Shown here: piece by piece, positions 1-23,490 of the stretch
Layout of the letters: the number at the start of each line of letters is the position of its first letter
Numbering within the stretch: the first letter of the stretch is position 1
IMG/VR virus record: IMGVR_UViG_2563366807_000007
Coordinates: 1 to 23,490 of that record
Direction: 5' to 3' (one strand)
Origin: a virus
Lineage: Duplodnaviria > Heunggongvirae > Uroviricota > Caudoviricetes
DNA length: 23,490 bases
Notes under the pieces: model-generated
What the model saw: only the letters and a program-made list of their open reading frames with translations
Told to the model about the DNA's origin: nothing
Database searches by the model: none
Translations under genes and position numbers: made by a program

Positions 1-130
1 CAGGGTTTCCCCGTCTCAGTGGGCGGCAATAGGCGTGCTGGGGAGTCTGCTGTTTGGGCTGCTGACATATCTGACTAACCTGTATTTCAAAATCAAAGAG
101 GACCGGCGTAAGGCGGCGCGGGGAGAGTAA
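1..130 (+). CDS. S: Class II holin, S21-type pinholin, C-terminal portion only (5' end lies outside the window)
   Basis: Frame starting at nt 2 translates to [42 protein letters not shown] with stop TAA at 128-130. This is a hydrophobic TM segment followed by a charged tail and closely matches the C-terminus of phage 21 S21 pinholin as I recall it. A SAR endolysin lies downstream, consistent with a pinholin/SAR pair. Confidence 0.75.
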
Positions 131-131
131 A

Positions 132-746
132 GTGATGAATAAAAAATATGAACTGGTTGTTAAGGGGATAAATAATTACGGGGATAAGGTTACTGTTACT
201 GTGAAGTCGGAAGGTGACGGGCAAGCGTCGCTGTTGTTGCCAGATGTGGCGATTAGTCTTGACCGTACTGAAGGTGCCACGCTGGAGTTTTACGAAGCTG
301 AGGCGAAAAAGCAGGCGAAGCAGTTTTTCATGGATGTTGCTGCCGGGTTATGTGAATGGAACGAACCGTTGCCGGAAAAGCGCCCCGTAATTTTAGAGGC
401 GCAGGATGTGTTGATAACCTACAAAGGAAAGCTACCGGGAAGAATTACTTGTTCTCTGAAGATGCCGCCGTCAACACTGCGGTCAGAAAAAGATGATGTT
501 GAATCACGTATTGAAAAACTGGAGAGCTACGTCGTTGAGCTGAATAAGAAATGGTCGATATTGGTGCCTTCTGGCGATGAAAAGCAGTTTGCTGCGTTTG
601 ACGATTATTGTCGGAAAGTGATGAGCAGAAATCTCGCAGAGTGTTTCAGTATTCATAATGATAATTTCAGTGACCCGGAATGGGAGTGTAACCGGCCATC
701 CTTTGTTGTATCCGGTGATGCGTATTACCGTGAAGGAGATCGGTGA
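132..746 (+). CDS. Hypothetical protein between holin and endolysin; 3' end interrupted by the IS21-family insertion (last few codons and the stop are IS-derived)
   Basis: 204-codon ORF from the track with a GTG/ATG start at 132/135 overlapping the holin stop. No recognisable motif. The left end of the IS (about 731) falls inside the last codons, so the native C-terminus is missing. Confidence 0.5.
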   Translation: MMNKKYELVVKGINNYGDKVTVTVKSEGDGQASLLLPDVAISLDRTEGATLEFYEAEAKKQAKQFFMDVAAGLCEWNEPLPEKRPVILEAQDVLITYKGKLPGRITCSLKMPPSTLRSEKDDVESRIEKLESYVVELNKKWSILVPSGDEKQFAAFDDYCRKVMSRNLAECFSIHNDNFSDPEWECNRPSFVVSGDAYYREGDR

Positions 747-803
747 GTAACATCGATGGAGATCGGTTCGTGTCACTTTCACAGAACCGTTTTTAAATTA
801 CCT

Positions 804-1553
804 TCACTGATCTCCTTCGGTCAACGGAGATTGTATTTTCCGCATTGATTCTCCTTTAAGTTCGATCTTGATACTGCCATGAACCAGTCGATCTAGGATG
901 GCATCCGCATGTGTGGAGTCTCCGATCATTTTGTACCAGTTTTCCACCGGCAACTGGCTCACTACGATGATTGAGCCTCGTTGGTACATCAGATCCACTA
1001 TTTCCAGCAGGTCGCTACGCTGTTCTGATGAGAGAGGTTCCAGCCCCCAGTCATCCAGAAGCAGCAGATCGCTATTATTCAGCCTGGTCAAAAGTTTGCT
1101 GTATCTTCCATCAGCATGCCCCTGATAGCACTGTTCCATCAGCGCTTTAAGGCGATAATAGTAGACCTTGTATCCCTGTCGGCAGGCATTATGACCAAGT
1201 GCACATGCCAGGAACGTTTTACCGCTGCCGGTGGCCCCGGTCAGTAAAATATTTTGTTTCAGGGTTAACCAGTTTCCCTGACTGAGTGAACGGATGAGGG
1301 CCCTGTCCAGCCCTCTATTGTTACGATAATCCAGCTTTGATAACTCAGCATTAAGTCTGAACCGTGCATGTTTGATCAGACGCTCTGCCTTCCTGTTTTC
1401 ACGGCAGGTTAGTTCTTCTGCTGTCAGTAATGACAGGCGTTCTTCGAAGCCCAGCTCCTGGTATGTGCCCGGTTGAGCAAGTTGCTTTTTAAGCGCATCA
1501 CGGAAGCCGGTGAGTTTAAGTGCGGTCAGTTGTTCGTAAAGATGATTCATCAT
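804..1553 (-). CDS. istB: IS21-family helper ATPase IstB
   Basis: 249 aa. Walker A LLTGATGSGKTF and Walker B LLLLDDWG, with the overall IstB/DnaC-like AAA+ layout. Lies immediately downstream of istA on the same strand. Confidence 0.9.
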   Translation of the reverse strand: MMNHLYEQLTALKLTGFRDALKKQLAQPGTYQELGFEERLSLLTAEELTCRENRKAERLIKHARFRLNAELSKLDYRNNRGLDRALIRSLSQGNWLTLKQNILLTGATGSGKTFLACALGHNACRQGYKVYYYRLKALMEQCYQGHADGRYSKLLTRLNNSDLLLLDDWGLEPLSSEQRSDLLEIVDLMYQRGSIIVVSQLPVENWYKMIGDSTHADAILDRLVHGSIKIELKGESMRKIQSPLTEGDQ

Positions 1554-1564
1554 TGGATCCCGTA

Positions 1565-3106
1565 TCAGTGGTAATACTCACTGCCGCGTACGTTTTCGTG
1601 TTCCATCGTGGATAACAGATCTGGTTTTGGATCCTGAACAGGTTGTTTATCCAGACCTTTTTCCAGGATCGATTTAATACCTGACAGACGCCATACCTTT
1701 GTTTTCAGAGCTCTTGCACATGCTGCATTAAGTCTGGCTTTACTGTATTTTTTATGAAGGTTCAGGAGTCCAAGGCAGAAGCGATAGCTTTGTTCCGGAT
1801 GTGGACGAGAGTTCAGTATATGAAGCACATAACTATGAGTTTCACTGCCTATGTGCCCCGCCCATTCCAGAAGACGCTCTGGCGTCCAGGTGGCATGCTG
1901 TCGATGAGCTTCAGGCATGTGCTCGTTGCGGGTACTGTAGCCATAAGTACGCTTGCGCGGGTGCACAGCAACCTCCTGCCCCTGATTGAAGAGTCTTACC
2001 AGTTCTCCGGAGATCCATGCTTCCAGTTGCTGGCCTAACAGCGAACATGGAACCGAGTAGTAATGTTTGTCGATTTCCACGTGGTAATCGGCATGAACTC
2101 TGACTTTCTTCACCAGGGTGTAACTGTAACTGGCTTCAGGAAGAGGCTTCAGTGCGGGTTTATCAAGCTGGATGAAGAGTTCTGCACGTGAATAACCCAA
2201 CTTCTGCATTATTTTGTTATTCAGTCTTTCCAGCAACTCCCGAATGCGCTGATTAAGCGATGCAAGGCTGTAGAAGATCTCATGCCTGATTCGGGCCATG
2301 ATCCAGCGTTCAACAACCTGAACGCCAACTTCAGCTTTGGCTTTATCTTTCGGTTTACGTGGCCGCGCAGGCAAAACTGCGACATTATAATGCTCAAGCA
2401 TCTGCTGGTAGGTAGGGTTAACGTCAGGATCATACTTACATGCCCTGGATGTGGCGCTTTTCAGATTGTCCGGAACAACAAGTTCAGGAACGCCACCCAA
2501 CCACTGGAAGCAGCGAACATGACTCATCACCCAGTCTTCAAGCTGCTGAGACCAGGTGGCCTCTGCCCATGTGTAACTTGATGCCCCGAGAACAGCTACG
2601 ATGACCTGAGCAGTTCTTATTTCTCCGGTCTCAGGGTCGGTAACGCCAACGGTAGGTCCACAGTAATCAACGAAAAGTTTTTCGCCAGCTTTATGTACCT
2701 GACGCATTGATGGTGAAGTGGTTTTGAGCCATTCACGGTACATCCGGCAGTAATGGTTATAGCTGTAAAAACCGCCTGGATTACGCTCACAGTATTCTTC
2801 CCAGAGTAGCTGCAGCGTCACGCATTTATTACGCAGTTCCCGGTGTACTGTAGCCCAGTCAGGCAGAGAGTGCTTCTTCATCTTAACCTGGGTCTGAAGG
2901 AACGCATGTTTTAGTTTTGTATCATCCCATCCTGTAGGTAAGGGCCACTGCTTTATGCCAAGTTGAGCCGCCCGATTAGCATATCTGGATACAACGGAAG
3001 GGGAGATTGCAAGACTACGACCAATTTGTCGATGGCTGAGTCCAACACCGTATTTAAGCCTAAGAATTTCTTTAAGTTTTCTCATAGAAATTGGAACTGT
3101 TGGCAT
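1565..3106 (-). CDS. istA: IS21-family transposase IstA
   Basis: 513 aa. N-terminal helix-turn-helix (LSHRQIGRSLAISPSVVSRYANRA) followed by a large integrase/DDE-type catalytic region. Gene order istA then istB is typical of the IS21 family. Confidence 0.9.
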   Translation of the reverse strand: MPTVPISMRKLKEILRLKYGVGLSHRQIGRSLAISPSVVSRYANRAAQLGIKQWPLPTGWDDTKLKHAFLQTQVKMKKHSLPDWATVHRELRNKCVTLQLLWEEYCERNPGGFYSYNHYCRMYREWLKTTSPSMRQVHKAGEKLFVDYCGPTVGVTDPETGEIRTAQVIVAVLGASSYTWAEATWSQQLEDWVMSHVRCFQWLGGVPELVVPDNLKSATSRACKYDPDVNPTYQQMLEHYNVAVLPARPRKPKDKAKAEVGVQVVERWIMARIRHEIFYSLASLNQRIRELLERLNNKIMQKLGYSRAELFIQLDKPALKPLPEASYSYTLVKKVRVHADYHVEIDKHYYSVPCSLLGQQLEAWISGELVRLFNQGQEVAVHPRKRTYGYSTRNEHMPEAHRQHATWTPERLLEWAGHIGSETHSYVLHILNSRPHPEQSYRFCLGLLNLHKKYSKARLNAACARALKTKVWRLSGIKSILEKGLDKQPVQDPKPDLLSTMEHENVRGSEYYH

Positions 3107-3290
3107 AGGTATCCTTTACCGGAATGGCAAAAGATACAGATCAACACACCTGTGAAGTTCCAATAACATTGATGGAGATCACTGAATAACAAAATGAGTC
3201 AAAAGTGATCTCCATCGATGTTATTCAGCGATCTGTTCAAATGTTATTACCCGATCTCGATGGAAGTTATTGAGTGATCTCCTTTCATGA

Positions 3291-3611
3291 AAATACGCAG
3301 GTGATGCTGGGAAAATAACCATCTCAGAAAATGGGAAAGTAACACCTCCATCGCACCAGCACAGTGAGGAGCTCATTGAATTTGCCATTGATTACCTGAA
3401 GAACAATAAAAAGCAGGGGCTGATGAAGCGCGTTGGCCGTTGCATGGGATATCTTCAGGTAGCCGCTGAGATTGAAGCGCTGGCCAGTGGTGCTGATAAG
3501 GATGCAATTGTGCGGGAGGCTCTTCTTCGTGATTTTAATACTCCACCCTTTAAAAAAGGGCCGGCTTACTGGCTTCATCCGGGGCTGACTTATCTTAAAG
3601 TGCGTATTTAG
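3291..3611 (+). pseudogene. 3' gene fragment to the right of the IS, possibly the C-terminal remainder of the gene at 132..746
   Basis: The frame is open from the IS right flank (KYAGDAGKITISENGK...) to the stop TAG at 3609-3611, with no start codon or RBS at its 5' end. It is in the same frame register (mod 3) as the ORF at 132..746. Alternatively a 62-aa ORF could start at ATG 3423. Confidence 0.35.
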
Positions 3612-3647
3612 TGGGCCAGGGACAGCGGCTGAATATTTAATATATCC

Positions 3648-4181
3648 ATGAACACCAAAATCAAATACGGCCTGTCGGCTGCCGTTCTGGCGCTGATTGC
3701 CGCTGGTGCGCCTGCGCCTGACATTCTCGACCAGTTTCTGGATGAAAAGGAAGGCAACCACACCACGGCATACCGTGATGGTGCAGGTATCTGGACCATC
3801 TGCCGTGGTGCCATCATGGTGGATGGCAAACCTGTCGTTCCGGGCATGAAGTTGTCGAAGGAAAAATGCGACCAGGTTAACGCCATTGAGCGTGATAAAG
3901 CGCTGGCGTGGGTGGAGAAAAACATCAGAGTGCCGCTGACCGAACCCCAGAAAGCGGGGATCGCGTCATTCTGTCCGTACAACATTGGTCCCGGTAAGTG
4001 TTTCCCGTCGACGTTTTACAGACGAATTAATGCTGGTGATCGAAAAGGTGCCTGCGAAGCGATTCGCTGGTGGATTAAGGACGGTGGCAGAGACTGCCGT
4101 ATTCGTTCAAACAACTGTTACGGTCAGGTATCCCGTCGTGACCAGGAGAGCGCGCTGGCGTGCTGGGGTATCGACAGATAA
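3648..4181 (+). CDS. R: SAR endolysin (phage lysozyme, T4/P21 R-type, glycoside hydrolase family 24)
   Basis: 177 aa. N-terminal Gly/Ala-rich weakly hydrophobic signal-anchor-release segment (GLSAAVLALIAAGAPAP). Catalytic spacing E35-8aa-D44-5aa-T50 (EGNHTTAYRDGAGIWT), as in phage 21 R and E. coli prophage RrrD/RrrQ lysozymes. Confidence 0.9.
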   Translation: MNTKIKYGLSAAVLALIAAGAPAPDILDQFLDEKEGNHTTAYRDGAGIWTICRGAIMVDGKPVVPGMKLSKEKCDQVNAIERDKALAWVEKNIRVPLTEPQKAGIASFCPYNIGPGKCFPSTFYRRINAGDRKGACEAIRWWIKDGGRDCRIRSNNCYGQVSRRDQESALACWGIDR

Positions 4182-4337
4182 GCAGAATATTTTGCTGAAA
4201 AATGAGGAATGGCCACGCGGGCGGATAACACGAAATCCTGCGAACTGGCGAAACGTAAGTGAATAAAAGTAAAAACCCCGTTTGTTGGCACCAAGCGAGG
4301 TTTTGTGTTTCTGACCTTGAGTAAGGCAAGGGAGAAC

Positions 4338-4520
4338 ATGGCGAAGTGTAAACGAATTCTGTTGAGGTTGACTATGAAAAATGGCCTTGAACTGAAAGCG
4401 CCTGTAACTGATGACATCAGCAGAGCACTGGCTTTTGCCATTAAGTGGGTGGCGGTCGGTGTTGCTGTGTCCCCGATGCTGTATGGGCTGGCAAAACTGG
4501 TCATTGCGTTGAAATCGTGA
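4338..4520 (+). CDS. Small predicted membrane protein (60 aa), unknown function
   Basis: ATG at 4338 preceded by AGGGAG. Basic N-terminus ([14 protein letters not shown]) and hydrophobic C-terminal helix ([28 protein letters not shown]). Its stop codon overlaps the RBS of the next ORF. Confidence 0.4.
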
Positions 4521-4534
4521 AGGGAGGATTAAGC

Positions 4535-4666
4535 ATGTCAGACAAACTCATAACGCTGGCGAAGATCCTCTGTGTAATTGTCGGCATTTCATTTTCACTA
4601 ATGCTGGTTGCTCTTTTTCTTTCCATGGCCTGGATGATGTTGTCTTCGTCGGGGTTGCTGGGGTGA
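4535..4666 (+). CDS. Small hydrophobic protein (43 aa), unknown function
   Basis: Strong RBS AAGGGAGGA 7 nt upstream of ATG 4535. Sequence [43 protein letters not shown] is almost entirely transmembrane. Its stop TGA (4664-4666) overlaps the possible GTG start of Rz. Confidence 0.4.
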
Positions 4667-5136
4667 ACATAAACCGAATGCTTTCCGCGTTTATCGTTAT
4701 TCTGCTGGTGGCCTGTGGTGCGCTGTGGATGGCAACAGACCATTACCGTGATAACGCGATTACCTACAAAGCGCAGCGCGATAACAAAGCCAGTGAACTG
4801 AAGCTGGCGAACGCAACCATTACTGATATGCAGGTGCGCCAGCGCGATGTTGCTGCGCTCGATGCAAAATACTCGAGGGAATTAGCCGATGCGAGAGCTG
4901 AAAATGAAACTCTTCGCGCTGACGTTGCCGCTGGTCGTAAGCGCCTGCGGATCAACGCCACCTGTCCAGGCTCCGTGCGTGAAGCCCCCACCACCTCCGG
5001 CGTGGATAATGCAACCGGCCCCCAACTGGCAGACACCGTTACACGGGATTATTTCACCCTCAGAGAGCGGCTGATGACGATGCACAAGCAACTGGAAGGG
5101 GCACAGGACTATATCCGCACTCAGTGCCTGAAATAA
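4663..5136 (+). CDS. Rz: Rz i-spanin (inner-membrane spanin subunit)
   Basis: N-terminal TM segment then [44 protein letters not shown] and a C-terminal [18 protein letters not shown] region, matching lambda Rz as I recall it. Start is either GTG 4663 or ATG 4678. Confidence 0.9.
4889..5074 (+). CDS. Rz1: Rz1 o-spanin (outer-membrane lipoprotein), embedded in the +1 frame of Rz
   Basis: Lipoprotein signal with lipobox LVVSAC, followed by the proline-rich stretch [22 protein letters not shown], nearly identical to lambda Rz1. Lies wholly within Rz in a different frame; an alternative start is ATG 4904. Confidence 0.8.
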
Positions 5137-5446
5137 GTTTTGTTGATGCGCCGTATCGTCGCTATATTCCCTCATTAACAGAGACCGCAGCCCGACAGGG
5201 AGACTCCTCTGCGCGAGTGTGCGGGGATAATTAAAAACGATGCACACCGGGTTTTTACCGCGTTAATGATTCGCGGGTTTATCCCGGTGCGATGGTGGAA
5301 GAAACAGGAAGCTGTATTACAGAAAGTGCTACTACTGTATCCCGATGCGATGTATGTAATGTGAGTCAGATAATGGCACAGGATGTGGTGATGTGGCAGT
5401 CTGGAACACAGGATATATTGTCAGAATAAGACCCGTAGGAATAAAA

Positions 5447-5773
5447 ATGAAAAGACGCCTTTTACTACTTTTTCTGTTATCTGTCCTGGCAGTGGGATGC
5501 TCGCAGCAAAAAGCTGATGAGCCCCGGCAATTAGTGACGGTGTATCCACGATATCCGGAATATGCTGCAGCAAATTATATCAAGGGGCTGGTTGAGGTTA
5601 AGTTCGATATTGGTGCTGATGGGACTGTGACACGGATCGTTTTTCTCCGCTCAGAGCCTCATAATTTGTTTCGTGATGAAGTGGTGAAGGCCATGGCGAA
5701 ATGGCGATTTGAAAAGAATCGCCCCTGTCAGGGAGTGAAGAGACAATTTATCTTTACGCCGTCACGTCCTTGA
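5447..5773 (+). CDS. Lipoprotein with a TonB C-terminal-like domain (moron)
   Basis: 108 aa. Signal peptide MKRRLLLLFLLSVLAVGC with lipobox AVGC and Ser at +2. The remainder (YPEYAAANYIKGLVEVKFDIGADGTVTRIVFLRSEPHNLFRDEVVKAMAKWRFEKNRP) aligns motif by motif with the E. coli TonB C-terminal domain ([11 protein letters not shown]..DGRV....[24 protein letters not shown]). Confidence 0.7.
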   Translation: MKRRLLLLFLLSVLAVGCSQQKADEPRQLVTVYPRYPEYAAANYIKGLVEVKFDIGADGTVTRIVFLRSEPHNLFRDEVVKAMAKWRFEKNRPCQGVKRQFIFTPSRP

Positions 5774-5865
5774 TGCTTCCAGGTAGAGAGGGGCTGGACG
5801 CAGGAGAAAAATGAAAGAGCCAGCGGTTATATTTTTGTCATGGCTGACGAGGAATGATGGAAGAA

Positions 5866-5888
5866 GGCGTTGTATGCCACACAACGCC
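5866..5888. terminator. Hairpin (8-bp stem GGCGTTGT/ACAACGCC, 7-nt loop) between convergent genes; possible bidirectional terminator
   Basis: Perfect inverted repeat about 90 nt downstream of the lipoprotein gene and 8 nt downstream of the minus-strand gene stop. A T-rich tract follows on the plus strand (TCACTGTTCATTTCTTCTTTTTCTC). Confidence 0.3.
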
Positions 5889-5895
5889 TCACTGT

Positions 5896-6075
5896 TCATT
5901 TCTTCTTTTTCTCTGGTGGAACCCGATGAATAAGAGTTGCACTGGTTTCCGATGAGATGGCGATATACTCGGGCAAAGTATGCTGGCAGTTTTCCAACTG
6001 GTCAAAAATACCTGCTCTCGTCTGTTGCAATGCCTGCAGCATGCGGCGGCAATGCGCCTTGCTTTTACTAACCAT
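5896..6075 (-). CDS. Small hypothetical protein (59 aa) with a C-terminal lysine tail
   Basis: ATG at 6075-6073 (minus strand) preceded by a strong RBS GAGGAAGG. Sequence MVSKSKAHCRRMLQALQQTRAGIFDQLENCQHTLPEYIAISSETSATLIHRVPPEKKKK. The longer track ORF (to 6249) probably over-extends the 5' end. Confidence 0.45.
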   Translation of the reverse strand: MVSKSKAHCRRMLQALQQTRAGIFDQLENCQHTLPEYIAISSETSATLIHRVPPEKKKK

Positions 6076-6136
6076 CTTTCCTTCCTCTATCAGTCGCTGC
6101 GTGAACTCATCATGTAATACCAGGTAAATGCGGATG

Positions 6137-6388
6137 TTATCGGTTTTGGCTACGCAGCATAGTACAAAACGGACAGGTGCATCCCGGGACGGGGGAGGCG
6201 TCACATGTCCCTGTGATGGTTGTTCCGGGTAATGCACTGTGTGGGGCATAAAAATGTCCGATAATTTTACTTTCTACCGCAGTTAGTTGATTCGTTGGTC
6301 CTGGTAGCACATTGGGCGAGGATTTAAATGCCAGGCAACTGAAGGATGATGTTGCAAGGGAGATAGCGAGAATATTTCTGATTTTCAT
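6137..6388 (-). CDS. Small predicted secreted cysteine-rich protein (83 aa)
   Basis: ATG at 6388-6386 (minus strand) with AGAGG about 9 nt upstream. N-terminal signal-peptide-like segment MKIRNILAISLATSSFSCLA. The mature part carries a Cys cluster (TGTCDASPVPGCTCPFC). Lies in an AT-rich moron region. Confidence 0.45.
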   Translation of the reverse strand: MKIRNILAISLATSSFSCLAFKSSPNVLPGPTNQLTAVESKIIGHFYAPHSALPGTTITGTCDASPVPGCTCPFCTMLRSQNR

Positions 6389-6536
6389 TTGATGATGCCT
6401 CTGTGTGAAATGACGGTAAACGACGCACTTGTGCCGGCACATAATAGCAAGCACCATAATAGATCAGATTCGATTCTTGCTGTAAGTGATAATTATTCTC
6501 GTTTTCGGGTCCTTTCCGTCGATCCAACAGGTTACG

Positions 6537-6548
6537 GGGCGGCGACCT
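6537..6548. other. cosN: cosN: 12-nt cohesive-end sequence GGGCGGCGACCT, matching the lambda cos sequence as recalled
   Basis: Sequence GTTACGGGGCGGCGACCTCGCGGGTTTTCGCTATTTATGAAAATTTTCCGG matches, from memory, the junction of the lambda right and left genome ends. It sits about 185 bp upstream of the terminase small-subunit gene. Confidence 0.8.
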
Positions 6549-6700
6549 CGCGGGTTTTCGCTATTTATGAAAATTTTCCGGGAACCATGTCCGGTTTCTC
6601 TTCAAGTTAACTATATGAAAAATAAAAAAAGAGGTCTTCTGTGAACCGGACATGCACAAAAAATAGACATGTAAGCCGGACATGACCGGTTTTGTTGTGA
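6549..6700 (+). promoter_or_regulatory. cosB: cosB-like terminase binding region: three copies of CCGGACATG (one inverted) flanking an AT-rich putative IHF site
   Basis: CATGTCCGG at 6586-6594 (inverted), CCGGACATG at 6646-6654 and 6676-6684, with an AT-rich segment (TTAACTATATGAAAAATAAAAAAAG) between the first and second. This mirrors the lambda R3-I1-R2-R1 arrangement. Confidence 0.6.
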
Positions 6701-6731
6701 TTGTGAAGTGAGAGTTTTTGCGAGGTGAGGA

Positions 6732-7241
6732 GTGGCTACGCAGACTGAAGTTGCCAGGCATTTAAGTCTGACCGATCGCCAGCTTCGCAGATTGCAGAAA
6801 TTGCCGGGTGCCCCGATATCGAATAAGCGAGGGCAACTGGATCTGGATGCCTGGCGCGATTTTTACATATCGTATCTGAGAAGAAGTAAAAACGATGTGC
6901 CTGATGGCGATAGCGAAGACGACTATGAGGAGAAATTGCTTATTGCCAGATGGGAACTGACAGCAGAACAGGCTGTTACACAGCAGTTAAAAAATGAGGT
7001 GTCAAAAGGAAAACTTATTGATACCGGGTTCTGTATTTTTGCCCTCAGCAAGCTGGCAATGGCGTTATCCAGTACGCTTGATTCCATCCCTTTATCCATG
7101 CAGCGACAGTTTCCTGATTTAACACCGCGCCATCTTGACCATCTGAAAACCCTTATTGCGAAGGGGGCAAATCAGTGTGCGCGGGCGGGGGATAAATTAC
7201 CGGATTTACTCGATGAATATATCAGAGCAACAACTGAATAA
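6732..7241 (+). CDS. nu1: Terminase small subunit (lambda Nu1-like)
   Basis: GTG start with RBS GAGGTGAGGAG. The segment TGFCIFALSKLAMALSSTLDSIPLSMQRQFPDLTPRHLDHLK aligns with lambda Nu1 (TAFCTFVLSRIAGEIASILDGLPLSVQRRFPELENRHVDFLK). It lies downstream of cos and its 3' end overlaps the start of A. Confidence 0.9.
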   Translation: MATQTEVARHLSLTDRQLRRLQKLPGAPISNKRGQLDLDAWRDFYISYLRRSKNDVPDGDSEDDYEEKLLIARWELTAEQAVTQQLKNEVSKGKLIDTGFCIFALSKLAMALSSTLDSIPLSMQRQFPDLTPRHLDHLKTLIAKGANQCARAGDKLPDLLDEYIRATTE

Positions 7242-9141
7242 TATGATGAGTGCTGTCACAACAGCATTACAGCCCCTGATAAGGGCATTGCCGGTGACGC
7301 CAGTTGAATGGGCTGATCAAAATTATTATCTGCCTAAAGAATCTTCATATGGTGAGGGAGAATGGAAAACGCTGCCGTTCCAGATCGCCATCATGAACAG
7401 CATGGGGAATGATCAGATCCGGACTGTTAATCTGATTAAATCTGCCCGTGTTGGCTATACAAAGATGTTGCTGGGGGTGGTCGGGTATTTTATTGAGCAT
7501 AAATCCCGAAACAGTCTGCTTTTTCAGCCCACGGATTCTGCCGCTGAAGATTTTATGAAGTCTCACGTGGAGGCGACGATTCGGGATGTGCCATGTCTGA
7601 AAGACCTTTTTCCATGGCTGGGGCGTAAACATCGTGACAATACCCTCACGCTGAAACGCTTTTCATCGGGTGTGGGTTTCTGGTGCCTGGGCGGCGCTGC
7701 CGCCAAAAACTACCGTGAAAAATCCGTGGACGTGGTCTGCTATGACGAACTTTCCTCGTTCGAACCGGATGTCGAAAAAGAGGGTTCGCCAACCCTGCTT
7801 GGGGATAAACGTATTGAGGGCTCTGTATGGCCCAAATCCATTCGCGGCTCGACGCCTAAAATCAAAGGCACCTGCCAGATCGAAAAAGCGGCCAACGAGT
7901 CGGCGCATTTCATGCGTTTTTATGTGCCCTGCCCACACTGTGGGGAGGAGCAGTATCTGAAATTTGGCGATGAATCCACGCCTTTTGGCCTTAAATGGGA
8001 GAAGGACAGCCCCGAAAGCGTTTTCTACCTCTGTGAACATCATGGCTGCGTGATCCATCAGTCTGAGCTTGACCAGAGCAACGGGCGGTGGATCTGTGAA
8101 AACACGGGGATGTGGACCCGTGACGGTCTGACGTTTTTCAGCGCCGCGGATAATGAAATTCCGCCGCCGCGCTCCATCACGTTCCATATCTGGACAGCGT
8201 ACAGTCCGTTCACCACCTGGGTACAGATAGTCTATGACTGGCTGGATGCACTGAAAGATCCCAACGGCCTGAAAACCTTTGTGAACACCACGCTGGGCGA
8301 GACCTGGGAAGAGGCCGTGGGCGAAAAACTCGATCACCAGGTGCTGATGGATAAGGTTGTGCGTTACACGGCGGCGGTGCCTGCCCGGGTGGTTTATCTG
8401 ACGGCGGGCATTGACTCGCAGCGAAACCGTTTTGAGATGTATGTCTGGGGATGGGCACCGGGAGAGGAAGCTTTTCTGGTGGATAAAATCATCATTATGG
8501 GGCGTCCTGATGAGGAAGAGACGCTGTTACGTGTGGATGCGGCGATCAACAAAAAATACCGCCATGCGGATGGCACCGAAATGACCATTTCCCGTGTCTG
8601 CTGGGACACCGGGGGGATCGATGGTGAAATCGTCTACCAGAGGTCAAAAAAACACGGTGTTTTCCGTGTGCTGCCGGTAAAAGGCGCGTCTGTCTATGGC
8701 AAGCCGGTGATCACCATGCCGAAAACCCGCAATCAGCGGGGCGTTTATCTGTGTGAAGTGGGGACGGACACCGCAAAAGAAATTCTCTATGCCCGTATGA
8801 AAGCCGAGCCCACGCCTGCGGATGAAGCCACGTCGTATGCCATCCGTTTTCCTGATGATCCGGAGATTTTTTCGCAGACAGAGGCGCAGCAACTGGTCGC
8901 GGAAGAGCTTGTGGAGAAGTGGGAAAAAGGAAAGATGCGTCTGCTGTGGGATAACAAAAAGCGGCGTAACGAAGCGCTGGACTGCCTGGTGTATGCCTAC
9001 GCGGCATTACGTGTGTCCGTGCAACGCTGGCAGCTTGATCTGGCTGTACTGGCAAAATCCCGGGAAGAAGAGACGACCCGGCCAACCCTTAAAGAACTGG
9101 CAGCGAAGCTGTCCGGAGGAGTGAATGGTTACAGTCGCTGA
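7213..9141 (+). CDS. A: Terminase large subunit (lambda gpA-like)
   Basis: 642 aa. Collinear high-identity match to lambda gpA (VEWADQNYYLPKES, KNYREKSVDV, LGDKRIEGSVWPKSIRGSTPK, TAYSPFTTWVQIV, WDNKKRRNEALDC). True start is ATG 7213; the track ORF from 7156 over-extends. Confidence 0.95.
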   Translation: MNISEQQLNNMMSAVTTALQPLIRALPVTPVEWADQNYYLPKESSYGEGEWKTLPFQIAIMNSMGNDQIRTVNLIKSARVGYTKMLLGVVGYFIEHKSRNSLLFQPTDSAAEDFMKSHVEATIRDVPCLKDLFPWLGRKHRDNTLTLKRFSSGVGFWCLGGAAAKNYREKSVDVVCYDELSSFEPDVEKEGSPTLLGDKRIEGSVWPKSIRGSTPKIKGTCQIEKAANESAHFMRFYVPCPHCGEEQYLKFGDESTPFGLKWEKDSPESVFYLCEHHGCVIHQSELDQSNGRWICENTGMWTRDGLTFFSAADNEIPPPRSITFHIWTAYSPFTTWVQIVYDWLDALKDPNGLKTFVNTTLGETWEEAVGEKLDHQVLMDKVVRYTAAVPARVVYLTAGIDSQRNRFEMYVWGWAPGEEAFLVDKIIIMGRPDEEETLLRVDAAINKKYRHADGTEMTISRVCWDTGGIDGEIVYQRSKKHGVFRVLPVKGASVYGKPVITMPKTRNQRGVYLCEVGTDTAKEILYARMKAEPTPADEATSYAIRFPDDPEIFSQTEAQQLVAEELVEKWEKGKMRLLWDNKKRRNEALDCLVYAYAALRVSVQRWQLDLAVLAKSREEETTRPTLKELAAKLSGGVNGYSR

Positions 9142-9331
9142 ACTGCAGGCGCTGCGTCAGGCGCGCCTTGATTTATTAACCGGTAAACGGGTGGTGTCTG
9201 TCCAGAAAGATGGACGAAGAATTGAATATACGGCGGCCTCTCTGGATGAGCTTAACCGTGCGATCAATGATGCTGAGTTGGTACTGGGGACAACCCGCCG
9301 TCGCCGTCGTCCGCTGGGAGTGAGGTTATGA
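9125..9331 (+). CDS. W: Head-tail joining protein (lambda gpW-like)
   Basis: 68 aa. LTGKRVVSVQKDGRRIEYTAASL matches lambda gpW ([23 protein letters not shown]). Overlaps the end of A and the start of B. Confidence 0.9.
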   Translation: MVTVAELQALRQARLDLLTGKRVVSVQKDGRRIEYTAASLDELNRAINDAELVLGTTRRRRRPLGVRL

Positions 9332-10920
9332 AACGAACGCCTGTCCTGATTGATGTGAACGGCGTTCCGCTTCGGGAGAGCCTCAGCTACAACGGGGGCG
9401 GCGCAGGATTTGGCGGGCAAATGGCGGAGTGGTTGCCACCGGCGCAGAGTGCCGATGCGGCCCTGCTGCCCGCGTTGCGTCTGGGGAATGCCCGGGCAGA
9501 TGATCTGGTGCGCAATAACGGGATAGCGGCCAATGCGGTGGCCCTGCATAAGGATCACATTGTCGGGCATATGTTTCTTATCAGCTACCGCCCGAACTGG
9601 CGCTGGTTGGGGATGCGGGAGACCGCGACAAAAAGTTTTGTCGATGAGGTGGAGGCGGCCTGGTCAGAATACGCAGAAGGGGTGTTTGGCGAGATCGACG
9701 TGGAAGGGAAACGCACGTTTACAGAATTTATTCGTGAAGGTGTGGGCGTTCATGCGTTTAACGGCGAAATCTTTGTGCAGCCGGTCTGGGATCCGGAGAG
9801 CACGCAACTGTTTCGTACGCGTTTTAAAGCCGTGAGTCCGAAACGGGTGGACACGCCAGGACATGGTATCGGGAACCGTTTTCTGCGGGCCGGGGTGGAG
9901 GTCGATCGATATGGTCGTGCCGTTGCGTACCATATCTGTGAGGATGATTTTCCGTTCTCCGGGAGTGGACGATGGGAACGGATCCCGCGTGAACTTCCCA
10001 CCGGGCGTCCGGCCATGCTGCATATTTTCGAGCCGGTGGAGGACGGGCAGACCCGTGGGGCTAATCAGTTTTACAGCGTTATGGAACGGCTGAAGATGCT
10101 CGATTCCCTGCAGGCAACACAGCTTCAGTCGGCCATAGTGAAGGCGATGTATGCAGCGACGATTGAAAGTGACCTTGATACCGAAAAGGCCTTTGAATAT
10201 ATCGCCGGTGCGCCGCAGGGGCAGAAGGATAATCCGCTTATTAATATTCTGGATAAGTTCTCCACCTGGTATGACACGAATAGCGTGACGCTGGGCGGTG
10301 TCAAAATTCCGCACCTTTTCCCCGGTGATGATCTGAAACTTCAGACCGCGCAGGATTCAGACAATGGATTTTCGGCGCTTGAACAGGCGCTGCTGCGGTA
10401 TATCGCCGCCGGTCTTGGCGTTTCCTACGAACAGTTGTCCCGTGATTACTCGAAGGTCAGTTATTCAAGTGCCCGCGCATCCGCCAATGAGTCGTGGCGC
10501 TATTTTATGGGGCGGCGAAAATTTATTGCGTCCCGGCTGGCCACGCAGATGTTTTCCTGCTGGCTGGAAGAGGCACTTCTTCGGGGGATTATTCGTCCGC
10601 CACGGGCACGTTTTGATTTTTATCAGGCGCGATCAGCCTGGTCACGGGCTGAGTGGATTGGAGCCGGAAGAATGGCCATTGACGGGCTCAAGGAGGTTCA
10701 GGAATCAGTGATGCGCATTGAGGCCGGACTGAGCACGTATGAGAAAGAGCTGGCGCTGATGGGCGAGGATTATCAGGACATTTTCCGCCAGCAGGTCAGG
10801 GAATCTGCAGAGCGGGAAAAAGCCGGACTCTCACGTCCGGTGTGGATAGCGCAGGCGTATCAGCAGCAGATAGCGGAGAGTCGCAGGCCGGAAGAGGAGA
10901 CAACACCACGTGAGACGTAA
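9328..10920 (+). CDS. B: Portal protein (lambda gpB-like)
   Basis: 530 aa. Collinear match to lambda gpB (GNARADDLVRNNG, HVFEPVEDGQTRGAN.FYSVME, LQSAIVKAMYAATIES, LLRYIAAGLGVSYEQLSR, WIGAGRMAIDGLKEVQE). Confidence 0.95.
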   Translation: MKRTPVLIDVNGVPLRESLSYNGGGAGFGGQMAEWLPPAQSADAALLPALRLGNARADDLVRNNGIAANAVALHKDHIVGHMFLISYRPNWRWLGMRETATKSFVDEVEAAWSEYAEGVFGEIDVEGKRTFTEFIREGVGVHAFNGEIFVQPVWDPESTQLFRTRFKAVSPKRVDTPGHGIGNRFLRAGVEVDRYGRAVAYHICEDDFPFSGSGRWERIPRELPTGRPAMLHIFEPVEDGQTRGANQFYSVMERLKMLDSLQATQLQSAIVKAMYAATIESDLDTEKAFEYIAGAPQGQKDNPLINILDKFSTWYDTNSVTLGGVKIPHLFPGDDLKLQTAQDSDNGFSALEQALLRYIAAGLGVSYEQLSRDYSKVSYSSARASANESWRYFMGRRKFIASRLATQMFSCWLEEALLRGIIRPPRARFDFYQARSAWSRAEWIGAGRMAIDGLKEVQESVMRIEAGLSTYEKELALMGEDYQDIFRQQVRESAEREKAGLSRPVWIAQAYQQQIAESRRPEEETTPRET

Positions 10921-12358
10921 TCTTTCACACATTATTGCCGCAGCATTCAATGAACCGCTGCTTCTGGAGCCCGCCTATGCGCGGGTTTTCTTTTGCGCGC
11001 TCGGGCGCGAGATAGGGGCAGCAAGTCTTTCGGTACCACAACAACAGGTACAGCTTGATGCTCCCGGAATGCTGGCTGAAACGGACGAGTACATGGCCGG
11101 AGGTAAACGACCGGCCCGTGTTTACCGGGTGGTGAACGGTATTGCTGTACTGCCGGTGACCGGCACGCTGGTGCACCGGCTGGGCGGTATGCGGCCATTT
11201 TCCGGAATGACAGGCTATGACGGCATTGTCGCCTGTCTTCAGCAGGCAATGGCGGATAGCCAGGTGCGGGGCGTACTGCTGGACATTGACAGTCCGGGCG
11301 GGCAGGCCGCCGGCGCGTTTGACTGCGCTGACATGATTTACCGCCTCCGTCAGCAGAAGCCGGTCTGGGCACTGTGCAATGACACTGCCTGTTCTGCAGC
11401 CATGCTGCTGGCGTCGGCCTGCTCCCGACGGCTGGTTACCCAGACATCCCGTATCGGCTCCATTGGCGTGATGATGAGCCATGTCAGCTATGCCGGTCAT
11501 CTGGCGCAGGCCGGTGTGGATATCACGCTGATTTATGCCGGGGCGCACAAGGTGGATGGCAATCAGTTTGAAGCGTTGCCGGCAGAGGTTCGCCAGGACA
11601 TGCAGCAGCGGATTGATGCGGCGCACCGGATGTTTGCCGAAAAAGTGGCGATGTATACCGGGTTGTCTGTGGATGCGGTCACGGGAACAGAGGCCGCCGT
11701 TTTTGAAGGTCAGTCCGGCATTGAGGCCGGGCTGGCGGATGAATTAATCAATGCGTCGGATGCCATCAGTGTGATGGCCACGGCGCTGAACAGTAATGTC
11801 AGAGGAGGCACTATGCCGCAATTAACTGCAACGGAAGCCGCCGTGCAGGAGAACCAGCGAGTGATGGGGATCCTGACATGCCAGGAAGCGAAAGGACGTG
11901 AACAGCTTGCCACGATGCTGGCAGGGCAACAGGGCATGAGCGTTGAACAGGCCCGGGCGATTCTGGCCGCGGCGGCACCGCAGCAGCCGGTGGCATCCGC
12001 GCAGAGTGAAGCCGATCGCATTATGGCGTGTGAAGAAGCGAACGGTCGTGAACAACTGGCGGCTGCACCACTGGCGGATGCCGGGCCCTCACTTCGTGAT
12101 CAGATCATGGCCCTGGATGAGGCAAAAGGGGCAGAAGCGCAGGCTGAAAAACTGGCGGCCTGCCCGGGAATGACCGTGGAGAACGCCCGGGCTGTGCTGG
12201 CTGCGGGATCAGGTAAGGCCGAACCGGTCTCTGCATCCACAACCGCCCTGTTTGAACATTTCATGGCGAATCATTCACCGGCAGCGGTGCGGGGTGGCGT
12301 GTCACAGACGTCAGCAGACGGTGATGCGGACGTGAAAATGCTCATGGCCATGCCATGA
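10910..12358 (+). CDS. C: Head maturation protease / scaffold (lambda gpC-like, S49 peptidase family)
   Basis: GTG start overlapping the end of B. The N-terminal two-thirds match lambda gpC (AFNEPLLLEPAYARVFFCAL). The C-terminal third is Ala/Gln-rich scaffold-like sequence with internal repeats. Confidence 0.9.
   Translation: MRRNLSHIIAAAFNEPLLLEPAYARVFFCALGREIGAASLSVPQQQVQLDAPGMLAETDEYMAGGKRPARVYRVVNGIAVLPVTGTLVHRLGGMRPFSGMTGYDGIVACLQQAMADSQVRGVLLDIDSPGGQAAGAFDCADMIYRLRQQKPVWALCNDTACSAAMLLASACSRRLVTQTSRIGSIGVMMSHVSYAGHLAQAGVDITLIYAGAHKVDGNQFEALPAEVRQDMQQRIDAAHRMFAEKVAMYTGLSVDAVTGTEAAVFEGQSGIEAGLADELINASDAISVMATALNSNVRGGTMPQLTATEAAVQENQRVMGILTCQEAKGREQLATMLAGQQGMSVEQARAILAAAAPQQPVASAQSEADRIMACEEANGREQLAAAPLADAGPSLRDQIMALDEAKGAEAQAEKLAACPGMTVENARAVLAAGSGKAEPVSASTTALFEHFMANHSPAAVRGGVSQTSADGDADVKMLMAMP
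11813..12358 (+). CDS. nu3: Putative nested scaffolding protein (lambda Nu3-like), in-frame internal start within C
   Basis: In-frame ATG at 11813 preceded by a strong RBS AGAGGAGG (11801-11808). Lambda Nu3 is produced the same way from the 3' part of C. The region encodes low-complexity helical repeats. Confidence 0.5.
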   Translation: MPQLTATEAAVQENQRVMGILTCQEAKGREQLATMLAGQQGMSVEQARAILAAAAPQQPVASAQSEADRIMACEEANGREQLAAAPLADAGPSLRDQIMALDEAKGAEAQAEKLAACPGMTVENARAVLAAGSGKAEPVSASTTALFEHFMANHSPAAVRGGVSQTSADGDADVKMLMAMP

Positions 12359-12394
12359 AGTCAGTGCTGACCATCAATATGAGGTTTTAACAAA

Positions 12395-12742
12395 ATGGTG
12401 ACGAAAACCATCACTGAACAGCGTGCGGAAGTACGTATTTTTGCCGGTAATGATCCGGCTCATACCGCCACAGGCAGCAGCGGGATTTCTTCCGCAACAC
12501 CGGCTCTGACGCCCCTGATGCTGGATGAAGCCACCGGGAAACTGGTGGTCTGGGATGGACAGAAAGCCGGTAGTGCGGTTGGCATACTGGTACTGCCGCT
12601 TGAAGGCACAGAGACAGCGCTGACGTATTACAAGTCGGGAACCTTTGCGACGGAGGCAATCCACTGGCCTGAAAGTGTGGATGAACACAAAAAGGCAAAT
12701 GCCTTTGCCGGCACAGCCCTGAGTCACGCGGCTCTGCCGTAA
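12395..12742 (+). CDS. D: Head decoration protein (lambda gpD-like)
   Basis: 115 aa. NDPAHTATGSSG...TPLMLDEATGKLVVWDG...AVGILV...YYKSGTF matches lambda gpD. Confidence 0.9.
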   Translation: MVTKTITEQRAEVRIFAGNDPAHTATGSSGISSATPALTPLMLDEATGKLVVWDGQKAGSAVGILVLPLEGTETALTYYKSGTFATEAIHWPESVDEHKKANAFAGTALSHAALP

Positions 12743-12750
12743 CACGTTAT

Positions 12751-12770
12751 CAGGCCACCATGGTGGCCTG
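12751..12770. repeat. Perfect 20-nt palindrome CAGGCCACCATGGTGGCCTG in the D-E intergenic region
   Basis: Read directly: 8-bp stem with a 4-nt loop. Followed by ACTGATTTCTGAATG before the E RBS. Confidence 0.5.
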
Positions 12771-12799
12771 ACTGATTTCTGAATGAAAGGAACTGATTT

Positions 12800-13828
12800 A
12801 TGGGATTGTTTACGACCCGCCAGTTACTCGGTTATACCGAACAAAAAGTTAAATTCCGTGCGCTATTTCTGGAGCTGTTTTTCCGCCGTACGGTGAATTT
12901 CCACACCGAAGAGGTGATGCTGGACAAAATTACCGGAAAAACGCCGGTGGCGGCCTATGTCTCCCCGATCGTTGAAGGAAAAGTGCTGCGCCATCGTGGT
13001 GGTGAAACCCGCGTGTTGCGTCCGGGCTACGTCAAGCCGAAACACGAATTTAATTACCAGCAGGCGGTTGAGCGCCTTCCTGGTGAAGATCCATCTCAAC
13101 TGAATGATCCGGCTTACCGCCGTCTGCGTATCATTACCGATAACCTCAAACAGGAAGAGCACGCCATTGTCCAGGTGGAAGAAATGCAGGCGGTAAATGC
13201 TGTGTTGTATGGCAAATACACCATGGAAGGAGACCAGTTCGAGAAAATTGAGGTCGATTTTGGCAGGTCGACGAAGAATAACATCACTCAGGGTAGTGGT
13301 AAGGAGTGGTCAAAACAGGATCGTGACACGTTCGATCCTACACATGATATTGACCTCTACTGCGACCAGGCCAGCGGTCTTGTGAATATTGCCATTATGG
13401 ACGGTACCGGCTGGCGTCTTCTGAATGGTTTTAAGCTGTTCCGCGAAAAACTGGATACCCGTCGCGGTTCAAATTCTCAACTCGAAACGGCAGTGAAAGA
13501 TCTGGGCGCAGTGGTGTCCTTCAAGGGGTATTACGGCGATCTGGCCATTGTGGTGGCGAAAACGTCTTATATAGCAGAAGACGGTATCGAAAAACGTTAT
13601 CTTCCAGATGGCATGCTGGTTCTGGGGAATACTGCTGCAGATGGGATCCGTTGTTACGGTGCCATTCAGGATGCTCAGGCGTTGTCCGAAGGTGTGGTGG
13701 CCTCTTCCCGTTATCCGAAACACTGGCTGACGGTAGGGGATCCCGCCCGTGAATTTACCATGACGCAGTCCGCGCCGCTGATGGTGTTGCCGGACCCGGA
13801 TGAGTTTGTGGTGGTACAGGTGAAATAA
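12800..13828 (+). CDS. E: Major capsid protein (lambda gpE-like)
   Basis: 342 aa. Collinear high identity to lambda gpE (YVSPIV.G.V.R.RGG, PGYVKPKHE, IVQVEEMQAV.AVL.GKYTM, KLDTRRGSNS.LETAVKDLG, TGDPAREFTM.QSAPLM). Confidence 0.95.
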   Translation: MGLFTTRQLLGYTEQKVKFRALFLELFFRRTVNFHTEEVMLDKITGKTPVAAYVSPIVEGKVLRHRGGETRVLRPGYVKPKHEFNYQQAVERLPGEDPSQLNDPAYRRLRIITDNLKQEEHAIVQVEEMQAVNAVLYGKYTMEGDQFEKIEVDFGRSTKNNITQGSGKEWSKQDRDTFDPTHDIDLYCDQASGLVNIAIMDGTGWRLLNGFKLFREKLDTRRGSNSQLETAVKDLGAVVSFKGYYGDLAIVVAKTSYIAEDGIEKRYLPDGMLVLGNTAADGIRCYGAIQDAQALSEGVVASSRYPKHWLTVGDPAREFTMTQSAPLMVLPDPDEFVVVQVK

Positions 13829-13836
13829 TCCGTGAG

Positions 13837-13866
13837 CGGGGGCGAAATGCCCCCGTGTCTTTTTTC
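13837..13866 (+). terminator. Intrinsic (rho-independent) terminator downstream of the major capsid gene
   Basis: 7-bp GC stem CGGGGGC/GCCCCCG with loop GAAAT, followed by TGTCTTTTTTC. Lies between the E stop (13828) and the FI start (13880). Confidence 0.6.
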
Positions 13867-13879
13867 ACAGGGGGCTGAT

Positions 13880-14254
13880 ATGGCAACGAAAGAGCAAAAT
13901 CTGAAACGGCTTGATGAACTGGCCCTGATTCTGGGGCGTGAGCCGGATATATCCGGGAGTGCCGCAGAGATAGCGCAGCGGGTGGCAGAATGGGAAGAGG
14001 AAATGCAGTCATCCGGCGATGATGTACAGGTTATGAATATGGATATCCGGGAGCGGGAAACCGCGGCTCATGATGTTCGTGAGGAAACATCCGGCGCGTT
14101 AACGCGCATCAGAGTTCTGACCTGCCTCCATCTCTGTGGCGTTGATGGTGAAACGGGGGAATCCGTTGAGCTTGCGGATGTTGGTCGGGTGATTCTGATT
14201 ATGTCCTCAGATGCAAAAACACACGTTGATGGTGGAATGGCTGTTTATGCGTGA
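13880..14254 (+). CDS. FI: DNA packaging accessory protein (lambda gpFI-like)
   Basis: Position between E and FII, and a similar acidic composition to lambda FI; sequence similarity is weak. Start ATG 13880 is chosen as the first ATG after the terminator; the track ORF starts at 13832. Confidence 0.7.
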   Translation: MATKEQNLKRLDELALILGREPDISGSAAEIAQRVAEWEEEMQSSGDDVQVMNMDIRERETAAHDVREETSGALTRIRVLTCLHLCGVDGETGESVELADVGRVILIMSSDAKTHVDGGMAVYA

Positions 14255-14600
14255 TTTTCAGAATGCCTTTGATGCCGCCCTTGCCGGGGTGGACAGTACG
14301 ATTGTTGAAGTGATGGGGATCCGTGCGCAGTTCACCTCCGGAGCACAACGTGGCGGCGAAGTTCAGGGGGTTTTTGACGATCCGGAGTCGCTGGGTTTTG
14401 CCGGTGGCGGGGTCCGTATTGAAGGAAGCAGCCCGTCATTATTTGTGCGGACGGATACGGTGCGTGCCGTGCGGCGTGGTGACACGCTGACCATTAACGG
14501 CGAGATGTTCTGGGTGGATCGTGTTTCTCCGGATGACGGGGGAAGCTGTTATCTCTGGCTCAACCGTGGGCAACCACCCGCTGTTAACCGGCGACGATAA
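14247..14600 (+). CDS. FII: Head-tail connector protein (lambda gpFII-like)
   Basis: VFDDPE...GVRIEGSSPSLFVRTD.VR..RRGDTLTI....FWVDRVSPDDGGSC.LWL.RG.PPAVNRRR is nearly identical to lambda gpFII. Start is the internal ATG 14247, overlapping the end of FI. Confidence 0.9.
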   Translation: MRDFQNAFDAALAGVDSTIVEVMGIRAQFTSGAQRGGEVQGVFDDPESLGFAGGGVRIEGSSPSLFVRTDTVRAVRRGDTLTINGEMFWVDRVSPDDGGSCYLWLNRGQPPAVNRRR

Positions 14601-14615
14601 ACGCAGGGGGAAATT

Positions 14616-15149
14616 ATGGCGATAAAAGGGCTTGATCAGGCGATTGATAATCTGAGCCGGGTTCGTAAAAACGCCATTCCGGCGGCTTCAGCAATGACGA
14701 TTAACCGCGTGGCCACAACGGCGATTAATCAGTCTTCATCACAGGTTGCCCGGGAGACAAAGGTACGCCGGAAACTGGTTAAGGAACGGTCCAGACTGAA
14801 ACGGGCGACGGTCAGAAATCCGAACGCAAAAATTATCGTTAACCGCGGTGATCTTCCAGTGATTAAGCTGGGGATCAGGATGCTGGGCCGTCGTCCGAAC
14901 AGCATACTTAAAGCCGGTCAGCATCGGTATCAGCGGGCATTCATTCAGCGATTAAAAAACGGTCGCTGGCATGTCATGCAGCGTGTGGCCGGGAAAAACC
15001 GTTACCCTATTGATGTGGTGAAAATCCCGATGGCGGCCCCACTGAAACAGGCGTTTGATGAGAATGTTGACCGTATCCGGCGTGAACGCCTGCCCGGAGA
15101 ACTGGCATCCGCGCTGAAACAACAACTGAGGATTGCGATAAAACGATGA
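14616..15149 (+). CDS. Z: Tail completion protein (lambda gpZ-like)
   Basis: MAIKGL.QA..NLSR....A.P.A.AM.INRVA..AI.QS.SQVARETKVRRKLVKER.RLKRATV.NP and C-terminal GRWHVMQRVAGKNRYPIDVVKIPMA match lambda gpZ. Confidence 0.9.
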   Translation: MAIKGLDQAIDNLSRVRKNAIPAASAMTINRVATTAINQSSSQVARETKVRRKLVKERSRLKRATVRNPNAKIIVNRGDLPVIKLGIRMLGRRPNSILKAGQHRYQRAFIQRLKNGRWHVMQRVAGKNRYPIDVVKIPMAAPLKQAFDENVDRIRRERLPGELASALKQQLRIAIKR

Positions 15150-15541
15150 AACACACTGATATCCGTGCTGCAGTGCTGGATGCACTCGAGCAGCATGAAC
15201 ACGGGGCGACGCTGTTTGATGGTCGCCCCGTTGTTTTTGACGAAGAGGATTTTCCTGCGATCGCGGTTTATCTGACGGATGCAGAGTATACCGGTGAAGA
15301 GCTGGATGCAGATACCTGGCGGGCCACACTGCATATTGAGGTGTTTTTACCGGCACAGGTACCGGATTCAGAGCTTGATCAGTGGATGGAAAGCCGGATT
15401 TATCCGGCGATGACTGCGATCCCGGCACTGGCAGGACTGATTACCACGATGGTTACGCAGGGCTATGAGTATCGTCGTGATGACGATATGGCGTTATGGA
15501 GCTCTGCGGATCTGACTTATTCCATTACATACGAGATGTGA
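15146..15541 (+). CDS. U: Tail terminator protein (lambda gpU-like)
   Basis: 131 aa, near-identical to lambda gpU ([48 protein letters not shown]...[25 protein letters not shown]). Confidence 0.95.
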
Positions 15542-15548
15542 GGACGAT

Positions 15549-16298
15549 ATGGCAACACCAAATCCCCTGGAGCCGGTAAAAGGTGCCGGTACCACTCTGT
15601 GGGTTTACAACGGCAAGGGTGATGCTTATGCAAACCCGTTGTCAGACGCTGACTGGCAGCGACTGGCTAAGGTGAAGGATCTGACGCCGGGCGAGATGAC
15701 GGCAGAATCCTACGATGATAACTACCTGGATGATGAAGACGCAGACTGGACCGCGACCGGGCAGGGGCAGAAATCTGCAGGTGATACCAGTTTTACGCTG
15801 GCCTGGAAACCGGGAGAGGAAGGTCAGAAAGGGCTTATAGGCTGGTTTGAAAGCGGCGATGTCCGGGCCTATAAAATCCGTTTTCCGAATGGCACGGTGG
15901 ATGTGTTTCGTGGCTGGGTCAGCAGTATCGGTAAGGCCGTGACGGCGAAAGAAGTGATCACCCGCACGGTGAAAGTCACTAACGTGGGTAAACCTTCTGT
16001 AGCGGAAGAACGCAGCAAAATTACGCCGGTCAGTGCGATTAAGGTGACGCCGACATCCGGTACGGTGGCAAAAGGGAAAACAACCACCCTGACCGTTACT
16101 GTGGAACCGGAAAATGCAACGGATAAGACATTCAGGGCGATTTCCGCCGATCCATCAAAAGCCACCATTAGCGTGAAAGATATGACGATTACTGTGACGG
16201 GGGTTAAGGATGGAAAAGTCAGCATCCCTGTGATTTCCGGTAATGGTCAGTTTGCTGCGGTGGCTGAAATTACCGTTAATAATGTGCCGGGTAGCTAA
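15549..16298 (+). CDS. V: Major tail tube protein (lambda gpV-like) with a C-terminal Ig-like domain
   Basis: 249 aa. N-terminal tube domain plus a C-terminal Thr/Val-rich beta-rich segment ([26 protein letters not shown]...), as in lambda gpV. Confidence 0.95.
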
Positions 16299-16316
16299 AG
16301 AGCTGAGAGATAAGCG

Positions 16317-16748
16317 ATGTTCCTGAAAACAGAACAATTTGAATATAACGGTGTATCCGTCACGCTTTCTGAGCTGTCTGCGCTGCAGCGTATTGAGCAT
16401 CTTGCCCTCCTGAAACGGCGGGCAGAAGAGGCTGAAGCCAGCGGCAACCTGCAGGTGAGTGTGGAAGATCTTGTCAGAACCGGCGCGTTTCTGGTGGCGA
16501 TGTCCCTGTGGCATAACCATCCACAGAAAACGCAGTCACCGTCAATGAATGAGGCCGTGATGAAGATAGAGCAGGAAGTGCTCACCACCTGGCCTGCTGA
16601 TGCCATTGCCCGGGCGGAAGACGTGGTGTTGCGTCTGTCCGGGATGATCGAAGCTGTTCGTCCGGATACTGATATTACTGAAGTGGCGAAAAATAACACG
16701 CTGACTGATGATGATTTTTCTGCGGGAAAGTCTTCGACGGTGAGCTGA
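16317..16748 (+). CDS. G: Tail assembly chaperone (lambda gpG-like)
   Basis: MFLKTE.FE.NGV.VTLSELSALQRIEHLAL.KR.AE.AE and GAFLVAMSLWHNHPQKTQ.PSMNEAV matching lambda gpG, ending ...SAGKSSTVS. Confidence 0.9.
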   Translation: MFLKTEQFEYNGVSVTLSELSALQRIEHLALLKRRAEEAEASGNLQVSVEDLVRTGAFLVAMSLWHNHPQKTQSPSMNEAVMKIEQEVLTTWPADAIARAEDVVLRLSGMIEAVRPDTDITEVAKNNTLTDDDFSAGKSSTVS

Positions 16749-17188
16749 ACTTTGCCCTCAGACTGGCGCGTGAGATGGGGAGACCCGACTGGCGCGCCAT
16801 GCTTGCCGGGATGACATCCACCGAATATGCCGACTGGCACCGTTTTTACCGCACGCATTATTTTCAGGATACCCAGCTGGATATGCATTTTTCCGGGCTG
16901 ACGTACGCTGTACTCAGCCTGTTTTTTTGCGATCCGGATATGCATCCCTCTGATTTCAGTCTGCTTGTCCCCCGGCATGAGGAAGAGCAGGTGGAGAGGC
17001 CGGATGAGGACAAAATGCTGATGCAGAAAGCGGCAGGACTTGCCGGAGGCGTCCGGTTCGGTGGGGACGGAGGGGGCGATATTTTATCGTCTGCGGATGT
17101 GGCGGATGTCATGGTGGATGATGCCGCATTAATGATGGCTTCAGCGGGGATTCCGGGAGGTGTGAGATATGTCCCAGCCGGTTGGTGA
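16317..17188 (+). CDS. T: Tail assembly chaperone G-T fusion, made by a programmed -1 ribosomal frameshift at the slippery heptamer G GGA AAG (16724-16730)
   Basis: Heptamer GGGAAAG sits in the correct register of the G frame (GCG GGA AAG). The -1 frame continues as GKVFDGELNFALRLAREMGRPDWRAMLAGM..., matching lambda gpT (LAREMGRPDWRAMLAGMSSTEYADWHRFY), and ends at 17188. Confidence 0.8.
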
Positions 17189-19730
17189 TCTTGTTATTGA
17201 CCTGAGTCTGGATGCGGTCCGTTTCGATGAGCAGATGAGCCGGGTAAGGCGTCATTTTTCAGGTCTGGATACTGACGCCAGAAAAACCGCAACTGTCGTT
17301 GAGCAGGGGCTGAGCCACCAGGCGCTGGCTGCACAAAAAGCAGGGATTTCCGTCGGGCAGTATAAAGCGGCCATGCGAACCCTGCCCGCACAGTTTACGG
17401 ATATCGCCACGCAGCTTGCCGGTGGTCAGAATCCCTGGCTGATCCTGCTGCAACAGGGCGGTCAGGTGAAGGACTCCTTCGGCGGGATGATCCCCATGTT
17501 CAGGGGGCTTGCCGGTGCGATCACCCTGCCGATGGTCGGGGTCACCTCGCTGGCGGTGGCGACAGGTGCGCTGGTGTACGCCTGGTACCAGGGAGATTCC
17601 ACGCTTTCAGCGTTTAATAAAACCCTGGTTCTTTCCGGTAATCAGTCCGGACTGACTGCCGATCGCATGCTGACGCTCTCCAGAGCCGGACAGGCCGCAG
17701 GGCTGACGTTTAACCAGGCGAGTGAGTCACTGGCAGCCATGGTGAATGCCGGTGTGCGTGGTGGTGAACAGTTTGATGCCATCAACCAGAGTGTCGCGCG
17801 TTTTGCTTCTGCATCCGGTGTGGAGGTGGACAAGGTTGCAGAGGCTTTCGGAAAACTGACCACTGACCCGACGTCGGGGCTGATTGCGATGGCGAAGCAG
17901 TTCCATAACGTGACGGCGGAGCAGATTGCGTATGTTGCTCAGTTGCAGCGTTCCGGCGATGAAACCGGGGCATTGCAGGCGGCGAACGAGGCCGCAACGA
18001 AAGGGTTTGATGACCAGACCCGCCGCCTGAAAGAGAACATGGGCACGCTGGAGACCTGGGCAGACAGGACAGCGCGGGCATTCAAATCCATGTGGGATGC
18101 GGTGCTGGATATTGGTCGTCCTGATACCGCGCAGGAGATGCTGATTAAGGCAGAGGCTGCGTTTAAGAAAGCAGACGACATCTGGAATCTGCGCAAGGAT
18201 GATTATTTTGTTAACGATGAAGCGCGGGCGCGTTACTGGGATGATCGTGAAAAGGCCCGTCTTGCGCTTGAAGCCGCCCGAAAGAAGGCTGAGCAGCAGA
18301 CTCAACAGGACAAAAATGCGCAGCAGCAGAGCGATACCGAAGCGTCACGGCTGAAATATACCGAAGAGGCGCAGAAGGCTTACGAACGGCTGCAGACGCC
18401 GCTGGAGAAATATACCGCCCGTCAGGAAGAACTGAACAAGGCACTGAAAGACGGGAAAATCCTGCAGGCGGATTACAACACGCTGATGGCGGCGGCGAAA
18501 AAGGATTATGAAGCGACGCTGAAAAAGCCGAAACAGTCCGGCGTGAAGGTGTCTGCGGGCGATCGTCAGGAAGACAGTGCTCATGCTGCCCTGCTGACGC
18601 TTCAGGCAGAACTCCGGACGCTGGAGAAGCATGCCGGAGCGAATGAGAAAATCAGCCAGCAGCGCCGGGATTTGTGGAAGGCGGAGAGTCAGTTCGCGGT
18701 ACTGGAGGAGGCGGCGCAACGTCGCCAGCTGTCTGCACAGGAGAAATCCCTGCTGGCGCATAAAGATGAGACGCTGGAGTACAAACGCCAGCTGGCTGCA
18801 CTTGGCGACAAGGTTACGTATCAGGAGCGCCTGAACGCGCTGGCGCAGCAGGCGGATAAATTCGCACAGCAGCAACGGGCAAAACGGGCCGCCATTGATG
18901 CGAAAAGCCGGGGGCTGACTGACCGGCAGGCAGAACGGGAAGCCACGGAACAGCGCCTGAAGGAACAGTATGGCGATAATCCGCTGGCGCTGAATAACGT
19001 CATGTCAGAGCAGAAAAAGACCTGGGCGGCTGAAGACCTGCTTCGCGGGAACTGGATGGCAGGCCTCAGGTCCGGCTGGAGTGAGTGGGAAGAGAGTGCC
19101 ACGGACAGTATGTCGCAGGTAAAAAGTGCTGCCACGCAGACCTTTGATGGTATTGCACAGAATATGGCGGCGATGCTGACCGGCAGTGAGCAGAACTGGC
19201 GCAGCTTCACCCGCTCCGTGCTGTCCATGATGACAGAAATTCTGCTGAAGCAGGCAATGGTGGGGATTGTCGGGAGTATCGGCAGCGCTATTGGCGGGGC
19301 TGTTGGTGGTGGCGCATCCGCGTCAGGCGGTACAGCCATTCAGGCAGCTGCGGCGAAATTCCATTTTGCGACCGGAGGATTTACGGGAACCGGCGGCAAA
19401 TATGAGCCAGCGGGGATTGTCCACCGCGGGGAGTTTGTCTTCACGAAGGAGGCAACCAGCCGGATTGGTGTCGGGAACCTGTACCGCCTGATGCGGGGCT
19501 ATGCGGAAGGGGGGTATGTGGGTGCTGCCGGAAGTCCGGCGCAGATGCGGCGGGCCGAAGGCATTAATTTTAATCAGAACAATCACGTGGTGATTCAGAA
19601 CGACGGTATCAACGGACAGGCCGGGCCGCAGCTGATGAAAGCGGTGTATGAGATGGCCCGTAAAGGTGCGCAGGATGAGCTCCGGCTGCAGTTGCGTGAT
19701 GGCGGTCTGTTATCGGGGAGCGGGCGATGA
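17169..19730 (+). CDS. H: Tail tape measure protein (lambda gpH-like)
   Basis: 853 aa, the same length as lambda gpH. Long coiled-coil, Ala/Gln-rich central region and a Gly-rich C-terminal segment. Position between G-T and M. Confidence 0.95.
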   Translation: MSQPVGDLVIDLSLDAVRFDEQMSRVRRHFSGLDTDARKTATVVEQGLSHQALAAQKAGISVGQYKAAMRTLPAQFTDIATQLAGGQNPWLILLQQGGQVKDSFGGMIPMFRGLAGAITLPMVGVTSLAVATGALVYAWYQGDSTLSAFNKTLVLSGNQSGLTADRMLTLSRAGQAAGLTFNQASESLAAMVNAGVRGGEQFDAINQSVARFASASGVEVDKVAEAFGKLTTDPTSGLIAMAKQFHNVTAEQIAYVAQLQRSGDETGALQAANEAATKGFDDQTRRLKENMGTLETWADRTARAFKSMWDAVLDIGRPDTAQEMLIKAEAAFKKADDIWNLRKDDYFVNDEARARYWDDREKARLALEAARKKAEQQTQQDKNAQQQSDTEASRLKYTEEAQKAYERLQTPLEKYTARQEELNKALKDGKILQADYNTLMAAAKKDYEATLKKPKQSGVKVSAGDRQEDSAHAALLTLQAELRTLEKHAGANEKISQQRRDLWKAESQFAVLEEAAQRRQLSAQEKSLLAHKDETLEYKRQLAALGDKVTYQERLNALAQQADKFAQQQRAKRAAIDAKSRGLTDRQAEREATEQRLKEQYGDNPLALNNVMSEQKKTWAAEDLLRGNWMAGLRSGWSEWEESATDSMSQVKSAATQTFDGIAQNMAAMLTGSEQNWRSFTRSVLSMMTEILLKQAMVGIVGSIGSAIGGAVGGGASASGGTAIQAAAAKFHFATGGFTGTGGKYEPAGIVHRGEFVFTKEATSRIGVGNLYRLMRGYAEGGYVGAAGSPAQMRRAEGINFNQNNHVVIQNDGINGQAGPQLMKAVYEMARKGAQDELRLQLRDGGLLSGSGR

Positions 19731-20056
19731 AAACATTTCGCTGGAAAGTGAAGCCGGATATGGAGGTGAACTCGCAGCCATCGGTGCGTGAAGTGCGTTT
19801 TGGTGACGGGTACTCACAGCGTATGGCGGCAGGGCTGAATGCTGACCTGAAAACATACAGGGTGACGCTTTCCGTGACCCGGGAGGAGGCCCGGCATCTG
19901 GAAGCGTTCCTGGCAGAGCACGGTGGCTGGAAGGCATTTTTGTGGAAGCCACCCTATGCATACCGGCAGATAAAGGTGATCTGTGCCGGGTGGTCTGCGC
20001 GGGTCGGGATGTTGCGCGTTGAGTTCAGCGCGGAGTTTAAGCAGGTGGTGAACTGA
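19727..20056 (+). CDS. M: Tail tip protein (lambda gpM-like)
   Basis: 109 aa, located between H and L. I read it as lambda gpM-like, but the call rests mainly on position and size, without a residue-level comparison to lambda. Confidence 0.9.
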   Translation: MKTFRWKVKPDMEVNSQPSVREVRFGDGYSQRMAAGLNADLKTYRVTLSVTREEARHLEAFLAEHGGWKAFLWKPPYAYRQIKVICAGWSARVGMLRVEFSAEFKQVVN

Positions 20057-20754
20057 TGCAGGATATTCACGAAGAAAGTCTGAACGAGTCGGTTAAGTCA
20101 GAGCAGTCACCGCGGGTGGTACTCTGGGAAATCGACCTGACGGTGCAGGGCGGTGAGCGGTATTTTTTCTGCAATGAGCTGAATGAAAAAGGGGAGCCGG
20201 TGACCTGGCAGGGGCGTGAATATCAGGCGTACCCGATTGAGGGGAGTGGCTTTGAGATGAGCGGGAAGGGCAGCAGTGCCAGACCGTCGCGGACGGTGTC
20301 CAATCTGTTCGGTCTGGTCACCGGGATGGCGGAAGACCTGCAGAGTCTGGTGGGGGCCACGGTGGTCCGCCGCCGGGTGTATGCCCGTTTTCTGGATGCG
20401 GTGAATTTCGTTGCGGGCAATCCGGAGGCCGACCCGGAGCAGGAGCTGACGGACCGGTGGGTGGTGGAGCAGATGTCAGCGCTGACAGCCATGACGGCCT
20501 CGTTTGTGCTGGCCACACCGACCGAGACGGACGGGGCGCTGTTTCCCGGTCGTATCATGCTGGCGAACACCTGTATGTGGACCTACCGCTCTGATGAGTG
20601 TGGTTACACGGGCGGGGCTGTGGCGGATGAGTTCGATAAACCCACCACGGATATCCGTAAGGACAGATGCAGCAAGTGCATGCGCGGGTGTGAACTGCGC
20701 AGGAATGTCGGCAATTTTGGCGGTTTCCTTTCCATTAATAAACTTTCGCAGTAA
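20056..20754 (+). CDS. L: Tail tip protein (lambda gpL-like)
   Basis: 232 aa, located between M and K. C-terminal cysteine cluster (CMWTYRSDECGYTG...CSKCMRGC), consistent with the Fe-S-binding end of gpL. Start overlaps the M stop (TGATG). Confidence 0.9.
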   Translation: MQDIHEESLNESVKSEQSPRVVLWEIDLTVQGGERYFFCNELNEKGEPVTWQGREYQAYPIEGSGFEMSGKGSSARPSRTVSNLFGLVTGMAEDLQSLVGATVVRRRVYARFLDAVNFVAGNPEADPEQELTDRWVVEQMSALTAMTASFVLATPTETDGALFPGRIMLANTCMWTYRSDECGYTGGAVADEFDKPTTDIRKDRCSKCMRGCELRRNVGNFGGFLSINKLSQ

Positions 20755-20764
20755 ATCCCGGTTT

Positions 20765-21508
20765 ATGACACAGACTGAATCAGCGATTCTGGCACATGCC
20801 CGGCGGTGTGCGCCTGCGGAGTCGTGCGGCTTCGTGATAAGCACGCCGGAGGGGGAGTGGTATATCCCTTGTGTGAATATTTCCGCGGAGCCGGAGGCGT
20901 ATTTTCGTATCGCACCGGAAGACTGGCTGCGGGCAGAGATGCAGGGGGAGATTGTGGCACTGGTCCACAGTCATCCCGGTGGGCTGCCCTGGCTGAGCGA
21001 GGCTGACCGGCGGCTGCAGATAAAAAGCGCACTGCCCTGGTGGCTGGTCTGCCGGGGTGACATTCACAAATTCCGCTGTGTGCCACATCTGACAGGACGG
21101 CGCTTTGAGCACGGGGTGACGGACTGTTACACGCTGTTCCGGGATGCTTATCATCTGGCGGGGACTGAAATGCCGGATTTTCATCGCGAGGATGACTGGT
21201 GGCGCAACGGCCAGAACCTTTACCTGGACAATATGGCGGTCACCGGCTTTTACCGGGTGCCCCTGTCCTCTGCACAGGCGGGCGATATTCTGCTGTGCTG
21301 CTTTGGTGCTTCGGTACCGAACCATGCCGCCATTTACTGCGGTAACGGTGAGCTGCTTCACCATCTGCCTGAACAACTGAGTAAACGGGAGAGGTATTCC
21401 GAAAAATGGCAACGACGAACGCATTCTGTCTGGCGTCACCGCCACTGGCACGCATCTGCCTTCACGGGGATTTACAACGATTTGGCCGCCGCCTCAGCCT
21501 GTATGTGA
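20765..21508 (+). CDS. K: Tail tip assembly protein (lambda gpK-like; MPN/JAB plus NlpC/P60-type peptidase domains)
   Basis: Start MTQTESAILAHARRCAPAESCGFV is identical to the lambda gpK N-terminus. HSHP (JAB) and DCYTL/H (NlpC/P60) motifs are present. The track ORF from 20504 over-extends. Confidence 0.9.
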   Translation: MTQTESAILAHARRCAPAESCGFVISTPEGEWYIPCVNISAEPEAYFRIAPEDWLRAEMQGEIVALVHSHPGGLPWLSEADRRLQIKSALPWWLVCRGDIHKFRCVPHLTGRRFEHGVTDCYTLFRDAYHLAGTEMPDFHREDDWWRNGQNLYLDNMAVTGFYRVPLSSAQAGDILLCCFGASVPNHAAIYCGNGELLHHLPEQLSKRERYSEKWQRRTHSVWRHRHWHASAFTGIYNDLAAASACM

Positions 21509-22086
21509 ACACGGCAGCGGAAGCCATTCGCGCCCTGTCGATGCAGATGCCGGGCTTTCGCCGTCAGATGAACGAAGGCTGGTACCAGATACGTATTGCC
21601 GGTGATGACACGGCACCGGAGGCGGTGTACGCCCGTCTTCACGAACAGCTGGGTGAGGGAACGGTCATCCACATTGTGCCGCGACTGGCCGGGGCCGGAA
21701 AGGGTGGACTGCAGATTGTGCTGGGGGCGGCAGCCATCGTGGGCTCTTTCTTCACGGCCGGTGCCTCGATGGCGTTATGGGGTACAGCCCTGAGTGCCGG
21801 CGGTTTTTCTGCCACCACAATGCTGTTTTCACTGGGTGCCAGCATGATACTGGGCGGTGTGGCCCAGATGCTGGCCCCGAAGGCAAAAACACCGGATTAC
21901 CGCGCAACGGATAACGGCAGACAGAACACGTACTTTTCCTCGCTGGATAACATGATTGCCCAGGGGAACCCGATGCCGGTGCCTTACGGGGAAATGCTGG
22001 TTGGCTCCCGCCGTATATCCCAGGACATCAGCACCCGTGATGAAGGCGGGGGCGGAAAGGTCGTGGTTATCGGGCGGCAGGGGTAA
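21406..22086 (+). CDS. I: Tail tip assembly protein (lambda gpI-like)
   Basis: ARICL.GDLQRFGRR, GWYQ.RIAG, IVLGAAAI.GSFFTAGA, LFSLGASM.LGGVAQMLAPKA.TP and NTYFSSLDNM.AQGN match lambda gpI. Confidence 0.9.
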   Translation: MATTNAFCLASPPLARICLHGDLQRFGRRLSLYVNTAAEAIRALSMQMPGFRRQMNEGWYQIRIAGDDTAPEAVYARLHEQLGEGTVIHIVPRLAGAGKGGLQIVLGAAAIVGSFFTAGASMALWGTALSAGGFSATTMLFSLGASMILGGVAQMLAPKAKTPDYRATDNGRQNTYFSSLDNMIAQGNPMPVPYGEMLVGSRRISQDISTRDEGGGGKVVVIGRQG

Positions 22087-22093
22087 AAAGAAT

Positions 22094-22190
22094 AAAAAAA
22101 TCCCGCAGTGATCGCGGACAGGAACTGCGGGAGAGTTACGAAGATTAAGTGTAAGGAATTATTCTTATATCACGACAAAAAAATTAACGC
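22094..22190 (-). ncRNA. Candidate small RNA (about 95 nt) in the I-J intergenic insert, bounded by a near-consensus promoter and an intrinsic terminator
   Basis: On the minus strand: -35 TTCACA (22224-22219), 16-bp spacer, -10 TATAAT (22202-22197). A terminator hairpin (22132-22101) and U-tract (22100-22094) lie about 95 nt downstream of the predicted start. The interval has no ATG with an RBS. Confidence 0.35.
22101..22132 (-). terminator. Intrinsic terminator for minus-strand transcription
   Basis: 9-bp stem TCCCGCAGT/ACTGCGGGA with a 14-nt loop. On the minus strand it is followed by UUUUUUUAUUCUUUUU (plus-strand AAAAAGAATAAAAAAA at about 22085-22100). Confidence 0.5.
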
Positions 22191-22196
22191 AGAGAA

Positions 22197-22224
22197 ATTA
22201 TACGCGCCACAGTCAGTTTGTGAA
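22197..22224 (-). promoter_or_regulatory. Near-consensus sigma70 promoter on the minus strand (TTCACA, 16-bp spacer, TATAAT)
   Basis: Read directly from the reverse complement: TTCACAAACTGACTGTGGCGCGTATAAT. Confidence 0.45.
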
Positions 22225-22296
22225 AATGTGAAGATATTCAGAATTTTTATGCCATTACCGGTTTTAACCAACAGGATTATCGGTGGGCATGAAAGA

Positions 22297-22328
22297 AAAC
22301 CCCGGTATCTGCTGATACCGGGGTTTCT
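22297..22328. terminator. Bidirectional intrinsic terminator-like hairpin (13-bp stem AAACCCCGGTATC/GATACCGGGGTTT, loop TGCT)
   Basis: Perfect inverted repeat with a GC-rich core, A-rich upstream (GAAAGAAAA) and T-rich downstream (TTTCTCTTT), so it has a U-tract in both orientations. Lies between the candidate promoter and the J start. Confidence 0.5.
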
Positions 22329-22429
22329 CTTTAGCATGGCAGAAATGTGTTTCATGCTTTTCGGGCGAAGGATATCCGACTTCTGTACGGAATGGCAAGT
22401 GGCGGTTAATTTATTCAGGGGAAGGCTGT

Positions 22430-23490
22430 ATGGGAAAAGGTGGCGGTAAGGCACACACGCCTCGTGAGGCGAAGGATAATCTCAAATCCACGCAGATGAT
22501 GAGCGTGATTGATGCGATTGGTGAGGGACCGATAGAAGGTCCGGTGAAGGGACTGCAGAGTATTCTGGTGAACAAAACCCCACTGACGGACACGGACGGC
22601 AATCCCGTGATACACGGTGTGACGGCGGTCTGGCGCGCCGGGGAGCAGGAGCAGACACCACCGGAAGGCTTTGAGTCCTCCGGAGCTGAAACCGGACTGG
22701 GCGTGGAAGTGACGAAGGCAAAACCGGTGACGCGCACCATTACGTCCGCGAACATTGACCGCCTGCGGGTTACCTTCGGGGTGCAGTCACTGGTGCAGAC
22801 CACGTCAAAGGGCGACCGTAATCCTTCCTCTGTCCGGATTCTGATTCAGTTACAGCGTAATGGCCGCTGGGTGACGGAAAAGGATGTCACCATTAACGGC
22901 AAGACCACCTCGCAGTTCCTGGCCTCGGTGATTCTGGATAATCTGCCTCCCCGGCCCTTTAACATCCGGATGGTCAGGGAGACGGCGGACAGCACCACGG
23001 ACCAGCTGCAGAATAAGACGCTGTGGTCGTCATACACCGAAATCATCGATGTGAAACAGTGCTACCCGAACACGGCCATTGTGGGGCTGCAGGTGGATGC
23101 GGAGCAGTTCGGCGGCCAGCAGATGACGGTGAACTACCATATCCGCGGTCGCATCATCCAGGTGCCGTCAAACTATGACCCGGAAAAACGCACGTACAGT
23201 GGTATCTGGGACGGCAGTCTGAAACCGGCATACAGCAACAACCCGGCCTGGTGCCTGTGGGACATGCTGACTCACCCGCGCTACGGCATGGGAAAACGTC
23301 TGGGGGCGGCGGATGTGGACAAGTGGGCGCTGTATGCCATCGGGCAGTACTGCGACCAGACGGTCCCGGATGGTTTCGGGGGGACCGAGCCGCGGATGAC
23401 CTTTAATGCGTACCTGGCACAACAGCGTAAGGCGTGGGACGTTCTCAGTGATTTCTGCTCTGCGATGCGCTGTATGCCGGTATGGAACGG
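22430..23490 (+). CDS. J: Central tail fiber / host specificity protein (lambda gpJ-like), N-terminal part (3' end lies outside the window)
   Basis: ATG 22430 with RBS AGGGGAAGG. Translation MGKGGGKAHTPREAKDNLKSTQMMSVIDAIGEGPIEGPV...QCYPNTAIVGLQVDAEQFGGQQ...WDMLTHPRYGMGKRLGAADVDKWALY is collinear with the lambda gpJ N-terminus. The frame stays open to the window end. Confidence 0.9.
   Translation, partial: MGKGGGKAHTPREAKDNLKSTQMMSVIDAIGEGPIEGPVKGLQSILVNKTPLTDTDGNPVIHGVTAVWRAGEQEQTPPEGFESSGAETGLGVEVTKAKPVTRTITSANIDRLRVTFGVQSLVQTTSKGDRNPSSVRILIQLQRNGRWVTEKDVTINGKTTSQFLASVILDNLPPRPFNIRMVRETADSTTDQLQNKTLWSSYTEIIDVKQCYPNTAIVGLQVDAEQFGGQQMTVNYHIRGRIIQVPSNYDPEKRTYSGIWDGSLKPAYSNNPAWCLWDMLTHPRYGMGKRLGAADVDKWALYAIGQYCDQTVPDGFGGTEPRMTFNAYLAQQRKAWDVLSDFCSAMRCMPVWN

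What the first reader, a model, noticed from the sequence alone, without database searches (positions are those of the whole stretch)
132..3611. Extra gene between the pinholin and the SAR endolysin, split by the IS element
In phage 21-type lysis cassettes the pinholin and SAR endolysin genes are adjacent. Here a gene of unknown function begins 2 nt after the holin stop (132..746, about 200 native codons). To the right of the IS an open frame without its own start continues for 107 codons (3291..3611), in the same frame register, ending 36 nt before the endolysin. This looks like one gene of roughly 300 codons, with no recognisable motifs, inserted into the lysis cassette and later disrupted. 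A cargo gene in this position would be expressed late with the lysis genes.
Basis: partly seen in the sequence, partly recalled or inferred. Interest (0 to 1): 0.55.

Follow-up and report, generated by a model that had tools for sequence, protein, structure and literature searches.

The report
IS-split YdfR-family prophage gene
The "extra" gene between the holin and endolysin is a common E. coli prophage gene of the YdfR family (function still unknown) that an ISEc12 insertion sequence has cut in two, so it is an ordinary, already catalogued feature.

Summary
An ORF starts just after the pinholin stop (ATG 135; GTG 132 is an alternative). It is interrupted at 718/719 by a complete 2,581-bp ISEc12 (IS21 family, 719..3299, minus strand) flanked by a 5-bp target duplication, GGTGA. 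It resumes at 3305 and stops at 3611, 36 nt before the SAR endolysin.

Removing the IS and one duplication copy gives a 296-aa protein. Its uninterrupted form (1 aa different) sits between the class II holin and the lysozyme in E. coli 7/2.

The gene does have recognisable features, and it is not unusual. Residues 1-100 match Pfam DUF1327 (YdfR family), and the whole protein matches phrog_1085 end to end. E. coli K-12 Qin has the same essQ-ydfR-rrrQ order. Of 89 loci held (three fetched for other reasons), 81 show the family between an S21-like holin and a lysozyme.

The protein is soluble and mosaic: DUF1327 N domain, disordered linker, coiled-coil helices, and a conserved C domain absent from Pfam with no fold match. 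The C domain is under purifying selection (median dN/dS 0.20).

Function is unknown. The only experimental lead is that K-12 YdfR binds the RNase E catalytic domain and co-purifies RNA. Here the IS removes the C domain. Already known; low interest.

The parts
1..130 (+). 3' part (last 42 codons plus stop) of the class II, S21-like pinholin gene. The window starts directly after a scaffold gap, so the 5' half is simply not in the window.
   Evidence: 100% identical to the end of the 71-aa 'class II holin family protein' of E. coli 7/2. The product is called PF04971 Phage_holin_2_1 in L093. A run of N precedes window base 1 in the source scaffolds.
135..718 (+). 5' piece of the YdfR-family gene: codons 1-194 plus 2 nt of codon 195. 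GTG 132 is an alternative start. It contains the DUF1327 N domain (aa 1-100 = 135..434), a disordered linker, predicted coiled-coil helices (aa 122-175 = 498..659) and the first strand of the C domain.
   Evidence: ORF list. Pfam DUF1327 at 137.9 bits against a cut-off of 25. PGAP start at the ATG in L001. AF2 secondary structure.
714..718 (.). Left copy of the 5-bp target-site duplication, GGTGA.
   Evidence: and the overlap of the empty-site matches in NZ_CP030768.1 (H4, H21).
719..3299 (-). Complete ISEc12 (IS21 family), 2,581 bp, with TG...CA ends and imperfect terminal inverted repeats (719-734 / 3284-3299). Bases 719-746 also supply the frame-continuing tail (codon 196 plus YYREGDR and the stop) of the truncated ORF.
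   Evidence: 100% identity over the full length to annotated ISEc12 copies. The left end is fixed by alignment with three other copies. Inverted repeats I1, I2 and I20.
804..1553 (-). istB, the IS21 helper ATPase (249 aa).
   Evidence: Pfam IstB_IS21 at E = 2e-67. Annotated ISEc12 IstB in relatives.
1565..3106 (-). istA, the IS21 DDE transposase (513 aa).
   Evidence: Pfam rve plus Mu-transpos_C_2. Annotated as ISEc12 family transposase.
3300..3304 (.). Right copy of the target-site duplication, GGTGA.
3305..3611 (+). 3' piece of the YdfR-family gene: the last base of codon 195, codons 196-296 and the stop at 3609-3611. This is most of the conserved C-terminal domain (aa 185-296). It has no start of its own; the internal ATG at 3423 would give only a 62-aa fragment.
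   Evidence: In-frame join. phrog_26186 and phrog_36381 cover it. C domain pLDDT is 84-95. dN/dS median 0.20.
3648..4181 (+). SAR-type endolysin (177 aa), the gene downstream of the disrupted gene.
   Evidence: Pfam Phage_lysozyme at E = 2e-24. Annotated lysozyme / rrrQ in relatives. The Gly/Ala-rich N-terminal hydrophobic stretch MNTKIKYGLSAAVLALIAAGAPAP is read from the sequence.

Best explanation
What it is (shown): a YdfR-family prophage gene, the full-length 296-aa type (phrog_1085). It lies in the late lysis operon of a lambdoid E. coli prophage, between an S21-type pinholin gene and a SAR endolysin gene. A recent transposition of ISEc12 (IS21 family) split it, leaving a 5-bp target duplication.

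The intact protein is soluble, with no transmembrane segment or signal peptide, and it is mosaic:
- an N-terminal DUF1327 beta-sheet-plus-helix domain;
- a roughly 45-residue disordered linker;
- two long helices (coiled-coil-like);
- a 112-residue C-terminal domain conserved even in relatives at 25-32% identity. Pfam has no model for it, and no known fold matched.

The IS cuts inside the first beta-hairpin of the C domain. The window therefore encodes a 203-aa product (N domain plus helices plus 7 IS-coded residues) and an unexpressed C-domain remnant.

How it most likely works (inferred, about 0.3). It is a non-essential accessory protein made late, with its start placed for translational coupling to the holin gene. 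It acts in the cytoplasm rather than on the envelope. The N domain docks on the catalytic half of host RNase E and/or on RNA, as reported for K-12 YdfR residues 1-72, which are 47% identical to residues 1-74 here. The helices oligomerise. The C domain is a second binding module, not an enzyme: its invariant residues are L, G, R, Q, P, K, W, P and Y, with no acid, His, Ser or Cys among them. The protein would then tune RNA turnover late in infection. Loss of the C domain here probably abolishes that function. It need not abolish lysis, because Q-modified transcription can read through the antisense IS (inference).
For: Identity and structure:
- In-frame join to 296 aa.
- Intact ORF with 1 aa difference between holin and lysozyme in E. 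coli 7/2.
- DUF1327 at E = 1e-40 and phrog_1085 over 296/296 at E = 8e-190.
- 296-aa 'YdfR family protein' clusters.
- K-12 Qin order essQ-ydfR-rrrQ.
- 81 of 89 loci held have the family between an S21-like holin and a lysozyme.

IS:
- 100% identity to ISEc12, IstA/IstB domains, ends and duplication.
- The identical disrupted allele occurs in two NCBI assemblies.

A real, selected gene:
- C-domain dN/dS median 0.20, range 0.13-0.41, over 143 pairs with dS above 0.15.
- Distant relatives keep the N + helix + C architecture.

Soluble: maximum Kyte-Doolittle 19-residue window 0.75.

Domain model: AF2 pLDDT 84-95 for the C domain and 70-90 for the N domain.

Mechanistic lead: YdfR 1-72 interacts with the RNase E N-terminal half in a bacterial two-hybrid assay. 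Strep-YdfR co-purifies Rne(1-598) and DNase-resistant nucleic acid (PMC13232886). YdfR is 47% identical to residues 1-74 here.
Against: - The functional part rests on one study of a 103-aa relative. In that study, ydfR overexpression changed few transcripts and gave no growth phenotype.
- Nothing is known about the C domain. There were no significant PDB or BFVD fold matches and no PDB sequence-profile hits.
- The tight synteny with S and R could equally point to a role in lysis.
- dN/dS among very close full-length copies is uninformative, with fewer than 30 differences per pair.
- Expression, read-through of the IS and oligomerisation were not tested.
Confidence: 0.85

Rival explanations
1. 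The protein is a lysis regulator. As a cytoplasmic partner of the S21-type pinholin or the SAR endolysin, it sets the time of hole formation or endolysin release, which would explain why it is kept between S and R.
For: Conserved position between an S21-like holin and a lysozyme in 81 of 89 loci held and in K-12 Qin. The start lies 4 nt after the holin stop, suggesting coupled expression. The RNase E paper cites a genome-wide screen in which ydfR was linked to envelope integrity. I could not find ydfR in that screen's main text.
Against: There is no transmembrane segment or signal peptide, unlike known antiholins and releasins. From established knowledge, phage 21 and 933W lyse with S and R adjacent. 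The family is highly mosaic and often truncated: 103 aa in K-12, with the modules as separate genes in reverse order in other prophages. A distant relative lies upstream of a different holin rather than between S and R. ydfR overexpression gave no growth defect.
Confidence: 0.15
2. The gene is a lysogen-benefit or anti-phage moron (superinfection exclusion or defence) that merely hitch-hikes in the S-R interval.
For: GC content is lower (46-47%) than in the flanking lysis genes (54-56%). The family is mosaic and narrowly distributed, almost only in Escherichia and Shigella prophages. Other cargo genes (TonB_C lipoprotein, small ORFs) lie in the same cassette.
Against: No PADLOC match: best E = 0.018 on a coiled-coil stretch. 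No promoter-like site of its own in the interval, so expression in the lysogen is not expected. Almost no ydfR reads were seen in uninduced K-12.
Confidence: 0.1
3. The two pieces are separate genes, or chance open frames, that only appear to join.
For: In other prophages the C module is a stand-alone 213-aa gene and DUF1327 a separate 75-aa gene. PGAP annotates only codons 1-112 in strain 7/2, as a pseudogene.
Against: A continuous 297-codon ORF exists in the empty-site genome. The full-length cluster P0001 has 962 members. phrog_1085 is matched end to end. The target duplication and complete IS show a simple insertion.
Confidence: 0.02

Closest known systems
YdfR of the E. coli K-12 Qin cryptic prophage (b1555, P76160; Pfam DUF1327 / PF07041)
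   Same: Same family by Pfam: 47% identity over residues 1-74. Same position between the class II holin (essQ) and the lysozyme (rrrQ).
   Different: K-12 YdfR is 103 aa, with the N domain plus a short helix only. The protein here is 296 aa, with a linker, a coiled coil and a conserved C-terminal domain that K-12 lacks.
phrog_1085 / NCBI 'YdfR family protein' of 296 aa in E. coli prophages and Stx-converting phages (for example Stx2a phage Stx2_95, LC567838)
   Same: End-to-end match over 296/296 profile positions. 97% identity to cluster P0001. 77% identity over the full length in phage Stx2_95.
   Different: Only that the copy in the window is interrupted by ISEc12. Function is unknown for the whole family.
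ISEc12 (IS21 family)
   Same: 100% identity over 2,581 bp. IstA DDE transposase plus IstB ATPase. TG..CA ends with multiple terminal repeats. 5-bp target duplication.
   Different: Nothing notable. This insertion site is absent from 5,426 complete E. coli genomes but present in two draft assemblies.
Phage 21 lysis cassette (S21 pinholin, R21 SAR endolysin, Rz/Rz1)
   Same: Class II S21-like holin, a lysozyme with a Gly/Ala-rich N-terminal SAR-like segment, and Rz with embedded Rz1.
   Different: In phage 21 itself S and R are adjacent (established knowledge). Here, as in many E. coli prophages, a YdfR-family gene lies between S and R, and two small ORFs lie between R and Rz.
RapZ-type RNase E adaptor proteins (functional analogy only)
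   Same: YdfR, like RapZ, contacts only the catalytic N-terminal half of RNase E and co-purifies RNA (PMC13232886).
   Different: No sequence or fold relation was found. No target RNA is known. The analogy is a hypothesis.

Membership tests
YdfR family / DUF1327 (PF07041) | Match to the Pfam model above its gathering score | tested here: met
   137.9 bits against a cut-off of 25, E = 1.3e-40, residues 1-100 on profile positions 1-88 of 93.
YdfR family / DUF1327 (PF07041) | Position in a lambdoid prophage between the class II holin and the lysozyme, as for ydfR in Qin | tested here: met
   Window order, K-12 order, and 81 of 89 loci held.
phrog_1085 (full-length 296-aa type) | End-to-end alignment of the joined product to the family profile | tested here: met
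   Residues 1-296 on profile 1-296 of 296, E = 7.6e-190. Uninterrupted ORF in L001.
IS21 family, ISEc12 | Two consecutive genes, istA (DDE transposase) and istB (ATPase) | tested here: met
   rve plus Mu-transpos_C_2 in the 513-aa product, and IstB_IS21 at E = 2e-67 in the 249-aa product.
IS21 family, ISEc12 | Terminal inverted repeats with TG...CA ends and a short (4-8 bp) target duplication | tested here: met
   Arms 719-734 / 3284-3299. Ends fixed by alignment with three other copies. GGTGA on both sides.
IS21 family, ISEc12 | Near-identity to named ISEc12 copies | tested here: met
   100% identity over 2,581 bp, with features annotated 'IS21-like element ISEc12 family'.
Pinholin / SAR-endolysin cassette (phage 21 type) | Class II holin of the S21 family (PF04971) | tested here: met
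   The window holds only the last 42 codons. They are identical to the 71-aa class II holin of L001 and are called PF04971 in L093.
Pinholin / SAR-endolysin cassette (phage 21 type) | Endolysin with an N-terminal signal-arrest-release segment that leaves the membrane on depolarisation | not testable with these tools
   The Phage_lysozyme domain and a Gly/Ala-rich weakly hydrophobic N terminus are seen in the sequence. Release behaviour needs experiment.
Antiholins / membrane-bound lysis regulators | Transmembrane segment or membrane tether allowing contact with the holin or SAR endolysin | tested here: not met
   Maximum 19-residue Kyte-Doolittle mean is 0.75 and GRAVY is -0.42. AF2 shows no hydrophobic helix.
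Known anti-phage defence proteins (PADLOC-DB) | Significant match to a defence-system profile | tested here: not met
   Only PbeC at E = 0.018 on residues 119-182, the coiled-coil region.
RNase E-binding proteins (functional class, after YdfR) | Physical interaction of the N domain with Rne 1-597 | not testable with these tools
   Shown for K-12 YdfR only. Here there is only 47% identity over the interacting region.

The most novel reading that the evidence does not exclude
The full-length YdfR-family protein could be a previously unrecognised late-phase host-takeover adaptor. Its DUF1327 domain would dock on the catalytic half of host RNase E. The conserved C-terminal domain, which Pfam does not cover and which matched no known fold, would recruit a specific RNA or protein partner. 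RNA decay would thereby be coupled to the timing of pinholin/SAR-endolysin lysis in E. coli lambdoid and Stx phages.
Probability: 0.15. Interest if true: 0.5.

Novelty: already known. Interest (0 to 1): 0.15.

Why it matters
For this window it matters little: a catalogued prophage gene has been knocked out by a common IS.

[quoted passage not shown] It sits between the pinholin and the SAR endolysin, is under purifying selection, and carries a C-terminal domain with no Pfam model and no fold match. One recent study links its N domain to RNase E.

A natural C-domain knock-out like this one, with isogenic intact alleles in other strains, could serve as a ready-made comparison for testing whether the gene affects lysis timing, RNA turnover or Stx-phage yield.

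Tried and rejected
- **Sequence searches for function.** PDB profile searches with two alignments returned only coiled-coil noise. NCBIfam and PADLOC gave nothing significant. Pfam on distant relatives and on the stand-alone C module gave no family.
- **Non-coding features.** Rfam and tRNA scans of the whole window found nothing.
- **Distribution.** A GTDB species-representative scan found only three loci, all Escherichia or Shigella, so no wider taxonomic context could be obtained.
- **Selection.** dN/dS on near-identical full-length copies was uninformative. I replaced it with C-domain comparisons across divergent alleles.
- **Source of the allele.** The left IS junction was not found in any of 5,426 complete E. 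coli genomes. It turned up only by exact-protein look-up.
- **IS boundary.** I considered an 8-bp target duplication. Alignment of other ISEc12 ends showed the TGC belongs to the IS, so I rejected it.
- **Literature.** The envelope screen cited for ydfR does not mention ydfR in its main text. That claim is therefore second-hand.
Full report
**1. The observation**

The ORF list and the raw sequence show the following:
- the tail of a holin gene ends at TAA 128-130;
- an ORF starts at GTG 132 / ATG 135 and stops at 746;
- two minus-strand genes of 249 aa (804..1553) and 513 aa (1565..3106) follow;
- an open frame without a start runs 3291..3611, ending 36 nt before a 177-aa lysozyme gene (3648..4181).

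Pfam identifies the two minus-strand products as IstB_IS21 and as an rve/Mu-transposase-C DDE transposase. The downstream genes are Phage_lysozyme, Rz and Rz1.

**2. The IS and the exact join**

- The segment 719..3299 is 100% identical over its full length to copies annotated 'IS21-like element ISEc12'.
- In genomes without the insertion, window 1..721 and window 3300..4200 map to overlapping positions of the same record. NZ_CP030768.1 matches at 3953297-3954017 and at 3954010-3954910, an 8-nt overlap.
- Alignment of the left end with three unrelated ISEc12 insertions shows that identity begins exactly at 719, TGCGTATTACC.
- The element is therefore 2,581 bp with TG...CA ends, and its inverted-repeat arms are 719-734 / 3284-3299.
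- The target duplication is the 5-bp GGTGA (714-718 and 3300-3304). The further TGC is a coincidence between the IS end and the native sequence.
- Joining ..718 to 3305.. gives 894 nt from the GTG, in frame, and a 296-aa product from the ATG.

**3. One gene, with an intact counterpart**

E. coli 7/2 (L001) has a continuous 297-codon ORF with one amino-acid difference. It lies between a 71-aa class II holin and the lysozyme. PGAP labels only its first 112 codons there, as a 'YdfR family' pseudogene. That is an annotation artefact of a mosaic family.

The exact IS-truncated 203-aa product is encoded in two NCBI draft assemblies, GCA_000407665.1 and GCA_000350625.1. Both are identical to the window over 4,746 nt. 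In both, window base 1 follows a run of N. The missing 5' half of the holin is therefore a scaffold gap, not biology. None of 5,426 complete E. coli genomes has this junction.

**4. What the gene is**

- Residues 1-100 match Pfam DUF1327 (YdfR family) at 137.9 bits.
- The whole protein matches phrog_1085 over 296/296 positions, E = 8e-190, 'unknown function'.
- NCBIfam and PADLOC give nothing significant.
- The 5.8-billion-protein search finds 203 relatives. Every source-given name among the 120 listed is E. coli or Shigella, and many are named 'YdfR family protein'.
- An exhaustive profile search with the C module finds only 40 clusters at 50% identity among 1.84 billion representatives.
- E. 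coli K-12 Qin carries essQ-ydfR-rrrQ in the same order. K-12 YdfR (103 aa) is 47% identical to residues 1-74.
Three of the 89 were fetched only for the IS-end comparison.

So the 'extra gene' is the usual state of many E. coli lambdoid and Stx prophages, even though phage 21 itself has S and R adjacent (established knowledge).

**5. Anatomy of the protein**

The family is mosaic. It includes N-domain-only forms and forms covering residues 1-176. There are also stand-alone C-module genes of 213 aa, followed by a separate 75-aa DUF1327 gene, in NanS-p-type prophages.

Distant relatives at 25-32% identity keep the N domain, helices and C domain together. Their invariant C-domain residues are L226, G239, R240, Q246, P276/277, K278, W284, P287 and Y291.

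AlphaFold2 with those relatives in the alignment gives:
- N domain: three strands plus a helix, pLDDT 70-90;
- residues 73-120: disordered;
- two long helices, 122-175: pLDDT about 52-69;
- C domain 185-296: three short strands plus four helices, pLDDT 84-95.

The protein has no transmembrane segment. Its pI is 5.95, and its GC content is 46-47% against 54-56% for the neighbouring lysis genes.

The C domain is under purifying selection. Median dN/dS is 0.20, range 0.13-0.41, over 143 pairs with dS above 0.15. Close full-length pairs were uninformative.

No fold or profile relation to anything solved or annotated was found.

**6. Consequence of the insertion**

The IS cuts between the first two strands of the C domain, at G194-D195-A196 | G197. 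The left ORF keeps the N domain and the helices and adds YYREGDR. The right piece has no start codon of its own apart from an internal ATG at 3423, which would give a 62-aa fragment. PHROGs even has a family, phrog_26186, for such fragments.

The right piece differs from the intact allele by one residue, so the insertion is recent.

The IS is antisense to the late operon. Whether R, Rz and the morphogenesis genes downstream are still expressed depends on read-through by Q-modified RNA polymerase. I infer that they are, but did not test it.

**7. Mechanism**

The only experimental information on the family is a 2026 study (PMC13232886):
- YdfR residues 1-72 were recovered in a two-hybrid screen with RNase G as bait, and the fragment also interacted with RNase E constructs;
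- full-length YdfR interacts with Rne 1-597;
- Strep-YdfR co-purifies Rne 1-598 and DNase-resistant nucleic acid;
- overexpression changes few transcripts and does not impair growth;
- ydfR is essentially silent in uninduced K-12.

On this basis, I rate three readings:
- **Late cytoplasmic accessory protein (about 0.3).** The protein is soluble, its start sits next to the holin stop, and the C domain has no catalytic-type invariant residues. Its N domain would engage RNase E and/or RNA, with the C domain as a second binding module.
- **Lysis-timing regulator (about 0.15).** The synteny favours this. Against it are the lack of any membrane segment, the frequent truncation and shuffling of the family, and a distant relative that lies upstream of a different holin.
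- **Defence or exclusion moron (about 0.1).**

**8. Verdict**

The gene is a catalogued YdfR-family / phrog_1085 member in its usual place, and the IS is a common one. Novelty: already known. Interest is low. The residual open question is the function of the family, especially of its uncharacterised C domain.

Noticed in passing
window 1 (and L093 3077-3866): The window begins immediately after a run of N in the source scaffolds (GCA_000407665.1 KE136575.1 and GCA_000350625.1 KB732214.1, identical to the window over 4,746 nt). The pinholin gene looks 5'-truncated only because of an assembly gap.
   Followed up: yes
window 4182-4662: A second extra segment in the lysis cassette: 480 nt between the endolysin stop and the Rz start. 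It holds two small ORFs of unknown function, 4338..4520 (60 aa, phrog_1115) and 4535..4666 (43 aa, phrog_4906, hydrophobic). Both are annotated as hypothetical proteins in E. coli 7/2.
   Followed up: partly
window 5393-5773: A 126-aa ORF (GTG start at 5393) whose lipoprotein-type signal sequence (MKRRLLLLFLLSVLAVGC) begins at an internal Met, residue 19, with a TonB_C domain just downstream of Rz/Rz1. PHROGs labels its family (phrog_1267) 'Rz-like spanin', which looks like a doubtful transfer of annotation. It is probably a cargo gene.
   Followed up: partly
L001 3135-3470 versus 3132-4025: PGAP annotates the intact 297-codon ORF of E. coli 7/2 as a pseudogene ('YdfR family protein, incomplete, missing C-terminus') covering only codons 1-112. 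The mosaic nature of the family misleads automatic annotation.
   Followed up: yes
L002-L005 3001-3897: In NanS-p-type (Stx-like) prophages the same modules occur as two genes in the opposite order: holin, then a 213-aa C-module protein, then a 75-aa DUF1327 protein, then lysozyme. This shows domain shuffling within the S-R interval.
   Followed up: partly
L010 2885-6114: A distant relative (44% identity to P0127) appears frameshifted into 118-aa and 158-aa ORFs. It lies next to a hicAB-like toxin-antitoxin pair and upstream of a different 101-aa holin plus a SAR endolysin, not between them.
   Followed up: no
window 660-721 versus L090-L092: BLAST matches of other ISEc12 insertion sites extended 11-28 nt beyond the IS end into unrelated flanks, with partial similarity (for example GGTG, TGTT). 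This may be chance or a weak target preference of ISEc12.
   Followed up: partly

What the first reader, a model, noticed from the sequence alone, without database searches (positions are those of the whole stretch)
731..3287. Complete IS21-family element inserted in the late lysis operon, with no obvious target-site duplication
An apparently intact istA/istB element lies on the minus strand between the holin and the endolysin. Being transcribed against the late operon, it is likely to be polar on the endolysin and spanin genes, so the prophage may be lysis-defective even though its cos site and morphogenetic genes look intact. I could not identify the 4-8 bp direct repeat expected of IS21-family transposition (left flank ...TATTACCG, right flank TGAAAATACG...). 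That could mean my boundaries are slightly off, or that an IS-mediated deletion or rearrangement occurred next to the element.
Basis: partly seen in the sequence, partly recalled or inferred. Interest (0 to 1): 0.5.

Follow-up and report, generated by a model that had tools for sequence, protein, structure and literature searches.

The report
Ordinary ISEc12 insertion with normal duplication
A well-known E. coli jumping gene (ISEc12) has landed inside a small prophage gene of unknown function next to the lysis genes; it left the normal 5-base footprint, so the 'missing footprint' came from drawing the ends 12 bases too far in.

Summary
The element is real and intact, but its ends are window 719 and 3299 (2581 bp), not 731 and 3287. 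With these ends it has perfect 8-bp termini (TGCGTATT…AATACGCA) and a clean 5-bp target duplication, GGTGA, at 714-718 and 3300-3304.

Deleting 719-3304 restores a continuous 296-aa ORF. That ORF has a YdfR/DUF1327 N-terminus and matches PHROG 1085 end to end. The rebuilt 815-nt empty site is 100% identical over its full length to many complete E. coli chromosomes.

The element matches annotated ISEc12 (IS21 family) copies with 0-2 mismatches. Six other chromosomal copies and about 20 viral-contig copies share the same ends and length, and 5 bp is the commonest duplication.

The IS lies inside a gene between the class II holin and the endolysin, not in an intergenic gap. The other 20,186 bp of the window are 100% identical to uninterrupted prophages, so the insertion is recent. 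It was found in only two draft assemblies.

Polarity on the endolysin and spanin genes is possible but unproven, and I think it unlikely. A Q antiterminator lies upstream, and the IS shows no convincing sense-strand terminator. This is ordinary, already known biology.

The parts
2..130 (+). 3' end (last 42 codons plus stop) of a 71-aa class II (S21-type) holin gene. The 5' end falls in an assembly gap just before window position 1.
   Evidence: Gene call with PF04971 in L007/L008. The full 216-bp 'class II holin family protein' is present in the uninterrupted reference L009. An N-run ends exactly at the window start.
135..718 (+). 5' part (codons 1-196, the last one completed in the element) of the interrupted 296-aa YdfR-family/DUF1327 gene. 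In the window it reads on into the IS and stops at 744-746, giving a 203-aa product with the IS-encoded tail YYREGDR.
   Evidence: Pfam DUF1327 E=5.9e-41. Translation and count of shared residues.
714..718 (.). [quoted passage not shown]
   Evidence: The empty site has a single GGTGA.
719..3299 (-). ISEc12 (IS21 family), 2581 bp, termini 5'-TGCGTATT…AATACGCA-3'.
   Evidence: 100% identity over 2581 bp to copies annotated 'IS21-like element ISEc12 family'. 0-2 mismatches to six copies at other sites, with the same ends. Same ends and length in viral-contig copies.
719..785 (.). Terminal inverted repeat on the istB side (IRR). It contains two direct GGAGATC-centred repeats 23 bp apart (734-752, 757-775).
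   Evidence: End-to-end alignment. Repeat families D1/D2 and inverted pair I1. GGAGATC positions.
804..1550 (-). istB, 248-aa AAA+ helper ATPase (Walker A GATGSGKT, Walker B LLLLDD).
   Evidence: PF01695 E=2.2e-67. NF038214 270 bits against a cut-off of 200. The identical copy in L006 is annotated WP_001016257.1. Related to IS5376 IstB structures 8q3w/5bq5.
1565..3106 (-). istA, 513-aa DDE transposase (N-terminal HTH, rve core, Mu-transposase-C-like domain).
   Evidence: PF00665 and PF22483. NF033546 310.5 bits against a cut-off of 160. The identical copy in L006 is annotated WP_001298859.1. Related to IS5376 IstA structures 8b4h/8q4d.
3162..3299 (.). istA-side end (IRL). The terminal inverted repeat is 3232-3299. 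Further GGAGATC/GATCTCC-centred repeats lie inside it (3162-3191, 3204-3225, 3242-3258, 3266-3289). These are the multiple terminal repeats typical of IS21-family ends.
   Evidence: (I1-I7, D1-D3).
3300..3304 (.). [quoted passage not shown]
3305..3610 (+). 3' part (codons 197-296 plus stop) of the interrupted YdfR-family gene, now untranslated.
   Evidence: The ORF is restored on deleting 719-3304. An identical continuous 297-codon ORF is present in L009. PHROG 1085 matched 1-296/296, E=7.6e-190.
3648..4181 (+). Endolysin (177 aa, phage lysozyme with a hydrophobic N-terminal segment), downstream of the insertion and itself unaltered.
   Evidence: PF00959 E=2.4e-24. Annotated lysozyme / rrrQ in identical references.
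4663..5136 (+). Rz-type spanin gene with embedded Rz1-like lipoprotein ORF (4889-5074), unaltered.
   Evidence: PF03245 E=2e-47. ORF list. Annotated 'lysis protein' in L043.

Best explanation
A standard, apparently active copy of ISEc12 (IS21 family, 2581 bp, window 719-3299, genes on the minus strand) transposed recently into codon 196/197 of a 296-aa YdfR-family gene. That gene lies between the class II holin and the endolysin of a lambda-like prophage. Integration was a normal IstA/IstB-mediated simple insertion with staggered cuts 5 bp apart, which duplicated GGTGA.

Shown: the identity of the IS, its ends, the duplication, restoration of the ORF, and exact contiguity of the flanks in uninterrupted prophages.

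Inferred: the mechanism (DDE transposase IstA, with the AAA+ ATPase IstB delivering target DNA), from family membership. The consequence is also inferred. The YdfR-family protein is truncated to 196 native residues plus 7 IS-encoded ones. The downstream lysis genes are probably still transcribed, because late transcription in such phages is Q-antiterminated.
For: - The two ends align from 719 and 3299 inward, with 8/8 perfect termini TGCGTATT/AATACGCA.
- The rebuilt 815-nt empty site is 100% identical over 100% of its length in all 15 listed complete E. coli chromosomes. In total, 496 genomes cover at least 80% of it.
- In L009 the left flank ends at 9419 and the right flank starts at 9420.
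- The IS is 100% identical to copies annotated ISEc12.
- Six copies at other loci are all 2581 bp with the same termini, with duplications of 5 bp (4 copies) or 7 bp (2 copies).
- In a sample not chosen by flank, 23 complete viral-contig copies had duplications of 5 bp (11), 6 bp (1), 7 bp (5), 8 bp (1) or none (5).
- A published ISEc12 insertion in tssM of EC958 has a 5-bp duplication, ACTGC (PMC10711316).
- IstA and IstB pass the NCBIfam IS21 equivalog cut-offs.
- The restored protein matches PHROG 1085 over 1-296/296.
- Window 3305-23490 is 100% identical, in one piece, to uninterrupted prophages whose Nu1-to-J genes are annotated intact.
Against: - The source is a draft scaffold with gaps. 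The interior of a multi-copy IS may therefore be a consensus of several copies, and 'intact' is not proven for this particular copy.
- The 3 bases after the right GGTGA (TGC) equal the first 3 bases of the IS, so this site alone also allows an 8-bp repeat GGTGATGC. Only the other copies resolve the ambiguity.
- No comparison with ISfinder was possible. The name ISEc12 rests on RefSeq/PGAP annotation of identical copies.
Confidence: 0.95

Rival explanations
1. One reading: the IS has no target duplication because an IS-mediated adjacent deletion, or recombination between two IS copies, removed or replaced one flank.
For: With ends set at 731/3287 the flanks (TATTACCG / TGAAAATA) do not repeat. 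Five of 23 ISEc12 copies in viral contigs do lack a duplication, so such events happen elsewhere.
Against: The corrected ends give a clean GGTGA duplication. The flanks are exactly contiguous and 100% identical in uninterrupted prophages. The ORF is restored.
Confidence: 0.01
2. The insertion is strongly polar. The 2.9 kb of untranslated antisense IS RNA stops late transcription before the endolysin and spanin genes, so the prophage cannot lyse its host and is locked in.
For: About 2.9 kb (747-3647) has no long + strand ORF; the longest stop-free stretch is 129 codons. In an ordinary operon this favours Rho-dependent polarity. The IS genes are transcribed head-on against the late operon.
Against: - A Q antiterminator gene and a terminator-like hairpin just after it lie upstream in the same scaffold.
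- Q-loaded polymerase is processively termination-resistant (PMC9388147). Polarity suppression by Q is classical (Forbes & Herskowitz 1982, seen only as a citation).
- Terminator-like sites on the + strand are weak and no more frequent than in shuffles: 8 found against 5.0 ± 3.0.
- No C-rich/G-poor tract was found by a crude scan.
- The endolysin and spanin genes are themselves unaltered.
Confidence: 0.2
3. The duplication is 8 bp (GGTGATGC at 714-721 and 3300-3307) and the element is 722-3299.
For: GGTGATGC occurs on both sides in this window. IS21-family duplications of up to 8 bp exist, and one 8-bp case was seen.
Against: All other copies begin with TGCGTATT whatever their flank. The two termini are a perfect 8-bp inverted repeat only with 719 as the first base.
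Confidence: 0.02
4. Assembly artefact: a scaffolder placed a collapsed IS contig in a gap, and there is no IS at this site in the real genome.
For: The window comes from a gapped draft scaffold and starts at the end of an N-run. No complete RefSeq E. coli genome has either junction.
Against: Both junctions are continuous sequence with no Ns, and they carry the duplicated GGTGA that only a real insertion produces. The same junctions occur in two different NCBI assemblies.
Confidence: 0.02

Closest known systems
ISEc12 (IS21 family insertion sequence of E. coli)
   Same: 100% nucleotide identity over 2581 bp to copies annotated ISEc12 in RefSeq. Same termini and the same IstA/IstB proteins (WP_001298859.1, WP_001016257.1). 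Same 5-bp duplication length as the published tssM insertion in ST131 strain EC958 (PMC10711316).
   Different: Only the insertion site. This site, in a YdfR-family prophage gene, was absent from 5,426 complete E. coli genomes and present in two draft assemblies.
IS21 / IS5376 (prototype and structurally characterised IS21-family members)
   Same: The istA-istB gene pair. The ends are 5'-TG…CA-3' with several internal repeats. The duplication is short. IstA and IstB are homologous to the IS5376 proteins with solved transpososome and IstB structures (8b4h, 8q4d, 5bq5).
   Different: ISEc12 is longer (2581 bp, IstA 513 aa). From my own recollection, not checked here, IS21 and IS5376 are about 2.1 kb. 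The similarity to the IS5376 proteins is distant (E about 1e-13 and 1e-27).
essQ-ydfR-rrrQ-rzpQ lysis cassette of the E. coli K-12 Qin prophage / phage 21-type lysis cassettes
   Same: A class II holin, then a YdfR/DUF1327 gene, then a lysozyme annotated rrrQ in some identical copies, then Rz/Rz1. The gene order of Qin is from my own knowledge.
   Different: Here the YdfR-family gene is 296 aa (PHROG 1085) rather than about 100 aa, and it is split by the IS.

Membership tests
IS21 family | Two consecutive genes: istA (DDE transposase with N-terminal HTH) followed by istB (AAA+ helper ATPase). | tested here: met
   istA 1565-3106: NF033546 at 310.5 bits (cut-off 160), plus rve and Mu-transpos_C_2 domains. 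istB 804-1550: NF038214 at 270 bits (cut-off 200), and PF01695 E=2.2e-67.
IS21 family | Terminal inverted repeats ending 5'-TG…CA-3', with multiple repeated sequences inside each end. | tested here: met
   Termini TGCGTATT / AATACGCA. The imperfect inverted repeat is 719-785 against 3232-3299. GGAGATC-centred repeats: 2 direct plus 1 inverted at one end, and at least 4 at the other.
IS21 family | Short (4-8 bp) direct target-site duplication. | tested here: met
   GGTGA at 714-718 and 3300-3304. A single copy is present in the empty site.
IS21 family | Transposition activity, including tandem-junction intermediates and IstB-dependent target capture. | not testable with these tools
   Inferred from homology only. 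Recent activity is suggested by near-identical copies at many sites.
ISEc12 (specific element) | Near-identity in nucleotide sequence to the reference element over its full length. | tested here: met
   100% over 2581 bp to RefSeq copies named 'ISEc12 family' by PGAP, and 0-2 mismatches to six other copies. ISfinder itself could not be queried, so the name is taken from the annotation.
YdfR / DUF1327 family (the interrupted gene) | Match to the DUF1327 profile above the gathering score. | tested here: met
   PF07041 at 139 bits against a cut-off of 25, residues 1-100. The remaining 196 residues match no Pfam family and no PDB sequence. The whole protein matches PHROG 1085.

The most novel reading that the evidence does not exclude
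The insertion does cripple expression of the endolysin and spanin genes despite Q antitermination. It would then be a natural, very recent 'lock-in' of an otherwise perfect lambda-like prophage: 20 kb identical to uninterrupted copies. That would be a snapshot of the first step of prophage domestication by an IS. A lesser reading: ISEc12 makes two discrete duplication lengths (5 and 7 bp), which would imply two strand-transfer geometries.
Probability: 0.15. Interest if true: 0.3.

Novelty: already known. Interest (0 to 1): 0.07.

Why it matters
It matters little beyond correct annotation. The apparent anomaly, an IS21-family element without a target duplication, would have hinted at a rearrangement. 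It disappears once the ends are placed correctly.

The practical lesson is that the ISEc12 ends extend 12 bp beyond the conspicuous GGAGATC repeats. A secondary point is that PGAP labels the uninterrupted 296-aa gene a truncated YdfR pseudogene.

The only open biological question is whether a 2.6-kb antisense IS in a Q-antiterminated late operon affects lysis. It is testable, but the expected answer is 'little'.

Tried and rejected
Rejected.
- Searching 185,579 species-representative genomes for the left junction and for the IS right end: no exact match in either. They gave no information on origin or on other insertion sites.
- Searching for the truncated protein from the GTG start at 132: not on record. 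With the ATG at 135 it was found in two assemblies.
- Target-motif preference for GGTGA: 4 of 7 chromosomal sites contained it. Those hits had been ranked by how far they extended into this window's flanks, so they are biased. The viral-contig sample, not chosen by flank, shows no such motif. Rejected as a selection artefact.
- Terminator and rut-like scans of the + strand of the IS: nothing above background. This is weak negative evidence only.
- PDB sequence search with the restored YdfR-family protein: no match. Its function remains unknown.
- The two-piece matches in ST131 genomes are an ISEc12 next to a partial ISEc12 fragment. Irrelevant to this site.
Full report
**What is there**

The minus strand carries two intact genes. 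One is 1565-3106 (513 aa; rve integrase core and Mu-transposase C-terminal domain; NCBIfam 'IS21 family transposase', 310.5 bits against a cut-off of 160). The other is 804-1550 (248 aa; IstB_IS21, E=2.2e-67; NCBIfam 'IS21-like element helper ATPase IstB', 270 bits against 200).

**Where it ends**

- Aligning the left end with the reverse complement of the right end shows that the similarity does not stop at 731/3287. It runs out to 719 and 3299, where both ends read TGCGTATT (8/8), followed by TGAAGGAGATC / TGAAAGGAGATC.
- The element is thus 719-3299, 2581 bp, with the 5'-TG…CA-3' termini usual for the IS21 family.
- Immediately outside lie GGTGA (714-718) and GGTGA (3300-3304).

**Independent tests of these ends**

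1. Removing 719-3304 (the IS plus one GGTGA) fuses 135-718 to 3305-3610 into one 296-codon ORF.
2. The rebuilt 815-nt empty site is 100% identical over its full length in every one of the 15 listed complete E. coli chromosomes. In total, 496 genomes cover at least 80% of it.
3. In one of those genomes (locus L009) the left flank ends at 9419 and the right flank begins at 9420. Nothing is missing or added apart from the 5-bp duplication.
4. Six ISEc12 copies at unrelated chromosomal sites (tape-measure gene, yjaB, a T6SS gene, a glycosyltransferase gene, rhs, P2-type gpM) are all exactly 2581 bp and start and end with the same bases. They differ from this copy by 0-2 mismatches and are flanked by direct repeats of 5 bp (four copies) or 7 bp (two copies).
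5. A sample not chosen by flank gave 23 complete copies with both flanks in IMG/VR viral contigs, found through the IstA protein. Their duplications were 5 bp (11), 6 bp (1), 7 bp (5), 8 bp (1) and none (5). Five bp is the modal class.
6. A published ISEc12 insertion in tssM of ST131 strain EC958 is flanked by a 5-bp duplication (PMC10711316).

The alternative of an 8-bp duplication (GGTGATGC) arises only because the three bases after the right GGTGA happen to equal the first three of the IS. The other copies exclude it.

**Identity**

The 2581 bp are 100% identical to many copies that RefSeq annotates as 'IS21-like element ISEc12 family'. In all, 1,909 of 5,426 complete E. coli genomes hold a match, with a median of three places per genome. 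ISfinder could not be consulted, so the name rests on that annotation.

The ends carry the multiple internal repeats expected of IS21-family ends. These are GGAGATC-centred units 23 bp apart at 734-752 and 757-775, and at least four related units in 3162-3289. IstA and IstB are distant homologues of the IS5376 proteins, for which transpososome and IstB structures exist (8b4h, 8q4d, 5bq5).

The mechanism is inferred from this membership and was not tested. It would be a DDE transposase, with an AAA+ helper delivering target DNA and staggered strand transfer 5 bp apart.

**What was hit**

- The IS is not in an intergenic gap. It splits a 296-aa gene at codon 196/197.
- The N-terminal 100 residues of that gene are DUF1327/YdfR.
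- The whole protein matches PHROG 1085 from 1 to 296 of 296 (E=7.6e-190, function unknown). It has no PDB relative.
- In the window the truncated gene encodes 196 native residues plus YYREGDR.
- Upstream is the 3' end of a 71-aa class II holin (PF04971).
- Downstream are a 177-aa lysozyme (3648-4181), two small conserved ORFs, and Rz (4663-5136) with an embedded Rz1-like ORF. After these come a TonB_C-domain ORF, cos (GGGCGGCGACCT at 6537-6548) and lambda-type Nu1-A-W-B-C-D-E…J genes.

**Age and distribution**

- Window 3305-23490 (20,186 bp) is 100% identical, in one piece, to uninterrupted prophages in several complete genomes. The Nu1-to-J genes there are annotated without pseudogene flags. 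The insertion is therefore very recent.
- Neither junction occurs in any of the 5,426 complete genomes.
- The truncated protein is on record in two NCBI draft assemblies, GCA_000350625.1 and GCA_000407665.1. The latter is identical to the window over the 10.7 kb compared.
- The window starts exactly at the end of an N-run in those scaffolds. The first 29 holin codons are therefore simply not assembled.
- The reference has 1,418 bp in that gap (iraM, a DUF1737 pseudogene, the holin 5' end).
- Because the source is a short-read draft, the interior of a multi-copy IS may be a consensus. The junctions, however, are continuous sequence.

**Consequence for lysis**

About 2.9 kb would be untranslated on the + strand; the longest stop-free stretch is 129 codons.

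Several points argue against it here:
- This is a lambdoid late operon. A Q antiterminator gene (PF06323) lies 1.3 kb upstream in the same scaffold, followed by a hairpin plus T-run resembling tR'.
- Q-loaded RNA polymerase is termination- and pause-resistant over tens of thousands of nucleotides (PMC9388147).
- Suppression of polarity by Q is a classical result (Forbes & Herskowitz 1982), which I saw only as a citation.
- The consensus scan found 8 weak terminator-like sites against 5.0 ± 3.0 in shuffles, none convincing.
- A crude scan found no C-rich/G-poor tract.
- The endolysin and spanin genes are unchanged.

I put the chance of a real lysis defect caused by this insertion at about 0.2. 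Only induction and transcript measurements can settle it.

**Verdict**

This is a routine, recent insertion of a known IS with a normal 5-bp duplication. It is already known biology of low interest.

Noticed in passing
window 1-130; L008 7447-8236; L007 537-9866: The window begins exactly where an N-run of the source scaffold ends. The first 29 codons of the 71-aa holin, and everything back to the region downstream of Q, are therefore unassembled. The uninterrupted reference has 1,418 bp there (iraM, a DUF1737 pseudogene, the holin 5' end). Holin integrity cannot be judged from this window.
   Followed up: yes
window 6582-6588 (cosB, 34 bp after cosN GGGCGGCGACCT at 6537-6548): The two draft assemblies that share this IS insertion differ only by a block of 7 consecutive bases: GAACCAT here against TTTGAGG in L007. 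From memory, TTTGAGG is closer to the phage lambda sequence at this position. This may be a real cosB variant, or cross-talk between several lambdoid prophages in a short-read assembly.
   Followed up: partly
L010-L039 (IMG/VR viral contigs) and L001-L006: ISEc12 duplications fall mainly into two lengths, 5 bp (15 of 29 copies) and 7 bp (7 of 29). Five viral-contig copies have no duplication at all, which suggests recombination between copies or misassembly there.
   Followed up: partly
L009 8833-9726 (equivalent to window 132-718 + 3305-3610): In uninterrupted genomes PGAP annotates this gene as a 336-bp 'YdfR family protein' pseudogene 'missing C-terminus'. Yet the ORF is continuous for 297 codons and matches PHROG 1085 end to end. 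This is probably an annotation artefact of a short family model.
   Followed up: yes
window 5447-5773 (+): A 108-aa ORF with a lipoprotein-like signal (…LAVGCSQ) and a TonB_C domain lies between Rz and cos. It is annotated 'TonB family protein' in RefSeq but labelled 'Rz-like spanin' in PHROG 1267. It looks like a moron, a non-essential gene carried by the prophage, rather than a lysis gene.
   Followed up: partly
window 4338-4520 and 4535-4666 (+): Two small conserved ORFs (60 and 43 aa; PHROGs 1115 and 4906, function unknown) sit between the endolysin and Rz genes.
   Followed up: no
hit H81, NZ_CM137001.1 5147529-5170130: In strain HSP60 the same prophage (100% identical to window 3305-23490) carries a different IS21-family element, ISEc10, within the morphogenetic region. 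This prophage has therefore been hit independently by IS21-family elements.
   Followed up: no
L044 (NZ_AP022525.1 4407180-4411678) and the other two-piece hits: In ST131-type genomes a full ISEc12 lies next to a partial fragment of the 5' end of ISEc12. The fragment is annotated as a truncated helix-turn-helix protein.
   Followed up: partly
L006 (NZ_CP124455.1, P2-type gpM): An ISEc12 copy identical to this one sits in a P2-like small-terminase gene, with the same duplication GGTGA followed by TGC. This is very likely a coincidence, surfaced because hits were ranked by extension into this window's flank.
   Followed up: yes

Follow-up and report, generated by a model that had tools for sequence, protein, structure and literature searches.

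Two Small Membrane-Protein Genes between the Endolysin and Spanin Genes of Escherichia coli Lambdoid Prophages as Possible Accessory Factors of the Lysis Cassette

Organization of the Lysis Region

The DNA stretch analysed here (23,490 nt in total, hereafter the window) represents the late region of an Escherichia coli lambdoid prophage, and the features of the R–Rz region described below all lie on its plus strand. The endolysin gene R (3648..4181) encodes a 177-aa lysozyme (Pfam Phage_lysozyme, E = 2.4e-24), labelled 'lysozyme' by PGAP in an identical prophage, with a weakly hydrophobic N-terminus of the SAR type (mean KD 1.74; crude summed Hessa value +3.2). It is followed by a 3′ untranslated segment common to Stx phages (4182..4270), an intrinsic-terminator-like hairpin detected in the terminator scan (4271..4310) and two small open reading frames, ORF1 (4338..4520, 60 aa) and ORF2 (4535..4666, 43 aa), which correspond to the RefSeq hypothetical proteins WP_001446668.1 and WP_001280932.1, respectively. 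The spanin genes come next, with the i-spanin gene Rz at 4663..5136 (start at GTG 4663 or ATG 4678; Pfam Phage_lysis, E = 1.8e-47) and the gene of the o-spanin lipoprotein Rz1 embedded in it at 4889..5074 (Pfam Rz1, E = 4.4e-20), both spanins being of the lambda type. The holin gene is located upstream of R. An IS21-family element (722-3299) was also found inserted between the holin gene and R in this prophage, so the cassette here may be crippled or not normally expressed.

The gap between R and Rz measures 496 nt and holds both ORF1 and ORF2, in exact agreement with the coordinates of an earlier note on this DNA, which had described a gap of about 500 bp with two small ORFs. A ribosome-binding site, AAGGGAG (4328-4334), lies 5′ of ORF1, the spacing between ORF1 and ORF2 is 14 nt, and that between ORF2 and Rz is at most 11 nt. 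The motif GGGAGG (4522-4527) starts one base past the ORF1 stop codon (4518-4520) and stands 8 nt 5′ of the ORF2 ATG. ORF1, ORF2 and Rz are thus tightly packed, in support of the note, which had called the two small ORFs translationally coupled, but the overlap that it saw between the ORF2 stop and the Rz start exists only if GTG 4663 is used. PGAP places the Rz start at ATG 4678, 11 nt past the ORF2 stop (4664-4666), and a comparison of the junctions revealed that the GTG start is not conserved or usable in 933W-type phages.

Evidence for Coding of ORF1 and ORF2

Comparative sequence analysis confirmed that ORF1 and ORF2 are genuine protein-coding genes, on the grounds of conservation at the protein level, in-frame dN/dS values below 0.5 and an excess of differences at third codon positions. 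The frame, start and stop of both ORFs are conserved across several genomic contexts, at 65–100% amino-acid identity. The in-frame dN/dS of ORF1 against diverged copies ranges from 0.12 to 0.41, and 25 of the 38 differences in the best comparison fall at third positions (P = 4e-5). For ORF2, diverged pairs gave dN/dS values between 0.24 and 0.5, with a modest third-position signal (P = 0.04–0.3). Shifted frames yielded values of about 1 or more, so that purifying selection is confined to the named frame. The ORF2 stop has the same position in 13 of 14 nucleotide variants, with one copy from a cassette of the M15 peptidase type being one codon longer, and across these 14 variants and 252 protein clusters, nearly all from Escherichia, only in-frame indels were found, while the length and hydrophobic character were kept. 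In addition, the ORF2 start either carries a Shine-Dalgarno sequence or overlaps the preceding stop in three unrelated upstream contexts.

Both ORFs are annotated as hypothetical proteins by PGAP, and sequence searches of Pfam, NCBIfam, PADLOC and PDB assigned no family to either of them. A literature search, which included surveys of Stx-phage lysis cassettes and of spanins as well as ribosome profiling of small genes in EHEC, returned no mention of ORF1 or ORF2.

Features of the Encoded Proteins

The ORF1 protein has a basic N-terminus followed by a C-terminal helix of weak hydrophobicity (mean KD 1.88; crude summed Hessa value +3.7), which is close to that of the SAR domain of R (KD 1.88 versus 1.74; Hessa +3.7 versus +3.2). 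Its soluble part carries a highly conserved motif, MKNGLE.(K/D)APVTD(D/E)IS, and its C-terminus (...ALKS) has no charged tail, with only 2 residues lying past the hydrophobic segment. A second in-frame start at 4374, with a GAGG of its own, would give a protein of 48 aa and is the start used by many relatives. AlphaFold2 modelled two helices, at residues 2-14 and 21-59, with modest confidence (mean pLDDT 75). ORF1 matches the PHROG families 1115, 4493 and 3246, all of unknown function, with the match to phrog_1115 reaching E = 3.7e-42 over residues 1-60. The family itself is tiny, since a profile search against 1.84 billion representatives recovered 19 proteins, all of them small relatives, and thus provided no bridge to a known family; a separate scan of genome contigs with the ORF1 alignment gave no confirmed locus and was uninformative.

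The ORF2 protein consists almost wholly of one strong transmembrane helix at about residues 8-30 (mean KD 2.89 for residues 11-29; crude summed Hessa value -3.8). The N-terminus bears K4 and K10, and the helix is followed by a conserved tail of about 13 residues, AW..L.S.GL.G, that ends in ...SGLLG and likewise has no charged residues at its end. The positions of K4 and K10 and the tail suggest an N-in, C-out topology. ORF2 matches PHROG 4906, another family of unknown function (E = 2.1e-23 over residues 1-43), and the Pfam search returned nothing but a sub-threshold DUF3930 match. The earlier description of both products as small membrane proteins is supported, with the caveat that the ORF1 helix is only weakly hydrophobic.

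Two possible origins of the proteins were considered and rejected. The alignment of ORF1 and ORF2 as paralogues by hhalign gave a probability of 4% over 13 columns, and a BLASTP comparison of ORF2 with Rz, of which it might have been a duplicated transmembrane anchor, gave zero alignment.

Hairpins and Transcriptional Context

The segment 4182..4270 is about 86% identical in Stx phages, whatever gene comes next, and includes a conserved hairpin at 4217-4241 with the loop AACACGAA, which is retained in Salmonella with a perfect 7-bp stem. The hairpin at 4271-4310 is composed of an A-run, a GC-rich stem of 9 bp (with one C.A mismatch in this copy), a 7-nt loop and a T-run. Its stem is kept in eight sequence variants, with a compensatory change in two of the stem pairs, and where ORF1 is found in M15 and GH108 cassettes, the hairpin accompanies it; at this place, phages of the 933W type have another hairpin. 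The distance from the T-run to the ORF1 ATG is 27 nt, including the Shine-Dalgarno sequence. Rfam searches of the full sequence, together with a permissive scan of 4100-4720, returned nothing other than a chance-level match of the rimP leader to the terminator. The small RNAs AgvB, AsxR and Pas were also considered as the identity of the region 3′ of R, and rejected as they map upstream of the holin gene rather than after R.

No sigma-70-like sites were found on either strand between 3500 and 5500, with a looser scan giving matches of 8/12 only, although these scans were simple consensus searches that weak or non-sigma-70 promoters could escape. Given that the conserved terminator hairpin ends 27 nt 5′ of the ORF1 start, we infer that ORF1 and ORF2 have no promoter of their own and would be made only by the Q-modified, terminator-resistant polymerase that transcribes the late operon. 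Such Q-dependent transcription would make their synthesis coincide with that of R, Rz and Rz1. Therefore, judged from this arrangement, the expression of both genes probably depends on Q-antiterminated late transcription, and they are probably late genes rather than genes expressed in the lysogen.

Distribution and Cassette Layouts

The 496-nt segment was covered to ≥80% in 990 of 5426 complete E. coli genomes (about 18%), with the identical 496 nt occurring in many E. coli chromosomes, and both ORFs are conserved as proteins. The layout of R, 155 nt, ORF1, ORF2 and Rz was observed with identical gap and order in 77 of 86 fetched loci, a frequency that is biased and over-represents this layout, since the ORF2 family had served as the query for 80 of the 86. 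Within those loci, the identity of R ranges from 88% to 100% and that of Rz from 58% to 100%, whilst ORF2 is essentially identical; this constancy beside varying R and Rz indicates that the module is a discrete mosaic unit. Among phage records, ORF2 is detectable in 276, against 706 with the same type of Rz (about 40%).

A different order, R, ant, ORF2 and Rz, is found in 933W, Min27, P8983, P13374, Ss-VASD and many other Stx phages. In these phages, ORF2 is 48–50 aa in length, with its start overlapping the ant stop (TGATG) and its stop lying 8-16 nt 5′ of Rz, and it is unannotated in 933W and most such Stx-phage records; the end of ORF2 lies 5-16 nt 5′ of Rz in 933W, Min27, P8983 and others. 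ORF1 occurs alone in Salmonella, 10-19 nt 5′ of Rz, in three different cassettes, which carry holin_2_3 and a SAR lysozyme, a lysozyme and an Ant-like gene, or a class I holin and a GH19 endolysin. In cassettes of the holin_8/holin_3_7 type, the endolysin before ORF1 and ORF2 is an M15 peptidase in Escherichia and of the GH108 family in Citrobacter, and a prophage labelled Cronobacter has ORF2 after a GH108 endolysin, with intact ORF1 absent. The gene next in these M15 and GH108 cassettes encodes a 60-aa prolipoprotein, in place of Rz. Relatives of ORF1 and ORF2 are thus preceded by five types of endolysin, usually with Rz directly 3′, and co-occur with at least four holin families, which bears out the membership of the lysis cassette that had been assumed for them.

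The same slot is filled in other phages by a 45-aa 'WKF...' ORF or by small hydrophobic ORFs ending in '...RWW', and the RWW proteins of PhiR5_1 (28 aa) and phiSTEC1575-Stx2k (57 aa) match the same PHROG as ORF1. In all R–Rz gaps of >11 nt that were examined, a small hydrophobic ORF (ORF2, ORF1 or '...RWW') and never ant is located next to Rz. The earlier statement that R is directly followed by Rz in lambda-type cassettes holds for lambda, Qin, phi467 and phi458, where R abuts Rz with zero gap, but not for the Stx-phage group, in which a filled gap is the rule. The gapless phages imply that ORF1 and ORF2 are dispensable. Some ORF1 relatives in Salmonella have a different N-terminus and lie after tail-fibre genes or beside cargo genes encoding DUF1353 and hok-like proteins. 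In Salmonella L091, the ORF1 relative is flanked by terminator hairpins, and a search for a plus-strand promoter found none there.

Proposed Function and Alternative Explanations

We tentatively propose that ORF1 and ORF2 are late-made, non-essential accessory factors of the lysis cassette in the inner membrane, a role that appears quite possible from the sequence and its genomic setting. In this role, the two dispensable proteins would assist envelope disruption, ORF2 as a stable anchor of N-in orientation whose short tail reaches into the periplasm, and ORF1 through a basic head in the cytoplasm held by a marginal helix similar to a SAR domain. The two might tune the timing or efficiency of the membrane steps in lysis. 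Rather than on one particular holin, they would more likely act on the membrane as such, on a host factor or at the spanin step, since they are found with five types of endolysin, with no fewer than four families of holin, and with a 60-aa lipoprotein in some cassettes and Rz/Rz1 in others. A role as a holin-specific antiholin is unlikely in view of these varied holin companions and of the lack of similarity to holins, as neither ORF1 nor ORF2 gave a holin match in Pfam or PHROG. The occurrence of 100% identical ORF2 beside Rz proteins of 58–100% identity also speaks against a specific protein partner.

The recurrent position after the endolysin gene and against the spanin gene, in otherwise unrelated cassettes, argues for the accessory role. 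The translational linkage to Rz, the apparently late-only expression, the membrane character and the precedents of LysA and releasin lend it further support. On the other side, ORF1 and ORF2 are dispensable, do not co-vary with R, Rz or the holin family, and some ORF1 relatives are located outside lysis cassettes.

The main alternative is that the two genes are cargo ('moron') genes that occupy a tolerated insertion site between R and Rz and serve in superinfection exclusion, in blocking DNA entry or in host fitness. The slot is highly mosaic, being empty or holding ant, ORF1, ORF2, the 45-aa ORF or '...RWW' ORFs in various combinations, there is zero co-variation with R or Rz, and relatives of ORF1 occur after tail-fibre genes and beside hok-like and DUF1353 cargo, once with flanking terminators like a classic moron. 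A moron in the sense of Juhala et al. 2000 is an autonomous unit, with its own upstream promoter and downstream terminator, that is expressed from the prophage. Against the cargo explanation, no promoter was found for ORF1 or ORF2 in any context by the simple scans, the terminator in the window lies upstream and not downstream of the genes, and no PADLOC defence model was matched. Every lysis context also shows close coupling of the genes to Rz or to the gene before them, and unrelated cassettes from at least four genera repeat the location after the endolysin. We consider the cargo explanation less likely than the accessory role. The coupling itself could be the main purpose of the ORFs if they act as leaders from which ribosomes reinitiate at Rz and set the spanin dosage, with the peptide being of minor importance. 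Whatever the architecture, the stop of a small ORF either overlaps the Rz start or lies 5-19 nt 5′ of it, and three or four unrelated small ORFs fill the same position. Nevertheless, a leader function of this kind is improbable, for purifying selection acts on the peptide sequences, which are kept from genus to genus, the periplasmic tail of ORF2 and the soluble motif of ORF1 included, both ORFs are also present where no Rz follows, and Rz has a Shine-Dalgarno-like purine run of its own in 933W-type phages.

The earlier note had also raised a small membrane toxin module, which would take the form of a type I toxin-antitoxin system with a membrane-depolarising toxin checked by an antisense RNA. 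ORF2 is similar to type I toxins in size and hydrophobicity, and the hairpin at 4271-4310, with an A-run on its other side, could terminate a minus-strand transcript too. This suggestion found no support, as minus-strand promoter-like sites reached only 8/12, which is the level of chance, no antitoxin or toxin-leader family was found with Rfam, and neither protein is similar to Hok/Gef or to other toxin families in Pfam; moreover, the genes are co-directional and coupled with the late genes of the operon, and we regard such a module as very improbable. The idea that the spacer is non-coding and that ORF1 and ORF2 are mere chance reading frames within it, which their short length and the lack of ORF2 annotation in many phage records might suggest, is strongly disfavoured and scarcely tenable, given the conserved frames, starts and stops in several contexts, the restriction to in-frame indels, and dN/dS values below 1 in the named frame alone.

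In terms of significance, ORF1 and ORF2 represent a real, widespread, unstudied and under-annotated class of genes, although features of this sort are ordinary. Right before Rz, about 40% of the phage records with this type of Rz encode conserved membrane proteins that have a single helix and are translationally linked, and the carriers of such small membrane genes include the main Stx1 and Stx2 phages. Should the proposed accessory factors affect the timing or efficiency of lysis, they would add a new component to a well-studied cassette and have a bearing on the release of Shiga toxin, because toxin release depends on phage lysis. If they are cargo, they would still exemplify abundant small membrane proteins that are systematically under-annotated. 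A broader proposal, which we put forward as doubtful, is that ORF2, ORF1, the '...RWW' and the 45-aa peptides might constitute an unrecognised class of inner-membrane, spanin-adjacent lysis factors, present in most Shiga-toxin phages, that would act at the last membrane steps, namely spanin fusion or depolarisation, and help to set the timing of lysis and toxin release.

Comparison with Known Systems

Lysis of Gram-negative hosts by phages is described in textbooks as three steps, carried out by the holin, the endolysin and the spanin. The closest parallel to ORF1 and ORF2 by position is LysA of phage P2, a non-essential membrane protein of lysis timing that is encoded between the endolysin gene K and the spanin genes lysB/lysC. 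ORF1 and ORF2 share with LysA the location between endolysin and spanin genes, the membrane and the dispensability, but LysA is longer, at about 141 aa, and is predicted to cross the membrane several times, whereas ORF1 and ORF2 each have one hydrophobic segment.

The releasin of phage Mu, gp25 (DUF2730), is a small, membrane-tethered and mostly cytoplasmic protein whose gene lies near those of the SAR endolysin and the spanins, and it demonstrates that an accessory membrane protein other than a holin can control the release of a SAR endolysin (PMC9239132). It is 99 aa long, with an N-terminal, N-out transmembrane domain followed by an acidic cytoplasmic domain of 73 aa (PMC9239132). By contrast, the order is reversed in ORF1 and its head is basic, and ORF2 lacks a soluble domain. 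No DUF2730 (PF10805) match was obtained for ORF1 or ORF2 in the Pfam scan, and ORF1 also occurs alongside the soluble endolysins M15, GH108 and GH19.

The dual-start antiholins, such as S107 of lambda and S21-71 of phage 21, are late, small inner-membrane proteins that modulate the timing of lysis. They are produced from an upstream start of the holin gene and are near-identical to the holin. The two in-frame starts of ORF1 (4338 and 4374), which differ in N-terminal positive charge, resemble this arrangement, but ORF1 and ORF2 are separate genes located 3′ of R and unrelated to holins, so that the defining property of these antiholins was not found in them. Holins themselves combine at least one transmembrane domain with a charged, hydrophilic C-terminal domain and form lethal holes, and the uncharged ends of ORF1 and ORF2 differ from this pattern. 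Type I toxins (Hok/Gef, TisB, Ldr and Ibs, among others) are frequently encoded in prophages; they are peptides shorter than 60 aa that have one hydrophobic helix, and ORF2 is a small hydrophobic peptide of the same description. Unlike these toxins, ORF1 and ORF2 are embedded in an operon, and crude scans detected no promoter of their own, no antisense RNA and no long folded leader.

With regard to spanins, an i-spanin possesses an N-terminal transmembrane domain and a long periplasmic coiled coil, while o- and u-spanins carry the cysteine of a lipobox (PMC6139136). ORF2 adjoins Rz, is translationally linked to it and has, like the anchor of an i-spanin, the predicted N-in topology with a single transmembrane segment. 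However, it extends only about 13 residues beyond the membrane, ORF1 extends by essentially none (2), and the lipobox is absent from both; with such short extensions, neither protein would be able to span the periplasm.

RI of phage T4 is another extra lysis regulator that, like LysA of P2 and the releasin of Mu, revealed a new logic of control. The present sequence contains no pointer to a mechanism beyond known lysis biology, and ORF1 and ORF2 can be classed as a known sort, that of small membrane proteins accessory to the lysis cassettes of phages.

Conserved hairpins between R and ORF1

Two conserved hairpins were observed between the endolysin gene R and the first of the two small membrane-protein genes, ORF1 (4338–4520). 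The hairpin at 4271–4310, located 3′ of R, is similar to an intrinsic terminator and, flanked by an A-run 5′ and a T-run 3′, looks bidirectional. Compensatory changes are seen in its stem among the Escherichia, Salmonella and Citrobacter copies. In every case the same Shine-Dalgarno context (GCAAGGGAGAAC) comes next, and after it a small membrane ORF, which can be any of several alternatives, as though the hairpin served as a ‘landing pad’ for recombination. In 933W-type phages, this position is occupied by a different hairpin. The second hairpin lies at 4217–4241 in the 3′ untranslated region of R, with a nearly invariant loop, AACAC(G/A)AA, and a perfect stem of 7 bp in the Salmonella copy. 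This second hairpin may represent an RNA element, or it may belong to a small RNA derived from the 3′UTR and ending at the terminator. No Rfam match was found for this hairpin, and the AgvB, AsxR and Pas sRNAs were ruled out as its identity, since their sites are elsewhere.

Variation and reshuffling of the small ORFs

Additional small single-helix ORFs were detected in the R-Rz slot of other comparison loci, at 1861–1998 and 2262–2349 of L005, at about 3160–3296 of L003, and in L104. One type found in the slot is 45 aa long, with the pattern WKF(L/I)L(V/I)WL...ITAIKG, while another type comprises small ORFs with a C-terminal RWW. Two proteins of the RWW type, a 28-aa peptide of PhiR5_1 and the 57-aa protein of L006 (phiSTEC1575-Stx2k), match PHROG 4493, as ORF1 does, and PhiR5_1 harbors four small single-helix ORFs in tandem 5′ of Rz.

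The order of the module also varies. In the window ORF1 precedes ORF2 (4535–4666), whereas in some genomes ORF2 comes first, with the C-terminal two-thirds of ORF1 immediately 3′ of it, as seen for the comparison proteins P0214, P0199 and P0217, in L005 (2036–2251) and in L101, where the ORF1-like part is interrupted by stops. For these swapped-order copies, gene callers yield chimeric ‘fusion’ proteins via a +1 frame. The ORF1/ORF2 module is undergoing active reshuffling and, in some cases, decay.

Genes flanking the lysis cassette

An IS21-family element (722–3299) separates R from the holin/DUF1327 (YdfR-like) genes. It carries two minus-strand genes, one istB-like (804–1553; IstB_IS21 domain) and one istA-like (1565–3106; domains rve and Mu-transpos_C_2). 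The insertion was judged against the prophage of E. coli strain 7/2, which is 99.9% identical apart from the element, and the target duplication is 8 bp (714–721 = 3300–3307). Late-operon expression in the window strain is probably disrupted by the insertion. Just 3′ of the spanin genes Rz/Rz1, the gene at 5447–5773 encodes a lipoprotein whose C-terminal domain is of the TonB type (Pfam TonB_C, E = 7e-13). The PHROGs label of its family, ‘Rz-like spanin’, looks like a mis-annotation by position.

Cassettes with M15 or GH108 endolysins

The holin_8 + holin_3_7 cassettes with an M15 or GH108 endolysin contain a conserved 60-aa prolipoprotein 3′ of ORF1/ORF2, at 2155–2337 of L006, 2640–2822 of both L112 and L110, and about 3340–3521 of L093 (frameshifted). 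It has a lipobox of LLVGC or LPVGC and a cysteine-rich mature part of 29 aa, and matches PHROG 7528, a family of unknown function. Lambda-type Rz/Rz1 were not found in the examined stretches of these cassettes. In L109–L111, whose prophage has an ORF2 protein labelled Cronobacter, heat-labile enterotoxin type II-like genes (1–859; Pfam Enterotoxin_a, LT-IIB) lie directly 5′ of the holin, the position held by stx in Stx phages.

Start codons of ORF1

ORF1 contains two in-frame start codons, at 4338 and 4374, each preceded by a Shine-Dalgarno-like sequence, and database members of the family begin at the equivalent of either one. The predicted products are 60 aa and 48 aa, respectively, differing by an N-terminal extension charged +5. 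This putative two-start layout recalls that of dual-start holin/antiholin genes.

Follow-up and report, generated by a model that had tools for sequence, protein, structure and literature searches.

A lipoprotein consisting of a TonB C-terminal domain encoded after the lysis genes of a lambda-like prophage, a possible competitor for TonB boxes

Shortly after the lysis genes of a lambda-like prophage lies a small gene whose product appears to be a lipoprotein made of little more than the C-terminal domain of TonB, which raises the question of what such a protein does for the phage or for its lysogen. The gene was analysed in a window of 23,490 nucleotides (the whole stretch of DNA considered here, positions 1 to 23,490 of the IMG/VR record IMGVR_UViG_2563366807_000007), where it occupies positions 5447..5773 of the plus strand and encodes 108 amino acids (ATG at 5447, TGA at 5771-5773, the stop codon being counted in). 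An initial annotation had suggested that the protein could bind the TonB boxes of outer-membrane transporters and so act in superinfection exclusion or lysogenic conversion.

The window corresponds to the late region of the prophage. It includes an IS21-family element (istA/istB, 804-3106, minus strand) inserted beside a DUF1327 gene; the endolysin gene (3648-4181), followed by two small membrane ORFs; Rz (4663-5136; PF03245, phrog_13) with Rz1 embedded in it (4889-5074; phrog_3198); the gene under study; two small minus-strand ORFs 3' of it, one of them convergent at 5896-6075; and, from position 6732, the Nu1/A terminase genes followed by the head and tail genes. The placement of the gene downstream of the spanins in the initial annotation holds: Rz and Rz1 are genuine, and 310 bp separate the end of Rz from the gene. 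The bor gene is not present in the window, in which the TonB_C lipoprotein gene stands alone at this place. A near-identical prophage is carried by E. coli 7/2. The order is the same (endolysin and Rz/Rz1, the TonB_C lipoprotein gene on the same strand, terminase) wherever IMG/VR loci include sufficient flanking sequence, with two alleles of the gene tied to different packaging modules.

The reading frame is preceded by a putative Shine-Dalgarno motif (AGGA, 5437..5440, plus strand, 6 nt before the ATG), read from the sequence; phage 21 has a ribosome-binding site annotated at the equivalent place. The N-terminus (MKRRLLLLFLLSVLAVGC, followed by SQQKADEPRQ...) has the layout of an n-region, an h-region and a lipobox: residues 1-17 form the predicted signal peptide, Cys18 is the lipobox cysteine (5447..5500 for both, plus strand, with the cysteine codon at 5498-5500), the +2 position is occupied by Ser, and a short tether, SQQKADE (residues 19-25; 5501..5521, plus strand), leads from the lipid anchor to the domain, the alignment with TonB beginning at residues 24-26. 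The part preceding the domain is made of the 17-residue signal peptide, the cysteine, the 7-residue linker and nothing else, and the mature protein has 91 residues. The lipobox LAVGC fits the PROSITE-type pattern, which is matched by 30 of 31 homologues with identities of 31-98%; its cysteine is invariant across all 31 of these aligned sequences, in agreement with the 108-residue lipoprotein with an AVGC lipobox initially annotated here. The only additional cysteine, C94, is not conserved in the family.

Lipoproteins with Asp at the +2 position are retained in the inner membrane, and the others are sorted to the outer membrane. From its Ser at +2 the protein is predicted to reside in the outer membrane. 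Across the 31-homologue alignment the +2 residue is Ser in 18 sequences, Ala in 6, Thr in 5 and Val in 1, Asp never being seen, and the tether is 7-13 residues long in every family member. The invariant cysteine, the absence of Asp at +2 and the shortness of the tether would together place the domain at the outer membrane, the site of the TonB boxes.

The domain itself (residues 26-104; 5522..5758, plus strand) is recognised by the Pfam family PF03544 (TonB_C; E=7.3e-13, 49.2 bits against a cutoff of 24.6), as the initial annotation had expected, and by TIGR01352 (47.4 bits against a cutoff of 27.1). Among sequences of known structure, the E. coli TonB C-terminal domain 1u07 was matched with E=1.4e-14, residues 24-103 aligning without gaps to TonB 151-230 with 32 identities in 80 positions (40%), so that the motif-by-motif alignment with TonB initially described was correct. 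Judged from these scores, the homology to TonB_C is far above chance. The TonB landmarks P161, Y163, P164, G174, F180, G186, P198, F202, W213 and F230 are kept (Y36, P37, F53, G59, F75, W86 and F103 of the lipoprotein being the equivalents of TonB Y163, P164, F180, G186, F202, W213 and F230), and most of them are invariant or nearly so in the family alignments. The side chains of TonB R158, Q160 and R166 are replaced by T31, Y33 and Y39.

Structure prediction led to the same fold. AlphaFold2 gave a pLDDT of 60 with 6 near-identical sequences and of 95-98 over the domain with the 31-sequence alignment; the latter model, which was the one used, has the order alpha1-beta1-beta2-alpha2-beta3. In Foldseek it superimposes on the TonB chain of the FhuA:TonB complex (2grx_C; rmsd 0.9 Å, 75 columns, TM 0.91) and on that of the BtuB:TonB complex (2gsk_B; rmsd 1.1 Å, 79 columns, TM 0.91). 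The best 16 PDB matches are all C-terminal domains of TonB, FusB or TonB2, with an rmsd of 0.9-1.3 Å to E. coli TonB; domain III of TolA, whose C-terminal domain has this fold in common, comes next in the structure ranking (ranks 18-25). The BFVD viral structure search returned no match at E<=1e-3, indicating either that few catalogued viral proteins have this fold or that the family is missing from the BFVD library. In TonB, the beta3 edge strand pairs with the TonB-box strand of the outer-membrane transporters (PMC11658791). The corresponding strand of the model comprises residues 94-103; the C-terminus of the protein falls at the position of TonB residue 235, the last four TonB residues being absent, so the predicted beta3 edge would be free, uncovered by any C-terminal strand.

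The remaining parts of TonB are missing, as initially annotated. The N-terminal inner-membrane anchor, which couples TonB to ExbB/ExbD, is absent, the alignment beginning only at TonB 150-151, and so is the proline-rich spacer that spans the periplasm, 7 residues separating Cys18 from the domain. None of the equivalog cutoffs for TonB (NCBIfam PRK10819 and others) was reached, the best score being 69.2 bits against 315. The lipoprotein is not a TonB energy transducer; it has the TonB C-terminal domain only.

Among 5426 complete E. coli genomes, 1225 carry the gene, 1203 of them at an identity of at least 99%, and a second allele with 72% protein identity occurs in 415 more of the 5426 genomes as well as in Stx1a phages and in JLK-2012. 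The identical protein (100%) is encoded by phage 21, the LF82 prophage Perceval, ev017 and ECOR prophages, and the exact protein was found in about 51,000 indexed blocks of a public assembly collection. In a Klebsiella phage, the corresponding position is taken by a homologue with 41% identity. The phages phi80, N15 and HK022, the classical lambdoids that use FhuA and carry cor, are not among the 15 phage records with the gene. Both gene and domain are already catalogued: the protein is named "TonB C-terminal domain protein" in phage 21 (CPT_21_73), "TonB fragment" in Perceval (PERCE_65) and "TonB family protein" in RefSeq (WP_000830178.1), with 'partial tonB-like membrane protein' as another database name; the gene is annotated in O157 prophages and already figures in a list of morons. 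The bare observation is consequently not new. The literature search found no functional study, proposed mechanism, remark on its lipoprotein nature or phenotype test for this protein, and the genome announcement of phage 21 does not discuss the gene. Membership of a known defence system was rejected, PADLOC having returned no match.

Homologues also occur outside prophages. A genome-wide locus scan with a narrow alignment gave four relevant loci. Homologues with 31-40% identity are stand-alone chromosomal genes among metabolic genes in Pantoea and in a genome labelled Salmonella, and the Raoultella and Erwinia loci have no evident phage genes nearby. These relatives suggest that the family serves the host in a way not necessarily directed against phages.

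Between the two alleles, dN/dS is 0.11-0.13 (dN 0.18; dS about 1.4, which is saturated), the mature part alone giving the same ratio, and the length is constant at 108 residues. The gene is under purifying selection, and on the strength of this ratio and of the conservation the name "fragment" is a misnomer for a conserved, selected protein. The differences between the alleles are unevenly distributed, with 8 of 15 positions differing in the equivalents of TonB 158-165 and beta3 versus 10 of 64 elsewhere (Fisher p=0.004, a post hoc comparison). Such a cluster in the putative contact segments would be expected if a binding surface diversifies.

The gene is co-oriented with the late operon and must therefore be transcribed late. 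Two published transcriptomes show that lysogens transcribe it as well. In LB cultures of LF82, the Perceval gene for the identical protein (LF82_160, "TonB fragment") was expressed 8-fold above the prophage median and was included in a list of morons, cI and sitA being 11-fold and 13-fold above background in the same comparison (PMC9928086). In NC101, RNA-seq of the wild type was compared with that of a cured derivative lacking NC-SV, a phage 21-like prophage: GQ584_RS06965, a "TonB family protein", had a logFC of -9.9, the fifth largest of a prophage gene among the rows listed, with values of -9.76 for a cI-like regulator, -7.2 for quuD, -6.2 for iss and -5.6 for sitA. Next to GQ584_RS06965 lies iss/bor, in exactly the arrangement of phage 21, and from its synteny with loci carrying the exact protein we infer that it is the gene analysed here. 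The lysis and terminase locus tags were searched for and had no row among the NC101 rows listed, which suggests that these genes are lowly expressed in this lysogen. Transcription in both lysogens identifies the gene as a moron, that is, a prophage accessory gene expressed in the lysogen, which was the expectation of the initial annotation for a lipoprotein gene in this position.

Since expression in lysogens needs a promoter, one may lie in the highly conserved non-coding block that precedes the gene (5147..5290, plus strand), whose conservation between the alleles exceeds that of the gene itself and which is therefore the candidate site of a lysogenic promoter; positions 5137-5285 match about 2700 E. 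coli genomes. The consensus sigma-70 scan gave no site on the plus strand. A structured RNA or riboswitch in this block was rejected, as the block had no Rfam match and its folding was not significant (z=-1.2). Regulation of the gene by Fur was likewise discarded, the best upstream match (11 of 19 positions) being at background level, and orf45 (5292-5429; CPT_21_72 of phage 21) was rejected as a partner gene because of frame-breaking indels in the loci of the 72% allele. On the 3' side, a G+C-rich hairpin of 8-9 bp (GGCGTTGT-N7-ACAACGCC, 5866..5888, not assigned to a strand) lies between the gene and the minus-strand ORF at 5896-6075 and is a candidate bidirectional terminator. It appears in both the MFE and the centroid folds, with z=-2.4 for the 3' region; the terminator scan did not call this hairpin, which has no immediate T-run.

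We propose, with a probability of roughly 45%, that the lipoprotein, sitting on the periplasmic side of the outer membrane, acts as a decoy that competes with the host TonB for TonB boxes, the binding and the exclusion phenotype being extrapolated from fold, location and precedent. Through the 7-residue tether, an otherwise free TonB C-terminal domain would be held at the membrane on its periplasmic side, where the beta3 edge would capture the TonB-box strands of the transporters by beta-augmentation, and those carried by group B colicins might be captured likewise. With no link to ExbB/ExbD, the bound domain would transduce no energy and would act as a dominant-negative competitor of the host TonB. 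The outcome would be a partial TonB-minus phenotype, with protection against phages of the T1/phi80 type, group B colicins and microcins, at the cost of a somewhat reduced uptake of siderophores and vitamin B12.

Capture of TonB boxes is possible in so far as the TonB fold and an exposed beta3 edge are kept. There is also precedent for such interference, as reviewed in PMC9841981: an overproduced periplasmic TonB domain inhibited TonB-dependent import (Howard et al. 2001, as cited there), and a TonB-box peptide lowered colicin killing and infection by phi80 (Tuckman 1992, as cited there). Superinfection exclusion or lysogenic conversion through TonB boxes, as suggested in the initial annotation, is plausible from the fold, the location and such precedents. 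A wider version of the proposal, in which the protein is a natural 'anti-TonB' carried by phage 21 and by between one in four and one in three E. coli strains and giving broad protection against every TonB-dependent agent, siderophore-antibiotic conjugates included, appears doubtful to us; under this wider version the alleles would differ in the TonB boxes they prefer, and the sitABCD genes present alongside it in prophages of the phage 21 type would offset the cost in iron.

Several observations count against the decoy. The equivalents of TonB R158, Q160 and R166 are not conserved. The lipid anchor is attached to the N-terminus of the domain on the outer-membrane side, whereas in TonB this end leads towards the inner membrane, a difference that may bear on the docking geometry. 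The gene is not found in phi80, N15 and HK022 among the 15 phage records, and the homologues outside prophages weaken any reading in terms of exclusion. In NC101, fiu, fhuA and exbB showed no significant change on curing of NC-SV. Iron starvation is thus not evident at the native level of expression in rich medium, which weakens the decoy further; sitABCD, carried on NC-SV, could mask such starvation. The protection conferred by the prophage was ascribed in the NC101 study to an sRNA and not to the TonB_C lipoprotein gene.

Two alternatives would keep the protein at the envelope with another partner. It might block the periplasmic face or the plug of one particular outer-membrane protein allosterically, as Llp of T5 does with FhuA, the target being the receptor of the carrying phage itself or one TonB-dependent transporter; we consider this unlikely, although the mode of action is known for Llp and Cor, the clustering of the allelic differences in the putative contact segments is what co-evolution with a specific partner predicts, and the lack of a global effect on the Fur regulon in the lysogen suits a narrow target better than a global inhibition of TonB. 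Against it, the fold is that of TonB_C and the Pfam, PHROG and PDB searches revealed no similarity to Llp or Cor; besides, the phages that carry the two alleles differ in their packaging modules, and no association with a tail type emerged. A link to the receptor of the phage was rejected, as the J protein of phage 21, similar at its C-terminus to that of long-tailed Stx phages, did not point to one. The other alternative is a structural role of the host type, in which the TonB_C/TolA-like domain would bind peptidoglycan, the C-terminal domain of the host TonB, ExbD or a component of Tol-Pal, and would thereby alter envelope stability, serum resistance or signalling, in the manner of the neighbouring moron Bor/Iss. 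The chromosomal homologues outside prophages argue for such a housekeeping-type function, the TolA C-terminal domain has the same fold, the gene adjoins bor/iss in the prophages of the phage 21 type, and Kaserer and colleagues are said to have reported in 2008 that the TonB C-terminus binds peptidoglycan. A tether of 7-13 residues is nevertheless too short to reach peptidoglycan or inner-membrane partners comfortably, and the nearest solved structures, by sequence and by fold, are TonB domains in the TonB-box-bound form. This role seems rather improbable.

The two readings suggested by the existing database labels fare much worse. Names such as 'TonB fragment' and 'partial tonB-like membrane protein', together with an identity to TonB of just 40% and the lack of the anchor, might describe a 3' piece of tonB that was captured and is passively carried. 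This is highly improbable, and a decaying fragment is effectively refuted by selection, conservation and expression: the dN/dS of 0.11-0.13 was obtained at a saturated dS, a conserved lipoprotein signal peptide has been acquired and the length kept, 1203 genomes carry the gene at an identity of at least 99%, it is transcribed in lysogens, and the 41%-identical homologue sits in the same slot of a Klebsiella phage. A function in lysis has its source in PHROG 1267, which the protein matches with E=5e-43 and which is labelled "Rz-like spanin" in the category 'lysis', and in the position of the gene on the same strand directly after Rz/Rz1. A complete two-component Rz/Rz1 spanin is however already encoded upstream; the lipoprotein has no C-terminal transmembrane segment, which rules against a u-spanin, and, unlike o-spanins, it is neither proline-rich nor about 60 residues long, its fold being that of TonB_C; moreover, the gene was detected in NC101, where the rows listed include none of the lysis genes searched for. 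We give an accessory role in lysis very little credence. The spanin identity was rejected given the real Rz/Rz1 upstream and the TonB_C fold; the "Rz-like spanin" label of PHROG 1267 is wrong, annotation by neighbourhood being its best explanation.

If the decoy proposed here is true, it would represent a new mode of prophage exclusion, in which a mimic of the host energy transducer disarms a whole class of receptors, whereas the known exclusion lipoproteins jam a single receptor. It would bear on why clinical E. coli vary in their sensitivity to colicins, microcins and T1-like therapeutic phages, and also to Trojan-horse siderophore antibiotics such as conjugates of the cefiderocol type. The gene is very common (1225 plus 415 of the 5426 genomes) and is transcribed in the pathogenic lysogens LF82 and NC101, and its product is a natural minimal candidate for a TonB-box binder in structural work. 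The chromosomal relatives raise the question of whether bacteria modulate outer-membrane transport with tethered TonB domains.

A tethered mimic of the TonB domain would join two kinds of systems already known, the exclusion lipoproteins acting at TonB-dependent transporters and the dominant-negative TonB fragments. It shares with the C-terminal domain of E. coli TonB (approximately residues 150-239; 1u07, 2grx, 2gsk) the Pfam family, the fold, the YP motif, the aromatic residues and beta3; TonB has a transmembrane anchor and a proline-rich spacer, and the phage protein is instead predicted to be lipid-anchored at its N-terminus. The fragments of Howard, Herrmann, Stratilo and Braun (2001), as far as they are described in PMC9841981, are likewise periplasmic TonB domains free of the anchor, and inhibit transport by FhuA and FecA; those fragments were engineered, soluble and overproduced, whereas the phage protein is natural, predicted to be tethered to the outer membrane, 40% identical to TonB and expressed by a prophage. 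Both Llp (T5) and Cor (T1, phi80, N15, HK022) are also small phage lipoproteins; they sit in the outer membrane and reach a TonB-dependent transporter from its periplasmic side, but they have an unrelated small disulphide-bonded fold, bind a non-native plug conformation of FhuA and not the TonB box, and their genes adjoin that of the receptor-binding protein, whereas the gene described here follows the lysis cassette. Bor/Iss (lambda, phage 21) is a small outer-membrane lipoprotein whose moron gene likewise lies between Rz and cos/terminase and is expressed in the lysogen; it belongs to a different family (PF06291), is encoded on the opposite strand and has a known serum-resistance phenotype. 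The chromosomal TonB_C lipoproteins of Enterobacterales (Pantoea, Rahnella, Erwinia and Raoultella), which RefSeq also names 'TonB family protein', have the same lipobox cysteine, a tether of 7-13 residues and a single domain in 104-130 residues, with identities of 31-46% to the phage protein, and the loci examined lie among metabolic genes and not in lysis cassettes.

The sequences adjoining the TonB_C gene (5447-5773, plus strand), which encodes the lipoprotein with a single TonB C-terminal domain, include two minus-strand reading frames downstream. The nearer one is convergent with the TonB_C gene and encodes only 59 aa (5896-6075; phrog_4843, RefSeq WP_000253883.1). This small gene shows tight linkage to the TonB_C allele of the window type; its syntenic counterpart in NC-SV, the phage 21-like prophage of NC101, is RS06970, which is also expressed in the lysogen (logFC -7.5). 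The other is an unannotated ORF (6137-6388) encoding an 83-aa product with a signal peptide (MKIRNILAISLATSSFSCLAF...), for which no family was found in Pfam or PHROG. A Fur-box-like sequence lies at 6482-6506, approximately 100 nt upstream of this ORF, and is the best such match across the whole window (15/19 plus overlapping 14/19 matches). The ORF may be an iron-regulated secreted moron (a prophage accessory gene expressed in the lysogen) adjoining the TonB_C gene.

Between the spanin gene Rz and the TonB_C gene, a non-coding block located 3' of Rz (5147-5290) is more conserved than the genes flanking it. Among 5426 E. coli genomes, about 2700 carry it, many of which lack the TonB_C gene; there was no match to this block in Rfam, and its predicted fold was not significant. 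The block may be the site of a lysogenic promoter or another regulatory element. It is followed by a 45-aa ORF (5292-5429, plus strand), corresponding to CPT_21_72, a hypothetical protein in the phage 21 annotation. Its reading frame is not conserved in the loci carrying the second TonB_C allele (72% identical in protein), because of indels; this ORF is probably not a gene. The top promoter-like site in a 2-kb scan was a strong sigma-70-like match inside the TonB_C coding region, in the antisense direction (5601-5574, minus strand; TTAACC-16-TATAAT, upstream TG, 10/12).

The family containing the TonB_C lipoprotein, PHROG 1267, is annotated as 'Rz-like spanin' in the lysis category; on present evidence this label is wrong, and it will spread to phage annotations.

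The interval between the endolysin gene and Rz (4182-4662, plus strand) is an insert of approximately 480 bp with two small membrane-protein ORFs, both on the plus strand (4305-4520, phrog_1115; 4535-4666, phrog_4906); only some related loci have it, and it was observed with both TonB_C alleles. An IS21-family insertion sequence (804-3106, minus strand; with 132-746, plus strand) encodes an IstA transposase of 512 aa (rve and Mu-transposase C domains) and an IstB ATPase of 248 aa. The element lies within a low-GC stretch of the late/lysis operon, flanked by a DUF1327/YdfR-type gene on one side and the endolysin gene on the other, and probably disrupts or polarises late transcription of this one prophage. 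IstB matched 'DrmD' in PADLOC, presumably owing to a common ATPase fold.

Many carriers of the TonB_C gene have a porin gene of the OmpC/NmpC type between Q and the holin gene (compared loci L100, L102 and L106, at 354-1436 on the minus strand in L106). This prophage porin gene is also expressed in the LF82 and NC101 lysogens, and therefore constitutes a second outer-membrane-remodelling moron in the late-region neighbourhood of the TonB_C gene. The sitABCD iron/manganese importer is also present in phage 21-type prophages having the TonB_C gene: phage 21 itself (OL657228, 21967-25416), the LF82 prophage Perceval and NC-SV. The linkage is not obligatory, since sit is absent from the prophage of strain 7/2, the nearest relative of the window. 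As a TonB-independent iron route, sitABCD could compensate for a TonB-inhibiting moron.

Follow-up and report, generated by a model that had tools for sequence, protein, structure and literature searches.

In a phage-21-like E. coli prophage, the interval that separates cos from the lysis genes carries two small minus-strand genes, ORF-A and ORF-B, and on balance we favor the reading that they constitute a Fur-controlled two-gene lysogenic-conversion cassette, the first gene of which encodes an exported four-cysteine (Cys4) protein tied to metal, probably zinc, handling. The DNA that we analyzed, hereafter called the window, is a stretch of 23,490 nucleotides of this prophage. The region was found in 1224 of 5426 complete E. 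coli genomes, and ST131 and strain 536 are among its carriers. ORF-A is a conserved gene that annotators overlooked in every record inspected (five of five, comprising RefSeq/PGAP E. coli, curated phage 21, and other phage records).

Gene calls and conservation

Small ORFs are frequent by chance (a listing of ORFs with 30 aa or more gave 42 in 3.5 kb), and therefore the existence of ORF-A and ORF-B alone proves nothing. What raises the two above this background is frame-specific purifying selection together with conserved length in diverged relatives, and these comparisons show that ORF-A and ORF-B are real, mobile genes under purifying selection. A first-pass annotation of the same DNA had described two genes antisense to the late operon. 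All the sequence details that it gave for them are present in the window, both genes oppose the lysis and terminase genes, and the comparative evidence backs both. The features of the region are collected in Table 1.

Table 1. Features of the cassette and its surroundings in the window
Feature	Position	Strand	Remarks
TonB_C-domain lipoprotein gene	5447-5773	plus	Between lysis genes and cassette
Hairpin	5865..5889		7 nt past ORF-B stop; 9-bp G+C-rich core stem AGGCGTTGT/ACAACGCCT
ORF-B	6075..5896	minus	ATG, 59 codons + stop; C-terminal KKKK
ORF-B Shine-Dalgarno GAGGAAGG	6087..6080	minus	4 nt 5' of ATG; read from sequence
ORF-A	6388..6137	minus	ATG, 83 codons + stop; encodes MKIRNILAISLATSSFSCLAFK..., contains CDASPVPGCTCPFC
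ORF-A Cys motif C62..C75	6205..6164	minus	
ORF-A signal peptide, residues 1-20	6388..6329	minus	Predicted cleavage CLA↓FK; predicted mature part 63 aa
ORF-A Shine-Dalgarno AGAGG	6398..6402	minus	9 nt 5' of ATG; read from sequence
Palindrome TGTGCCGGCACA	6430-6441		Just downstream of the -10-like elements
Extended -10-like TGCTATTAT	6449..6441	minus	
Second TATTAT	6461..6456	minus	-35-like CTTACA at 6486..6481, overlapped by the Fur box
Candidate cassette promoter region	6436..6487	minus	Read from sequence; aligned with loci L012 and L005
Fur-box-like operator	6482..6506	minus	Registers GAAAACGAGAATAATTATC (6506..6488) and GAGAATAATTATCACTTAC (6500..6482); abuts cosQ
cosQ (GGGTCCT)	6507-6513		
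12-nt cohesive end	6537-6548		

Full-length homologues of ORF-A with 25-77% identity occur across Enterobacterales, the closer ones (54-77% identity) each being about 83 aa long, and a profile search yielded 31 clusters. Nucleotide homology to diverged loci is limited to positions 6135-6396 and ends at the ORF-A borders. ORF-A is the sole open frame there, with pS values of 0.47-0.86 versus pN values of 0.11-0.22; saturation has been reached at synonymous sites, and dN/dS is about 0.1-0.2. The diverged homologues also keep a purine-rich Shine-Dalgarno element followed by ATCATCA(A/G)ATG. Relatives are found in addition as solitary genes on chromosomes and plasmids. A scan of genome contigs gave three loci only and a scan of viral contigs gave near-identical copies only, and a search of Rfam found no RNA family in 5000-7000.

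Two longer ORFs were considered and rejected. The first, of 106 aa (6457..6137), disagrees with the homologues, which begin at MKI/MKV, and variants destroy its upstream ATG at 6457. The second, of 117 aa (6249..5896), was discarded because homologues begin at MVSKSK; database entries for "165-aa" proteins result from frameshifts that fuse ORF-A to this 117-aa frame.

A variable cargo slot between cos and the lysis genes

Between cos/Nu1 and Rz, the window and phage 21 carry ORF-A and ORF-B, lambda and DLP12 carry DUF3950/ylcI alone, and L012 carries ORF-A, the gene for a 44-aa lipoprotein, and a DUF3950 gene. The slot holds TM proteins followed by ORF-B in L097 and L099, the latter with two small membrane proteins, and ORF-A followed by bor in Salmonella salamae and diarizonae loci (L009 and L015). 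The variable content between conserved phage modules in syntenic relatives supports the view that the cassette is mobile moron cargo, as judged from these sequence comparisons; its antisense orientation is confirmed. The proposal of horizontally acquired cargo in the first-pass annotation is thus borne out by gene content that differs among lambda, DLP12, E. coli, and Salmonella prophages. The comparison that it suggested with genes near nohA/nohD-type terminase genes leads to the same slot, but to DUF3950/ylcI in K-12. Its argument from base composition fared less well. GC content is 0.43-0.49 over 5900-6650 and 0.53-0.57 in the flanking lysis and structural (terminase/portal) genes, so that the segment is "AT-rich" only mildly; this moron-type offset exists, but it is modest and weak as an argument for acquisition.

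The classical moron bor (iss) of lambda and phage 21 resembles ORF-A in being a small antisense gene between Rz and cos whose product is exported and benefits the host (both predicted for ORF-A), and in L009 and L015 it comes immediately after ORF-A, downstream of the same Fur-like element. Unlike ORF-A, which has a predicted SPase I site, Bor is a lipoprotein of the SPase II type, and the two share no sequence similarity. The bor gene of phage 21 is without a Fur box, and bor is not present in the window.

ORF-A as a putative exported Cys4 protein

The signal-peptide-like N-terminus pointed out in the first-pass annotation has canonical features of a Sec signal. By inspection, we recognized a tripartite Sec/SPase I signal composed of a positively charged n-region (MKIRN), an h-region (ILAISLATSSFS), and a c-region (CLA↓FK). 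The hydrophobic core comprises 12 residues, and the c-region reads ALA↓FQ in most relatives, which is the family consensus. ORF-A would accordingly be synthesized as an 83-aa precursor, exported by the Sec system, and cut after Ala20 to give a 63-aa periplasmic or secreted protein. The cysteine cluster, likewise noticed in the first-pass annotation, is the best-conserved part of this Enterobacterales-wide family, whose invariant motif is GTCxAxPVxGCxCxFCTMLR. We infer metal or disulfide chemistry for the C-terminal knot (C-x7-C-x-C-P-x-C), which would form two disulfides or bind a metal ion. Cys4 metal sites are uncommon in the oxidizing periplasm, a point that we counted against the metal reading.

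ORF-A had no match in Pfam, NCBIfam, PHROG, PDB, or PADLOC, and AlphaFold2 gave no confident fold (pLDDT 47). A literature search on the protein accessions and ylcI returned nothing relevant.

ORF-B

The 59-aa product of ORF-B is basic (pI 9.7) and predicted to be non-exported, and AlphaFold2 modeled one long helix at residues 3-36 (pLDDT 64). The PGAP call for it is WP_000253883.1. Within PHROGs it matches phrog_4843 only, a family of unknown function, and no match was obtained in Pfam, NCBIfam, PADLOC, or PDB. We initially favored the reading that ORF-B is an artefact, because there were no diverged hits, the SNP pattern was unfavorable, and nucleotide homology did not extend past ORF-A. This reading was dropped when tblastn revealed intact Salmonella homologues in the same slot. 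These homologues (57 aa, 41-45% identity) reside in Gifsy-like and Nu1-type prophages and are preceded by AGGAGG/AAGAGG elements equivalent to the ORF-B Shine-Dalgarno sequence. Between L097 and L099, which are 73% identical in nucleotide sequence here, pS is 0.58, pN is 0.19, and pN/pS is 0.32, and the ORF-B frame is the only stop-free one. The idea that ORF-B is a diverged DUF3950/YlcI protein was also rejected, as there was no PF13132/Pfam match at E<=1 and no BLASTP alignment with the L012 DUF3950 protein at E<=100.

ORF-B nevertheless looks less constrained in E. coli, and this raises a rather unlikely alternative in which only ORF-A is functional and ORF-B is a decaying E. coli remnant, so that the cassette would be a one-gene moron with a long 3' UTR. 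E. coli variants of ORF-B carry seven nonsynonymous versus two synonymous SNPs, although these counts are too few to tell neutrality from weak constraint, and frameshifts are present in 3 of about 76 loci through two independent events (5910delT in L083; +T at 6060/6061 in L087 and L088). ORF-A, by comparison, has five nonsynonymous and four synonymous SNPs and no indel in near-identical E. coli and viral loci. A widespread ORF-B allele (P0147, on 486 contigs) has lost the first start codon and encodes 48 aa, an IS interrupts the Klebsiella plasmid copy about 30 codons into the gene, and gene callers differ over this stretch. Against decay stand the intact 57-59-aa forms in three lineages, the frame-specific constraint between L097 and L099, and a strong, correctly spaced Shine-Dalgarno sequence before each homologue. 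In the two-gene cassette that we favor, ORF-B would be a small basic helical cytoplasmic protein that travels as the last gene; in prophage cassettes, the genes ahead of it invariably encode small Cys-containing proteins of the exported or membrane type.

A Fur-box-like element beside cosQ

When the 23.5 kb were scanned with GATAATGATAATCATTATC, the best match in the window (15/19) was at 6488-6506, between cosQ and ORF-A; in Markov simulation, matches that score 15/19 or higher are expected at a rate of 0.04 per window. Its center is about 110 nt from the ORF-A start codon, and its 7-1-7 core (CGAGAAT-A-ATTATCA) has two mismatches to TGATAATnATTATCA. In lambda, DLP12, and L012, the homologous element fits the 7-1-7 pattern without a mismatch. 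In each prophage locus, the best Fur site was upstream of the first cassette gene, for example 17/19 at -43 in L097 and 15/19 at -43 in L099. The window copy thus matches the Fur consensus, and from this analysis it may well be under Fur control.

The element is homologous to the K-12 nohA and nohB Fur sites, which are among the strongest predicted K-12 Fur clusters (Chen et al., 2007; PMC2189734). The nohA site was gel-shifted by Fur, while the nohB cluster is a prediction that scores 25.3 bits (PMC2189734), and the nohA site had been selected in vivo for Fur binding (Vassinova & Kozyrev, 2000, as cited by Chen et al.; PMC2189734). As in the window, a 7-1-7 box stands 5-6 bp from cosQ at nohA (Qin) and nohB/nohD (DLP12); it is on the flank of cosQ that faces away from the Nu1 homologue, and a small minus-strand gene lies behind it. 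These loci differ in that this gene is the DUF3950 gene (ylcI) in K-12 and lambda, which has no similarity to ORF-A or ORF-B, and in that the window box is slightly degenerate. In the literature, the Fur site is credited to the Nu1 homologue rather than to the divergent moron. We suggest that the strong Fur sites so far linked with nohA and nohB may in fact govern the variable cargo slot across cos, in which case the slot would be an iron-gated expression site for lysogenic-conversion genes. A Fur box has been described on the sitABCD moron of lambda-like coliphages (PMC6969025). Like the arrangement proposed here, sitABCD is metal-starvation cargo of a lambdoid prophage on the host Fur regulon (PMC6969025); unlike the cassette of two tiny proteins, it encodes a characterized four-gene Fe/Mn ABC importer and occupies another genome position.

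The palindrome lies 5-6 bp from cosQ in lambda, phage 21, DLP12, the window, L012, and L099, whatever gene is behind it, and because of this constant spacing it could serve packaging rather than transcription. We consider it unlikely that the palindrome is a packaging accessory site and that the cassette is constitutive or otherwise controlled. The Gifsy-like L097 has a DUF1441 small terminase and no nearby GGGTCCT, yet it retains its 17/19 box 43 nt before the first cassette gene, and a Salmonella salamae remnant keeps a Fur-like box ahead of bor. The binding of Fur to the nohA site in vitro and its selection in vivo also argue for an operator, and the packaging and operator roles can coexist.

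Putative transcription unit

Under the Fur-operator reading that we prefer, the cassette would be transcribed leftward, against the late operon, from a start most likely within the stretch of about 120 bp between cosQ and ORF-A. Because this stretch holds the predicted Fur operator, the cassette should be silent under iron-replete conditions and derepressed in an iron-starved lysogen, and such iron control would be independent of the phage repressor. A consensus scan found no strong, canonical sigma-70 site upstream of ORF-A, and the promoter elements in Table 1 are candidates read from the sequence. The gap of 61 nt between ORF-A and ORF-B is hairpin-free, and we infer that a single transcript would span both genes and end at the hairpin downstream of ORF-B. 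This hairpin sits between the convergent TonB_C gene and ORF-B and is a candidate terminator of the cassette, possibly bidirectional. It has 12 pairs in the folded model, with an RNA folding energy of -19 kcal/mol (z = -3.5 versus shuffles), and it was unlisted by the terminator scan owing to its imperfect U-tract; L099 has a clearer stem-loop with a T-run after ORF-B.

Probable zinc link of ORF-A relatives

Using the Zur consensus from PMC4219657, we searched for a Zur box of the form GAAATGTTATANTATAACATTTC with the core TGTTATnnnATAACA. Across 893 kb of fetched DNA, a perfect TGTTATNNNATAACA core was confined to three distinct sites, each of them upstream of ORF-A-family genes or operons, namely at -36 in Buttiauxella, at -107 in K. 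pneumoniae, and about 50 nt before a PPC-ORF-A pair in Salmonella. Chromosomal ORF-A relatives adjoin AztD/AztC, a heavy-metal P1B ATPase, or a ZigA-like GTPase with a Fur/Zur-family repressor, and the 84-aa K. pneumoniae relative is convergent with aztD-aztC. From these boxes and neighbors, the role of ORF-A is most likely periplasmic metal handling, probably of zinc, and this activity may benefit the host under metal limitation. The link to zinc does not extend to the whole family, since both Zur and Fur boxes are missing from the vicinity of three non-phage members (L105, L107, and L109). The window has no Zur site with two or fewer core mismatches within 2.5 kb of ORF-A, and Zur control of this copy was therefore rejected.

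The Zur-regulon proteins AztD and ZinT share with ORF-A relatives the Zur box, the K. pneumoniae locus, and, if ORF-A is exported as predicted, the compartment. ORF-A differs from them in having a cysteine-based mature part of about 60 aa with no sequence or predicted-fold similarity, and its phage copy has a Fur box in place of the Zur box. We tentatively raise the possibility that ORF-A represents an undescribed Enterobacterales family of exported Cys4 proteins of about 60 aa in the Zur response, which was captured by phages and rewired to Fur. Its members would be periplasmic zinc- or metal-binding or transfer factors alongside AztD/AztC-type importers. Lambdoid phages would have taken one member, and the conserved operator beside cos would have brought it into the host Fur regulon. 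If this is true, approximately one in five sequenced E. coli strains has, on a prophage, a metal-handling gene that is under iron control and missing from the annotation, and the family may represent a new part of the response to zinc starvation, with relevance to survival under host nutritional immunity. If neither the Fur-slot nor the zinc idea is true, ORF-A and ORF-B are an ordinary small moron gene pair of unknown function.

A further reading, in our view quite unlikely, takes ORF-A as a secreted disulfide-rich effector, whether a toxin, a bacteriocin-like peptide, or a signaling peptide, and ORF-B as its cytoplasmic immunity or regulator partner, the metal-gene contexts being coincidental. 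The small product with a Sec-type signal and four cysteines recalls the heat-stable enterotoxins; STb and EAST1 are encoded on E. coli mobile elements and have a Sec-signal precursor and a short mature four-Cys peptide. The constant position of ORF-B behind Cys-containing proteins would suit such a pair, and Salmonella copies of ORF-A are located among virulence genes (bor, an omptin, an NEL effector, and a SPATE autotransporter). The Cys spacing of STb and EAST1 differs from that of ORF-A, however, and no homology was detected in profile libraries. Unlike these toxins, ORF-A has chromosomal relatives in non-pathogens (Serratia plymuthica, Pantoea, and Buttiauxella), and its relatives are mostly without ORF-B. 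Neither ORF matched a known toxin, defense, or structural family in Pfam, NCBIfam, PADLOC, or PDB, and no similarity to a toxin, bacteriocin, or defense family emerged when PHROGs were included. Finally, three independent perfect Zur cores together with AztD/AztC, P1B-ATPase, and ZigA-like neighbors are hard to call chance.

Opposite strand and neighboring gene

It is highly improbable that the plus-strand ORFs (5811..5933, 40 aa; 5980..6162, 60 aa) are the real genes and the minus-strand ORFs artefacts: although both were called by CPT (phage 21) and PGAP (strain 536) and phrog_3744 matches the 60-aa ORF, a common SNP (6115 T/G) toggles the stop of the latter, 5919 G>T truncates the 40-aa ORF, no open antisense frame lies opposite the ORF-B homologues in L097 and L099, and constraint is seen only in the ORF-A and ORF-B frames. 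In the window, the 60-aa ORF is shortened to 45 aa. The TonB_C lipoprotein gene listed in Table 1 had received no mention in the first-pass annotation.

Two genes antisense to the late operon

The cassette of ORF-A (encoding an 83-residue mini-protein) and ORF-B (59 residues) lies in a phage 21-type lambdoid prophage. The 1.5 kb around it was 100% identical to many E. coli chromosomes. Of 5426 complete E. coli genomes, 1224 carried a 701-bp core (5780-6480), with at least 99% identity in 1201 of these; this core matched phage 21, ev017, Perceval, and three PhiR phages at 99.4% identity. The coordinates and lengths in the first-pass annotation, as well as its CDASPVPGCTCPFC cluster, terminal KKKK, and GAGGAAGG ahead of the second start codon, were all correct in the sequence, while the segment that it called AT-rich was only mildly so (GC 0.43-0.49 versus 0.53-0.57 in the adjacent lysis and structural genes). 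Chance alone yields many ORFs of such length (3.5 kb contained 42 with 30 aa or more), and annotators disagree completely over this stretch. All five records inspected lack an annotation for ORF-A. PGAP has ORF-B (WP_000253883.1) in some strains and an antisense plus-strand ORF in strain 536 (WP_000881607.1), the curated phage 21 record has two plus-strand ORFs, and other phage records have other frames. The choice in RefSeq between ORF-B and the antisense 60-aa ORF (phrog_3744) tracks a T/G polymorphism at 6115, which makes or removes a plus-strand stop (5980-6117 on the plus versus 5896-6075 on the minus strand); this flip is an annotation artefact touching hundreds of genomes. We rejected the plus-strand ORFs as genes, since common SNPs (6115 T/G; 5919 G>T) switch their stops on and off and the frames opposite ORF-B contain stops in its Salmonella homologues.

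Homology and constraint support ORF-A as a genuine gene. Among 5.8 billion proteins, full-length homologues (about 83 aa, 54-77% identity) were found in E. coli, Citrobacter, Klebsiella, and Salmonella, and a profile search of 1.84 billion representatives gave 31 clusters, reaching Enterobacter, Serratia, Pantoea, and Buttiauxella at identities down to 25%, every one named "hypothetical protein". By blastn against diverged loci, homology was limited to 6135-6396, that is, the coding sequence and its ribosome-binding site. Between lineages, synonymous sites were saturated (pS 0.47-0.86; pN 0.11-0.22), dN/dS was approximately 0.06-0.2 where computable, and the ORF-A frame was the only one free of stops. 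The homologues all begin with MKI or MKV, placing the start at ATG 6388; an upstream ATG at 6457 was rejected because it is destroyed in variants. The N-terminus (MKIRN, hydrophobic ILAISLATSSFS, and CLA↓FK), already noted as signal-peptide-like, has by its features the makings of a textbook Sec signal, and its Cys is not conserved because most relatives have ALA↓FQ at the cleavage site. The predicted mature protein (~63 aa, pI 8.5) is variable in its N-terminal half except for an ExxI...FYxxH segment, and ends in the invariant family core G-T-C-x-A-x-P-V-x-G-C-x-C-x-F-C-T-M-L-R, where C62, G69, C70, and C72 are invariant and C75 occurs in >90% of sequences. ORF-A had no family match in Pfam, NCBIfam, PHROG, PADLOC, or PDB, and AlphaFold2 gave no confident model (pLDDT 47). 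The profile search also returned two long low-complexity proteins, P0063 (627 aa) and P0070 (398 aa), with four to five tandem PIPGCNCPKCTNLRN-like motifs, whose likeness to the C-terminal core may reflect convergence or a shared mini-module.

ORF-B also appears to be real, though less securely. The first database hits were only near-identical copies or frameshift fusions, and approximately 76 near-identical loci carried seven nonsynonymous and two synonymous SNPs with two independent frameshifts in ORF-B; ORF-A at the same loci had five nonsynonymous and four synonymous SNPs and no indel. A first reading of ORF-B as an artefact was overturned by intact Salmonella homologues in the same slot and by frame-specific constraint. 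tblastn found an intact 57-aa homologue in Salmonella (41% identity, E = 0.04 against 7.3 Gb), and a profile search recovered this branch, one allele being on 904 contigs. Two Salmonella copies, one in the Gifsy-like element L097 and the other in the Nu1-type lambdoid contig L099, each end a leftward cassette that lies between small terminase and Rz. These two copies differ at 27% of nucleotides (pS 0.58, pN 0.19), and only the ORF-B frame is open in both. Constraint in E. coli may be relaxed, because a widespread 48-aa allele (486 contigs) lacks the first start codon. The protein is basic (pI 9.7), with no signal peptide or membrane segment by sequence features, and is predicted to form a single long helix with a short hairpin after it (pLDDT 64). 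An assignment to DUF3950 was ruled out by the lack of a Pfam match and of any alignment to a DUF3950 protein.

A cargo slot beside cos

Between cos and the lysis genes is a fixed slot whose cargo varies, and the cassette is one mobile occupant of it. Reading leftward from cos, the slot holds ORF-A and ORF-B in the window and phage 21; ORF-A, a 44-aa lipoprotein gene, and a DUF3950 gene in L012, another E. coli prophage type; a pair of small membrane proteins, each with two Cys, and ORF-B in L099; a 61-aa ORF, one small two-Cys membrane protein, and ORF-B in L097; and a DUF3950 ORF, unannotated in NC_001416, in lambda. DLP12 has ylcI (DUF3950) in this slot, behind a Fur box. ORF-A has other settings too. 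It lies beside a degenerate cos remnant on IncF Klebsiella plasmids (66 records) and stands as a single gene on chromosomes; in Salmonella salamae, diarizonae, and arizonae it follows a PPC-domain gene, and in the first two bor comes directly after it. The observation of two genuine genes was confirmed and their interpretation as horizontally acquired cargo supported. A moron in the cos-proximal slot is a known kind of object; both proteins are uncharacterised, and ORF-A is systematically unannotated.

The L012 lipoprotein (VKYFALISALLLSAC..., two further Cys) gave only faint PHROG matches, to its signal-peptide region. In Salmonella-type prophages, single-pass membrane proteins with two conserved Cys (MKNIITIIVAIIIVFYAGMWSQKFLMEDECLDSGGSYNENGIC...) stand in for ORF-A upstream of ORF-B; the RefSeq label "lytic enzyme" on one of them has no evident basis.

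Features of the cassette region and comparison loci
Feature	Locus	Position	Strand	Remark
Rz/Rz1	window	4663-5136	+	
45-aa ORF	window		+	between Rz/Rz1 and TonB_C lipoprotein gene
TonB_C-domain lipoprotein gene	window	5447-5773	+	Pfam TonB_C 7e-13
ORF-B	window	6075..5896	-	
ORF-A	window	6388..6137	-	
Palindrome TGTGCCGGCACA	window	6430-6441		perfect, 12 bp
Candidate extended -10 TGCTATTAT	window	6449..6441	-	
Candidate TATTAT	window	6461..6456	-	-35-like hexamer overlapped by Fur box
Fur-like site GAAAACGAGAATAATTATC	window	6506..6488	-	15/19
cosQ GGGTCCT	window	6507-6513		
Cohesive end GGGCGGCGACCT	window	6537-6548		
Nu1-type small terminase	window	6732-7241	+	
DUF3950/YlcI-like ORF	lambda (L111)	1810-2004	-	64 aa, behind Fur box
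Perfect Fur 7-1-7 box	lambda (L111)	2148-2167		6 bp from cosQ
Fur box	DLP12 (L112)	3090-3114		same arrangement, with ylcI
44-aa lipoprotein ORF	L012	5345-5479	+	between ORF-A and DUF3950 gene
Two-Cys membrane protein gene	L097	3784-3951	+	
Two-Cys membrane protein genes	L099	3395-3550; 3773-about 3960	+	
bor/iss	phage 21 (L002)	1894-2187		after Rz
bor/iss	strain 536 (L104)	1394-1687		after Rz
iraM and pseudogene fragments	L001	2110-2445		between Q and holin
Zur cores, perfect or near-perfect	L090	4894-4908; 9376-9390		
Zur core, perfect or near-perfect	L017	1336-1350		
Zur core, perfect or near-perfect	L009 (Salmonella)	4454-4468		

A conserved Fur-box-like element

Beyond the first-pass annotation, we found a conserved putative Fur operator and a Zur/zinc context of the ORF-A family. 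The best match to the 19-bp Fur consensus on either strand of the 23.5-kb window, with overlapping registers at 14/19, lies between cosQ and ORF-A, approximately 100-118 nt before the ATG; 0.04 matches of 15/19 quality are expected per simulated window. Perfect 7-1-7 boxes occur 5-6 bp from GGGTCCT in L012 (TGATAATAATTATCA), lambda (TGATAATCATTATCA), and DLP12 (TGATAATTATTATCA). A 17/19 box lies 43 nt upstream of the first cassette gene in L097, which has another terminase type and no cosQ nearby; L099 has one of 15/19 at the same distance, and in Salmonella remnants a Fur-like element precedes bor. The nohB (DLP12, 25.3 bits) and nohA (Qin, 22.3 bits) sites are among the strongest predicted Fur clusters of K-12, and a nohA oligonucleotide was gel-shifted with Fur (Chen et al. 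2007, PMC2189734); as cited there, Vassinova and Kozyrev selected the nohA site for Fur binding in vivo. In DLP12 the site falls on the side of cos facing ylcI, whose start is ~150 nt away, and we therefore infer that the cos-side element governs the leftward cargo slot, either instead of or besides the Nu1 homologue. The published "nohB/nohA" sites may thus regulate the divergent cargo gene, and homology and the consensus match suggest Fur control of the window copy. A precedent is the Fur box of sitABCD, which lambda-like coliphages carry as cargo (PMC6969025). A packaging role for the element is also possible, given its fixed spacing to cosQ.

A scan found no canonical sigma-70 promoter upstream of ORF-A, and two candidate elements are tabulated. 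Just 3' of the -10-like element is a palindrome that could be an operator or 5'-UTR stem; at the aligned position, the comparison loci L012 and L005 have different palindromes, centred on TTAA and CTAG. The 61-nt gap between the two genes contains no hairpin. A stable one with an imperfect U-tract begins 7 nt after ORF-B; its G+C-rich core stem is 9 bp long, and the predicted fold has 12 pairs (-19 kcal/mol, z = -3.5).

Zinc-related context and possible function

Using the Zur consensus GAAATGTTATA-N-TATAACATTTC (PMC4219657), we found the perfect core TGTTATNNNATAACA at only three distinct places in 893 kb of fetched DNA, outside phages, all three just upstream of ORF-A-family genes: 36 nt before the gene in Buttiauxella and 107 nt in K. 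pneumoniae; the Salmonella site (salamae, diarizonae, and arizonae) is ~50 nt before the PPC-domain gene, which ORF-A follows after a further 96 nt. A Serratia relative has a two-mismatch core at -39. The K. pneumoniae relative is convergent with aztD (zinc metallochaperone; 459 bits versus cutoff 400) and aztC (zinc-binding protein; 381 versus 350), and this aztABCD-like operon has its own one-mismatch Zur core. By Pfam and NCBIfam content, the operon could be zniCBA, a second, Zur-repressed zinc importer named in a recent preprint, and the small gene is probably an unrecognised member of the Zur regulon. An Enterobacter relative is on the same strand as a gene for a heavy-metal P1B-type ATPase, 62 nt downstream of it, and on Klebsiella plasmids ORF-A is ~700 nt from genes for a Fur/Zur-family repressor and a ZigA-like COG0523 GTPase. 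The apparent zinc link is frequent, not universal, because a Salmonella diarizonae integrative element (L105) and a phage-like K. variicola locus (L107) have neither Zur box nor metal-gene neighbour, and the immediate upstream region in Enterobacter L109 has no box. The Buttiauxella neighbours had no Pfam match.

The cassette would most likely be a leftward, Fur-gated transcription unit beside cos. Its products would be an exported mini-protein with four cysteines and a small, basic protein of the cytoplasm, the former from a family elsewhere apparently wired to Zur and zinc importers. The C-x7-C-x-C-P-x-C core of the exported protein could bind metal or form two disulfides, and our best-supported guess is periplasmic metal handling under host-imposed metal limitation. 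ORF-A may instead be a secreted effector with ORF-B as its partner, a possible reading that fits poorly with chromosomal ORF-A relatives lacking ORF-B.

Neighbouring genes

Just past the lysis genes and convergent with the cassette is a lipoprotein gene, kept in phage 21 and E. coli 536, encoding a lipobox (LAVGC) and little beyond a TonB C-terminal domain, which NCBIfam TonB models also match; the product could disturb uptake that depends on TonB, or the entry of phages or colicins. bor/iss of phage 21 and strain 536 is absent from the window (~5137-5290), where the gap from Rz to the 45-aa ORF is ~500 bp shorter. In L001, a comparison locus, the iraM (anti-adapter) gene and several pseudogene fragments correspond to the window upstream of the lysis genes, iraM being a further antisense cargo gene in the late region.

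What the first reader, a model, noticed from the sequence alone, without database searches (positions are those of the whole stretch)
6480..6731. Intact cos site: lambda-type cosN with three CCGGACATG repeats in cosB
The 12-nt cohesive-end sequence GGGCGGCGACCT and about 45 flanking nucleotides match lambda cos as I recall it, but the downstream terminase-binding region differs. It has three copies of CCGGACATG (one inverted at 6586-6594, direct at 6646-6654 and 6676-6684) around an AT-rich putative IHF site, echoing lambda R3-I1-R2-R1. Together with an apparently intact Nu1/A terminase, this suggests a packaging-competent cos with its own cosB specificity.
Basis: partly seen in the sequence, partly recalled or inferred. 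Interest (0 to 1): 0.4.

Follow-up and report, generated by a model that had tools for sequence, protein, structure and literature searches.

The report
Lambda-type cos site, uncharacterised cosB specificity
This is the DNA-packaging start site (cos) of a lambda-like E. coli prophage: its cutting site is identical to lambda and phage 21, but its terminase-docking boxes and the matching DNA-binding domain of the small terminase subunit form a common recognition pair that I did not find described in the searchable literature.

Summary
GGGCGGCGACCT lies at 6537-6548. Exact identity to lambda runs 6527-6581. CCGGACATG occurs exactly three times in the window, all in cosB.

In 13 loci with distinct TerS sequences (45-81% identical to the window's), the layout is conserved: cosQ, cosN, I2, a forward box (core TCCGGTT, bp 54-60) and an IHF core at a fixed offset. 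In the 12 enterobacterial ones an inverted box follows exactly 54 bp later. The spacers vary freely.

The third box is optional. When present it has the R2 orientation, unlike lambda and 21.

The cognate TerS (6732-7241) is Nu1-like only from residue 49. Its N-terminal domain has no sequence match to Nu1, but its model best matches solved lambda-type TerS DNA-binding domains.

Residue 20 of the predicted recognition helix tracks box base bp 53 without exception across 15 TerS types (R with G; D/N/T with T). TerS relatives carrying an N15/Monarch-type N-terminal domain have N15/Monarch-type boxes instead.

The module is in 21% of complete E. coli genomes and in five PhiR12 phage records.

Caveat: this window's prophage has an IS21-family insertion in its lysis region. 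No biochemical test was possible.

Verdict: a new variant of a known kind, of moderate interest.

The parts
6507..6513 (+). cosQ (GGGTCCT), the packaging-termination subsite
   Evidence: The window is 100% identical to phage 21 here. The curated phage 21 record OL657228 annotates cosQ at 42902-42908, which is -30..-24 from the left end and maps to 6507-6513. GGGTCCTTTCC is conserved in all relatives.
6537..6548 (+). cosN cohesive-end 12-mer GGGCGGCGACCT; inferred nicks at 6536/6537 (top strand) and 6548/6549 (bottom strand)
   Evidence: Single exact match in the window. Identical to the lambda and phage 21 left ends. Nick positions are inferred by homology, not measured.
6566..6580 (+). I2-equivalent block (TATGAAAATTTTCCG)
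   Evidence: Maps onto the IHF I2 site annotated at 196-210 in phage 21 record M81255. TTATGAAAATTT is nearly invariant in relatives.
6586..6601 (+). R3 box CATGTCCGGTTTCTCT (bp 50-65 from the left end); invariant core TCCGGTT at bp 54-60
   Evidence: Same position as lambda and phage 21 R3, bp 50-65 (PMC9026076; OL657228 annotation).
6608..6620 (-). I1-equivalent IHF core (TTTCATATAGTTA on the minus strand), followed on the plus strand by an A-rich tract
   Evidence: Two mismatches to WATCAANNNNTTR. Most relatives have a core with 0-1 mismatches at the same fixed offset. The lambda I1 sequence quoted in the OL657228 annotation, AAACATTAAGTTA, also has two mismatches by my count.
6639..6654 (-). 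R2 box (CATGTCCGGTTCACAG read on the minus strand), inverted relative to R3
   Evidence: Perfect 11-nt inverted repeat with R3. The core-to-core distance is 54 bp in the window and in all 12 enterobacterial relatives.
6669..6684 (-). R1 box (CATGTCCGGCTTACAT read on the minus strand), same orientation as R2 and 30 bp after it
   Evidence: A third box in the same orientation is present in PhiR12_1, L022 and L030 (30 bp after R2) and L012 (42 bp). It is absent in L014, L016, L018, L024, L027 and L028.
6732..7241 (+). [quoted passage not shown]
   Evidence: Pfam Phage_Nu1 E = 1e-18, covering residues 49-150 only. The N-terminus MATQ is invariant in homologues. RefSeq annotates the identical gene as terminase small subunit. 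Structure models.
7213..9141 (+). Large terminase subunit TerL (gpA type), overlapping the end of the TerS gene
   Evidence: Pfam GpA_ATPase 4.3e-56 and GpA_nuclease 8.2e-72, both near full length. The start is taken from the RefSeq annotation of the ATCC 25922 copy, which is identical to the window over 6400-7300.

Best explanation
Window 6507-6731 is the cos site of a lambda-like prophage. It is built on the lambda plan but uses a different recognition pair. The proposed mechanism, by analogy with lambda, has three steps. [quoted passage not shown] IHF bound at I1 (bp 72-84) bends the DNA so that the two boxes face each other. Second, the Nu1-like C-terminal part of TerS holds the gpA-type TerL over cosN. 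TerL nicks 12 bp apart and produces 5' cohesive ends GGGCGGCGACCT. Third, cosQ serves termination at the next cos. R1 is an accessory site, present only in some relatives and oriented like R2. Shown here: the sequence anatomy; its position-specific conservation; co-variation of the boxes with the TerS N-terminal domain; intact terminase genes; presence in deposited phage genomes. Inferred: actual TerS and IHF binding; the nick positions; a specificity separate from lambda, 21 and N15.
For: (1) cosQ, cosN and the I2 block are identical or nearly identical to phage 21 and lambda. (2) R3 lies at bp 50-65, exactly where lambda and 21 have R3. (3) Across 12 non-redundant loci (the window and 11 relatives) the conserved blocks are cosQ, the left half of cosN, I2, A(T/C)xTCCGGTT, the IHF core and AACCGGA. 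The spacers vary. (4) The R3-to-R2 core distance is 54 bp in the window and all 12 enterobacterial relatives, and in most the IHF core sits 11 nt after the R3 core. (5) TerS residue 20 lies in the second helix of the model (residues 15-22). It tracks box base bp 53 without exception: R with G in 6 TerS types, D/N/T with T in 9. (6) Natural swap control: L007/L008 TerS is 71% identical over residues 26-169 but has a different N-terminal domain. Its cosB carries GGTTGTTGTT boxes, the N15 R3 sequence quoted in PMC4669245, behind the same cosQ, cosN and I2. (7) The DBD model (pLDDT 83.6) has 7lw0_A as its best PDB match (TM 0.62), with 6hn7_B (TMq 0.72), 7lwr, 7lxs and 1j9i also in the top 50. All five are lambda-type TerS DNA-binding domains. 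(8) TerS and TerL are intact. Five PhiR12 phage records, whose listed hosts are laboratory strains, carry a 99.4% identical TerS and the same boxes. (9) The cosB segment is in 1,147 of 5,426 complete E. coli genomes.
Against: There is no direct evidence of binding, cleavage or packaging for this cos type. The residue-20/bp-53 correlation may reflect only two lineages, and cosB lies directly next to the DBD-coding DNA, so linkage alone could produce it. Foldseek E-values are all above 0.1, and the hhalign probability against the lambda Nu1 DBD is 3.6%. The window's IHF core has 2 mismatches, which is weaker than in most relatives. The prophage in this window has an IS21-family insertion between the holin-side genes and the lysozyme gene, so this copy may never be used by its own phage.
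Confidence: 0.85

Rival explanations
1. The site has the same specificity as phage 21. The boxes are slightly diverged phage 21 R boxes (CATGTCGG versus CATGTCCGG) and are read by 21-type terminase, so this is not a separate specificity.
For: Phage 21 R3, R2 and R1 share the core (C/T)(A/G)TGTCGG. That differs from the window box by one inserted C. The DNA left of R3 is 98-100% phage 21.
Against: Phage 21 gp1 matches the window TerS only over residues 64-166, at 39.8%. The N-terminal domains are not alignable by sequence. The shared motif lies 3 bp closer to cosN here than in phage 21 (window C50-G58, phage 21 C53-G60). Published work reports that a 3-bp deletion between cosN and cosB already causes a severe packaging defect (PMC9026076). 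The invariant core in this family is TCCGGTT, not TGTCGG.
Confidence: 0.08
2. The true third site is the forward copy CATGACCGGTTT at 6681-6692, which overlaps the third exact 9-mer. That would give the canonical lambda/21 arrangement of R3 forward, R2 inverted, R1 forward.
For: This copy is 92% identical to the first 12 nt of R3 and has the same orientation. Lambda, 21 and the Monarch-type loci L007/L008 have a forward R1.
Against: In relatives that keep a third box, the inverted copy is the one preserved. In L022 the inverted copy retains TCCGGTT (TATGTCCGGTTGG), but the forward reading is degraded to CATAGCCGATTTT. In L030 the forward reading is CATGAGCGCAC. In L012 only an inverted copy exists.
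Confidence: 0.07
3. The site is a fossil. The cos is intact in sequence only because the prophage was acquired recently, and it is no longer used because the prophage is defective.
For: An IS21-family element (about 2.58 kb, 719/722-3299) interrupts the lysis region of this copy. The ATCC 25922 copy has pseudogenes in its early region. Truncated TerS relics exist in L005/L006.
Against: This concerns this prophage copy, not what the element is. Position-specific conservation across genera, intact TerS and TerL, and PhiR12 phage records with the same module show that the cos type is under selection and in use. A co-resident or superinfecting phage of the same specificity could still cut it.
Confidence: 0.1
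4. The R3/R2 inverted repeat acts as a nucleic-acid hairpin, either an RNA structure in the late transcript or a DNA cruciform, rather than as protein-binding boxes.
For: The arms are 11 nt and perfectly complementary. R3 and R2 change together between relatives, which a stem would also require.
Against: The RNA fold of 6575-6700 is not exceptional: z = -1.68, and 11 of 200 shuffles fold at least as well. A stem does not explain the fixed distance from cosN, the conserved IHF core in the loop, the third box in direct orientation, the co-variation with a TerS residue, or the swap of boxes together with the DBD.
Confidence: 0.03

Closest known systems
Phage 21 cos (cosQ-cosN-I2-R3-I1-R2-R1; M81255, OL657228)
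   Same: cosQ, cosN and the left flank are identical. R3 is at bp 50-65. An IHF site lies between R3 and an inverted R2. There are three boxes, and TerS starts about 190 bp from the left end (bp 196 here, 189 in phage 21). The box core resembles CATGTCGG.
   Different: The box has one extra C and lies 3 bp nearer cosN. R2 and R1 sit closer in (bp 103-118 and 133-148 here, 107-122 and 150-166 in phage 21). R1 is inverted. The TerS N-terminal domain is not alignable with gp1.
Phage lambda cos and gpNu1/gpA terminase
   Same: Exact identity over 6527-6581, including the cohesive end. The subsite plan is the same. TerS is Nu1-like from residue 49 (about 46% identity over residues 73-164). TerL is gpA type. 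The predicted DBD fold matches solved Nu1-type DBDs.
   Different: The R boxes are unrelated in sequence (lambda CGTTTCC... versus CATGTCCGGTT). The DBD is undetectable by Pfam, PDB sequence search or hhalign. R1 is inverted and optional.
N15 and Monarch-type cosB (Feiss et al. 2015, PMC4669245)
   Same: There is the same dichotomy between a complex cosB (R3-I1-R2-R1) and a simple cosB (R3 plus a remote inverted rR2 inside the TerS gene about 200 bp away). In this family the enterobacterial prophages have the complex form. Aeromonas phage phiARM81ld and Pseudomonas phage LPPA33 have the simple form.
   Different: N15 and Monarch boxes are GGTTGTTGTT and their DBD differs. Here the box core is TCCGGTT.
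Escherichia phages PhiR12_1, _2, _2_star, _4, _5 (PV340549-PV340554)
   Same: TerS is 99.4% identical and the R3, R2 and R1 boxes have the same spacing. These are the only records among 50,697 phage genomes with this DBD at high identity.
   Different: cosB is about 90% identical overall, with differences confined to the spacers. The left flank of cosN is not phage-21-like. The records are not deposited starting at cos. I found no publication describing them.

Membership tests
Lambda-like cos site (cosQ-cosN-cosB) | cosN: a 12-bp cohesive-end sequence with conserved flanking bases at both nick sites | tested here: met
   GGGCGGCGACCT at 6537-6548. Exact identity to lambda over 6527-6581 and to phage 21 on the left.
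Lambda-like cos site (cosQ-cosN-cosB) | cosQ heptamer about 24-30 bp upstream of the left nick | tested here: met
   GGGTCCT at 6507-6513, equivalent to the annotated cosQ of phage 21. Conserved in all relatives.
Lambda-like cos site (cosQ-cosN-cosB) | R3 box at about bp 50-65 from the left end | tested here: met
   The box lies at 6586-6601 (bp 50-65). The core TCCGGTT at bp 54-60 is invariant in the window and the 12 enterobacterial relatives.
Lambda-like cos site (cosQ-cosN-cosB) | IHF site I1 between R3 and R2 | tested here: inconclusive
   The core at 6608-6620 has 2 mismatches to WATCAANNNNTTR. Most relatives have a core with 0-1 mismatches at the same offset. IHF binding was not measured.
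Lambda-like cos site (cosQ-cosN-cosB) | R2 in the opposite orientation to R3 | tested here: met
   Perfect 11-nt inverted repeat. The 54-bp spacing is invariant.
Lambda-like cos site (cosQ-cosN-cosB) | R1 in the same orientation as R3 (as in lambda, 21, phi80, Gifsy-1) | tested here: not met
   The conserved third box has the R2 orientation and is absent in about half of the relatives. N15 already shows that the family tolerates loss of R1 and R2 (PMC9026076).
Lambda-like cos site (cosQ-cosN-cosB) | Terminase cuts here to give 12-nt 5' cohesive ends | not testable with these tools
   This needs virion DNA end sequencing or in vitro cos cleavage.
Nu1-type small terminase subunit (Pfam PF07471) | Central oligomerisation and C-terminal TerL-binding region homologous to Nu1 | tested here: met
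   PF07471 E = 1e-18, 67.9 bits (cut-off 30), covering residues 49-150. tblastn gives about 46% identity to lambda Nu1 over residues 73-164.
Nu1-type small terminase subunit (Pfam PF07471) | N-terminal winged-HTH DNA-binding domain related to the Nu1 DBD (1J9I) | tested here: inconclusive
   Sequence level: no match, and hhalign probability is 3.6%, although in register. Fold level: the top PDB match and four others in the top 50 are lambda-type TerS DBDs with TM 0.55-0.72, but all E-values exceed 0.1.
Nu1-type small terminase subunit (Pfam PF07471) | The gene lies directly downstream of cosB and overlaps a gpA-type TerL gene | tested here: met
   TerS 6732-7241 and TerL 7213-9141.
Documented cosB specificities: lambda, 21, N15/Monarch | R-box consensus and TerS recognition domain of that class | tested here: not met
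   Lambda boxes are CGTTTCC..., phage 21 boxes are CATGTCGG..., and N15/Monarch boxes are GGTTGTTGTT. The window box is CATGTCCGGTT. None of these TerS proteins aligns with window residues 1-58.

The most novel reading that the evidence does not exclude
This is a fourth major packaging-specificity class of lambda-like phages, and a very common one, defined by a TCCGGTT box and a MATQxEVA-type winged-HTH domain. Within the class, a single recognition-helix residue (position 20) paired with a single box base (bp 53) sets at least two mutually exclusive sub-specificities: R with G, and D/N/T with T. The class also exists in both cosB architectures: the complex R3-I1-R2(-R1) form in enterobacterial prophages, and the N15-like simple form (R3 plus an intragenic rR2) in Aeromonas and Pseudomonas phages. 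If so, it is a natural system for studying how packaging specificity and cosB architecture evolve, and for working out which co-resident prophages in E. coli, including O157:H7, can package one another.
Probability: 0.4. Interest if true: 0.5.

Novelty: new variant of a known kind. Interest (0 to 1): 0.38.

Why it matters
Packaging specificity decides which co-resident prophages, satellites and cos-bearing plasmids a lambdoid phage can mobilise. The specialist literature counts only three documented specificities (lambda, 21, N15) and remarks on how little diversity has been studied (PMC4669245). This cosB and TerS pair is in about one fifth of complete E. coli genomes, including O157:H7 EDL933 and ATCC 25922. 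I did not find it described. It offers a simple, testable candidate recognition rule: residue 20 against bp 53. It also shows a parallel to the N15/Monarch split between simple and complex cosB. The underlying mechanism is the textbook one, so this extends an existing model and does not change it.

Tried and rejected
- The genome-contig scan with the TerS alignment returned only 7 loci, and most lacked this DBD. I used exact-protein contig look-ups instead. Four of those 7 loci later served as a swap control.
- A PDB sequence search with the TerS profile found nothing meaningful.
- Pfam on residues 1-58 gave only a sub-threshold Sigma70_r3 hit.
- The fold search with the full-length model was dominated by long helices and gave only weak MerR and excisionase hits. 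A DBD-only model was needed.
- I found no publication for the PhiR12 phages.
- Searching papers for the box strings returned only p53 sites and primers. A search for cosB together with O157 returned only the PICI paper, which does not describe this cosB.
- The forward-oriented third box was considered and rejected because it is not conserved.
- The RNA or DNA hairpin reading was considered and rejected.
- I looked for an N15-like intragenic rR2 copy in the window's TerS gene and found none. The nearest TCCGGTT is at 7763, in TerL.
- The motif-level similarity to phage 21 boxes, and the apparent extension of the R/N versus G/T rule to phage 21 (R21, G at bp 56) and lambda (N21, T at bp 56), is noted only as a lead. 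The motif register differs by 3 bp, and published genetics assigns bp 56 to residue 24.

Full report
**1. What is in the sequence**

GGGCGGCGACCT occurs once in the window, at 6537-6548. Aligned with the joined ends of lambda, the window is exactly identical from 6527 to 6581. That is 10 nt to the left, plus 45 nt to the right counted from the first base of the cohesive end. Left of cosN the window is identical to phage 21 for at least 166 nt. This stretch includes the heptamer GGGTCCT at 6507-6513. The curated phage 21 genome annotates the same heptamer as cosQ at -30..-24 from the left end.

CCGGACATG occurs exactly three times in 23,490 bases, at the stated positions and strands. The boxes are longer than the 9-mer. 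R3 and R2 form a perfect 11-nt inverted repeat, CATGTCCGGTT / AACCGGACATG. R2 and R1 form a 15-nt direct repeat spaced 30 bp apart. One small correction: the 45 nt of lambda identity includes the 12-mer.

**2. Surroundings**

The next gene (6732-7241, GTG start, 169 aa) hits Pfam Phage_Nu1 at E = 1e-18, but only over residues 49-150. The following gene has near-full-length gpA ATPase and nuclease domains. After it come gpW, a lambda-family portal, an S49 protease, gpD, gpE and FI.

The ATCC 25922 chromosome has a copy 100% identical over window 6400-7300 and 99.3-99.8% identical over the rest of the window outside the insertion. There the segment sits in a prophage with a complete lambda-type head and tail operon. 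RefSeq annotates TerS and TerL as intact, with TerL starting at the position equivalent to window 7213.

In the window itself, an IS21-family element lies between the DUF1327 gene and the lysozyme gene. IstA is at 1565-3106 and IstB at 804-1553, both on the minus strand. The element is about 2.58 kb, spans 719/722-3299, ends in TGCGTATT...AATACGCA, and is flanked by a GGTGA(TGC) repeat. The ATCC 25922 copy lacks it.

**3. Comparison with the reference cos sites**

The published geometry is as follows. Lambda R3 spans bp 50-65, the subsite order is R3-I1-R2-R1, and R2 is opposite in orientation to R3 and R1. [quoted passage not shown] The curated phage 21 record places R3 at 50-65, I1 at 74-86, R2 at 107-122, R1 at 150-166 and the TerS start at 189.

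In the window the equivalent elements are:
- R3 at bp 50-65 (6586-6601)
- an IHF-like core at bp 72-84 (6608-6620, minus strand, 2 mismatches to WATCAANNNNTTR)
- R2 at bp 103-118 (6639-6654, inverted)
- a third box at bp 133-148 (6669-6684, inverted)
- the TerS start at bp 196

The phage 21 boxes share the core CATGTCGG. The window box is CATGTCCGG, and this shared motif sits 3 bp closer to cosN.

**4. Are the boxes functional? Comparative evidence**

I retrieved 13 loci with distinct TerS sequences, 45-81% identical to the window's, from Klebsiella, Salmonella, Citrobacter, Enterobacter, E. coli and metagenomic assemblies. PhiR12_1 (99.4%) was added as a fourteenth.

Stacked without gaps on the R3 core, the conserved blocks are:
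- cosQ (GGGTCCTTTCC)
- ACGGGG at the left nick
- TTATGAAAATTT (I2)
- A(T/C)xTCCGGTT at bp 51-60
- TAA...TTGA (the IHF core)
- AACCGGA at bp 108-114

The spacers, and the right half of the 12-mer, vary freely. The distance from the R3 core to the R2 core is 54 bp in the window and in all 12 enterobacterial relatives. In most of them the IHF core sits at the same offset with 0-1 mismatches.

The third box is present only in the window/PhiR12, L022 and L030 (30 bp after R2) and L012 (42 bp after R2). It always has the R2 orientation. In L014, L016, L018, L024, L027 and L028 the TerS start follows R2 by only 37-80 bp and there is no third box.

The forward-reading overlap CATGACCGGTTT at 6681-6692 would restore a lambda-like R1 orientation. 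It is degraded in L022 and L030, so I reject it.

**5. Who reads the boxes**

Among 50,697 phage records, only the five PhiR12 phages have this TerS over its full length (99.4%). Lambda, 21, N15, phi80 and Gifsy-1 align only from about residue 60 onward, at 34-47%.

Residues 1-58 have no Pfam match, no PDB sequence match, and only a very weak alignment to the lambda Nu1 DBD, though that alignment is in register. A model of residues 1-58 (pLDDT 83.6) has helices at 4-10, 15-22 and 38-54, with a loop or wing between the second and third. Its best PDB match is 7lw0_A (TM 0.62). Also in the top 50 are 7lwr_A, 6hn7_B (TMq 0.72), 7lxs_A and 1j9i. A sequence search with the lambda Nu1 DBD shows that all five are lambda-type TerS DNA-binding domains. 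The E-values all exceed 0.1, so this supports the same fold class without proving it.

Two further observations link the domain to the boxes.

First, residue 20, in the second helix, tracks box base bp 53 without exception. R20 goes with xATGTCCGG in the window, P0021, P0025, P0026, P0034 and P0036. D, N or T at position 20 goes with A(T/C)TTCCGG or CTTCCGG in P0010, P0013, P0014, P0022, P0028, P0033 and P0086, and in phages LPPA33 and phiARM81ld. That is 6 against 9, with no exception. By my own arithmetic, the chance of so clean a split is about 2e-4 if the loci were independent. They are not independent, and cosB is physically adjacent to the DBD-coding DNA. I therefore treat this as consistent with a direct readout, not as proof.

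Second, there is a natural swap. L007/L008 TerS is 71% identical to the window's over residues 26-169 but has a different N-terminal domain (MAFLLNKSDMASSIGISVQAFDKWG...). Behind the same cosQ, cosN and I2, its cosB carries GGTTGTTGTT boxes, arranged forward, IHF site, inverted, forward. That is the N15 R3 sequence quoted in PMC4669245. So the boxes and the domain exchange together.

**6. Mechanism**

The best-supported reading is the lambda mechanism with a different recognition pair. A TerS DBD dimer bridges R3 and R2 across an IHF-induced bend. The Nu1-like C-terminal part anchors gpA-type TerL on cosN. Staggered nicks give the GGGCGGCGACCT cohesive ends. cosQ serves termination, and R1 is accessory.

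The anatomy, conservation and co-variation are shown here. Binding, nick positions and exclusivity of specificity are inferred.

Rivals, with my estimates:
- phage 21 specificity: 0.08
- a forward-oriented R1: 0.07
- an unused fossil in this particular prophage: 0.1. This does not conflict with what the element is.
- a nucleic-acid hairpin: 0.03. The fold z-score is -1.68, and 11 of 200 shuffles fold at least as well.

**7. Extension beyond E. coli**

The record for Aeromonas phage phiARM81ld starts with a cohesive-end-like GGGCGTTAGACC. It has ATTTCCGGTTCCGGTT at bp 52-67, a TerS start at bp 79, and an inverted copy (AACCGGAAATGG) inside the TerS gene at bp 251. Pseudomonas phage LPPA33 has the same arrangement. 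This matches the simple cosB plus remote rR2 described for N15, whose rR2 lies at bp 249-260, but with this family's box and domain. So the family, like N15/Monarch, exists in both a simple and a complex cosB form.

**8. Prevalence and novelty**

The cosB segment 6583-6760 is present in 1,147 of 5,426 complete E. coli genomes, with up to 4 copies per genome. It is also present on 9 PLSDB plasmid records. O157:H7 EDL933 and ATCC 25922 encode the same TerS protein, WP_000235436.1.

The specialist literature states that three specificities have been documented among characterised lambda-like phages: lambda, 21 and N15 (PMC4669245). I found no paper describing this box or domain. The library lacks most subscription journals, so prior description cannot be excluded.

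I classify this as a new variant of a known kind. The plan and mechanism are textbook. The recognition pair, the inverted and optional R1, and the two sub-types are not. Interest is moderate (0.38).

Noticed in passing
window 719-3299: An IS21-family insertion sequence (IstA 1565-3106 and IstB 804-1553, both on the minus strand). It ends in TGCGTATT...AATACGCA and is flanked by a GGTGA(TGC) direct repeat. It is inserted in the DUF1327/ydfR-like gene between the holin side and the lysozyme gene, and the ATCC 25922 copy lacks it. It may block late transcription of this prophage.
   Followed up: partly
window ~12056-12063: A 57-bp in-frame length difference in the S49 protease/scaffold (gpC-like) gene relative to ATCC 25922, lying between CTGGCGGC repeats. 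The window has the shorter allele (ORF of 482 aa, against a 1,506-bp CDS in ATCC 25922).
   Followed up: partly
window 5393-5773: A TonB C-terminal-domain protein is encoded between the Rz lysis gene and cos. It looks like a moron. RefSeq annotates the ATCC 25922 copy as a TonB family protein.
   Followed up: no
window ~6582-6585: A mosaic junction. Up to about 6584 the window is 98-100% phage 21. From the R3 box onward it belongs to a different module, shared with the PhiR12 phages at about 90% through cosB and 96.6% through the TerS and TerL genes. The recombination joint falls at the I2/R3 boundary.
   Followed up: partly
loci L012-L030, bp 1-12 of each cos: The inferred cohesive-end 12-mers of relatives differ mostly in their right half, for example GGGCGACGCGCT, GGGCGGCAGCGT and GGGCGGCGTCCG. 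The left half and ACGGGG at the nick stay constant. This fits the functional asymmetry of cosN reported by Feiss et al. (PMC4669245).
   Followed up: no
L018, L024, L027, L029 (P0086), L034 (LPPA33), L035 (phiARM81ld): R3 region: Several of the T-type R3 boxes are doubled in tandem, as TCCGGTTCCGGT(T), with the core repeated at a 6-bp offset. In the loci that have an R2, it is single. I have no explanation for this.
   Followed up: no
L005 and L006 (Shigella flexneri and E. coli), around 2477-2806: TerS relics that retain only residues 68-169, at 94% identity. The upstream reading frame looks like a transposase. The cosB and DBD part appears to have been lost to an insertion element.
   Followed up: no
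L036 (O157:H7 EDL933), 333-647: In EDL933 a PerC-family regulator gene lies about 700 bp upstream of the same TerS gene. It may be a pch-type virulence regulator. If so, virulence-linked O157 prophages use this cos type.
   Followed up: no

What the first reader, a model, noticed from the sequence alone, without database searches (positions are those of the whole stretch)
22087..22429. Insert of about 340 bp between tail genes I and J carrying a candidate prophage small RNA
In lambda, I and J are essentially adjacent. Here about 340 bp of AT-rich DNA separates them. It holds a near-consensus sigma70 promoter on the minus strand (TTCACA-16-TATAAT, 22224-22197) aimed at a strong intrinsic terminator (stem 22101-22132 plus U-tract), defining a roughly 95-nt non-coding transcript antisense to the late operon. 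A second, bidirectional hairpin (22297-22328) shields it from the J side. This is the architecture of a stand-alone sRNA gene. Prophage-encoded sRNAs are known in E. coli lambdoid prophages, but I cannot match this one to a named example from the sequence alone.
Basis: partly seen in the sequence, partly recalled or inferred. Interest (0 to 1): 0.65.

Follow-up and report, generated by a model that had tools for sequence, protein, structure and literature searches.

The report
PasB-family prophage small RNA gene

Summary
The I-J gap is 343 bp (60 bp in lambda) and 42% G+C against about 60% in the flanking genes. It holds the best sigma-70 match in 20 kb (TTCACA-16-TATAAT, minus strand, 22224-22197). 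That promoter faces an intrinsic terminator (stem 22131-22102, U7 22100-22094).

The unit is homologous to PasB. PasB is an 83-nt RNA of EPEC E2348/69 that was confirmed by Northern blot, depends on Hfq, and lies in the same I-J gap on the same strand. The window allele shares 65 of 83 bases with it (E 1e-8). Promoter plus RNA is 80% identical (E 4e-31).

Three Hfq-bound peaks in EHEC Sakai (EcOnc22/23/24; about 85 nt, destabilised without Hfq) also fall in I-J gaps that carry alleles of this family.

The window allele is 100% identical in CFT073 and ATCC 25922. It is unannotated there and absent from Rfam. The published PasB survey would have missed it, because its BLAST used word size 28 and the longest shared word is 25.

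The best reading is an Hfq-dependent trans-acting sRNA made in the lysogen. It is a new member of a known kind, of low to moderate interest. The right-hand 180 bp, with its -27 kcal/mol hairpin, remains unexplained.

The parts
22094..22190 (-). Predicted PasB-family sRNA. The primary transcript would be 97 nt from the promoter-predicted +1 (G at 22190) to the last U of the terminator tail (22094). The published PasB 5' end aligns to 22177, which would give 84 nt.
   Evidence: It aligns to the validated 83-nt PasB of E2348/69 with 65 of 83 identical and blastn E 1e-8, the only significant hit in the window. The 3' end matches PasB exactly.
22197..22224 (-). Sigma-70 promoter: -35 TTCACA (22224-22219), 16-nt spacer, -10 TATAAT (22202-22197).
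   Evidence: It scores 11 of 12 and is the best match in 20 kb. It is conserved in most alleles of the family. Some Stx-phage alleles have a weaker -35, and the sodC-type loci lack the promoter altogether.
22225..22250 (-). A/T-rich region upstream of the -35. It contains a second TTCACA and TGAA-N4-TTCA. It could be an UP element or a regulator site.
   Evidence: It is shared between the long and short gap types out to about -65 from the start site, while the sequence beyond it differs. Its function is inferred only.
22158..22166 (-). AAG AAU AAU, three A-R-N triplets. This is a candidate site for the distal face of Hfq.
   Evidence: A run of at least 3 ARN triplets sits at this position in 51 of 55 distinct RNA bodies. 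Dinucleotide shuffles give a mean longest run of 1.7, and for the window allele 1.3% of shuffles reach 3. Binding is inferred.
22140..22157 (-). Candidate single-stranded pairing region UCCUUACACUUAAUCUUC. UCCUU is anti-Shine-Dalgarno-like, and UUAAUCUUC is the most conserved block of the body.
   Evidence: ATCTT is invariant in the BLAST-derived set, which was not selected by pattern. The consensus fold leaves this stretch unpaired. Zhu et al. place the PasB seed just upstream of the terminator.
22094..22131 (-). Intrinsic terminator: stem CCCGCAG/CTGCGGG with a variable loop, followed by U7.
   Evidence: See (-15.7 kcal/mol, z = -4.1). The stem never varies in the family, so there is no covariation signal.
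22292..22332 (.). Strong hairpin (AAAACCCCGGUAUC-UGCU-GAUACCGGGGUUU) with U-rich runs after it on both strands. It looks like a bidirectional terminator.
   Evidence: It folds at -27.1 and -27.2 kcal/mol, z = -5.2 and -7.6. Its function is not shown.
22245..22425 (.). Right-hand module of the 'long' gap type. It is unannotated and nearly invariant. It includes a weak minus-strand promoter-like site, TTGCCA-18-TATCCT, at 22398-22369.
   Evidence: It is at least 99% identical in 1442 of 1451 E. coli records, while the sRNA body differs by up to about 25%. The promoter-like site scores 9 of 12.
21505..22086 (+). Tail assembly gene I (left flank).
   Evidence: Pfam Lambda_tail_I, E 1.8e-16. RefSeq annotates the identical CFT073 DNA as a tail assembly protein.
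22430..23490 (+). 5' part of tail tip gene J (right flank). It runs off the end of the window.
   Evidence: Pfam FNIII-A_GpJ, E 1.7e-41. RefSeq annotates it as gpJ in CFT073.

Best explanation
The left 160 bp of the gap (about 22094-22250) is a moron, an extra gene carried in a phage genome. It encodes a divergent allele of the PasB / EcOnc22-24 family of prophage small RNAs.

In the lysogen, host sigma-70 RNA polymerase starts near 22190 and reads against the silent late operon. It stops at the intrinsic terminator 8 nt from the stop codon of I. The product is a non-coding RNA of 84-97 nt.

The RNA is held and stabilised by Hfq through its terminator hairpin and U7 tail, and probably also through the internal AAGAAUAAU (ARN)3 stretch. 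It uses the unstructured stretch UCCUU...UUAAUCUUC to pair in trans with host and accessory-genome mRNAs and change their translation or stability.

What is shown here: homology, position, strand, promoter and terminator. What is shown by others, for sister alleles only: the RNA exists, it depends on Hfq, and it has many mRNA partners. What is inferred: that this allele is expressed, the pairing region, the role of the ARN stretch, and the direction of regulation.
For: The position and strand match PasB, which lies in the I-J gap of E2348/69 PP6 on the minus strand.

The PasB RNA aligns to 22166-22094 with E 1e-8. Promoter plus RNA aligns to 22246-22094 at 80% identity, E 4e-31. The 3' end and the terminator stem are identical to PasB. 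The Northern probe for PasB matches the window at 21 of its 23 bases.

PasB gave a Northern band of the predicted size. It is lost in an hfq deletion strain: log2 fold change -6.8 and -2.4 in what I take to be the two conditions of the hfq-deletion versus wild-type comparison, although I did not read that table's legend. It has 37 unique RIL-seq partners, 30 of them CDS or 5'UTR. It is the second RNA in 99-100% of its chimeras, and it has a U-tract of 7.

The EHEC peaks EcOnc22/23/24 lie in the I-J gaps of Sp15, Sp14 and Sp11, on the strand antisense to the late genes. EcOnc22 is about 85 nt on a Northern blot and is destabilised without Hfq. Those gaps carry a family allele that is 70% identical to the window unit, E 5e-17.

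The promoter is the best in 20 kb and is conserved across alleles. The ARN run is enriched over shuffles. The O157 allele, which differs from PasB by one base, sits in the same long gap type as the window.
Against: No expression data were found for this exact allele. Its sequence strings occur in no searchable paper. The one CFT073 Ribo-seq/RNA-seq preprint found could not be read.

The body is only 78% identical to PasB and has indels, so its targets may differ.

The published 5' end lies 13 nt downstream of the promoter-predicted start. That end was set from read coverage and band size, not by 5' mapping.

There is no Rfam family for it and no base-pair covariation. The only consensus helix is the invariant terminator.

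No target of any PasB allele has been validated, and PasB showed no common target motif in RIL-seq.
Confidence: 0.8

Rival explanations
1. The RNA acts mainly in cis. It is fully complementary to the I-J spacer of the late polycistronic mRNA. It would pair with that spacer when late transcription leaks or begins, triggering cleavage or blocking J expression, so that it serves the phage rather than the host regulon.
For: The RNA overlaps the late transcript over its whole length and ends 8 nt from the stop codon of I. The gene is always found in this one position, across many tail-gene alleles. Convergent transcription with the late operon is built into the arrangement.
Against: In E2348/69, PasB chimeras are overwhelmingly with RNAs encoded elsewhere. 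The accessory-genome share of its partners is 0.5-2%, and the RNA is abundant in ordinary lysogen culture. In sodC-type loci the same body is kept as the 3' end of a different gene, with no promoter of its own. That does not fit a dedicated antisense role. Nothing here tests the effect on J.
Confidence: 0.1
2. In this allele the unit is a relic or a plain transcription punctuation mark. The hairpins would be terminators or insulators left by moron traffic in the I-J slot, and the promoter match would give no stable, functional RNA.
For: The I-J gap is clearly a cargo slot. It occurs as a short type, a long type and a sodC-bearing type. The body differs from PasB at 18 of 83 positions. No structure beyond the terminator is conserved.
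Against: The promoter is near consensus and better conserved than the body. This allele was the commonest in the sampled set, with 16 of 142 instances. 634 complete E. coli records match the whole queried interval at 99% identity or more. Decay would not keep the -35, the -10, the spacing, the seed block and the U7 tail all intact. Three sister alleles are expressed.
Confidence: 0.07
3. The conserved block encodes a small protein on the plus strand, (M/T)KI(N/K)xKELF..., translated from the late mRNA between I and J.
For: About half of the alleles (31 of 68) have an ATG preceded by a GGAG-like sequence. Differences between alleles in this stretch fall mostly on third codon positions. One phage record annotates a 32-aa ORF here.
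Against: The window allele and half of the others have ACG or ACA instead of ATG. Some have a 4-nt deletion or a stop at codon 7. ORF length ranges from 6 to more than 44 aa, because the A-run shifts the frame. There is no Pfam match. RefSeq calls no gene here in the rows inspected. The period-3 pattern is explained equally well by A-R-N triplets on the sRNA strand.
Confidence: 0.02

Closest known systems
PasB of EPEC O127:H6 E2348/69, prophage PP6 (Pearl Mizrahi et al. 2021, PMC8550237; Zhu, Shabalina and Storz 2026 preprint)
   Same: It has the same gap between tail genes I and J, the same strand, the same promoter architecture, an identical terminator stem and U7 tail, and the same conserved AUCUUC block.
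   Different: The RNA shares 65 of 83 bases with PasB, with indels in the 5' part and in the terminator loop. The E2348/69 gap is 240 bp and lacks the right-hand module. This allele has not been tested by experiment.
PasB-2, the O157:H7-type allele with one change at position 27 of PasB
   Same: It has the same long gap type, 342 bp, with the right-hand module 100% identical to the window.
   Different: Its RNA body is the PasB type, not the window type (82 of 83 against 65 of 83 identical to PasB).
EcOnc22 / EcOnc23 / EcOnc24 of EHEC O157:H7 Sakai prophages Sp15, Sp14 and Sp11 (Tree et al. 2014, PMC4104026, Table S2)
   Same: These Hfq-CRAC peaks lie in I-J gaps, antisense to the late genes. 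EcOnc22 is about 85 nt and is destabilised without Hfq. The gaps hold a family allele with the same terminator and AUCUUC block.
   Different: Identity to the window unit is about 70%. The gap is the short type and the -35 is weaker. The published coordinates are for NC_002695.1. Their placement on the RNA body rests on an offset of about +140 that I measured at AgvB1. With any offset from 0 to +140 the peaks stay inside the gap.
Anti-sRNAs AgvB and AsxR (Rfam RF02702, RF02703)
   Same: They are prophage-encoded, Hfq-dependent, short RNAs with a conserved 3' part and a variable 5' part, made in the lysogen.
   Different: They lie at the moron site downstream of Q and PR', not in the tail region. 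They are 51-60 nt. There is no sequence or covariance-model match.
sodC moron in the I-J gap of some E. coli prophages
   Same: It occupies the same cargo slot, and the same RNA body and terminator lie next to I.
   Different: There the PasB promoter is replaced by sodC on the same strand, so the body becomes the 3' end of the sodC transcript.

Membership tests
PasB / EcOnc22-24 prophage sRNA family | The gene lies between tail assembly gene I and tip gene J of a lambdoid prophage, on the strand opposite the late operon. | tested here: met
   Pfam assigns I and J. The arrangement is the same in E2348/69, in CFT073 and in Sakai Sp11, Sp14 and Sp15.
PasB / EcOnc22-24 prophage sRNA family | Sequence homology to the validated 83-nt PasB. 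| tested here: met
   65 of 83 bases are identical. blastn gives E 1e-8, the only significant hit in 23.5 kb. Promoter plus RNA is 80% identical, E 4e-31. Homology is clear but the allele is divergent.
PasB / EcOnc22-24 prophage sRNA family | Its own promoter 70-100 nt upstream of the terminator. | tested here: met
   TTCACA-16-TATAAT scores 11 of 12, is the best match in 20 kb, and is conserved across alleles.
PasB / EcOnc22-24 prophage sRNA family | [quoted passage not shown] | tested here: met
   The stem is identical to that of PasB and is followed by U7. RIL-seq lists a U-tract of 7 for PasB.
PasB / EcOnc22-24 prophage sRNA family | A discrete RNA of about 83-85 nt whose level depends on Hfq. 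| not testable with these tools
   This is shown for PasB and EcOnc22 only. No data were found for the window allele.
PasB / EcOnc22-24 prophage sRNA family | Hfq-mediated pairing with many mRNAs. | not testable with these tools
   PasB has 37 RIL-seq partners in E2348/69. None has been validated, and the window allele was not assayed.
Anti-sRNAs AgvB / AsxR | A match to the Rfam models, a position downstream of Q and PR', and a length of 51-60 nt. | tested here: not met
   No Rfam match reaches gathering score anywhere in the window, and none to these families appears at E up to 10 in the gap. The position is in the tail module. The predicted length is 84-97 nt.
Class II Hfq sRNAs (U-tail on the proximal face plus an ARN motif on the distal face) | An internal run of A-R-N triplets in addition to the U-tailed terminator. 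| tested here: inconclusive
   AAGAAUAAU is present. At least 3 triplets occur at this position in 51 of 55 alleles, against a mean of 1.7 in shuffles. The sequence is A/U-rich and no binding data exist.

The most novel reading that the evidence does not exclude
The I-J gap may be a modular RNA slot holding more than one element.

First, the sRNA body is exchanged in blocks between prophages. I found 69 distinct alleles in 142 instances, with mix-and-match promoter, body, loop and flank types. Different alleles, including this ExPEC one, could therefore have different seeds and regulons.

Second, the 180-bp right-hand module is almost invariant and carries a -27 kcal/mol two-way hairpin. It is present in about 27% of complete E. 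coli genomes and annotated nowhere. It could be a second functional RNA element. One possibility is a minus-strand RNA of about 70 nt running from TTGCCA-18-TATCCT into the hairpin. Another is a terminator or attenuator that gates J expression to antiterminated transcription only.
Probability: 0.12. Interest if true: 0.5.

Novelty: new member of a known kind. Interest (0 to 1): 0.25.

Why it matters
It adds little that is new in kind. Prophage sRNAs that plug into the host Hfq network are established, and this family has been seen twice by experiment.

Three modest points come out of this work.

First, PasB of EPEC and EcOnc22-24 of EHEC are the same family at the same tail-gene position. Neither the PasB paper's table nor the 2026 survey states this link.

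Second, the family is wider than the published survey suggests. That survey's settings (word size 28, query cover above 75%) miss the window allele and the Stx-phage alleles. Yet DNA matching the window's I-J interval occurs in 1662 of 5426 complete E. coli genomes, and 634 records match it at 99% identity or more, including standard ExPEC and laboratory strains such as CFT073, S88 and ATCC 25922.

Third, those strains are convenient places to test what the RNA does.

Tried and rejected
Rfam. At gathering thresholds over the whole window there was nothing. In the gap at E up to 10 there were only weak hits driven by the hairpins, all far below their gathering scores.

Covariation. The RNAalifold consensus of 55 distinct bodies keeps only the terminator stem, and that stem never varies. 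There is therefore no structural evidence either way. My collection pattern also forced the stem and the ATCTT block, so their conservation in that set is partly by construction. The BLAST-derived set is free of that bias.

Coding. I examined ORFs on both strands of the gap. None is conserved in start, frame or length, and none has a Pfam match.

AgvB/AsxR identity. I rejected this on position, size and the lack of a model match.

Literature search by sequence string found nothing.

The CFT073 small-protein preprint with RNA-seq could not be opened.

I did not extract the list of PasB RIL-seq partners. The table runs to 40 parts and look-ups were limited.

Probe or primer sequences for EcOnc22 were not found in the supplement. 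Placing the CRAC peaks on the RNA body therefore depends on a coordinate offset measured at AgvB1.

I looked for a long-type gap in Sakai, in the chromosomal stretches holding Sp9, Sp13 and Sp14. I found none, so EHEC CRAC data could not be used to test the right-hand module.

Matches in Parendozoicomonas, Streptomyces and a Clostridiales MAG are short contigs of E. coli prophage DNA, which means contamination and not spread of the family. One further pattern match, in a rumen Clostridia MAG, is unrelated.

Full report
**1. The observation.**
The window's I homologue ends at 22086 and its J homologue starts at 22430. Both assignments come from Pfam (Lambda_tail_I, FNIII-A_GpJ) and from the RefSeq annotation of identical DNA in CFT073. 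The gap, 22087-22429, is 343 bp. The lambda I-J gap is 60 bp. G+C is 0.42 in the gap and 0.35 in its left half, against 0.61 and 0.59 in I and J.

On the minus strand, TTCACA-16-TATAAT at 22224-22197 scores 11 of 12. It is the best sigma-70-type match in 20 kb, a stretch that is otherwise depleted of such sites (8 found, 12.3 expected).

Downstream on the same strand lies a terminator. Its arms are at 22131-22125 and 22108-22102, and seven U follow at 22100-22094. It folds at -15.7 kcal/mol, z = -4.1.

A second hairpin at about 22292-22332 folds at about -27 kcal/mol on either strand, with U-rich runs on both sides.

**2. What it is.**
Rfam has no family for it. The interval is common: 1662 of 5426 complete E. 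coli genomes match it. It is 100% identical in CFT073, S88, ATCC 25922 and many others, and nothing is annotated in the gap in the rows inspected.

The literature gave the name. Pearl Mizrahi et al. 2021 (PMC8550237, Table S6) list PasB at NC_011601.1, minus strand, 1466343-1466261. It is 83 nt, lies in prophage PP6, and was probed with AATCCCGCAGTGATCGCGGAGCT. Those coordinates lie between the tail assembly gene and gpJ of E2348/69.

The window aligns to that locus across the promoter, the RNA body and the terminator. The identity figures are as follows.
- 65 of 83 bases of the RNA are identical.
- The longest shared exact word is 25 nt.
- blastn of the 83-mer against the whole window gives one significant hit, 22166-22094, E 1e-8.
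- Promoter plus RNA gives 80% identity over 22246-22094, E 4e-31.

By alignment, the published 3' end of PasB is window 22094 and its 5' end is window 22177. The promoter predicts a start near 22190. The published ends were set from read coverage and band size, so the 13-nt difference is open.

**3. A second, earlier sighting.**
Tree et al. 2014 (PMC4104026, Table S2) list three homologous Hfq-CRAC peaks on the plus strand of Sakai.
- EcOnc22 is in Sp15. It is about 85 nt on a Northern blot and is destabilised in an hfq deletion strain.
- EcOnc23 is in Sp14.
- EcOnc24 is in Sp11.

In NC_002695.2 these three prophages lie on the minus strand. Their I-J gaps are identical 240-bp sequences at 2902691-2902930, 2676622-2676861 and 2166672-2166911. 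Each holds a unit of this family, 70% identical to the window unit (E 5e-17).

The paper used NC_002695.1. At AgvB1 the offset to version 2 is about +140. With any offset from 0 to +140 the peaks remain inside the gaps. With about +128 to +140 they fall on the RNA body, up to the terminator. This step is an inference from one calibration point. Sp9 also carries a family copy.

The PasB table notes no EHEC homologue for PasB. The 2026 survey does not mention EcOnc.

**4. The family.**
I gathered 16 loci by BLAST and about 120 more by a pattern scan of IMG/VR and GTDB genomes. This gave 142 instances and 69 distinct alleles, one of which (v26) is an unrelated pattern match. The window allele was the commonest, with 16 instances.

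The shared features are listed below.
- The promoter.
- A GCGUUA start followed by a U run.
- A run of A-R-N triplets.
- UCCUU.
- UUAAUCUUC(G/A)U.
- The terminator stem CCCGCAG/CTGCGGG with a variable loop.
- A U6-8 tail.

Blocks recombine freely, so promoter type, body type, loop type and flank type occur in many combinations.

The consensus fold contains only the terminator, and the terminator never varies. Structure therefore gives no independent support.

A/R/N triplet runs of at least 3 occur at one position in 51 of 55 bodies. Shuffles give a mean of 1.7, and for the window allele 1.3% of shuffles reach its value. This fits an Hfq distal-face site but is not proof.

**5. Gap types.**
There are three types.
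- Short gaps are 235-255 bp and include E2348/69 and Sakai. They have a hairpin CAGGCAyCC...GGrTGCCTG followed by TTGTTTTT on the plus strand only, with compensatory C:G to T:A changes.
- Long gaps are 337-343 bp and include the window, CFT073 and many O157:H7 strains. They carry the right-hand module.
- sodC-type gaps are 851 bp. There sodC on the minus strand replaces the PasB promoter, with the junction at the PasB start site, so the body becomes the 3' end of sodC.

The right-hand module (22245-22425) is at least 99% identical in 1442 of 1451 records. It is 100% identical in four loci whose sRNA bodies differ by up to about 25%. Because it does not vary, comparison says nothing about what it does.

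**6. How it most likely works.**
The evidence for sister alleles is as follows.
- PasB is abundant, more so in the non-activating condition.
- It drops strongly in the hfq deletion strain.
- It is the second RNA in 99-100% of its RIL-seq chimeras.
- It has 37 partners, 30 of them CDS or 5'UTR, almost all encoded in the core genome.

I therefore read the window unit as an Hfq-dependent, trans-acting sRNA transcribed in the lysogen from its own promoter. The unpaired UCCUU...UUAAUCUUC stretch would be the pairing region.

A cis-antisense effect on the I-J junction of the late mRNA is possible in addition, but nothing supports it as the main role.

**7. Rival: a small protein on the plus strand.**
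About half of the alleles read ATG-AAG-AT. on the plus strand after a GGAG-like sequence, and variation there has period 3. The window allele has ACG. Other alleles have ACA, a 4-nt deletion or an early stop. ORF length runs from 6 to more than 44 aa, because the A-run shifts the frame. The same period-3 positions are the N positions of the ARN triplets on the sRNA strand. I rate coding as unlikely.

**8. Novelty.**
The kind and the family are known. The allele is not described in anything I could search.

The 2026 survey used word size 28 and query cover above 75%. In a direct re-run, the PasB query does not find the window at word size 28, and it covers only 30% of the query at word size 11. 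So this allele, common in ExPEC and reference strains, was outside that survey.

The verdict is a new member of a known kind. The unexplained part is the invariant right-hand module with its strong two-way hairpin.

Noticed in passing
L011 796-1646 (E. coli Z1323CEC0013, NZ_CP148427.1); also alleles v06, v08, v11, v28, v53 and v62 in the IMG/VR set: Some prophages carry sodC on the minus strand in the I-J gap. The junction with the PasB-type body is at the sRNA start site. The sRNA promoter is gone, and the body with its terminator forms the 3' end of sodC, so it could be a 3'UTR-derived sRNA.
   Followed up: partly
window 22245-22425: The right-hand 180 bp of the gap is at least 99% identical in 1442 of 1451 E. 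coli records, while the adjacent sRNA body varies by up to about 25%. It holds a -27 kcal/mol two-way hairpin (22292-22332). A weak minus-strand promoter-like site (TTGCCA-18-TATCCT, 22398-22369) is aimed at that hairpin. No annotation and no function are known.
   Followed up: partly
L002 about 1925-1965 and the matching positions in L006-L010 and L012-L015: Short-type I-J gaps have a different hairpin (CAGGCAyCC...GGrTGCCTG) followed by TTGTTTTT on the plus strand only, with compensatory changes between loci. It looks like a terminator in the direction of the late operon, just upstream of J.
   Followed up: partly
window 22108-22160 plus strand; alleles listed: The plus strand opposite the sRNA seed reads (M/T)KI(N/K)xKELF. 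About half of the alleles have an ATG and a GGAG-like sequence, and the window has ACG. Length and frame are not conserved. The period-3 variation coincides with the ARN triplets of the sRNA strand.
   Followed up: yes
L143-L149 (NC_002695.2, E. coli O157:H7 Sakai): Sakai carries at least four copies of the family, in Sp9, Sp11, Sp14 and Sp15. Coordinates in Tree et al. 2014 (NC_002695.1) are offset by about +140 nt from NC_002695.2 at AgvB1.
   Followed up: partly
L017 (Parendozoicomonas haliclonae), L020 (Streptomyces flavalbus), L021 (Clostridiales MAG): Short contigs in these assemblies are 81-100% identical to this E. coli prophage tail region. This is most likely contamination or mis-binning, not real spread of the element.
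   Followed up: yes
window 804-3106 minus strand: An IS21-family element sits just upstream of the lysis genes. It has an istB-like ATPase (804-1553) and a transposase with rve and Mu-transposase C-terminal domains (1565-3106). The lysis genes are the lysozyme at 3648-4181 and Rz at 4663-5136.
   Followed up: no
window 5393-5773 plus strand; 5601-5574 minus strand: An ORF with a TonB C-terminal domain lies between Rz and the terminase small subunit, which is a likely moron position. A minus-strand promoter-like site (TTAACC-16-TATAAT with an upstream TG, 10 of 12) lies inside it.
   Followed up: no
window 12750-12771 and 13836-13856 plus strand: G+C-rich hairpins with T runs flank the major capsid gene (12800-13828, Pfam Phage_cap_E). 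They could be stabilisers or partial terminators within the late operon.
   Followed up: no
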